NCBI RefSeq assembly: GCF_009914755.1
Contig: NC_060943.1
DNA length: 64,000 bases
DNA from: the human T2T-CHM13v2.0 reference genome, Homo sapiens
Direction: 5' to 3' (one strand)
A program made the position numbers and the translations under genes. Below the pieces are notes generated by a model that was not told the origin of the DNA, made no database searches, and saw only the letters and a program-made list of their open reading frames with translations. Within the stretch, counting starts at the first letter, position 1; each line of letters opens with the position of its first letter. Below are positions 1 through 64,000 of the stretch, one piece after another.

Positions 1-1299
1 TAAAAATACGATATAAAAAATAAGGCCGGACACAGTGGTGCACACCTTTAATCCCAGCACTTTGGGAGTCCAAGACAGGCAGATCATGAGGTCAGGAGTT
101 CGAGACCAGCCTAACCAACATGGTGAAACCCCGTCTCAAATAAAAATACAAAAATTAGCTGGGTGTGGTGGTGCATCCTGAAGTCCCAGCAACTCAGGAG
201 GCTGAGGCAGAAGAATTGCTTGAAACTGGGAGATGGAGGTTGCAGTGAGCCGAGATCATTCCATTGCACTCCACCTTTGGGGACTGAGCGAGACTCCATC
301 TTAAAATAAGTAAATAAATAGATAGAGAGATACATATATACATACATACGGTGACCCATGCCTATCACTCAGGCTCTTTGGGAGGCTAAAGCAGGGATTA
401 GTTGAGCTCAGGAGTTTGAGGCTGCTGTAAACTCTGAATTGTACCATTGTACTCCAGAACTAAGCCACAGAGCGACACCTTCTCTCTCTCTCTCTCTTTT
501 CTTTTGAGACAGAGTCTCACTCTGTCTCCCAGGCTGGAGTGCAGTGGCATAATTTCGGCATACAGTAACCTCCACGTCCTGGGTTTAAGTGATTATCCTG
601 CCTCAGCCTCCTGAGTAGATGAGATTACAGGCATGCACCACCACCCCAAGCTAATTTTTGTACTTTTAGTAGAGGTGGGGTTTCACCATGTTGGCCAGGC
701 TGGTCTCGAACTCTTGACCTCAAGTGGTCTTCCTGCCTTGGCCTCACAAATTGCTGGTATTACAGGTGTGAGCACCTGAACCAACATCCTGTCTCTTAAA
801 AAAAAAAAAAGTTTGGAATCACAGACATCTTGATCTACTAGTGTGGCTTCAAATGCATTACCAAATCAGATACAAAATACCTCCCCTTATTTGTCTCCTT
901 TTCCAGAATTTACTAGATATCTGTGTACACTAACATATGTATTTCATATGTAGTTTCTCTGATCTGGTCCACAAAGAGCTGACATCCAGATGTGGCCCCT
1001 GAACAATCCAGCCTGCCCAGCAGCACTGACATCAATGGGCCCACACCCCATGTTTATCCATGTCTAGGTGTGAGCCCTTCCCAGGACCATGCCCAGTGGA
1101 GCTTCTTCCCAAGTTCACATCACTGGGTCACAGGAGATGGAATCTCGGAGCAGCTGAGAGGAACTAAGGGCAGGCATGGCTGAGTGTGAGTGAACGTGTC
1201 AGGCAAAATTCTTCAAACTCAGAAAAGACTGGCTGCTACAATACCTGGCATTTCAGAAAGGAAAGAGACAGATTAATCCACAGAGGAATATCACTTCAC

Positions 1300-1362
1300 C
1301 TGAGGAAGAGCCATGCCTGGCTCCTTTCCTTTCCTCTTCTGAGCTGCTTCTTCACATAACAT
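1300..1362 (-). CDS. ZNF600: First coding exon of a KRAB-ZNF gene (exon 1300-1381), encodes MLCEEAAQKRKGKEPGMALPQ; KRAB and finger exons lie left of the window
   Basis: Minus strand: acceptor tacag|GATTGATT at 1381, ATG at 1362, 63-nt in-frame CDS, donor CAG|gtgaag at 1300. Gene name from the recalled N-terminus and the gene order ZNF600-ZNF28-ZNF468. Confidence 0.8.
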
Positions 1363-2061
1363 GAGTCTTTAGGAATCAATCCTGTATGTGAAAAAAAATG
1401 AGACTTCTTGTTAGAAATGACTCACTCCCATCCTGTGACAAAACCACATGAACAGGGGAGACCTCACCCAGCAGAAAGAAGTCCCCCACCGCCCACTGCA
1501 CCAGAGATCATGCAGAGATAAGAAAGTCCCACAGGACGACCTATAAGTGTGTTTGACCCCGGTCTTCAGATCTCACTCCCCTCCTGGAGAAGCCCCCACA
1601 CACTAGGCAGCAGTGGGGAGCTGGGCTGGACTGATCTCCCCTTCAGGGCACAAACCCATCCTTCATCAATCCCCATCCAGAGGACAGCCCCTCACCTCTC
1701 TGTGGATCACAGGCTGAGCTCAGCCCTCAGAAATGCAGGACAAAGATGCTCAATGCTGCACACAGATGACAAGCACCTGCGCCACTGCAGGTATTACTGA
1801 GGGTGGGTTCCATCCCATCAGAATAAGAATCCCTGCTAAAGCAGCACAAAAGCTCTATTTGAAAAATGCCTCTAGACTCTAATGTGAAGCCAGGGTTGAG
1901 CTCCACTCAGAGGGGGCGAGCCCAGCACAGCCCCACGTTCTGGCTCTGCCCTCCCCTTGGGGCCTTGTTCTCACCAGCATCCAGAGAGTGGATGACAAAG
2001 GCACAAAAATAATCACACAGAACAGGCAACGTGGACCAGAGGTGGGGTGAATGATGGGCTG

Positions 2062-2750
<689 letters not shown>

Positions 2751-2994
2751 GCTGCAGTGTCAAATGAGGGCTGTGGGAGATCACAAAGGAAACCCGGAGA
2801 AGATGATATCAGAACAAGGACCTAGGAAAGAAAGGCTGCTTGTCACTTGCAGCTGAGGGGAAGAGAGTCCTAGAGAGAGGGACAGCTCAAGTGAGGGCCC
2901 TGAGACAGGAGCAACCTCAGCCCCAGGAAGAGGAAAGCGACCAGTGGGGCTGGAACAGTGGAAGAGAGGAGGGCACAGGTAGGAGATGAGGTCA

Positions 2995-3246
<252 letters not shown>

Positions 3247-3977
3247 TCACTCTTTTCACGTATACATCTAAGTTTCTCTTTATATTATAAATTACAACAC
3301 TTACAAATAAAGTAATTTATTTCACAAATTTAAAATACATGCTGTCAAGTTCGGCCGTTTCCGGAAGTACGTAGTCACCCTCATCTGAGATGTGCAGACT
3401 GCAAGGAAATGTGTTTGGGGGTTTAGAAAGCCACTCGTGGACACCTGAAGGTGGGGATGCCTGTTTGATGACCCAGGAGACAGCTGAGGAGACAACTGGA
3501 CACAGGATTGTAGAGCTCAGGGGCGAGGCCTGCAGGGGACATGGAGTCATGTAGGTGGGTTAAAGCTGTGAGATGATAAGGTTCAAGGTGACTTGAGTCT
3601 AATTACCCCGTTTTTGTTCATCTTGTGCTTCTTTTTTTTTTTTTTTAATATTTGGAGAACTGGAATTCATTTAAAATTCGAGTTAAAACTGAGCACTACC
3701 CTCTCCCAGAAGAAAAGTCACACACTGTATTTTGTCAGTCATTTCAGGGGTCAGTGTCACTGACTGAGCTTTTCCGGTCTTATTCCTCACCTCTATGTTA
3801 CAGGTGGGCTCACTGAGGCTCACAGTGGGAGACATTTCACCAAGTTATTCTGAGATGTTCTGAGGTGAGGAGGAAGGACGTGTGGCTGATTCCCATGTGA
3901 TTGCCTGGAAGGCCCAATAGGCTGCCTTGGTCTTCCTCCTGTAGAAAATTCCAAGACCAGCCAGGATTGGTGGCTCA

Positions 3978-4229
<252 letters not shown>

Positions 4230-4273
4230 CTATCTTAAAAAAAAAAAAAACAGCGGTCAGGCAAGGTGGCTCA

Positions 4274-4552
<279 letters not shown>

Positions 4553-5708
4553 TTAGCCAGGCCTCGTGGGGCGTGCCTGTGGTCCCAGCTACTCCGGAGG
4601 CTGAGGTGGGAAAATCACTTGAGCCCAGGAGGTTGCCGCTGCACTGAGCTGTGATCCTGCCACTGCACTCCAGCCTGGACAGCAGTAAGAGTGTCTCAAA
4701 AAAATAAAAATTAAAGGCTGGACGCAGCAGCTCATGCCTGTAATCACAGCACCTTGGGAAGCTGAGGCGGGAGGATCACCTGAGGTCAGGAGTTCAAGAC
4801 CAGCCTGACCAAGATGGAGAAACCCCGTTTCTACTGAAAATACAAAATTAGCCGGCCATGGTGGTGCGTGCCTGTAATCATAACTACTCAGGAGGCTGAG
4901 GCAGGAGAATCACTTGAACCCCAGAGGCGAAGTTTGTGATGAGCCAACATCACGCCATTGCACTTCAGCCTGGGCAACAAGAGCAAAACTGCATCCAAAA
5001 AAAAAAAACCGACAACAGCAAAAATAAGTAAATTTAAAGTAAAATTAAAAAATAACAACTAATGAGGCCCAGTGTGATGGCTCACGCCTGTAATCCCAAC
5101 ACTTCGGGAGGCCGAGGCGGGTGGATTACGAGGTCATGAATTCAAGACCAGCCTGGCCAAGATGGTGAAACCCTGTCTCTACTAAAAATACAAAAATCGA
5201 CAGGACAGGTGTGGTGGCGGCTGGCTGTAATCCCAGCTGCTCGGGAGGCTGAGACAGAGCATTGCTTGAACCCGAGAGCCGGAGGTTGCAGTGAGTAAAG
5301 ATCGCTCCACTGCACTCCAGCCTGCATGACAGAGAAAGACTCCATCTCAAAAATAAAAAATAAATAAATAAATAATCACACAAAAAACCAACTAAACTAA
5401 TGAAGAGAGGAACTAGAAAAAAAAAATTACAAAAAGAGAACAAAAGCACTTTTAATATTCCTTTCATCACGTTCCATATAGTAACAGAGTCAGTCACTTC
5501 TTACCCTACTTCTCTCCCCCACTCCCGACCCCAGCCATGAAAAGGGAAGAGGGTGATCCACAAGGAATGAGTCAAGTCACTGTCCTCTGGCTGAAGAGGG
5601 GTTGCAGAGGGAAGCTGCCTCTGACGCCATCATTATAAAATGCACCACACTTAGACACAGGAGTTTGGCAACTCTCATTCTCATCTGTATAATTTAAACT
5701 AATTTTAA

Positions 5709-6039
<331 letters not shown>

Positions 6040-6056
6040 TAGCCAGGACGGTCTCA

Positions 6057-6146
<90 letters not shown>

Positions 6147-6156
6147 CTATACATAG

Positions 6157-6387
<231 letters not shown>

Positions 6388-7720
6388 TAATCCAAAATTA
6401 GCAGGGCGTGGTGGCGCATGCCAGTAATCCCAGCTACTCGGGGGAAGTATCACAAGAGAATCGCTTCAACCCTAAAGGCAGAGATAGTCATTAGCCAAGA
6501 TCGTGCCAGTGCACGCCAGCTTGGGCAAAAAGAGCAAAACTCCACCTCAAAAAAAAATAATAATAATAATTAGTAGGTAGGCCCGGCATGGCGGCTCATC
6601 CCTGTAATCCCAGTACTTTGCAAGGCCAAGACAGGAGGAAACTTTGAGCCCAGGATCTTGAGACCAGCCTGGGAAACATACTGAAACCCTGTTTCTACAA
6701 AAAAACAAACAAACAAAGAAAAAAAACAACTAGCTGGGCTTGGTGTCTCACACCTGTGGTCTCAGCTACTAGAGAGACTGAGGGAGGAGGATCGCTTGAG
6801 CCTAGGAGGTCGAGGCTGCAGTTAGAGTAGATAACTCTATTGTAATCCAGCCTGGGTGACAGAGCCAGACCCTGTCTCAAAATATAAACTAATTAATAAA
6901 TTAAAAGTATTATGTAATAAGAGAAAGTGATTTTTTTTCCCCCACATCACTGTCCCACTTCCTACCCCACCCTGGGAAAAGGGAAGAGACTGACTCACAA
7001 CTGAATAACTGGGATTCCAAGTAGAAGCTAACCTCTGATACCAAAATTTATAGAATGTACATGTCTCATAGACAGGAGTTTTAAAATTCTAAATCTCATC
7101 TGTATAATTTAAACAAGGTATTAGATGATATACACAGAAGTCAACATGTCACAACTAATCATATCCAATGAACTCACCCACTTATCTGTACCCAAAGTCC
7201 CCCACCCTTTTTTTCTTTTGAGACAGGGTCTTGCTCTTTTGACCAGGCTGGAGTACAGTGGCATGATCTCTGCTCACAGCAGCCTGGAGCTCCTGGGCTC
7301 AAGTGATCCTCCTGCTTCGGCCTAGAGAAGCTGAAACTGCAGGTGCACACTATCACACCCGGTTAAATTTTTTTTTTCCTTTTTTGACAGAGATGGGGGG
7401 AGCCTCACTATTTTGCCCAGGCTGGTCTTGAACTCCTAGACTCAAGCAATCCCTTTGCCTCAGTCTCCTAAAGTGCTGAGATTACAGGCATGAGCCACTG
7501 CGCCCAGCCCCTCTTTCTTCATTACTGTGCTTCCCTCCCTAATTCTGTGCATATCTCTCATTCTCCCCTTCTCTCTCTAGCTCTTGTTTTCTTTTCTTTT
7601 TCCCTGGGATTGTGCTCCTCATTTTGTACCCCTCTCCTCTCCTGCTGTTTATCCCCTTCTTCCCTCTATTACTTCTCTTCCACCTCTTCTGCTCCATTCT
7701 CACAGCTTATTTAACCTCTT

Positions 7721-8021
7721 TTTTTTTTTTCCTTTTTGAGATGGAGTTTCACTCTTGTTGTGCAGGCTGGAGTGCACCGGTGCGATCTTGGCTCTCACCG
7801 CAACCTCTGCCTCCCAGGTTCAAAGGTTTCTCCTGCCTCAGCCTCCCTAGTAGCTGGGATTACAGGCATGTGCAACCGCTCCCAGCTAATTTTATATTTT
7901 TAATAGAGACGGGGTTTCTCCCTGTTGATCAGGCTGGTCTCGAACTCCGGACCTCAGGTGATCCACCCTCCTCAGCCTCCCAAAATGCTGGGATTACAGG
8001 CATGACCCACAGCGCCCGGTC
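7721..8021 (-). mobile_element. AluSp-like element in ZNF600 intron 1
   Basis: Full-length antisense Alu with Sp/Sq-type diagnostics (tcttgttg, ctcaccgcaac, ggtttctcc); 15-bp TSD CTTATTTAACCTCTT at 7706-7720 and 8022-8036. Confidence 0.8.
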
Positions 8022-9202
8022 CTTATTTAACCTCTTGTTGTTCTTTCTCCCCAATCTTTCAATCGTCCTCAATGTCTATATATTACAGCCTCCTCTCTTA
8101 TCTCTCCGTCTCCTCTGCTCTCCCTATTAAATTCTCTCTTCCCTGTTATACCCCTCTGTCCCCACTCTCCAGCACCTCAGATCCCCAGGTGTCCTCCCTG
8201 CTGTGGTTCTCCATCTGTTCTTGCCACCAGCACCACTCTGCTCTGTCTGCCCTGGCTCCAAATCCCTCCTCCTCTCCCTCACTCTGGTGAGCCTCCCTCT
8301 TTGCTGCCCCTCTCCCTACCTTGCTGTCCTTCATCTTTCTGTACATCTAGCTTTTCTCTACATTTCTCCAGTTGCTTTTCTCCTCCTGCTTTCCTAGTTT
8401 TTTTTCTTTCACTTTTGCTGTCTCTTGGCAAATTCCTAACCCATCCTCTACTTTGCCATCTGTTATGGGCCTTTCTCATTCTTCTTTTCTCTGTCTCTGG
8501 TTTTCTACTGCTCTCTCAGTCCCTCTCTCTATCTCCTGATCCCTTTGGCCCAGGCGGGTTTGGAGTAATCACAGGCGGGTTTGGAGTAAGACGCCTGCAT
8601 CCCGTAGAAGCGCATTTTCCAGGGGGTGGAGCTGGACAGGAAAGAACACCTGGTATCATAGGACAAGCCCCTGCGACCCCCCCAACCCTGGCTCAGGGGA
8701 AGCGAAGACTTGGGGAGCAGCAGGGCCCGGCACCAGGAGGGACGTGGTGGGCGACGGCACCCTAAGACAAAGGTGGGACCTGCAGGATCCCAGGACCAGG
8801 CAGAGGACGCAGCCTCCCCGGGGCTGGGGCCGGGGCGCCGCGCTCCAGGTGCCAACTGGGGCGAGGCTGGGAGGCGCCCAGGGCTGGAATCCACCTCGCG
8901 GGTGAGGACTTTAAAAAGCACGGGGCGGGAATAGTCAGAAAAATGTTTTGAGCAGGAAAAATACGCGATAGGAAGTGTATACATTGCCCTATAGCAGAAA
9001 GACCGGGGACGGGACCAGCCTCCGAGCGACTTCAAACCCAAAAGCAAGCAACTTCCAGACTCTTACCGGGACGTCTCAATTTGCTCTGGGTGAAGGGAAG
9101 ACAGGCGAGAATTTCCAGGTCCGTGGGGATCCCACGTCCCAGGGGCAGAAGCGCCGGGGACCTGGGAAGTGCAGACTTAATCCAAGGCAGAGCGAAACTC
9201 AC

Positions 9203-9430
9203 GCGCCGTGGTAGGACCTTCACTCCACGCGATCCGCTTCCGGGTTTGTGCGCGCAGGACTGAAGCCAGGCCGGGGCAGGTTGGCTGGACCTGGGCGGGG
9301 TAGAGGCGGGGCCCCAGGCGGAGAGACCTTGCCCTTTAGAACCGGCAGAGGGAGGGCCCGGGGCGGGACCTGTGCTTCTCAGCCTCGCACTCAGCGCCTC
9401 TGTTTTTCGAGTTTTTGGAGGCGACAGCGG
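9203..9430 (-). promoter_or_regulatory. ZNF600: CpG-island promoter and non-coding exon 1 (donor at 9203; TSS approximate)
   Basis: CpG-rich from ~8700 to 9430; donor GC|gtgagt; ETS-type CCGGAAGCGG at 9234-9243 (minus); GC boxes at ~9293 and ~9361; paralogous to the ZNF28 promoter at ~44 kb. Confidence 0.8.
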
Positions 9431-9688
9431 CCAGGAAGGCTGAGGCATGATTCAAAAGCCCTGGAATTATCTGGAACGGGAATGCAAACTAGAATGTGAA
9501 ATGCAAAGCCCTGCCAGGGCGGAACATACGATTTCATGCTGATGGCCCACAGAACAGAACAGAAATCCTCTCCCTTTCTATTCTCCATTCACTCAGGAGG
9601 GAGGGTCCACCCCGTGCTCAGCTTCAAAGTGTTCCCTAGGGCCTCCGCCTGGGATGCGGGACGGAGAGCTCAGGCCAGGGAGGAGTGA

Positions 9689-10093
<405 letters not shown>

Positions 10094-10109
10094 TGAGGCG
10101 GGCAGATCA

Positions 10110-10442
<333 letters not shown>

Positions 10443-10802
10443 TCATACATAGATTCTCTGATCTGATCCACAAAGAGCTAAATGTGCATCCAGATGTGGC
10501 CCCTGAACAATCCCTGCTGCCCAATATCACTGACACCTTGGGGTCCACACCCCATCTCCATCCATCTCTGGTGTGAGCCCTTCCCAGGACCATGCCCAGT
10601 GCAGCCTCTTCCCAAGCTCATGTCACTAGGTTATAGAAGATGGAATTTAAGTGAAGATGACAAGGACTGAGAAAAGGCATGGGTTAGTGTGAGCAAACGT
10701 GTGAGGCAGGATGCTTCAGACTCACAGAAGACTGGCTACTACAATACCTGGCATTTCAGAAAGGAAAGAGACAGAAGAATCCACCGAGGAATATTACTCC
10801 AC

Positions 10803-10885
10803 CTGAGGAAGAGCCATCCCTGGCTCCTTTTCTTTGCTCCTCTTGGTGTCTTCCTCACGTAACATGAGTCTTTGGAAAATCAATC
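10803..10885 (-). other. Orphan start-codon exon B (MLREEDTKRSKEKEPGMALPQ), intergenic, upstream of the ZNF600 promoter
   Basis: Acceptor tacag at 10885, ATG at 10865, 63-nt open CDS, donor CAG|gtggag at 10803; flanks are homologous to those of ZNF600/ZNF28 exon 2. Confidence 0.8.
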
Positions 10886-11910
10886 CTGTATGTAAAAAAA
10901 AATACGAGATTTAATTTTTAGAAATCACTCCCTCCTTTCCTGTGACAAAACACACACACAGGGGAGACCTCACCAGGGAGAAAGATGGTTCTCTGCTGCC
11001 CACTGCACCAGAGATTATGTGGAGATAAGAAGGTGCCACAGGAAGACCTACAAGGGCAATTTTGACCTGTTTTGAGGTCTTGCTCCCTCCTGCAAAAGTC
11101 CACACACACGCTGCAGCAGGACACAGATCTTCAGGGCACAGATCTGGCCCTAACCAAACCCCATGCAGAGCACAGCCCCCTCACCTCCCTGTGGATCACA
11201 GGCTGATCTCAGCTCTCAACATGGAGGAAACTGCCTTGATGTTCAATGCTGGAGACAGATGAGAATCACCTGCACCATTGTAGGTATTATTGAGGGTGGG
11301 TCCCATACTGTGATAATAGCAATCTCTGATAAAACAGCATAGAAGCTATATTTGCAAAATGCCTGAAAACCCTAATGTGAAGCCAAGTTTGAGCTCCACT
11401 CAGGGCACCAGCCCCGCAGAGCCCCACCTTCTGGCTCTGCTCTCCGCTTGGGGACTTGTTCCCACCAGGATCCAGTGAACAGCGAAGGAGCAAAAAGGAT
11501 CACACAGAACAGGCAACATGGGCCAGAGATGGGGGTGAAGGTGGGGCTGTCATGTCAAATGGGGGACTGCGGGAGAACACAAAAGTTTTCATAGAAAAAG
11601 TGATGTCAGAACAAAGACTTAGGGAAGAAAGGCTGCTTGTCACTTGCAGCTGAGTGGCCAGAGAGTCCTAGGCAGAGGGACAGCCCAGGTGAAGGCCCTG
11701 AGAAAGGAGCAACCTGAGTCCCAGAAAAAGAAAAGAAGCCTGCATGGTTACAGTAGAGGTAGGGAGGAGGACAGAGGCAGGAGTTGATGTCACAGAGCTC
11801 CTGGGACTCAGATATCTAGGGATGAGGTCTTGAAACATTTTTCTCTCACATCTCAACTCAAAAGAATTTTGGAAATGTATTTTCTCACTCATTTTATGTA
11901 TACATGTAAC

Positions 11911-12012
11911 TTTCTCTTCTATACGTTGTCTCTGTGTCTCTTTCTTTTCAAAGTGTCTCGTTCCACCTGACGAGAAATGCCCACAGGTGTGGAGGGGCAA
12001 CCCACCTCTTCA
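11911..12012 (+). mobile_element. 3'-terminal ~100 nt of a HERV-K(HML-2) LTR (LTR5B-like)
   Basis: TTGTCTCTGTGTC...CCACCTGACGAGAAA...CACAGGTGTGGAGGGGCAACCCACCTCTTCA matches the recalled LTR5 U5 end. Confidence 0.75.
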
Positions 12013-12236
12013 CCAATGCAATCCATCCTGGGCAATGGAGCGAGACTCTATCACAAACAAGTACAGAGTCCAGCCAGGGAGGCTGTCTCACACCTGGAAT
12101 GCCAGCAATTTGGGAGGCCAACATGGGAGGATCCCTTGAGGCCAGGAGATCAAGGCTATGGTGAGGTATGATTGCAGCACTGTACTCCAGCCTGGACAAC
12201 AAAATTAAAAAAAATATGAAAAATACGGCCGTACAC

Positions 12237-12689
12237 TTTAATGAGCATTCGTGTGAAGAGACCACCAAACAGCCTTTGTTTGAGCAACATGGCTGTTTAT
12301 TTCACCTGGGTGCAGGCGGGCTGAGTCCAAAAAGAGAGTCAGTGAAGGGAGATAGGGGTGGGGCCGTTTTATAGGATTTGGGTAGGTAAAGGAAAACTAC
12401 AGTCAAAGGGGGTTTGTTCCCTGGTGGGTAGGAGTGGGGGTCACAAGGTGCTCAGTGGGGGAGCTTTTTGAGCCAGGATGAGCCAGGAGAAGGAATTTCA
12501 CAAGGTAATGTCATCACTTAAGGCAAGGACCGGCCCTTTACACTTCTTTTGTGGTGGAATGTCATCAGTTAAGGTGGGGCAGGGCATATTCACTTCTTTT
12601 GTGATTCTTCAGTTACTTCAGGCCATCTGGGCGTATACGTGCAAGTCACAGGGGATGCGATGGCCTGGCCTGGGCTCAGAGGCCTGACA
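12237..12689 (-). mobile_element. HERV-H solo LTR7 (453 bp)
   Basis: Minus strand begins TGTCAGGCCTCTGAGCCC; TATA-like CCTATAAAA ~12366-12375; AATAAA at 12296-12301; 5-bp TSD tacac/tacat; inserted into an Alu head. Confidence 0.92.
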
Positions 12690-12746
12690 TACATGTGCCC
12701 CACGCCTTTAATTCCAGCACTTTAGGAGGCCAAGAAGGGCAGATCA

Positions 12747-13022
<276 letters not shown>

Positions 13023-13280
13023 TCAAGCTCTTTGGGAGTCTAAAGTCGGAATTACTTGAACCTAGGAGTTTCAGGCTGCTGTAAACTCTAAATTGTGCCT
13101 TTGTACTCTAAAACTAAGCCACAGAGCAACATTATCTCTCTCTCTCTCCTTTTTTTTTTTTTTTTTTTTTTGAGATGGAGTCTTGCTCTGTTGCCCAGCC
13201 TGGAGTGCAGTGGCACAATCTCGGCTTACTGTAACCTCGACTTCCCGGATTCAAGTGACTCTCCTGCCTCAGCCTCCTGA

Positions 13281-13463
<183 letters not shown>

Positions 13464-13963
13464 TAAAAAAAAAAGTTTGAAGTCAGAGACATGTTGATCT
13501 ACTAGTGTGACTTCAAATGCACTACCAAATCAGATACAAACTATCTCCCCTTATAGGTCTCCTTTTCCAGAATTTACCAGATATCTGTGCATATTAAAGT
13601 ATATGTTTCATATGTGGTTTCTCTGATCTCATCCACAAAGAGCTGACATCCAGACATGGCCCCTGAACAATGCAGGCTGTGCAGCAGCACTGACACCACG
13701 GGGCCCACACCCCATGTCCATTGATGTCTGGGTGTGAGCCCTTCCCAGGACCATGCCCAGTGGAGCCTCTTCCCAAGTTCATGTCACTGGCTCACAGGAG
13801 ATGGAATCTCAGAGCAGCTGAGAGGAACTGAGGGCAGGCATGGGTGAGTGCAAGTGAATGTGTCAGACAAGATGCTTCAGACTCAGAAAAGACTGGCTGC
13901 TACAATACCTGGCATTTCAGAAATGAAAGAGACAGATTAATCCAAAGAGGAATATCACTTCAC

Positions 13964-14045
13964 CTGAGGAAGAGCCATGCCTGGCTCCTTTCCTTTCCTC
14001 TTCTGAGTGGCTTCCTCATGCAACATGAGTCCTTAGAAATCAATC
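13964..14045 (-). other. Orphan start-codon exon C (MLHEEATQKRKGKEPGMALPQ), intergenic
   Basis: Acceptor ttcag at 14045, ATG at 14026, 63-nt open CDS, donor CAG|gtgaag at 13964. Confidence 0.82.
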
Positions 14046-14734
14046 CTGAATGTGAAAAAAAAAAAGACTTCATGTCAGAAATGACTCACTCCCTTCCTGT
14101 GACAAAAACACACAAACAAGGGAGACGTCACCCTCTGGAAAGATGGTCCTTTGCTGCCCACTGCACCAGAGATCATGCAGAGATAAGAAAGTCCCACAGG
14201 AAGACCTACAAGTGTATGTTTGACCCTGGTCTTCAGATCTCGCCCCCCTCCTGGAGGAGCCTCCCCCACGAGGCAGCAGTGGGGAGCTGGGCTGGACTGA
14301 TCTCCCCTTCAGGGCACAGACCCATCCCTGATCAAACCCCATCCAGAGGACAGCCCCTCACCTCTCTGTGGATCACAGGCTGAGCTCAGCCCTCAGAAAT
14401 GGAGGACTCAGAGCTTCGATGCTCAATGCTGCACACAGATGACAAGCACCTGCGCCACTGCAGGTATTACTGAGGGTGGGTTCCATCCCGTCAGAATAAG
14501 AATCCCTGCTAAAGCGGCACAAAAGCTCTATTTGAAAAATGCCTCTAGACTCTAATGTGAAGCCAGGGTTGAGCTCCACTCAGAGGGCGTGAGCCCAGCA
14601 CAGCCCCACGTTCAGGCTCTGCCCTCCCCTTGGGGCCTTCTTCTCACCAGGATCCAGACAGTGGATGGCAAAGGAGCAAAAATAATCACACAGAACAGGC
14701 AATGTGGACCAGAGGTAGGGTGAGCGTTGGGCTG

Positions 14735-15838
<1,104 letters not shown>

Positions 15839-16068
15839 GCTGCAATGTCAAATGGGACAGAAAGGCTGCTTATCACTTGCAGCTGAGGGGCTAGAGAGTC
15901 CCAGGCAGAGGGACAGCTCAAGTGAAGGCCCTGGGACAGGAGCAACATCACCCTCCCAACAAAGGAAAGCAGCCCGTGTGGCTGGAGCAGTGGAAGAGAG
16001 AAGGGCACAGGTAGGAGATGAGGTCAGAGAGGTCCTGGGGACAGAGATCCATAGGGTTAAGGACTTCA

Positions 16069-16290
<222 letters not shown>

Positions 16291-18705
16291 TCAGTCATTT
16301 CATGTATACGTGTAACTTTCTCTTTATATTATAAATTACAACATTTACAAATAAAGGAATTTATCTCCCATATTTCAAATACATGCTGTCAAGTTTGGCT
16401 AAGTCCCCAGAAGTACACAGTCACCCTCATCTGAGACGTGTAGGACTGCAAGGGAATGTGTTTGGGGGTTTAGGAAGTCACTTATGGACACGTGAAGGTG
16501 GAGATGCCTGTTTGATGTCCCAGCAGAGAGCTGAGGAGACAACTGGACACAGGATTGTAGAGCTCAGTGGAGAGGCCTGCAGGGGACATGGGTAGGTGGG
16601 TTAAAGCCGTGAGATGAGATAAGGAAAAGCAGTGGGTGTGGACAGAGACAAGAATAAGTTCAAGATGATTTGAGTCTAATCCCGTTTTTCCATTCCGGTA
16701 TTTGTGGGTTTTTTTACATTTTTGGAGGACAGGAATCCATTTAAAATTCAAATCACACCTGAGCATCACCCTCTCCTACAGGAAAAGCCACACACTTATT
16801 TGGCAAAGTATTTCAGGGGTCAGCGTCACTCTGACTGAGCTTTTCTGGTCTTATTCCTCACCTGTACATTACTGGTTGAGTCACTGTTGTTACGAGCAGG
16901 AGACACTTCACCAAGTTATCCTGAGAAGCTCCGAGTTGAGTCAGAAGGAGGTGTGGCTGATTCCCACGCGATGGTCTGGAAGCGCCAATAGGCTGTGTTG
17001 GTCTTCCTTCTCTAGAAAATTCCAGGATGGGCCGGGCATGGCGGCTCACCCTGTAATCCCAGCACTTTGGGAGGCTGAAGTGGGTAGACCATTGAGCCCA
17101 GGAATTTGAAACCAACGTGGGAGACGTGGTGAAACCGCGTCTCTACCAAAAGTATAAAAAATTAGCCAGGTCTGGTGGTGTGCATCTGTGGTCTCAGCTA
17201 TTTGGGAGGCGGACTGGGGTGGATCACTGGGCCTGGGAGATGGAGGTTGCAGTGAGCCAAGATTGTGTCCCTGCACTCAAGTATGGGTGACAGAGTGACA
17301 CTCTTGTCTCAAAAAAGGAAGAAAAAAGTTTCAGGACCATTCTATATACCTGAGCAAATGAAATGTCTCTTTCAATGTCTAAGGTTTTGATGGCATGAAT
17401 CCTAAACATAATTATTTTCTGAGAAAAATGACTGTAATACGTTCAAAATAAACACAATTTTGAACACATAGCTATAAGTGTTTAAAACATTGAAAAAGAA
17501 GCAGCGGTACAAATGAGATCTGAGCAAATGTTTTCGTCATGAACATATGGGCTCTGCTGGAACAAGGTTCCAGGTCAATCCAGCCCATCCTTCAACATCT
17601 GCAAAGAATATTATGGACCAGAGGAACTTGAAGGGAACATTTACTTAAAAGCTCACAGCTCACTATTTACTCAGATGACATAAAGAAAATGGAATAATAG
17701 GCTACATGAACTAAATTTTGATGTTAGCATAAAGAAAAAGTTCCTTGATATCTTTATCAAGTACACATTGAAACAAGCTAAAATCATTTATCAGGTACCA
17801 GAAAATGTTTCCAATATATGACACAGACTAGAAAGCATGCAGTCCTCAATGTAAACTAAACACAATAAATTTCAGAGAAAAACAATTTACAGTGGTTAAA
17901 AATATATATATATATAATAAAATGTGGGGTCAAAGAAATTTTTCATTACATATCATAGTTGGAAAACAATGATGTGACTTCGTAAGATTATACCAAAGCT
18001 TATTTGAGAAGCAGTTATTTACTTTATTTTTATTTTGTTGAGATGGAGTCTCACCCTGTAGCCCAGCTGGAGTGTAGGTGCGCCATCTCAGCTCATTGCA
18101 ATGTCCGCCTCCTGGATTCAAGCGATTCTCCTGCCTCAGCCTCCTGAGTAGCTGGGATTACAGGCACTCGCCACCAAACCAAGCTAATTTCTATATTTTA
18201 GTCAAGACGAGGATTCACCATGTTACCCAGGCTGTTCTCAAATACCTTGCCTCTGGTGATCCGCCTGTTGTCGCCTCCCAAAGTGCTGGGATTACAGGTG
18301 TGAGCCACAGCACCTGGCTTTTTTTTTTTTTTTCAATTAAGAAACAAGCCGGGCTTGGTGGCTCATGACTGTAATCCCAGCACTTTGGGAGGCCGATGCA
18401 GCTGGATCGCCTCAGCCCTGGAGTTCGAGACCAGCTTGGGCAACATGGTGAAAGCCCATCTCTACTAGGAACACAAAAATTTGCCGGGTGCAATGGCGCA
18501 TGGCTGTGGTCCCAGTGACTTTGGAGGCTGAAATGGGAGGATCCCTTGAACCCAGGAGGTTGAAGCTGCAGTGAGCTCTGATGCTGTCACTGCTTTCATG
18601 CCTGGGCAACAGAATGAGACCCATCTCCAATAAAAATGACAAAAGAGGAAACACATGCGTCCTGGGTCTGGGGACAGGGGGAATCTAAGGCCAATTAACA
18701 CGAAC

Positions 18706-18962
18706 CTCAGGAGGTCCTGACGATGTGTGCCCAAGGTGTTGAGGCTGCAGTTTACTTTCACACATTTTATGGACACGAGACAGCAATCAATACATAAAAC
18801 ATATACATTGTTCCGGTCTGGAAAGGTGGAATAACTGGAATTGGGGGGCTTCCGGGTCACAGGTAGATAACAAATGATCACATTCTTTGAGTCTTTGATC
18901 AGCCTTTCACTAAATACACAATTTATATGTGAGAGCGGGAGGAGGAATAGTCACTTACGTCT
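18706..18962 (-). mobile_element. MER4A-family ERV1 LTR fragment
   Basis: cctcaggaggtcctgacgatgtgtgcccaagg...gaggaatagtcactta resembles the reverse complement of the recalled MER4A consensus. Confidence 0.65.
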
Positions 18963-19449
18963 TAGACTGGAGTACAGTGGCATGATCACGGCTCCCTGCA
19001 GCCTCTACCTTCCAGGCTCAAGCCATCCTCCCAATGCAGTCTCCACAGAAGCTGAACCAGCAGACATGTGCCACCATGCCCAGCTAATTTTTGTATTTTT
19101 TGTGGAGACAGGGGTTTCACCATTCTGTCCAGGCTGGTCTTGAATACCGGGGCTCACATGACCCAGCTGTCTCAACCTCTGAAAGTGCTGGTATTACAGG
19201 CCTGAGCCACTGCATCTGGTCTCATCGCAAATTTGATATTTCTTCTTGTTTCAATTTTAGCAGAATTTACATTGCTTTGATTGAGTCTCTTTTCAAACTG
19301 ATTTTACCCTTCTGAGTGCCTCAAACTAGACCCTGTTCAGACATGTTATAACAGATTTGTACCATTTTATTTTGGTGCAAAAAATGTGACATCATGCACA
19401 ATTTTCTCATAACATGTATTTTTTCATGAACTTCGTGAAGACCCCTTGT

Positions 19450-20290
19450 ACTAGCAAACTGTATTCAAGAGGATATAAAAAGGATTGTAGATATGCAAGT
19501 GCCACTTATTTCTGAGATACAAGGATGGTTCAACATATTCAAGCAAATCAATGTGATATACCACTTGAACATAATGAAAGATGAAAACCACATCATCTCA
19601 ATACATGTAGAAAAAGCATTTCACAAAATTCAACATCATCATGGAAATCCTACCCAAAATAGTTAGAGAAGGAAATTTACCTCAACAGTACAAAGACAAT
19701 CCATGAAACGACCACAGTGGAAATAAACAATCAGGGAAAATGGAATGCTTTTCCTGTAGGATCTCACATGATGCAAGAATGCTCTCACCCTTTCTATTCA
19801 ATCAATGCTGGCTGTCCCAGCCAGAACAATGAAATAGCAATAGAAATCGAACTCATCCAAATCAGAAAGAAAGAAGTCAAATTTTATTTGTTTGTAGATG
19901 ACATGATCTGTGAAGAATATCACAGTCAACCAAAATACAACTGGAACTAATAAACATATTCAGTGTATTTGCAGAATAGAATAATAGCACCAAAAATTAG
20001 TTGAATTTCCATACATTAACATTAAATAATTTTAAAATAAAATTAAAAACCACTTCCATTTGCTAAAGAGCTTAAAGTAAGAAATATTTAGGAATAAACA
20101 TATAAAGGTGAGAAGTTTGTACCTTGAAATCTACAAACATTGATCAAAATGATTAAAAACATATAAATACACATACAATCCATATTGATTGGAAAAATTA
20201 GTATTGCTCAATGATTATATAACCGAATGTGATTTAGATTCAACACAATACTCATAGAAATCCCCATAACTTTTTGTTAAAGAAACAAAA
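19450..20290 (+). mobile_element. Old L1 ORF2 fragment spanning the ZNF28 3' end (paralog at 60410-61265)
   Basis: Decayed L1 ORF2 motifs (caaggatggttcaacata, gtagatgacatgatc, gaactaataaac). Confidence 0.75.
19883..19969 (-). terminator. ZNF28: Candidate ZNF28 polyadenylation signals (AATAAA 19883-19888; variant AATACA 19964-19969)
   Basis: Hexamers on the minus strand downstream of the 3'UTR; the site actually used cannot be determined from sequence. Confidence 0.4.
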
Positions 20291-20899
20291 AACAGGCCAG
20301 TCACGGTGGCTCACGCCCATAATCTCAGCACTTCGGGAGGTAGAGGTGGGTGAATCATAAGATCAGAAAATCGAGACCATCCAGGCTAACACAGTGAAAC
20401 CCAGTCTCTACTAAAAATACAAAAAATTATCCAGGTGTGGTGGCACGCACCTGTAGTCCCAGCTAGTCAGGAGACTGAGGCAGGAGGATCGCTTGAACCT
20501 GGGAGGCGGAGGTTGTAGTGAGTCAAGATCATGCCACTGCACTCCAACCTGGATGACAGAGCAAGAGACTCCATCTCAAAAACAAAAACAAAAAAAAGAA
20601 AAAAGAAAGAAAGAATAGAAATGAAAACACAGGCTGGGAAAAGTGGCTCCCGTCTGTTGGCCAGGCTGTTCTCAAACTCTTAACCTCCAGTGACCTACCA
20701 GTCTTGGCCTCTCAAAGTGCTGGCATTGCAGGCGTGAGCCACAGTGCCCAGCCCAGTCCTCTTAACATAAACAGTTTAATGTCAATTAATGCTTAAACTC
20801 AATGTTAAGTCAACTCAAACTCAGGTCAGTGCTCATTTAACTGTAATGTCAATTAATGCTTGATGGCTTGCTATACTAATGGCATTTGAAACAACTGTC

Positions 20900-24241
<3,342 letters not shown>

Positions 24242-24917
24242 TTATTTTAAACTTCCCAAACATGATCTTCAAAGTTTAAGAACACAAAAGGAGTAAGATT
24301 CTTTAATAAATAAAGGGCGATTATATGTCTTTCAAATCAATTCCATGAAAGTCTATTTCCTATATCATGACAAAACACTGACAGGGCACAAACATGTGTG
24401 AGCCTAAAGTAAGGAGTGTTTTTCCACTGTGACCCTAAAGTGTATCACACTTTGCAAAAAACACATCACTATCACATCAAAAAAAGAAAAATATATATTC
24501 TTCATATTTACAGCGTATTTAGTGTATACAAATAAATGCTAAAGAACCACACAATATACTATATTGGTAAATAATCCAAAACAAGCTGTTGTAAGGATAA
24601 CCAAAATCAATGGAAATTCTGTATTGTCAAACAATCATAGCACTGACAAGATAACAAAAGATTATAAAAATTAGCCAGGTATGGTGGCCCGTGCCTGTAC
24701 TCACAGCTACTCTGAAGGCTGTGTCACAAGAATTGCGTTAAGCCAAAGGCAAAGGTTGCTGTAAGCCAATATTACACCACTGCACTCCAGCCCAGGTGAC
24801 AAAATGAGCCTCCATCTCAAAAAAACAAAAAAACAAACAAACAAAAAAAGGCAGGGCATGGTGGCTCATGCCTGTAATCCCAGTACTTCTAGAGGGCAAG
24901 GCAGGCAGATCACCTCA

Positions 24918-25448
<531 letters not shown>

Positions 25449-26075
25449 TGATCCCCTTGCCTCAGCCTCCCAAAGTGCTGGGATTATAGGCATGAGCCAC
25501 CGCACACGGCCGACTTTTAAAAAAAATTTTATGTATTTTTATTTTTTTGAGATACAGTGTCACTCTGTCACCCAGGCTGGAGTGCAATGGTATGATCTTG
25601 GCTCAATGCAACCTCTGCCTTGGGGTTCATGTGAGTCTCTTCCTTAGGTTCTGAGCACCTGGGAATGCAGGCACATGCCACTGTGCCCGGCTAATTTTTG
25701 TATTTTTAGTAGAGATGGGGTTTGGTGAAACCTGTTGACCAGGCTGGTCTCGAACTCCTGACCTCAGGTGATCCACACATCTCAGCCTCCCAAGACCTGG
25801 GATTACAGGCATGAGCCACTGCACCCTGTGGCACTTTGTGACATTATCTAGGGGAGTGTCAGTTATATTGCATACCACATACCGAAAACTCACATATAAA
25901 GTCATAAAAATCAATTAATCAAATATTGCAACCCATGATAAAACAAGCAAGAAAATAACAAGTAGATTTATACAGACTGAAGAATTCTAAACAATTCCCT
26001 CTTAAGAAAAAAGCCAAAACTTGTACTTACCACCAGCACACAACGTAAGAACTGAAATAGATGTTAAGATCACTA

Positions 26076-26260
<185 letters not shown>

Positions 26261-26439
26261 TTAGCTGGGTGTGGTGGAGGGTGCCTGTAATCCCAGGTAC
26301 TTGGTAGTCTGAGGCAGAAAACATTTGTACCCAGAAGGTGAAGGTTGCAGTGAGCTGAGATCATGCCACTGCATTCCAGCCTGGGCAACAGGATGAGACT
26401 CCATCTCAAAAAAATAAAATAAGATAAATAACTACTTCT

Positions 26440-26745
26440 CAAATAAGCTTTGGTAGATGTGGTATTCTCTAATAGGATGTTCCTGCAGATGCAGACCTTG
26501 AGAGAATTTAGCATGGGTGTCGACTACTCATGAATAGGACTAGTGCATTTATAGAGACATTAAAGAGCGTGTTGCCTGTTCCTCTTTTCACTGTATTAGG
26601 ACACAGCAGGAAGATGGCTGGGCTAAACCATGAAGAAGGCTCTCACCAGGAACCAATTTGGCTGGCACCTTGCTCTTGGATTTCCCACTTTCCAAATTCA
26701 TGAGAAATCAATGTCTTTGTCTTAAGCCTCCCAGTTTAAGCAATT
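26440..26745 (+). mobile_element. MaLR (MLT1/MST-like) LTR fragment; partial paralog at ~51040-51175
   Basis: ctcaccaggaacc...gctggcaccttgctcttggatttccc...gagaaatcaatgtctttgtcttaagcctcccagtt resembles a MaLR 3' half. Confidence 0.6.
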
Positions 26746-27500
26746 TCCTTTTTTGTTTGTTTTTGAGATGGAGTCATGCTCTATCACCCAGGCTGGAGTG
26801 TAGTGGCATGATTCTCCTACCTCAAGTGATTCTCCCTCCTCAGCCCAGTCTTACTCTGTCTCCCGGTCTGGAGTAGAGTAGCGTGATCTTGGCGCACTGC
26901 AACCTCCACCTCCTGGGTTCCAGTGATTCTCCTGCCTCAACCTCCCAAGTAGCTGGGATTACAGGCGCACGCCACCATACACAGCTAATTTTTGCATTTT
27001 TAGTAGAGACAGGGTTTCACCATATTGGCCAGGCTTGTCTCAAACTCGTGACCTCAAGTGATCAACCGATCGCAGTCTCCCAAAGTGCCAGGATTACAGG
27101 TGTGAGCCACTGCACCTAGCCCATTTTTGGCATTTAGTAAATTCGAGGTTTCACCATGTTGGCCAGACTGGTCTCAAACTCCTGACCTCAAGCGATCTAC
27201 CCACCTTGGTCTCTGAAAGTGCTGGGATTAGAAAAGTGAGACATCACAGCTGGCCAGTCTAAGCTATTTCTAACAGGACAGTGAAATGACAGAGACAGGA
27301 GAAAGAGCATCTCATCATCAACATCACCAAAGGCTGACAAATCTTATTAAACAAAGGAAGTTAAGAGTCTGTACTGTAAAACTTGCAATACTTGAAGCCA
27401 TCTAATAGCACTAACATGTTTTAAAAAACTTGAGACAGGCCAGGTGCGGTGGCTCATGCCAGTAATCCCAGCATTTTGGGAGGCTGAGGTGGGAGGATCA

Positions 27501-27809
<309 letters not shown>

Positions 27810-27864
27810 TCACGCCAATAATCCCAGCACTTTGGGAGGCTGAGGCTGGCAGATCACCAGGTCA

Positions 27865-28235
<371 letters not shown>

Positions 28236-28620
28236 TCACCTGAGGTCAGGAGTTCGAGTCCAGCCTGGCCAACAAAAAGAAACAGTCTCTACTAAAAATA
28301 CAAAATTAAATGGGTGTGGTGGTGCATATCTGTAATCACAGCTTCTCAGGGGCCTGAGGCAGGAGAATCGGTTGTACCCGAGAGGCAGAGGTTGCAGTGA
28401 GCTGAGATCGCAGCATCGTACTTCAGCCTGGGTGACAACAGCAAAACTCAGTCTCATAAATACATAAAGTAATTAATTAATAAAAGGACAGATACAGAAA
28501 CTGGCATATGTATACCTTCATAACTAAACTTTTTTCATATTTAAAATAAAAGGCATGAAAAACACTGTACATATATGTTAACAAAAATGCAACATACACA
28601 GAAATAATTCTGACAAATAA

Positions 28621-28791
<171 letters not shown>

Positions 28792-29560
28792 TGAGTAGCT
28801 TGGATTACAGCCACCCACCACGGCACCTGGCTAATTTTTGTAACTTTAGTAGAAACGAAGTTTCAACATGTTAACCAGGCTAGTTTTGAACTCCTGACTT
28901 CAGGTGATATGCCCATCTCAGCCTCTCAAAGTGCTGGGATTACAGGTGTCAGCCACTGCACACGTCCAGGTTATGGTAATTTTAAGTTTCTTTATTATGC
29001 TATAACTTTAATATGTTTAACATACCTGCAACAATAACCTCTGCCCAAATATCTAAAGAACTACAAGACAAAACTATTTAAAATAATAACAATGGTTAGG
29101 CATGGCAGCTCATGCCTACGGTCCCAGTGTTTTGGGAATCTGAGGCAAGTGGGTCACTTGAGATCAGAAGTTTGAAACCAGCCTGGCCAACATGGTGAAA
29201 CACCGTCTCTACTAAAAACACAAAAATTAGCTGGGCATGGTGGTGAGCGCCTGCAGTTCCAGCTACTCAGGAATCTGGGGCATAAGCATCCTTTGAGCCC
29301 AGGAGGCAGAGGCTGCAGTTAGCCAAGATCGTACCAGTGCACTGTAGCCTGGGCAACAGAGTGAGACTCTGTCATAAAAAAAGAGAGAAAGAAAGAATAG
29401 AAAGAAAGAGCAGAGAGATAAGCGGGGGCAAAGAAAGATATCTTTTCAGAGATGTGAGGATTTAAACTTTTCTTTTGCCACAGAATTCTCCCACTTGCAG
29501 AGAGTCTCCCCACACACTATTTGAAGGTGGAGCTTCCACTCTGCCCATCTGAGCTCTTAC

Positions 29561-29684
29561 CTGCATTTACACCTGTAATACATTCCCACCCATCTGGATT
29601 TTTTTGTTATTTTCACTTAACTCTCCACAGTCCAGGGCTCTTTCCCTTGCTCCAACATGGAGACAGCAGGTCAGAAAGAGACTC
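29561..29684 (-). pseudogene. Degenerate KRAB-B exon in ZNF28 intron 3 with intact splice sites
   Basis: Encodes the remnant SMLEQGKEPWTVES* out of frame; acceptor ataagcag, donor CAG|gtaaga; 124 nt long. Confidence 0.85.
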
Positions 29685-30399
29685 CTGCTTATAAAAAGAA
29701 AGGACCATAACATGCTGGAGCTTTCTAGAGTCCCAGCCCTATGTTTCTGTAGGAAAGAAGACATTACAGATGAATCTAGGAAAATATTTCACAAATTCCT
29801 CCACTGACTGCCTCATTCTGAATGCTTGGGGAGCACTGTAATATGTAGTATGTGGACATCGAGCTCTCTTCCAAGAACTACAGAATCGAAAGCACAGGAG
29901 AAGCAAACAGGGAACTGGATATCTTTAAAGTCTGCCATAAGGTTTGTTTTTGTCTTTGTTTTTTGAGACAGAGTCTTGCTCTGTCGTCCGGGCTGGAGTG
30001 CAGTGGTGTGTTCTCAGCTCAATGCAAACCTTGGCCTCCTGGGTTCAAGTAATTCTCTTTCCTCAGCCTCTCTAGGAGCTGGGATTACACATATGCATCA
30101 CCATGCCCGGCTAACTTTTGTATTTTTAGTACAGACAGGGTTTCTGCATGTTGGCCATGCTGGTTTTGAACTCCTCACCCATAGCGATCCACACGCCTTG
30201 GCCTCCCAAGGTGCTGGGATAACAGGCGTGAGCCACCACGACCAGGCTGCCATAAAGTTTTATGCCTACTTTACTTCTGGAAGCTCCACTGAGCTATCAT
30301 GAAGAATGCAGAACCTCTAAACAAAGGGGACAGTGAAAGTCCAGATGCTACATCATGAAGCTTTTCATTTCAAAATCAATACGGCTTCCATTTTAGTCA

Positions 30400-30624
<225 letters not shown>

Positions 30625-33320
30625 TTAACCAAATGGTTATGGTGGAGTTCTTATCTTTACAGAAAATGACAAGAGAGGGGGAAAGCATGGATTTAGTTGT
30701 AGTGAATGTTCTCACAAATCCGAGTGACGGATTTTTCACCACATGATGTTTTTATTATACTTTTTGAAGTGATCAAGACACACTTTCAGTATGAAATTCC
30801 TAAGTTTGTGAAAAATTCAAGAAATAAATAAAAAATCAGTGTTGGATTCCTGTTATAAAAATGTTTGAAACTTTTATAGACACACCAAGTGACATTCATT
30901 ATCTAGATGAGAGAGAGCATGACTGATGTCTTAAAAGATGACAATGTCCACAGTAAGAGACAGGCTGGGCACAGTGACACATGTCTGTAATCCCAGCTAC
31001 GCAGGAGGCTGAGGCAGAATTGCCTGATCCTGGGAGGCAGAGGTTGCAGAGATCCCAGACAGTGTCACTGCACTCCAGCCTGGGCAACAGAAACTCCATC
31101 TCAAAAAAAAAAAAATTAAAAAAAAAAACAAAAAACATTAGCTGGACCTGGTGGCAGGCACCTGCGGTCCCAGCTACTTGGAAGGCTAAGGAGGGAGGAT
31201 GGCTTGACCCTGAGGGTGGAGGTTGCAGTGAGCTGTGATCCCACCAGGGCACTCAAGCCTGGGCAACAAACCGAGACCCCATCTCAAAATAAAATAAAAT
31301 ACGTGAAAACAAAATTACTCAAAGTACAAAAATCAATTGTGTTTCTAAATTTTCACAAAATAATAAAACCTAGAGACTCACAAAACACTAGATGTGAATA
31401 CAAAGGGTTGTCATTTGTCCCAGATTTTCAAAATATAAAAGATTTTCAAAATATATACAGATGTGTGTATATATGTATTTGTATGTATATGTGTGTGCAT
31501 GTGTGTGGGGATATATATGTACATATATGAAGTTTTAAAAAATATAAAAAGTAGCAAGTTTTGTTTAACTGAAGAGGAATCTCATCTTGCTGGAAAAGGA
31601 CACTTGGGCAGTTGCGGGCAGGGGGAATCTTGTCAGATCTAAGAAAATGGAAATGCCCCATCCTAGAAGAAGCAATCACCCTTTCAACTGCCTGACCTGG
31701 AGGAATGTTCAGATATCTGTAGTAATGCGGGTGTGCACAGAGGCAGCCACTATGGCACTCTTTATACAGGGAAAAGTTGCAAAGGACACATGTGTTGTCA
31801 TTCAGCCAATTTCCAATGCAGATGTCAAAGAGCAAGCTAGCCATGTTCACTAACATGACAACATGTAAATTCACAACTAGCAGGATGAAATATCGAACTA
31901 AAATATTTACTGGAACACAAAGAAGAAAATAGACACTGGCGTCTACTTGAGGGTGGAGGGTGGGAGGAAGGAGAGAAACAGAAAACATAACTATTATGGG
32001 CCTGGCGCGGTGGCTCACGCCTGTAATCCCAGCACTTTAAGAGGTCAAGGTGGGTGAATAACCAGGTCAAGAGTTCAAGACCAGCATGGCCAAGATAATG
32101 AAAGCCCTTCTCTACTAAAAATACAAAAAATAGCCAGACGTGGTGTTGGCTGCCTGTAATCTCAGCTACTCGAGAGGCTGAGGCAGCAAAACGCTTTAAC
32201 CCAGGAGGAGGGGGTTGCAGTGAGCTGAGATCATGCCACTTCACTGCAGCCTGGGTGACAGAGCGAAAAAAAAGGAGCCCAGTCTGAGCGGCGAAGGCAG
32301 CGGCGGCGGCGGCGGCGGCGGTGGCGGTGGTGGCAGTAGCACTGGGCCTGCGGGCGGTCCGGGATCCAGGCCGGGGCGGCGCCATCTTGTGCCCGGGGCC
32401 GGTGGGGAGGCCGGGGAGGTTGCCCCGGGGGGCGCAGGGGACGATGGGAACGGCCTGGAGTCTGAGGAACTGGAGCCTGAGGAGCTGCTGTTGGAGCCGG
32501 AGCCCGAAGAGGAGCCGCTCCAGCCCCGCGCCCCATGCCTGGGAGCTCCAGGACCTGGGCCTCGTTCAGGAGCCACCGGCAGCCAAGAGGAGGGGGAGGA
32601 GCCGGGACTGGTCGAGGGTGACCCGGGGCTGGAAGCTATCGAAGCTGCAGTCAGGGAGGTGGAGGAAGAAGCTGAGAAGCTAAAGGAGCTACAGAACGAC
32701 GTAGAGAAGCAGAGGAATATGAGTCTACCTCCAGGCAATGCTGGCCCAGTGATCACGTCCATTGAGGAGAAGATGGAGGCTGATGCCCGTTCCATCAATG
32801 CTGGCAATGTGGACTGCGGTGCAACAGCAGAAGAGCTGGAAGCTCACTTTCATGGCTGTGGTTCAGTCAACCACGTTACCATACTCTGTGACAAATTTAG
32901 TGGCCATCCCAAAGGGTTTGCATATATAGAGTTCTCAAAGAGTCAGTGAGGACTTCCTTGGCCTTGGATGAGTCCCTATTTAGAGGAAGGCAAATCAAGG
33001 TGATCCCAAAGCGAACCAACAGACCAGGCATCAGCACAACAGACCGGGGTCTTCCACGAGCCCGCTACCGCGCCCGACCACCAACTACAGCAGTTCCTGC
33101 TCTCCATTCTACAGTGGTTTTAACAGCAGGCTCTGGGGTCGCGTCTACAGGGGCCGGGCTAGAGCGACATCACGGTATTCCCCTTACTAAAAAAAATGTG
33201 TATTAGGAGAGAGAGGAAAAAAAGAGGAAAGAAGGGGAAAAAAAAAGAATAAAAAAAAACCCAAAAAAACAGAAGATGACCTTGATGGAAAAAAATATAC
33301 ATATATTTTTAAAAAAAGAT

Positions 33321-35122
33321 TCCCTCTCCCTCTCCCTCTCCCCCTCCCCCTCCCCCTCCCCCTCCCCCTCCCTCTCCCTCCACAGTCTCCCTCTGATGCC
33401 GAGCCAAAGCTGGACGGTACTGCTGCCATCTCGGCTCACTGCAACCTCCCTGCCTGATTCTCCTGCCTCAGCCTGCCGAGTGCCTGCGATTGCAGGCACG
33501 CGCCGCCACGCCTGACTGGTTTTCGTTTTTTTTTTTGGTGGAGACGGGGTTTCGCTGTGTTGGCCGGGCTGGTCTCCAGCTCCTAACCACGAGTGATCCG
33601 CCAGCCTCGGCCTCCCGAGGTGCCGGGATTGCAGATGGAGTCTCGTTCACTCAGTGCTCAATGGTGCCCAGGCTGGAGTGCAGTGGCGTGATCTCGGCTC
33701 ACTACAACCTCCACCTCCCAGCCGCCTGCCTTGGCCTCCCAAAGAGCCGAGATTGCAGCCTCTGCCCGGCCGCCACCCCGTCTGGGAAGTGAGGAGCGAC
33801 TCTGCCTGGCCGCCCATTGTCTGGGATGTGAGGAGCCCCTCTGCCTGGCTGCCCAGTCTGGAAAGTGAGGAGCGTCTCTGCCCGGCCGCCATCCCATCTA
33901 GGAAGCGAGGAGCGCCTCTTCCCCGCCGCCATCCCATCTAGGAAGTGAGGAGCGTCTCTGCCCGGCCGCCCATCGTCTGAGATGTGGGGAGCACCTCTGC
34001 CCCACCGCCCTGTCTGGGATGTGAGGAGCGCCTCTGCTGGGCCGCAACCCTGTCTGGGAGGTGAGGAGCGTCTCTGCCCGGCCGCCCCGTCTGAGAAGTG
34101 AGGAAACCCTCTGCCTGGCAACTGCCCCGTCTGAGAAGTGAGGAGCCCCTCCGTCCGGCAACCACCCCGTCTGGGAAGTGAGGAGCGTCTCCGCCCGGCA
34201 GCCGCCCCGTCCGGGAGGGAGGTCGGGGGGGTCAGCCCCCCGCCCGGCCAGCCGCCCCGTCCGGGAGGTGAGGGGCTCCTCTGCCCGGCCGCCCCTACTG
34301 GGAAGTGAGGACCCCTCTGCCCGGCCAGCCGCCCCGTCCGGGAGGGAGGTGGGGGGGACAGCCCCCCGCCCGGCCAGCCGCCCTATCCAGGAGGTGAGGG
34401 GCGCCTCTGCCCGGCCGCCCCTACTGGGAAGTGAGGAGCCCCTCTGCCTGGCCAGCCGCCCCGTCCGGGAGGGTGGTGGGGGGGTCAGCCCCCCGCCCGG
34501 CCAGCCGCCCCATCTGGGAGGTGAGGGGCGCTTCTGCCCGGCCGCCCCTACTGGGAAGTGAGGAGCCCCTCTGCCCGGCCACGACCCCGTCTGGGAGGTG
34601 TGCCCAGCGGCTCATTGAGAACGGGCCATGATGACAATGGCGGTTTTGTGGAATAGAAAGGCGGGAAGGGTGGGGAAGAAATTGAGAAATCGGATGATTG
34701 CCGGGTCTGTGTGGATAGAAGTAGACATGGGAGACTTTTCATTTTGTTCTGTACTAAGAAAAATTCTTCTGCCTTGGGATCCTGTTGATCTGTGACCTTA
34801 TCCCCAACCCTGTGCTCTCTGAAACATGTGCTGTGTCCACTCAGGGTTAAATGGATTAAGGGCGGTGCAAGATGTGCTTTGTTAAACAGATGCTTGAAGG
34901 CAGCATGCTCGTTAAGAGTCATCACCACTCCCTAATCTCAAGTACCCAGGGACACAAACACTGCGGAAGGCCGCAGGGTCCTCTGCCTAGGAAAACCAGA
35001 GACCTTTGTTCACTTGTTTATCTGCTGACCTTCCCTCCACTATTGTCCTATGACCCTGCCAAATCCCCCTCTGCGAGAAACACCCAAGAATGATCAATAA
35101 AAAAAAAAAAAAAAAAAAAAAA
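33321..35122 (+). mobile_element. Full-structure young SVA retrotransposon (SVA_E-like; D/E/F group)
   Basis: CCCTCT hexamers 33321-33380, Alu-like domain, GC-rich VNTR ~33760-34600, SINE-R, AATAAA at 35096, poly(A) to 35122. Confidence 0.95.
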
Positions 35123-35609
35123 GTTTTAAGTGTGCTGTGTAGAGAGTGGCATGCTTGGATGACATAAACTGGGCAAGCCTTTGAGGAAATGCATCACCCT
35201 GATTACTATAGTTTTAAGGCTACTTAAAAGGTCCCTATGTCCAAAGAATACCCTCTCTGCTCACTGGATAGCAGGTGAAATTCCACAATCTGAGCTTCAA
35301 TCCTTGAGGTTAATGCTTAGTAATAAAGTTAAACTAAACTATCACCCAATTTAAGCAATTTATACATTGTGAAAAGAGAACAATGCAACTCAGATGAAAT
35401 TTTCCTAAATCTCCAGTTGTGGTAATCTTGGTTAATGCTTTATTGTCACTATACCAATACTTTTGCATGTATTTAAAATGACGCTACTCATAGTAATTGC
35501 TTATCTGCTCAGTGGAGCAATTTAGGACTACCCAGCAGTCTTTTAAAACCTTGGCATTTATGAAGATTAAAAACTTGAATGGTGAAAAAAAAAAAAAAAA
35601 AAAAAAAAA
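35123..35609 (+). other. 3' transduction carried by the SVA
   Basis: About 460 nt of AT-rich sequence that is neither PABPN1 nor SVA, lying between two poly(A) tracts; ATTAAA at 35566; TSD aaaaaaaga(t/c) encloses the SVA plus this segment. Confidence 0.85.
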
Positions 35610-37656
35610 GACATACTGTGGAAGGACAGAGAATCCCTAACAAACTGCTGAGGAGGGACCTGTTTTGGGGAGCAGGGGAAGGCCCAGGGAGTGGGGCAGG
35701 GGGCGGCTTATTCACTCTGGGGATTCGCCATGGACACGTCTCAACAGTGCAAGCTGCTCCCCGTGTTTCCCTGCCCCACTTCGCCCCCGTAGGGGCTGCT
35801 CCAGGGTAGGCGGGCGGGGGTGGTAGGAGGTTTTTTTTTTTACCCAGGGCTCTGGAAGGACACCAGACTGTTCGGCTTGTCACCTTCCCTCCGTCTTCTC
35901 CTCACCTTTCACAGTCCCCTCCTGCCTGCTCCTGTCCCTCCAGGTCTACCACCCACCCCACCCCTCTTCTCTGGCCCCCTGCCCCTCCAGATTGCCTGGT
36001 GATCTATTTTGTTTCCTTTTGTGTTTCTTTTTCTGTGTTGAGTGTCTTTGTTTACAGGTTTCTGCAGCCAGAAGATCTCCGTTCCACTCCCAGCAGCTCC
36101 ACTGTAAATTCCCCTTCCCCATGGGGAAATGCACTACCTTGTTTTGGGGGGTTTAGAGGTGTTTCTGTTTTTCAGTTTTTTGTTTTGTTTTGTCTTCCTT
36201 TGCCTTTTTTCCCTTTTATTTGGAGGGAATAGGAGGAAGTGGGAACAGGGAGGTGGGAGATGGACTCTGTTTATTTTTTTAAGCTCATTTCCAGGGGTGG
36301 GAATTTTTTTTAATATGTGTCATGAATAAAGTTGTTTTTGAAAATAAAAATTGTTTGGACTTTTACAAAAAAGAAAAAACTTTTTTAAGTTACTACAGAA
36401 TTTCTTCTAAAGCCTCATAATGCTGCAGAAATACACGTGTACAAGACTTGCTCTGACACCTGGCACAGAACTGACAGTAACGGCTCCCCAGGGAGGCTGG
36501 AAGGAGGATGGAGGACGTGACAGGGAAAGGAGATGCTTTATGGCCAAGGGTCTAAGCTGCAGCTTTCTTGGAGCGTTACCACCAAACAAATATACACATC
36601 GTGTGATGTTTAAATATAACAATATATATTTAATAACAATTGGTGGGGCTGGGCATGATGGCTCGTGTCTGTAATCCCAGCATTCTGTGAGGCTGAAGCA
36701 GGCGGATCACCTGAGGTCAGGAGTTCAAGACCAGCATGGCCAAAATGGTGAAACACCGTCTCTCCTAAAAATACAAAAAAAATTAGCCACGGGTGATGGC
36801 ACGTGACTATAATCCCAGCTACTTAGGAGGCTAAAACAGGAGAATCACTTGAACCTGGGAGGCAGAGGCTGCAGTGATCCGACATCACACCACTGCATTC
36901 CAGCCTGGACAACCGAGACTTTGTCTCAAAAAGAAAAAAAAAAGCTGGGCGAGGTGGCTCACGCCTGTGATTTCAAAACTTTGGGAGGCTGAGGTGGGCA
37001 GATCACGAGGTTAGGAAATGAAAACCATCCTGGCTAAAAAGGTGAAACCCCATCACTACTGAAAATACCAAAAAATTATCTGGACATGGTGGCACTCGCT
37101 TGTATTCCCAGTTACTCAGGAGCCTGAGGCAGGAGACTCGCTTGAACCGGGAAGGCAGAGGCTACAGTGAGCCAAGATCACACCACTGCGCTCCAGCCTG
37201 GGCAACAGAGCCAGACCTTGTCTCAAAATAAAATAAATATATGAAAACAGAATTACTCAAAGTACGAAAATCTTTTTTTGCATATATATGCCCCAAAAAT
37301 AATAAAACCTTCAAAGACTCACAAGAAATTAGATGTTAATAACAAAGTGGTCATTTTCCCCAGACTTTCAAAGTATACATGTGTGTATATATGTATGTAT
37401 ATGTATAGATATGTGTGTATGTGTGTGTATATATATATTTATATATATATAAAGGTTTTTAAAATATAAAAAGTAGCAAGATTTGTTTAACTGAAGAGGA
37501 ATCTTGCCTTGGTGGAAAGGATACTTTGGCAGTGGGACGAAGGAGAGGAGCAGAAAAAATAACTATTGGGCCCGGGCACAGTGGCTCACACCTGTAATCT
37601 CAGCACTTTGGGAGGCTGAGGCTGCTGGATCACCTGAAAACAGGAGTTCAACATCA

Positions 37657-37845
<189 letters not shown>

Positions 37846-37941
37846 TCAGTCTCAAAAAAATAAATAAAAAAAATAACTGTCTGGGCGTGGTGGCTCACGC
37901 CTGTAATCCCAGCACTTTGGGAGGCCGAGGCGGGCGAATCA

Positions 37942-38318
<377 letters not shown>

Positions 38319-38833
38319 TTACAACAGAATTTTTTTTAAAGTCTCATAATGATGCAGAAATACACGTGTACGAGACTCGCTCTGACAGCTAACACAGAAC
38401 TGACAATAGTGGCTCGCCAGTGAGGCTGGAAGGAGGGTGGAGGATGTGACAGGGAAAGGAGATGCCTTATGGCAAAGGGTCTAAGCTGCAGCTTTGCTTG
38501 GAGTTTTACCACAAAATATATACATCATGTGATGTTTACATATAACCATTTATATTTAATAATTGTTTGGCTGGGCATGGTGGCTTGCACCTATAATCCC
38601 AACACTCTTGGGGGCTGAGGCAGGCAGACCACCTGAGGTTAGGAGTTCGAGGCCAGCCTGGCCAACATGGTGAAACCCTGTTTCTACTAAAAATACAAAA
38701 AAATTAGCCAGGCAAGCCGGGCGCGGTGGCTCAAGCCTGTAATCCCAGCACTTTGGGAGGCTGAGGTGGGAGGATAACGAGGTCAGGAGATCGAGACCAT
38801 CCTGGCTAACACGGTGAAACCCCGTCTCTACTA

Positions 38834-39235
<402 letters not shown>

Positions 39236-39464
39236 TTAGATAAAAAAGCAGTACTCTCCAATATTAGAGAAAAATTGCAACCACTTTTACCAAAAACACC
39301 TGTTTCACAAGCCTCTCCACAGTAACACCATAGTCTCCGTGAGCTCGATGTGTTAAGAATGGTTGAATGACGCTCCTGCTATTATTTACATTGATTTCAT
39401 GTTCTTAAAATAATGAAGGAATAGGCCACGCACGGTGGCTCACGCTTGTAATCCCAGCACTTTA

Positions 39465-39749
<285 letters not shown>

Positions 39750-40276
39750 CTATGTATGAACATTCCATTCTAATTAGTAAGATTTTTGGAGTCAGAAACA
39801 CAGGAACTCACTCAATTACCTAAAAATGTGGTATAAAATCAGGGAGAAAAGATTTTCCCTTATTGGTCTCCTTTTCTAGAACTTACCACGTACTTCGTGC
39901 ATATTAATACTTGACTCCCATTGGCAGCTGCTCTAATCCTGGTCCACAGAGAGCTGACAGTGCATCCAGATGTGGCCCCTGAACAAACCCTGCTGCCCAA
40001 CAGCACTGACACCACAGGACCCTCACCCCGTCTCCATCCATGTCTGGGTGTGAGCCCTTCCCAGGACCATGCCCAGTGCAGCCTCTCCCATGTTCATGTC
40101 ACTGGGTCACCAGAGATGGAATCTAAGCGAGATGAGATGAACTGAAGGAAGGCATGGGTGAGGGTGAGCAAACATATCAGGCAGGACACTTCAGACTCAG
40201 AGAAGACTCCCAACTCCAAGGCCCAGCGTTTCTGAAAGGAAGGAGACAGAACAATCCACCGAGAATACCATCTCAC

Positions 40277-40291
40277 CTGAGGAAGAGCCAT
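40277..40291 (-). CDS. ZNF28: ZNF28 exon 2 coding part (MALPQ); exon spans 40277-40364
   Basis: Acceptor attcag at 40364, ATG at 40291, donor CAG|gtgaga; the upstream ATG of paralogs is replaced by TTG. Confidence 0.92.
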
Positions 40292-40450
40292 CCCTGACTC
40301 CTTTGCTTTCCTCTTCCTCTTCTGGGTTTCTTCCTCACGTACCAAGATTCTTTAGAAGTCAATCCTGAATGTTAAAAATATGTTGTTTATTGCTCAGAAT
40401 CAACACATCCCCTCCCTGTAACACAACAACACATACAAAGGAGACTTCAC

Positions 40451-40503
40451 CTTGAGGAAATATGGTCCCCTATGCTGCCTACCGCACCACGAACAAAAAA
40501 TTC
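40451..40503 (-). other. Candidate 53-nt 5'UTR cassette exon of ZNF28
   Basis: Acceptor ttttcctgtag and donor AAG|gtgaag; contains no ATG; 86-nt intron to exon 2. Confidence 0.45.
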
Positions 40504-42440
40504 CTACAGGAAAACCCCCACTCTCCTCCTGGAGAAGCCCACACACACGCTGCAGCAGTGGGGAGCTGGGCTGGGATGAGCTCCCCTTCAGGAAATCTCT
40601 ACCATAAATACAAAAACTTAGCCAGATATGGTGGTGCGCATCTGTGTGTCTGTGGTCCCAGCTACTTAGGAAGCTGAGGTGGAAGGATCACTTGAGCTCA
40701 GAAGTTCGAGACCAGCCTGGCCAACATGGAGAAACCCTCTCTCTACTAAAAATATAAAAATTGGGCTGGGCTCAGTGGCTCATGCCTGTAATACCAACAC
40801 TCTGAAAGGCCGAGGTGGGTGGATTACTTGAGGTCAGGAGTTCAAGAGCAGCCTGGCCAACATGGTGAAACCCTGTCTCTACTAAAAATACAAAAAGTAG
40901 CCGGGCTTGATGGGCATCTGTAATCCCAGCTACTCAGGAGGCTGAGGTAGAATTGCTTGAACCTGGAAGGTGGAGGTTGCAGTGACCCAAGATCGCGCCA
41001 CTCCACTCCTGCCTGGGTGACAGAGTAAGACTCAAAAATAAAATAAAATACAAATACAAATACAAAAATTAGCAGGGTGTGGTGGCACACACCTGTAATC
41101 TTAGCTACTTGGGAGGCTGAGGCACAAGAATCACTTGAACCCAGGAGATACAGGATGCAGTGAGCCAAGATCACAGGACTGCACTCATAGCCTGGAGGAC
41201 AGAATGAGAGTCTGTTTGGGAAAAAAAAAAAAAAGTGCATTTCTGATGGGATTGACACAGAGATAAGAAGACTTGAGTAATGTGATAGACACTGATGGGC
41301 AGAGGGAACTTCAGATGGGGGTGGGAGGGCATGGGAGACAGCTCTGAGCCTAGACCTGAAGGAGAAAGGGACAGTGCCATCTTCATTTAGAAACATTGAA
41401 TAAGAGCAGGGACAACAACCTGAGACAGGAAGGATTTTGATGTTTGAAAAAAGAGAAAAGCAAATGTGACTGGGGCAGAGGGAGTCAGATGAGGGTAAGC
41501 TCCCAGGAGGAGGCTGGACACTGGCAGGGACCCTGAACACAGGGCTGTGGAGCCAAAGTGAAGAGTCGGGCTTTTGTCCTGGGGAACACGGGAAGCAGGT
41601 GGAGGGTTCCCTGCCAGGCACTGACATGACCTGCTTTAGATGTAGCTGTGATATTCTAATACAGACAAAGGCCTCCGAAGATGGTCTCTCTTTCTGAGTC
41701 TACCACTCTCTTTCTTCCATTCTATTGCTTTTTTTTTTTCATTTTTGGGGTACTGCATCCCACTGAAAATTCTAATTACAACTGGGCACTCCCCTCTACC
41801 AGAAAAAAAGCCACACCCAGACACCGCCTCTATTTTGCCAATCATTTCAGGGGTCAGGATCACTCAGGTTGAGCTTTTCTGGTCTAGCCCTTCGTCGCAA
41901 AGATGCAGGGAGGTTCACTGGGGCTCAGAGCTGGAAACATTTTCACGAAGTTACCCTGAGAAGGTCTGAGATGAGTGAGAAGGTGTGCCTGAATTCTTAC
42001 ATGGGGGCCTGGAAGGGCTAATGGGATGGACTGGTCTTATCATCCCATCCTTAAAATTAGAGAAGCATCTTTCACATGCCTGGGTTAAAGAAAATTCTTT
42101 TGAAAGGTTCTGATGAAATTGACTCCCAACATTGAATTCTTCCTTACAAGAAAATCACACTAACATTTATAAAATGCAGCAGTGTAAACACACAGCTCTT
42201 GACCTTGAAAACAGGGTCAACTGTAGAACTAAGACATAAGCAAATTATTTCAATCAAGAATACATGGGTGGACAGCTGAGGTGGTTCACACCTGTAATTC
42301 CAGCACTTTGGGAGGTGGAGGTGGGTGGATTACCTGAGGTCAGGAGTTTGAGACCAACCTGGCCAACATGGTGAAACCCTATCTCTACTAGAAATACAAA
42401 AATTAGCTGGGCTCCATCCTTGCAACTTATTTAACCTCTT

Positions 42441-42746
<306 letters not shown>

Positions 42747-43915
42747 CTTATTTAACCTCTTGTTGGTCCTTCTCCCCAATCTTTAGATCGTCCTCAATCT
42801 CCATAGATTTCCACCTCTTCTCCCCTCTCTGCTCTCCCTGTTAAATTCTCTCTTCTCTGTTATAACCCCCTGGACCCAGTCTGGCACCCCAGATCCCCAG
42901 GTGTCCTCCCCGCTGTGCTTCTCCCTCTGTTCTCCTTGCCACCAGCACCACTCTGCTCTGTCTGACCCGGCTCCACATCCCTCCTCCTCTCCCTCACTCT
43001 GATGAGCCTCCACATTTCTGCCCCTCTCCCTACCTTGCTGTCTGTCCTTCATCTCTCTGTACATCTAGCTTTTCTCTACATTTCTCCAGTTGCTTTTCTC
43101 CTCCTGCTTTCTTATCTTTTATCACTTTTGCTGTCTCTTGGCAAATCCCTCACCATCCTCTACTTTGCCATCTGTTATGGGTCTTTCTCATTCTTCTTTT
43201 CTCTGTCTCAGGTTTTCTACTGCTCTCTTAGTCCCTCTCTCTGTCTCCTGATCCCTTTGGCCCACACGATCACACGAGGGTTTGGAGTAAGACACCTGCA
43301 TCTCGGAGAAGCGCATTTTCCCAGAGCTGGAGCTGGGCGGGCAAGAACACCCCGCGTCACAGGACAAGCCCCAGGCACCTCTCCAACGCGGGCTCAGGGG
43401 AAGCGGTGACTGCGGAGGGGAGATCTGGGGAGCAGCAGGGCCCAGCAAGAGGAGGAGGGAGGTGGGGAGCGACGACGCCTTCGGACAAGGGTGGGATCCG
43501 CAGGATCCCAGGACCACAGAACGCAGCCTTCCCGGGACTGGGGTCGCCGCGCTGTGCTCCAGGAACCCAGGAGGATGAGGCTGGGAGGCGCACAGGGTGG
43601 GAATACACCTCTAGGGTGAGGACTTTAAAAAGAGCCGTGCGGAAGGAGTCAAAAAAAGGTTTTGAGCAGGAAAACTACGAGATAGGAAGTGTATACATTG
43701 CCCTGTAGCAGAAAGACCCGGGACGGGACCAGCCTCAGGGCGACTTTAAACCTAAAAAGAAGGGGCTTCCGGACTCCCAGTAGAACATCTCCATTTGCTC
43801 TGAGTGAACGAAGAAAGGGGAGAACTTCCAGGTCTAGGGGGACCCCACATCCCATGTACAGAAGTGCCGGGGACCTGGGAAGCTCAGACTTAACACCACA
43901 CAGAGCAAAACTCAC

Positions 43916-44130
43916 CGCCCGCCGCGGCGTGACCGTCATTCCACGGGATCCGCTTCCTGGTCTGCGCGAATCTGCGCGCGCAGGACAGAAACCAGGCCTG
44001 GGTGGAGCCAACGAGGAGGCGAGCGGGGCCCGGGTGAGGTGTGGGCGGGGCGCGAAGCGGCGAGACCTTGCCCTTTAGAACCCGCAGAGGGCGGGGCCGG
44101 AGCGGGACCTGTGAGTCTCAGCCTCCTCCC
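43916..44130 (-). promoter_or_regulatory. ZNF28: ZNF28 CpG-island promoter and non-coding exon 1 (donor at 43916; TSS approximate)
   Basis: Donor CG|gtgagt; CAGGAAGCGG ETS-like motif at 43950-43959; GC boxes at ~44043 and ~44089; homologous to the 9203-9400 promoter. Confidence 0.85.
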
Positions 44131-44426
44131 AGGCCATGTTCTCAGGCTTTTGAACCCGGGAGATACAGCTTGCATTGGGCCGAGATCGAGCCACTGCACA
44201 CCAGCCTGGGCAACAGAGCCAGACTCCGTCTCTAAAAAAAAATAAAAAAATAAAAAAATAATAAAAAAAAAATTTGCTTGTGCGAGACAGGGATACAACA
44301 TTACTCTTTTCCGTGTGGATATCCAGTTAGTTGTCCCAGCACATTTGTAAAAGAGATCTATTACTTTCTCCTTTTTATTTACATTTTTTTCTTTTCTTTT
44401 TCCCTTTTTTTTTTTTTTTTTTTTGA

Positions 44427-44774
<348 letters not shown>

Positions 44775-45164
44775 TGAGAAATCATCTTCATGACAAAACA
44801 GGAAGAAATAAGAACTATTCTATTAATGAATAAGCCTTAGACCAGAATGTGTTGGGAAATAGAGGCAAACAGCTAAGAGGTTGAAAAGAGAGAAAGAAAC
44901 TTCATTGTTCTATGCAACCCGTTAAGTACATGTTTTCAAGATAAACACTAATCAGTCCTCAGGGAAGATTAGTTGACAACAGCCTTGGTCGCACATAGTT
45001 CATCCTGGCTGTACTTGGTAATGGAGGTGACTATCTGTGTCAGCTAGTTAGCTTCATGCAGAGAGAGGGGAATTACTTTAACCCACGTCTTTTTGACAAG
45101 TGTGAGTTTTACAACATGGAGGCAGGTGCCGTCTCTAGTGAGGCTGCTACAGTCCGACAGAAAC

Positions 45165-45980
<816 letters not shown>

Positions 45981-46858
45981 CTACTGAGATATAGGTACTA
46001 TCGCCCTTGTAGTTTGCCTTACAAGGATCGTTCCCAAGACCTTCAGAAATACATCCTTGGGTCATTAAACTGAAAAAAGGCTTAGTTACTTTCTAAAAAA
46101 TACCACTTCAGGCCAGGCGCGGTGGTTCAAGCCTGTAATCCCAGCGTTTTGGAAGGCCGAGGAGGACAGATGGCCTGAGGTCGGAAGTTGGAGACCGGCC
46201 TGACCAATATGGAGAAACCCCATCTCTCCTATAAATACAAAAATTAGCCTGGCCTGTTGGCATGTGCCTCTATTCCCAGCTACTCGGGAGGCTGAGGGAG
46301 GTGAATCGCTTGAGCCCAGGAGACACGGAGGTTGTGGTGAGCCAAGATCACGCCATTGCACTCCAGCCCAGGCAACAACAGTGAAACTCCGTCTCAAAAA
46401 CAAAAAATAAATAATAATAATAATAATAATAATAAATATGGCCGGCGCAGTGGCTCATGCCTGAGTGAGACTCCGTCTCAAAACAAAATAAAACAAAACA
46501 AAACAAAAAACAAAAAAAACACATTACCAGTTCCACAGTAGGGTGTCCTCAAAAACAAAGGAAATGCCTCCTCTTTAAGTTTTTCTTACATAGGCATCCA
46601 GGTAAATACAAAGATATGTCTACCTGCCGGTTGGCTGACAGTCTAACACAACTTATTACTTTGTTGATTTAAAGCTATCCATGACTGGTCGCGGTGGCTC
46701 ATGCCTGCAATCCCGGCACTTTGGGTGGCCGAGGTGGGCAGATCACCTGAGGTCAGGACTGTGAAACCAGCCTGGCCAACAGGGTAAAACCCCATCTCTA
46801 CTAAAGATACAAAAATTAGCGAGGTGTGGTGGTGCGCGCCTGTAGTCCCAGATACTCA

Positions 46859-47020
<162 letters not shown>

Positions 47021-48774
47021 TCAGGAATCTCTAGCCAGTCTGATTGGAGAGTGTTCTTCCTCACTGAAGTCAGACACCAAAAACCGTGAAAGCTGGCTGA
47101 TTTCTGAACTGCTGAAGTTCCAACAGAACATAACCAGATATACAAAGAGATAACGTGGATGATCCCAAGAAATTATACACAAATTTATAAAACAGAGACT
47201 TAGAAATAACGGGACTAAAAATTCAAAATAAGCCTGGGCAACATGTTGAAACCATGTTTCTACCAAAAATACAAAAATTAGCTGGACACGGTGGTGCACA
47301 CCTGTAGTTCCAGCTACTTGGGAGGCTGAGATGGGAGGATTGCTTGAGCCTGAAATGCAGAGGCTGCAGGGCACATGGTGCTCTCTCATGTTCTCAGAGA
47401 GGGCGCTTTTACACCTGGGGGTAGGGATGGAATCTTCCCAGATCTAAGAAATGAGGAAATGCCACGTCCTAGAAGAAGCAATCAGTTTCTCAATAGCCCC
47501 TCCTGCAGGAACCCTCCAGATACATGTAGCGAAGTCAGCACACTCACAGGCAGCCAGTGTGGCATTCTTGGTAACAGTGACAAACTGGGAAGGACTCACG
47601 TGTCTTCATTCAGAAAATGCTCCAAGGAGAATGAAAAACAGTAAGCTATCTTGCTTCCTACCTTGAAAACATGGAATATTTTAAGACTTGCAGGATAAAA
47701 TACCACAACAAAACATTTATCATGTTGAGCTCAGTGGCTCACGCATGTAATCCCAGTACTTGGGAGGCCGAGGAGGGAGGATCACTTGAGGCCAGGAGTC
47801 TAAGACCAGCCTGGCCAATATGGAGAAACTCCATCTCTACTAAAAATATAACAATTAGCCAAGCATGATGGCACATACCTGTAACACAGCTACTCAGTTG
47901 GCTGAGGCTAGAGAATCATTTGAACCCATGAAGCAGAGGTTGCAATGTGCTAGTAAGTTCCAGCCTGTTGACAGGGTGAGACACCGGTCTCACAAAACAT
48001 ACAAAACAAAAAACAACAACAAAAAAATCATTTGGCCGGGCACAGTGGCTCATGCCTGTAATCCCAGCACTTCGGGAGGCTGAGGGGGATGGATCACTAG
48101 AAGCCAGGAGTGCCAGACCACCCTGGCCAACATGGTGAAACTCCATCTCTATTAAAAATACAAAAAACTTATCCAGGCATAGTGGCACACACCTTTAGTC
48201 CCAGGTATTCAGGAGGCTGAGGCACAAGAATCACTTGAACCTGGAGGAAAGAGTCTGCAGTGAGGCAAGATTGCGCCACTGCGCTCCAGTCTGGGTGACA
48301 GGCACATTCATCAAATAATTTTATCTAAAATCTCATAATGGTGTCTGAATACATTTCTGTAGGACTTACGCTGACTTGCCACAGTACTCTCAGCAGTGAT
48401 TCCCCATTGAGCCAAGGGAACTGGTGGAAGGCTGGACAGGAAAGGGGATGCCTAAGTGAACTTTCTTTGTCCGGGAGTGGTTGCTCAACGCCTGTAATCC
48501 TAGCACTTTGGGAGGCCGATTTCTTGTTTTAAAAGCAATAATAGAACAAATTATCCTCTACCACTGATGTTACCTCCACTTTCCATTCCATTCTAAGTCA
48601 TTAAAAGTGCAGAGTCAAAACTGGGAATTGCGGCAAATGCTTGTAATCCCAGCATTTTGGGAGTCCAAGATGGATGGATCACCTGAGTTCAGAGGTCTGA
48701 GACCAGCCTGACCAATGTGGTGAAACCCTGTTTCTACTAAAAGTACAAAACTTAGCGCTGGGTGGGCTGGCTCA

Positions 48775-49056
<282 letters not shown>

Positions 49057-49229
49057 TCAGCTGGGCCTGGTGGTGCACACCTGTAGTCCCAGCTACTTGG
49101 GAGGCTGAGCCAGGAGAACTGCTTGAACCCAGGAGGTGGAGGGTGCAGTGAGCTGACAGATATTGTGCCACTGCCATCCAGCCTGGCGACAGAGCAAGAC
49201 TCCATTCTCACCCACCTAAAAAAGAAAAA

Positions 49230-50336
49230 AAAGTGCAGAGTCCAGCCAGGCTGGCTGTCTCATATCTGTTATCTCAGCAATTTGGGAGGCTGAAATGGGA
49301 GGCTGAAATGGGAAGATCACTTGAGGCCAGGAGCTCAAAGCTATAGTGAGCTTTGACTATACCACCGTACTCCTGCCTGGACAAAATAGCAAGATCCCAT
49401 AGCCACATAATAAAAAATGAAAGACTTAGCCAGATATGGTGACACATGCCTGTCATCCTAGCTCCTTGGGAGGGTAATGTGTGGATCACTTGAGACCAGG
49501 AGTTCGAGGCTGCTATAAACTAGAATTGTACCATTGCACTCCAGACTGGGCCATAGAGCAAAACCCTGTCTCTAAAAACAAAAAAAAAAAAAGAAAAAAA
49601 GAAAATTGGCTTCAAATGCATTACAAAATCAGAAACAAAATATCTCCCTTTATTGGTCTCCTTTCCAGAATGCACAAGATATCAGTGCACATTAATGTAT
49701 GGCTTTCATATGTAGTTTCTGGGATCCAGTCCACAAAGAGCTAAACGTGCATCCAAATGTGGTGCCTGAACAATCCCAGCTGCCCCGCAGCACTGACACC
49801 ATGGGGCCCATACCCCATCTCCATCCATGTCTGGTGTGAGCCCTTCCCAAGACCATGCCCAGTGCAGCCTCTATGGAAATTCACGTCACTGAGTTATAGA
49901 AGAAGGATTTTTTTTTTTTTTTGAGATGGAGTCTTGCGGTGTCTGCTCACTGCAAGTTCCGCCTCCCAGGTTCATGCCATTTTTCTGCCTCAGCCTCCCG
50001 AGTAGCTGGGACTACAGGCACCCGCCACCACGCCTGGCTAATTTTTTTGTATTTTTAGTAGAGACAGGGTTTCACCATGTTAGCCAGGATGGTCTCGATC
50101 TCCTGACCTCATGATCCACCCGCCTCAGCCTCCCAAAGTGCTGGGATAACAGGCGTGAGCCACCGCGCCCGGCCTAGAAGATGGAATTTAAGCGAAGATG
50201 AGAGGGAATGACAGAAGGCATGGGTGAGTGCGAGCAAACGTGTCACGCAGGACGCTTCAGACTCAGAAAAGACTGGCTACTGTAATACCTGGCTTTTCAG
50301 AAAGAAAGGAGACAGGATAATCCACAAGGAATATCA
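49230..50336 (-). pseudogene. Module D: exon-2 flanking intron copy, truncated a few nt before the exon donor; carries an AluY (~49907-50174)
   Basis: Colinear with 10360-10795 up to ...aggaatat, then switches to unrelated intron-3-type sequence. Confidence 0.75.
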
Positions 50337-51149
50337 AGTATATCCATGCAAAACAGGCACTTTGTGATTTTTTTTAATTTTCTGTATTTTTATTTTTTTG
50401 AGACAAAGTCTTGCTCTGTCACCCAGGCTGGAGTAAAATGGCGCGATCTCACCTAAATGCAACCTCCGCCTCCTGAGTTCCAGCAATTCTCCTGCCTCAG
50501 CCTCCTGAGTAGCTGGGATTACAGGCATGCTCCACCATGCATGGCTAATTGTTGCATTTTTAGTAGAGATAAGGTTTCACCATGTAGGCCAGGCTGGTCT
50601 CGAACTCCTGACCTCAAGTGATCCACCCACCTCAACCCCCCAAAGTCCTAGGATTACAGGCATGAGGCACTGCACCCGGTGGCACTTTGTGACATTAACA
50701 AGTGAAGTGCCATTTGAACCCGGGAGGCAGAAGTTGCGCTGAGCCGAGATCATGCAATTGCACTCCAGCCTGGGTAACAGGGGGAGACTTTCTCTCAAAA
50801 AAGAAAAGAAGAAATGACTAACAGTGTCAGAGGGCTCAATTACGATGTTACAACTACAGTTAAATAACAGCCAGGCCATACAGCAATTCTATATATACGC
50901 ATTTCCCTTAGTTATCTAGTTCACCATGCATAAGATATAAAACATAGAATGTGTACTGGGAAAATTGATAAACTGGGATCAGAGAAAACACTGTATAAAA
51001 CAAATTGTACAACAAAAACATTAAAAAAATGATGCAGGCTCCCTGGTCTGAATGTTTGTATTGGCCAAAAGCCATGTTCAGAGTTCTTATTCTCCAATAG
51101 GATGTTCCTGCAGATGCGGCCTTTCAGATAATTTGATCATGGGTGTTGA

Positions 51150-51374
<225 letters not shown>

Positions 51375-51499
51375 TAGTAGAGATGGGGTTTCACCATGCC
51401 AGCCAGGATGGTCTTCATCTCCTGACCTTGTGATCCACCCGCCTCGGCCTCCCAAAGTGCTGGGATCACAGGCGTGAGCCACCTCACTCAGCCTTATTT

Positions 51500-51667
51500 T
51501 TCTTTTTTTCTTATTTTATTTTATTTTACTTTAAGTTTTAGGGTACATGTGCACATTGTGCAGGTTAGTTACATATGTATACATGTGCCATGCTGGTGCG
51601 CTGCACCCACTAACTCGTCATCTAGCATTAGGTATCTCTCCCAATGCTATCCCTCCCCCCTCCCCCC
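51500..51667 (-). mobile_element. Short 5'-truncated young L1 3' end (L1PA2-like, non-Ta)
   Basis: taagttttagggtacatgtgcacattgtgcagg...ctcgtcatctagcattagg; GAG rather than ACA at the Ta diagnostic site. Confidence 0.85.
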
Positions 51668-51688
51668 TATTTTTTTCTTTATTTTTGA

Positions 51689-52138
<450 letters not shown>

Positions 52139-53522
52139 TGACGGAGACAGGAAAAGGAGCATGTCATCATCAACATCGCTGAAGGCTGACAACTCTTATT
52201 ACACAAAGGCAGTTTACAGCCTGTCATATAAAAGCTGCAATGTGTGAAGCCATCTAACAGCACTAACTTGTTTAAAAACCTGGAGGCAGCTGGGAACGGT
52301 GGCTCATGCTTGTAATCCCAACACTTTGGAAGACCTAGGCAGGTGGATCACCTGAAGTTGGGAGTTTGAGAGCAGTCTGACTGACATGGAAAAACCCCGT
52401 CTCTACTTCAAATACAAAATTAGCTGGGTGTGGTGGTGCATGCCTGTAATCCCAGCTACTTGGGAGCCTCAGGCAGGAGAATAGCTTGAACCTGTGGGCA
52501 GAGGCTGCAGTGAGCTGAGGTTGCACCACTGCAGTCCAGCGTGGGCAACAAGAGCGAAACTCCATCTCAAAAAACAAACAAACAAAAAATCTGGAGAAAA
52601 ATTAACATTATTTCTCAAATAAGTTCTCAAATAAGTACAGCAGGCCCCCAGTGTTCACGTACATGACCCCAATTTGCACATACAGTAAGTGAGGGACAAA
52701 CTTGATCCTGGGCCTGAAGGATCCCACGACATGTTTCTAAGCACAATAGTCCACCAAGAAAGTACAGAAAACAACCAGTCACAAAAAATACAAGGAGAAC
52801 AGAAAGAAGTACATCAAGGGGGATACAAGGGCTGAGCTGGGACACAAGCGCTGAGCTGCGCTGCTGACAGTGGTTCTGAAGCCATCCCTCATGGATCATG
52901 TGCTGAGTCATGACGCCCTGCACACACTGATTTAGGCAGCCTCCTATAATTTTGTCCAGTGAATGAATAAGGTCTTCACTTACTCAGGGAGAGTAGTGTT
53001 GGAGGGGAGGGGCTCACAGGGAAATTGGGGTGTTCACTTTTACAAAGTCAATAGGCTGGTATTTGCATCCAGATCAATGTATCATGTGAGGCAAGGCCAG
53101 GAAAGGAAGGGCAAGGGTGGAGAGCAGGAAGTAATGGGCATGTAGGAGTGAACTTTGTGCATGCACGTCTGTGGGAATATAATTCCACCAGGATAGACCA
53201 AATCTTGAGCTCGGAGGAAAGTGGAACTAATTTAGCAAATGGTAAAACATTGACCCAAGCTTAAATATGCAAATTACAATACAGGCAAGGGACAAGAATG
53301 AACGAGATCCAAAAAAGCAGCAGTATGGTGACCTGAGGTGAAAGCAGTTTTACGTCTCTTAAATTAAATGGCCTCTGATACCTAGTTTCAAGCATATACT
53401 CAACAATATGCCTTGTATAGATTCCAGAATTTCATACACACACACAAAATGAGTAAAGTCTACGAGGAGTGCAGCAATGAAGGAGACCATGGATGTGAAG
53501 AATTCCCTGGCTGAGTAGGTAG

Positions 53523-54036
<514 letters not shown>

Positions 54037-54748
54037 TGATCTGCCCACCTCGGCCTCCCAAAGTGCTGGGATTACAGGCATGTGCCACTGCTCCCATCCT
54101 AAATTTTGTATTTTTAGTAGATACAGGGTTTCCCCATTTTGGTCAGGCTGGTCTTGAACTCCTGAGCACCCGACTCAGCCTCCCAAAGTGCTGGGATTAC
54201 AGGCATAAGCCACCATGCCCAGCCCCTTCTTACTATTAACTCATTATTGTGATAGTTGACAACAATGAAAAATCTTAAAATCATTACAATTATTATAAAA
54301 AATAAAACAATGCAAATGTTGTGTTTTCTACATAAACCATGGGCTTATCCATCCACGTATTCATGCACACACATCACATCACAGTGTAATCCCAGCTACT
54401 CGAGAGGCTCAGGCAAAAGAATCGCTGTAATCCAGGAAGCGGAGGCTACAGTGAGAAAATATCTCACTACTGCACTCCAGCCTGAGTGACAGATTGAAAC
54501 TGAACTAACAAAAAAATAAGTAAAATCAATGATGTGATAAAGCATCCTGTACCACTGATGTGTATCTTCACTTTCCATTCCTTTCCGAGTCATTAAAACT
54601 GCAGAGACAGGCCGGGCACGGTGGCTCAGGCTTGTAATCCCAGCACTTTGGGAGGCTAAGGTGAAAAAACACAAGGTCAGGAGTTCCTGACCAGCCTGAC
54701 CAATATGGTGAAATCTCATCTCTACTAAGAATACAGAAAAATTAGTCA

Positions 54749-55213
<465 letters not shown>

Positions 55214-55841
55214 TGAGCCACGACTTCCAGCTAATTTTTGTATTTTTATTAGAGATGAGGTTTTACCACATGGGCCAGGCTGGTCTCAAACTCCTGACCT
55301 CAAGTGATCCACCTGCCTTGGCTCCCAAAGTGCTGGGATTACAGGCATAAGCCACCACACCCAGACCAACATCCTGTCTACTAGTGTGCCTTCAAATGCA
55401 TTAAGAAATTGGATACAAAATGTCTCCCCTTATTGGTCTCCTTTTCCAGAATTTACCAGATATCTGTGCACATTAATGTATGTATTTCATATGTAGTTTC
55501 TCTGATCTGGTCCACGAAGAGCTGACATCCAGACATGACCCTTGAACAATCCAGGTTGCCCAGCAGCACTGACACCATGGGGCCCACACCCTGTGTCCAT
55601 CCATGTCTAGGTGTGAGGCCTTCCCAGGACCATGCCCAGTGGAACCTCTTCTCAAGTTCATGTCACTGGGTCACAGGAGATGGAATCTCAGAGCAGGTGA
55701 GAGGAACTGAGGGCAGGCATGGGTGAGTGTGAGTGAACCTGTCAGGCAAAATGCTTCAGACTCAGAAATGACTGGCTACTAAATACCTGGTGTTTCAGAA
55801 AGGAAAGAGACAGATTAATCCAAAGAGGAATATCACTTCAC

Positions 55842-55923
55842 CTGAGGAAGAGCCATGCCTGGCTCCTTTCCTTTCCTCTTCTGAGCTGCTTCCTCATGTA
55901 ACATGAGTCTTTAGAAATCAATC
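55842..55923 (-). other. Orphan start-codon exon E (MLHEEAAQKRKGKEPGMALPQ), intergenic between ZNF468 and ZNF28
   Basis: Acceptor gtacag at 55923, ATG at 55904, 63-nt open CDS, donor CAG|gtgaag at 55842. Confidence 0.82.
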
Positions 55924-56613
55924 CTGTACGTGAAAAAAGTATGAAACTTCACGTAGAAATGACTCACTCCCTTCCTGTGACAAAAACACACAGACAGGGG
56001 AGATGTCACCCTGTAGAAAGATGGTCCTCTGAGGCCCACTGCACCAGAGATCATGCAGAGATAAGAAAGTCCCACCGGAAGACCTACAAGTGTATGTTTG
56101 ACCCCAGTCTTCAGATCTCGCCCCCCTCCTGGAGAAGCCACCACACACGAGGCAGCAGTGGGGAGCTGGGCTGGACTGATCTCCTCTTCAGGGCACACAC
56201 TCATCCCTGATCAAACCCCATCCAGAGGACAACCCCTCACTTCTCTGTGGATCACAGGCTGAGCTCAGCCCCCAGAAATGGAGGACTCAGAGCTTCGATG
56301 CTCAATGCTGCACACAGATGACAAGCAACTGCGCCACTGCAGGTATTACTGAGGGTGGGTTCCATCCCATCAGAATAAGAATCCCTGCTAAAGCAGCACA
56401 AAAGCTCTATTTGCAAAATGCCTCTAGACTCTAATGTGAAGCCAGGGTTGAGCTCCACTCAGAGGGGGTGAGCCCAGCACAGCCCCACATTCTGGCTCTG
56501 CCCTCCCCTTGGGGCCTTGTTCTCACCAGGATCCAGACAGTGGATGACAAAGGCACAAAAATAATCACACAGAACAGGCAACGTGGACGAGAGGTGGGGT
56601 GAATGATGGGCTG

Positions 56614-56990
56614 TGTGAAAGGAAATAAATCTGTGAGCCCCCAAATCATTAAGCAAAAGGCAAAAGTCAAGCTGGGAACTGCTTAGGGAACCAGACTCCC
56701 CTTCTATTCAAAGTCACCCCTCTGCTCCCTGATATAGATGCATGTCTGAGTGCCTCCTTCAAAAGGCTAATCAGAAACTCAAAAGAAGGGCCCAGCACAG
56801 TGGCTCATGCCTGTAATCCCAGCACTGTGGGAGGCTGATGCAGTGAGCTGAGATCATACCACTGCACTCCAGCCTGGGCAACAAAATGAGACTTCATCTC
56901 AAAAAAACAAAACAAAACAAAACAAAAACTTAAAAGATTGCAACCATCTGTGCCTCATTTATCTGTGACCTGGAAGTCACCTCCCTGCTT
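56614..56990 (+). mobile_element. MER4A1-like LTR, third copy, 3'-truncated by deletion
   Basis: Same 5' terminus and same internally deleted Alu as the copy at 14735. Confidence 0.78.
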
Positions 56991-57026
56991 GAACCTGGGA
57001 GAAGGAGGTTGCAGTGAATCGAGATC

Positions 57027-57992
57027 TATAGGGTCCAGCCCTTTGGGGCTTAGTGGGTGTTCTCCCCATGTGCAGAGACAAGAGATTGTAATAAATAAAG
57101 ACAGAAGACAAAGAGATAAAGAGAAAACAGCTGGGCCCGGGGGACCACTACCATCAAGACGTGGAGACCAGCAGTGGCCCCAAATGGCTGGGCGCGCCGA
57201 TATTTATTGCATACAAGACAAGGGGGCAGGGTAAGGAGGGTGAATCTTCTAAGTGATTGATAAGGTGAAGCAAATCATGTGATCACAGGACAGGGGGCCC
57301 TTCCCTCTTAGGTAGCCGAAGCAGAGAGAGAAGGCAGCATACGTCAGCGTTTTCTTCTATGCACTTATAAGAAAGATCAAAGACTTCAAGACTTTCACTA
57401 TTCCTTCTACCGCTATCTACTACGAACTTCAAAGAGGAACCAGGAGTACGGGAGGAGCATGAAAGTGGACAAGGAGCATGACCATTGAAGCACAGCACCA
57501 CAGGGAGGGGTTTAGGCCTCCGGATGACTGCGGGCAGGCCTGGATACTATCCAGCCTTCCACGAGAAGCTGGTGGAGCAGAGTGTTCCCTGACTCCTCCA
57601 AGGAAAGGAGACCCCCTTTCGTGGTCAGCTAAGTAACAGGTGCCTTCCCAGACACTGGCGTTACCGCTTGACCAAGGACCCCTCAAGCGGCCCTTATGCG
57701 GGCGTGACAGAGGCCTCACCTCTTGCCTTCTAGGTCACTTCTCACCATGTCCCTTCAGCACCTGACCCTATACCTGCCGGTTATTCCTAGGTTATATTAG
57801 TAATGCAACAAAGAGTAATATTAAAAGCTAATGATTAATAATGTTTATAATAATGATTGATAATTGTCCATGATCATCTCTATATCTAATTTGTATTATG
57901 ACTATTCTTATTCTAACTATTTTCTCTATTATACTGAAACAGTTTGTGCCTTCAGTCTCTTGCCTCAGCAGCTGGGTGATCCTCCACCCACA
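57027..57992 (-). mobile_element. LTR13A-like HERV-K-family solo LTR (966 bp)
   Basis: Minus strand starts TGTGGGTGGAGGATCACCCAG..GAGGCAAGAGACTGAAGGCACAAAC; AATAAA at 57203-57208; 6-bp TSD gagatc/gagata; absent at the paralogous site ~16185. Confidence 0.85.
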
Positions 57993-60848
57993 GAGATAAA
58001 GCCCTGCACTACAGCCTGGGCGAGAAGAGCCAAACTCCAACACACACACAAAGAAAGAATTTCAGAAGTGATGTATCTTCTCAGTCCTTTCATGTATACA
58101 TGCAAATTTCTCTTTACATTACAAATTACAACACTTACAAATAAAGTAATTTATTTCCCATATTTAAAATACATGCTGTCAAGTTCGGCTAAGTTTCCGG
58201 ACGTACACAGTCACCCTCATCTGAGATGTGCAGACTGCAAGGGAATGTGTTTGGGGGTTTAGGAAGTCACTTTTGGACATGTGAAGGTGGAGATGCCTGT
58301 TTGATGTCCCAGCAGAGAGGTGAGCAGACAACTGCACACAGGATTGTAGAGCTCAGTGGAGAGGCCTGCAGGGGACATGGGTAGGTGGGTTAAAGCTGTG
58401 AGATGAGATAAGGAAAAGCAGTGGGTGTGGACAGAGACAAGAATAGGTTCAAGACAATTTGAGTCAAATCTCTTGTTTTTTCCATTCCGGTATTTTTGTT
58501 TTTTACATTTTTGTAGGACAGGAATCTATTAAAAATTCAAATTACACCTGAGCATCACCCTCTCCTAAAGGAAAAGCCACAAACTATTTGACAAAGTATT
58601 TCAGGGGTCAGTGTCACTCTGACTGAGCTTTTCTGGTCTCATTCCTCACCTGTACATTACTGGTTGAGTCACTGTTGTTTCGAGCAGGAGATACTTCACC
58701 AAAAGTACAAAAAATTAGCCAGGCGTGGTGGTGTGCATCTGTGGTCTCAGCCATTTAAGAACTGACTGGGGTGGATATTTGGGCCTGGGAGGCAGAGGTT
58801 GCGTTAAGCCAAGATCGTGTCACTGCATGCAAGTATGGGTGACCGAGTGACACCCTGTCTCAAAAAAAGAAAGAAAAAAAAACATTCCAGGACAATTTTA
58901 TACACCTGAGCAAATGAAATGTCTCTTTCAATGTCTAAGGTCCTGATGGCATGAATCCTAAACATGTAATTATTTTCCCAGAAAAATGACAGTAGTACAT
59001 TCAAAATACACACAACTGTGAACCCCTAGCTATAGGTGTTTAAAACACTGAAAGAGAAGCAGCATTACAAATGAGATCTGAACAAATGTTTTCTTCTTGA
59101 ACACACGGGCTTTGCTGGAACAAGGTTCCAAGTCAATTCTGCCCATCCTTGAACATCTGCAAAAAATATTATGGACCAGAGGAACTTGAGGGGAACGTTT
59201 ACTTAGCAGCTCACAGCTCACCATTTTATCAGGTGACATAAAGAAAGAAAATGGAATAATAGGCTACTTCAACTAAATTTTGATGTTAGCATAAAGAAAA
59301 AGTTCCTTGATATCTTTATCAAGTACACATTGAAACAAACTAAAATCATTTATCAGGTACCAGAAAATGTTTCCAATGTATGATACAGACTAGAAAGCAT
59401 GCCGTCCTCAATGTAAACTGAACACAATAAATTTCAGAGAAAAACAGTTTTAAAATGGTTAAAAAATATATCTAATGAAATGTGGGGTCATAGAAGAATA
59501 TTTTGAACACATATTATAGTTGCAAAACAATGATGTTACCTCATAAGATTATATCAAAGCTTTTTTGAGAAGCAGTATTTTATTTATTTTATTTTTTTTA
59601 TTTTATTTGAGACAGAGTCTTGCTGTGGCCCAGCTGGACTGCAGTTGTGCGATCTCGGCTCACTGCAACCTCTGCTTCCAAAATGAAAGCCATTCTTCTA
59701 CCAGCCTCCCGAGTAGCTGTGTTACAGGCACTCGCCACACCAAGCTAATTCCTACATTTTAGTCAACATTGTCTTGTCCCAACTTAAAATGACTTATGCA
59801 TTTACAAAACAGTGATTTCTTTGGGGCATCGCCCCCATAACCTTTTCATAAAGCATTAATGATTTCATTGTTCCTCTACCCAAATTTCACCATATTCATT
59901 TTTTGAGACACTGTCTGTCTCTGTCACCCATGCTGGAGTACAGTGGCATGATCACGGCTCCCTACAGCCTCTAACTCCCAGGCTCAAGCCATCCTCCCAC
60001 TGCAGTCTCCACAGAAGCTGAACCAGCAGGCATGTGCCACCATGCCTAGCTAATTTATGTATTTTTTGTAGAGAAGGGGGTTTCAACATTCTGCCCAGGC
60101 TGGTCTTGAATACCGGGGCTCACGTGACCCACCTGTCTCGGCCTCTGAAAGTGCTTGGATTACAGGCCTGAGCCACTGCATCTGCTCTCATCATAAATTT
60201 GATGTTTCTTCTTGTTTCAATTTTAGCAAAATTTACACTGCTTTCTTTTTTCAAACTCATGTCTTCCCCTTCTGAGTGCCTCAAACTAGACCCTGTTCAG
60301 ACATGTTATAACAGATTTGTGCCAGTTTATTTTGGTGCAGAAAATGTGACATCATGTGCAATTTTCACATAATATGTATTTTTTTCATGAACTTCTTGAA
60401 GACCCCTTGTACTAGCGAACTGTATTCAAGAGGATATTAAAAGGATTGTAGATATGCAAGTGCCACTTATTTCTGGGATGCAAGGATGGTTCAACATAGT
60501 CAAGCAAATCAATGTGATATACCACTTGAACACAATGAAAGATGAAAACCACATCATCTCAATACATGGAGAAAAAGCATTTCACAAAAGTCAACATCAA
60601 GTCATCATAGAAATCCCACACAAAATAGATACAGAAGAAAATTTACCTCAGCAATACAAAGACCATCCATGAAATGACCACAGCAGAAATAACCAATCAG
60701 GGAAAACGGAATGCTTTTCCTGTAGGATCTCACATGATGCAAGAATGCTCTCACCCCTTCTATTCAATCAATACTGGCTGTCCTAGCCAGAACAATGAAA
60801 TAGCAAAAGAAATCAAACTCATCCAAATCAGAAAGAAAGAAGTCAAAT

Positions 60849-60942
60849 TTTATTTGTTTGTAGATGACATGACCTTCTGTAAAGAAAATCACAAAGAGTC
60901 AGCCAAAATGCAACTGGAACTAACAAACACATTCAGTTTATT
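60849..60942 (-). terminator. ZNF468: Candidate ZNF468 polyadenylation signals (AATAAA at 60849-60854 and 60937-60942)
   Basis: Hexamers inside an antisense L1 remnant, paralogous to those of ZNF28. Confidence 0.4.
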
Positions 60943-61360
60943 TGCAGAATAGAATAACAGCACCAAAAATTAGTTGAATTTCCATACATTAACAATAAAT
61001 AATTTTAAAAGAAAATTAAAAACCAATTCCATTTGCTAAAGAACTTAAAGTAAGAAATATTTAGGAATAAACATAAAAAGTGAGGTTTGTACCTTGAAAT
61101 CTATAAACATTGATCAAAATGATTAAAAACATGTATAAATAGATATAAATCCCATACTGATTGGAAAAATGAATATCGCTCAATGATTATATACTCAATT
61201 GTGATTTAGATTCGGTACAATACTCATAGAAGTCTCTATAACTTTTTGTTAAAGAAACAAAAAACAGGCCAGGCACAGTGGCTCACTCCTGTAATCTCAG
61301 CACTTTGGGAGGTGGAGTCGGGTGGATCATAAAGTCAGAAGATAGAGACCATTCTGGCTA

Positions 61361-61615
<255 letters not shown>

Positions 61616-61859
61616 TCAAACTCGTGAGCTCCAGTGACCTACCTGTCTTTGCCTCTCAAAGTGCTGGAATTACAGGCATGAGCCATGGCCCCCAGTGCAA
61701 TCCTCTTAACATAAACAGTTTAATGGCAATTAATGCTTGAAATCAATGTTAAATCAACAAACTCAGGTCAAGGCTGATTTGACTCTAATGTCAATTAATG
61801 CTTGATGGTTTGCTATACTCACTGCATTTGAAACAACTGTCTCCAAAAGGAATTGTCTG

Positions 61860-64000
<2,141 letters not shown>

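What the first reader, a model, noticed from the sequence alone, without database searches (positions are those of the whole stretch)
10803..12689. Sense-oriented LTR7 (HERV-H) positioned to drive orphan exon B and ZNF600
Seen: a complete solo LTR7 on the gene strand, 1.35 kb upstream of exon B and ~3 kb upstream of the ZNF600 promoter. It has a TATA-like box, two ACAAAAGA motifs (12545-12552, 12595-12602) and a donor CAG|gtgaaa at 12306 overlapping its own AATAAA, so splicing there would bypass LTR polyadenylation. Further donors lie at 11185 and 10974. Established: LTR7 is a pluripotency-associated promoter/enhancer. As I recall, the second ACAAAAGA (SOX-type) motif marks the ESC-active LTR7up subgroup. 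Inference: an ESC- or embryo-specific ZNF600 isoform, potentially an ERV-to-repressor feedback link.
Basis: partly seen in the sequence, partly recalled or inferred. Interest (0 to 1): 0.75.

Follow-up and report, generated by a model that had tools for sequence, protein, structure and literature searches.

The report
Solo HERV-H LTR7up1 upstream of ZNF600
A complete stand-alone retroviral LTR of the stem-cell-active HERV-H subtype sits 3 kb upstream of ZNF600, a gene whose protein binds HERV-H, but published stem-cell data mark it as enhancer-like and not as a promoter of a new ZNF600 isoform.

Summary
The sequence observation holds. Window 12237-12689 (minus strand, the ZNF600 strand) is a complete 453-bp solo HERV-H LTR. 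The rest of the reported span (10803-12236) is not LTR. It is a paralogous copy of the ZNF600 5' module that ends in "exon B".

The LTR is the locus that Carter et al. 2022 list as chr19:52789774-52790222, subfamily 7up1, solo, minus strand.

In H1 ESC the published calls for this locus are:
- Positive: NANOG, KLF4 and H3K27ac.
- Negative: H3K4me3, top-septile GRO-seq, RNA, chimeric transcript and SOX2.

RefSeq annotates the LTR as an enhancer. None of the 15 ZNF600 transcripts starts there or uses exon B. The donor over AATAAA is in 30 of the 31 nearest copies, so it is a family feature, not a local adaptation.

ZNF600 is a published HERV-H binder, but its site lies in the internal region of old HERV-H lineages and is deleted in younger ones.

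My best reading is a pluripotency-factor-bound, enhancer-type LTR next to the ZNF600 promoter whose effect on ZNF600 is untested. LTR-to-KZFP circuits are already in print for this cluster. Interest is modest.

The parts
12237..12689 (-). Complete solo HERV-H LTR, subfamily LTR7up1 (453 bp)
   Evidence: Aligns over 1-453 at 94-96% to the other scored genomic copies; 40 of 2999 candidates were scored. It is the only copy in the window. Flanks carry neither the PBS nor the PPT seen beside proviral copies, and the PBS motif has 0 matches in the window at up to 3 mismatches. Carter 2022 lists the locus as 7up1, solo, minus strand.
12690..12694 (-). 5' copy of the target-site duplication (ATGTA)
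   Evidence: Flanks printed. It matches GTGTA at 12232-12236 in 4 of 5 positions. Another solo copy (L009) shows a perfect 5-bp duplication at the same boundaries.
12232..12236 (-). 3' copy of the target-site duplication (GTGTA)
12593..12600 (-). First AAAAGAAG (block 2a), inside CACAAAAGAAGTG
12543..12550 (-). Second AAAAGAAG, in the duplicated block 2b. This is the 8-bp predicted SOX2/3 site that Carter 2022 found necessary for 7up1 promoter activity.
   Evidence: for position and the 50-nt repeat unit. for the published deletion assay. 27 of the 31 nearest copies carry two AAAAGAAG.
12367..12373 (-). TATAAAA
   Evidence: Present in 29 of 31 nearest copies.
12356..12364 (-). GCCCCACCC, a KLF-type GC box just downstream of the TATA box (motif assignment is from recall)
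   Evidence: present in 25 of 30 other copies. A KLF4 ChIP peak overlaps this LTR in H1.
12296..12308 (-). CAG|GTGAAA donor-like site overlapping the LTR polyadenylation signal AATAAA
   Evidence: CAGGTGAAATAAA is in 30 of 31 nearest copies, so it is a family feature.
10357..11874 (-). Paralogous 'module B' of the ZNF600 5' region (not LTR)
   Evidence: 10357-11550 is 78% identical to 874-2062, 13538-14735 and 55417-56614. 11553-11874 matches 2758-3071 and 15854-16104.
11180..11187 (-). GAG|GTGAGG donor (last exon base 11185), exact paralog of the annotated donor of ZNF600 alternative exon 1696-2266
   Evidence: alignment and splice-site table.
10803..10885 (-). Exon B: unannotated paralog of the ZNF600 ATG exon 1300-1381. 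It keeps the AG acceptor and an open 21-codon ORF (MLREEDTKRSKEKEPGMALPQ), with donor CAG|GTGGAG.
   Evidence: The paralogs in use have CAG|GTGAAG or GTGAGA, so the exon B donor has lost the +4 A.
9067..9261 (-). Annotated ZNF600 first exon in a CpG-rich promoter, 2976 bp downstream of the LTR
   Evidence: RefSeq table supplied with the finding; sequence.

Best explanation
Window 12237-12689 is a solo LTR left by a HERV-H provirus of the young LTR7up1 subfamily. It inserted in sense orientation 3 kb upstream of the ZNF600 CpG-island promoter and then lost its interior by LTR-LTR recombination. It keeps the family's promoter core: the two AAAAGAAG/SOX-type sites, a KLF-type box, TATA and the polyadenylation signal.

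In primed human ESC it is bound by NANOG and KLF4 and carries H3K27ac, but it lacks promoter marks and shows no LTR-initiated RNA. It therefore behaves as an enhancer-type element, not as a transcription start site. If it has an effect, the most likely one is to couple ZNF600 to the KLF4/NANOG pluripotency programme.

Shown: identity, completeness, solo state, subfamily, motif integrity, and the published chromatin calls for this locus.

Inferred: that the element changes ZNF600 output.
For: Identity:
- Full-length matches to other genomic copies.
- 15 of the copies are preceded by the PPT and 12 are followed by the His-tRNA PBS, while this one has neither.
- Target-site duplication matches in 4 of 5 positions.

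Subfamily and locus identity:
- Carter 2022 Supplementary file 1 row reads chr19 52789774-52790222, 7up1, SOLO 1, strand minus, NANOG 1, KLF4 1, H3K27ac 1, with H3K4me3, GRO-seq, RNA, chimeric, SOX2, KAP1 and H3K9me3 all 0.
- Their alignment holds the locus sequence. By eye it shares all the private features of the window copy and differs at 3 single bases.
- The 8-bp AAAAGAAG in block 2b is intact.

Base rate, from my hand count of the 48 solo 7up1 rows in parts 1-2 of that table: H3K27ac 38, H3K4me3 14, chimeric 1, GRO-seq 0, RNA 0.

Enhancer annotation:
- RefSeq annotates 12237-12767 as an enhancer (hub table).
- That feature is one of three equal tiles. The middle tile coincides with an H9 hESC H3K4me1 peak in Barakat 2018.

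Precedent:
- KLF4 sites on TEs inside young KZFP clusters, with KLF4 inducing those genes.
- LTR5B controlling ZNF600 and its neighbours.
- MER57E3 controlling ZNF genes in hESC.
Against: - No perturbation of this LTR exists in anything I could read, so an effect on ZNF600 is unproven.
- No SOX2, OCT4, MED1 or H3K4me1 call at this locus in H1.
- GRO-seq over the 8 kb downstream, which includes the ZNF600 promoter, is not in the top septile of LTR7 loci, so ZNF600 is not strongly transcribed there.
- The copy is somewhat more decayed than its relatives. Median identity is 94.7% to 30 copies against 96.3% among them, with 11 private differences, and it has 7 CpG against a median of 9.
- The published regulator of ZNF600 in this cluster is LTR5B in endoderm, not LTR7.
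- I could not read the ChIP-STARR-seq activity value for the LTR tile.
Confidence: 0.55

Rival explanations
1. Neutral bystander. The LTR binds NANOG and KLF4 and is acetylated because any intact 7up1 LTR is, but it has no measurable effect on ZNF600 or any other gene.
For: H3K27ac is the rule for solo 7up1 LTRs wherever they sit (38 of 48 by my hand count), and NANOG overlaps 97.7% of 7up loci. The marks therefore carry little locus-specific information. ZNF600 has its own CpG-rich promoter. The copy is slightly more decayed than its relatives.
Against: It lies only 3 kb from the promoter, in a cluster where TE-borne KLF4 sites and LTR enhancers have been shown to act on KZFP genes. RefSeq lists it as an enhancer (hub table).
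Confidence: 0.28
2. The LTR is an alternative, ESC- or embryo-specific promoter whose transcripts splice from 12306, 11185 or 10974 into exon B and on into ZNF600.
For: - Sense orientation and an intact TATA box, with both SOX-type sites.
- Subfamily 7up1 is the one with promoter activity in ESC.
- Donor 11185 is the paralog of an annotated donor, and exon B keeps its acceptor, ORF and a GT donor.
- There is no other minus-strand AATAAA between the LTR and 3321.
- The paralogous exon at 55842-55941 is used as a first exon (hub table).
Against: - H3K4me3, GRO-seq, RNA and chimeric calls are all 0 for this locus in H1.
- Only 1 of 48 solo 7up1 LTRs has a chimeric call and none has a GRO-seq or RNA call (hand count).
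- A solo LTR lacks the proviral leader that lies downstream of the PBS.
- No RefSeq exon lies in the LTR or at exon B among 15 transcripts (hub table).
- The exon B donor is weaker than those of its used paralogs.
- The LTR donor is a family-wide sequence (30 of 31 copies).
- Four literature searches found no main-text report.
Confidence: 0.08
3. Intronic polyadenylation trap. The LTR lies in sense orientation inside the intron of the long ZNF600 isoform that starts at 55941. Its AATAAA and GT-rich downstream sequence could then terminate part of those transcripts prematurely.
For: The LTR lies within the annotated gene span, downstream of first exon 55842-55941 and on the same strand (hub table). 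The AATAAA is intact and is followed by a TG-rich stretch. Carter's label for the locus includes the ENCODE 'Txn' chromatin state.
Against: RefSeq lists no transcript end at the LTR. At least one annotated transcript from 55941 reads through it. Nothing I could read tests the idea.
Confidence: 0.05

Closest known systems
LTR7up1 solo LTRs of HERV-H (Carter et al. 2022, eLife, PMC8912925; sections 5-7 and 9-11 and Supplementary files 1, 2, 5 and 6 seen)
   Same: It is one of them. It has the same length, the same block 2a/2b duplication with the 8-bp AAAAGAAG, and the usual NANOG, KLF4 and H3K27ac calls. It is listed by coordinates in their tables.
   Different: Nothing structural differs. What is particular is its position, 3 kb upstream of and in sense to a KZFP gene whose product binds HERV-H.
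LTR5B enhancers controlling the ZNF611/ZNF600/ZNF28/ZNF468/ZNF320 cluster in endoderm (Pontis et al. 2022, Nat Commun, PMC9684439; section 10 read)
   Same: An ERV LTR inside the same gene cluster, proposed to switch on KZFP genes that in turn repress TEs.
   Different: That case is a different LTR family (HERV-K), a different activator (GATA6) and a different cell state, and it was shown by CRISPRi. The LTR7up1 here has not been perturbed.
KLF4-bound TE enhancers ('TEENhancers') in young KZFP clusters (Pontis et al. 2019, Cell Stem Cell, PMC6509360; section 11 and passages read)
   Same: A KLF4-bound young TE inside a primate-specific KZFP cluster. That paper names ZNF600 among the HERVH-recognising KZFPs.
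   Different: That paper makes the statement at cluster level. In the text I read, this LTR is not singled out.
MER57E3 LTRs as proximal regulatory elements of ZNF genes in hESC (NAR 2022, PMC9122532; passages read)
   Same: An LTR close to the TSS of a ZNF gene that is active in hESC, with an LTR-ZNF feedback discussed.
   Different: MER57E3 is ancient, sits mostly in the first intron or promoter, is driven by TEF, and was validated by CRISPRi and knockout.
HERV-H-driven chimeric transcripts from full-length proviruses (Wang et al. 2014, seen only as used in Carter's table and methods)
   Same: The same promoter family and the same cell type.
   Different: Those are overwhelmingly proviral loci. 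This is a solo LTR with a chimeric call of 0.

Membership tests
HERV-H LTR (LTR7 group) | Full-length similarity to LTRs that flank HERV-H proviruses (His-tRNA PBS downstream of the 5' copy, polypurine tract upstream of the 3' copy) | tested here: met
   Aligns 1-453 at 94-96% to the other scored copies. Among 32 hits in 30 loci, 12 are followed by the PBS and 15 are preceded by the PPT.
HERV-H LTR (LTR7 group) | Solo state: no internal sequence, and a 5-bp target-site duplication at the LTR ends | tested here: met
   No PBS or PPT at the flanks. The PBS motif has 0 matches in the window. ATGTA and GTGTA match in 4 of 5 positions.
LTR7up (7up1/7up2) of Carter 2022 | Block 2b is a tandem duplicate of block 2a and carries the 8-bp AAAAGAAG insertion (also present in 7u1) | tested here: met
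   Two CACAAAAGAAGTG units lie 50 nt apart, and AAAAGAAG is at 12593-12600 and 12543-12550.
LTR7up (7up1/7up2) of Carter 2022 | Placement in the 7up1 clade of the LTR7 tree | not tested
   I built no tree with labelled references. It is taken from Carter's Supplementary files 1 and 2, which label this locus 7up1 / LTR7up1. By eye, many of the nearest genomic copies correspond in chromosome, strand and length to rows labelled 7up1, for example chr10:6629579 and chr10:6797083.
ESC-active HERV-H promoter | H3K4me3, nascent or mature RNA, or a chimeric transcript at the LTR in ESC | tested here: not met
   This is a look-up of published binary calls, not an experiment of mine: H3K4me3 0, GRO-seq 0, RNA 0, chimeric 0. 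There is no RefSeq exon in the LTR (hub table).
TE-embedded enhancer of a KZFP gene | Activator binding and H3K27ac at the TE in the relevant cell type | tested here: met
   Look-up: NANOG 1, KLF4 1, H3K27ac 1 in H1. RefSeq enhancer feature 12237-12767 (hub table).
TE-embedded enhancer of a KZFP gene | The neighbouring gene changes when the TE is silenced or deleted | not testable with these tools
   No perturbation data for this LTR appeared in any text I could read.

The most novel reading that the evidence does not exclude
A young HERV-H lineage has wired the repressor of its older relatives into its own activation programme. The LTR7up1 upstream of ZNF600 makes ZNF600 respond to KLF4 and NANOG in the same cells where 7up HERV-H is active. 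Meanwhile the 7up-type proviruses have lost the internal ZNF600 binding site and escape. That would be a feed-forward circuit, built from a virus's own LTR, that silences old HERV-H copies and spares the young ones.
Probability: 0.08. Interest if true: 0.65.

Novelty: new member of a known kind. Interest (0 to 1): 0.33.

Why it matters
If the LTR does tune ZNF600, it would be a concrete single-locus example of an ERV-to-KZFP regulatory link. The enhancer and the repressor's target would come from the same retroviral family but from different generations of it. One CRISPRi experiment could test this.

If it does not, the locus shows that an intact, factor-bound LTR7up1 next to a promoter can still be inert.

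Either way the element is already catalogued, and the general circuit (TE enhancers switching on KZFP genes) is published for this very cluster. The gain would be one more instance, not a new principle.

Tried and rejected
- **LTR7B/C/Y.** My first impression from recalled consensus sequences was that the middle of the LTR looked like B/C/Y and not LTR7 proper. Carter's text and tables showed that recollection was wrong, and I dropped it.
- **Locus retrieval.** It failed three times: one search gave the hit table but could not cut out the loci, and searches did not complete. The same request succeeded.
- **Barakat 2018 supplements.** I looked for the STARR-seq activity of the LTR tile. Table S2 (mmc3.xlsx) is too large to read, and the archive is held cut, showing only the H3K4me1 peak file. 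The link between the RefSeq enhancer and that study therefore rests on tile arithmetic. It also rests on my recollection that RefSeq draws such features from that paper, and on a recalled hg19-hg38 offset of about 503,253 bp.
- **Age by orthology.** Not possible, because no other primate genome is held. Only the subfamily-level ages in Carter are available.
- **A paralogous LTR copy near ZNF611 or other cluster genes.** None appears among the 40 scored hits or in the window. A copy duplicated along with the gene should have ranked first, so the insertion post-dates the module duplications. This is an inference.
- **CpG decay and private substitutions as a proxy for inactivity.** The differences are small: 7 CpG against a median of 9, and 11 private sites, none in the two AAAAGAAG motifs, the TATA box or AATAAA. 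They are not decisive.
- **The roughly 100-bp fragment at 11911-12012.** It has 39 other scored genomic copies at 83-92% (mostly 90-92%), from 892 candidates. I recall it as the end of a HERV-K LTR5-type element in antisense but did not test the name.
Full report
**What is in the sequence**

I read 10500-13000 on the minus strand, the ZNF600 strand.
- ACAAAAGA at 12595-12602 and 12545-12552.
- TATAAAA at 12367-12373, and AATAAA at 12296-12301.
- CAG|GTGAAA with last exon base 12306.
- GAG|GTGAGG ending at 11185, and CTG|GTGAGG ending at 10974.
- "Exon B" at 10803-10885.

The distances also hold: 1352 bp from the LTR to exon B, and 2976 bp to the annotated first-exon start at 9261.

The one correction concerns extent. 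The LTR is 12237-12689 (453 bp). The rest of the reported span is not LTR. The bare word ACAAAAGA is not enriched in the window, with 4 matches against 5.2 expected. It has meaning only through its place inside the LTR.

**Identity**

A search of the window's own genome scored 40 of 2999 candidates. The 39 that are not the query match at 94-96% identity, all but four over positions 1-453. Two pairs lie about 5.5 kb apart on one strand, as the two LTRs of a provirus do.

I examined 32 hits in 30 fetched loci. Twelve are followed by the His-tRNA primer-binding site and 15 are preceded by the polypurine tract. The window copy has neither. That primer-binding motif has 0 matches in the whole window at up to 3 mismatches, and the LTR occurs once in the window.

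The five bases on either side are ATGTA and GTGTA, a 4-of-5 match. Another solo copy (L009) shows a perfect 5-bp duplication at the same boundaries. So this is a complete solo LTR left by LTR-LTR recombination.

**Subfamily**

Carter et al. 2022 (PMC8912925) split LTR7 into eight subfamilies. Only 7up1 and 7up2 are robustly transcribed in ESC (sections 5 and 7).

In 7up and 7u1, block 2b is a tandem duplicate of block 2a and carries an 8-bp insertion, AAAAGAAG. This is a predicted SOX2/3 site, and deleting it abolished promoter activity in iPSC (sections 9 and 11).

The window LTR has two CACAAAAGAAGTG units 50 nt apart, with AAAAGAAG at 12593-12600 and 12543-12550. Of the 31 nearest copies, 27 also have two.

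**This exact locus is already catalogued**

Carter's Supplementary file 1 has the row chr19 52789774-52790222, 7up1, SOLO 1, strand minus. Supplementary file 2 lists it as LTR7up1, solo.

Their alignment files hold the hg38 sequence of that row. By eye it shares all the unusual features of the window copy and differs at three single bases, so it is the same locus in another haplotype.

The chr19 offset implied (about 3.084 Mb) agrees with that of a neighbouring 7up2 provirus of equal length in both assemblies.

**Published state in H1 ESC**

| Marks |
|---|
| NANOG, KLF4, H3K27ac |
| RNA, top-septile GRO-seq, chimeric transcript, KAP1, OCT4, MED1, FOXA1, FOXP1, SOX2, TCF4, ZNF534, ZNF90, H3K4me1, H3K4me3, H3K9me3 |

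The GRO-seq window was 10 bp upstream to 8 kb downstream of the LTR, so it includes the ZNF600 promoter.

For a base rate I hand-counted the solo 7up1 rows in parts 1 and 2 of the table. There are 48 solo LTRs. Of these, 38 carry H3K27ac, 14 carry H3K4me3, 1 has a chimeric call, and none has a GRO-seq or RNA call.

Solo 7up1 LTRs thus usually look like enhancers and rarely like productive promoters. This one falls in the majority class. One caveat is that the RNA and chimeric lists come from a HERV-H-centred analysis, which may under-sample solo LTRs.

**The RefSeq enhancer**

The hub table lists enhancers at 12237-12767 and 13299-13828. The gap between them (12768-13298) is the same width, so these are three equal tiles of one 1592-bp region.

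Barakat et al. 2018 (PMC6084406) supply a peak file for H9 hESC. The only archive member visible to me is the H3K4me1 peak file. It holds chr19 53293554-53294084 and 53290721-53291579 in hg19.

I mapped these using the LTR as anchor and a recalled hg19-hg38 offset of about 503,253. They fall within 3-4 bp of the missing middle tile and of a third tile next to 8224-9081 and 9082-9937. I infer that the RefSeq features come from that hESC ChIP-STARR-seq study, and that the LTR tile was one of those kept as an enhancer. I could not read the activity table, so this stays an inference.

**What lies downstream**

Window 10357-11550 is a 78%-identical paralog of 874-2062, which holds the ZNF600 ATG exon 1300-1381. 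It is also a paralog of 13538-14735 and of 55417-56614, which holds the annotated alternative first exon 55842-55941. It is partly a paralog of the ZNF28 exon region as well.

Exon B keeps three features:
- The polypyrimidine tract and AG acceptor.
- An open 21-codon frame, MLREEDTKRSKEKEPGMALPQ, against MLCEEAAQKRKGKEPGMALPQ in ZNF600.
- A GT donor, CAG|GTGGAG.

The paralogs in use have GTGAAG or GTGAGA, so the exon B donor has lost the +4 A. The donor at 11185 is the exact paralog of the annotated donor of exon 1696-2266. But RefSeq's 15 ZNF600 transcripts use neither the LTR nor exon B (hub table).

**The promoter model**

In favour:
- Sense orientation and an intact core.
- The right subfamily.
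- Usable splice sites downstream.
- No other minus-strand AATAAA until 3321.

Against:
- The four negative calls above.
- The 1-in-48 base rate for chimeric transcripts.
- The absence of the proviral leader in a solo LTR.
- The absence of any annotated exon.

The donor overlapping AATAAA is not a local device. CAGGTGAAATAAA is in 30 of the 31 nearest copies. By my estimate the AATAAA lies about 40 nt from the likely start. This is not measured. Proviral 5' LTRs of this family read through a signal at the same distance. I put the promoter model at about 8%.

**The feedback idea**

ZNF600 is named among the HERVH-recognising KZFPs by Pontis et al. 2019 (PMC6509360, section 11).

A 2024 preprint (10.1101/2024.05.20.595046, section 7) places its binding at 4200-5000 bp of LTR7-HERVH proviruses of the old subfamilies. 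It reports the site deleted in subfamilies 3-8, the middle-aged and young ones. ZNF600 and ZNF611 are called paralogs younger than 20 My (PMC10547255, passage). 7up1 spread mostly 4-14 Mya.

But the LTR here comes from a generation of HERV-H that probably escapes ZNF600, and a solo LTR has no internal region to bind. Matching the preprint's young subfamilies to Carter's 7up is my inference.

**The principle is in print**

- Pontis 2019 reports that young KZFP clusters are rich in KLF4 sites, many on TEs. KLF4 overexpression acetylates and induces them, followed by H3K9me3 gain on HERVH and other TEs.
- Pontis 2022 (PMC9684439, section 10) shows by CRISPRi that LTR5 elements control ZNF611, ZNF600, ZNF28, ZNF468 and ZNF320 in endoderm.
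- A 2022 NAR paper (PMC9122532, passages) shows that MER57E3 LTRs act as proximal elements of ZNF genes in hESC.

What I did not find is any main-text statement that links an LTR7 to ZNF600 transcription. The searches were ZNF600 with LTR7 (3 papers), with HERVH (8), with HERV-H (1), and with chimeric plus LTR (3). I opened the relevant hits. Supplementary tables of other papers were not searched.

**Is the position a coincidence?**

This is my arithmetic, not a tool result. There are 208 7up1 copies in 3.1 Gb. The chance of one falling within 5 kb upstream of any of the 4 to 11 HERV-H-binding KZFP genes is roughly 0.001 to 0.004. That looks striking, but the estimate is post hoc and ignores regional insertion and retention bias in these clusters.

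**Verdict**

The element is a known, catalogued LTR7up1 solo LTR in an enhancer-like state.

| Reading | Probability |
|---|---|
| Enhancer-type role near ZNF600 | about 0.55 |
| Bystander | about 0.28 |
| Alternative promoter | about 0.08 |
| Polyadenylation trap for the distal isoform | about 0.05 |

One deletion or CRISPRi experiment would decide between the first three.

Noticed in passing
window 874-2062, 10357-11550, 13538-14735, 55417-56614 (and 39847-40489): There are four tandemly dispersed copies of a 1.2-kb module (about 78% identical), plus a partial one at ZNF28. Each carries a copy of the ATG exon with an open 21-codon frame ending in MALPQ and a GT donor. Exon 1300-1381 is the ZNF600 coding exon, 55842-55941 is an annotated alternative first exon, and 10803-10885 and 13964-14045 are unannotated.
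   Followed up: partly
window 11911-12012 (minus strand): A roughly 100-bp repeat fragment lies next to the LTR7. It has 39 other scored genomic copies at 83-92% identity (mostly 90-92%), out of 892 candidates. I recall it as the terminal part of a HERV-K LTR5-type element in antisense. This may be relevant because LTR5B is the published regulator of this KZFP cluster. The name was not tested.
   Followed up: partly
window 12237-12689: By eye, the CHM13 copy differs from the hg38 copy printed in Carter's alignment at three single bases in 448. One lies beside the TATA box, and one is position 12536, which is also a private difference against other copies. Neither AAAAGAAG motif is affected.
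   Followed up: partly
window 8224-10796 and 12237-13828: The RefSeq enhancer features are equal-width tiles of larger regions. The tiles that RefSeq does not list (about 9938-10796 and 12768-13298) coincide with H3K4me1 peaks of H9 hESC in Barakat 2018.
   Followed up: partly
window 1696-2266: This annotated alternative ZNF600 exon has no AG before its start, so it is a first exon. Its start at 2266 falls at the edge of an Alu (2247-2497), which suggests an Alu-borne alternative start.
   Followed up: no
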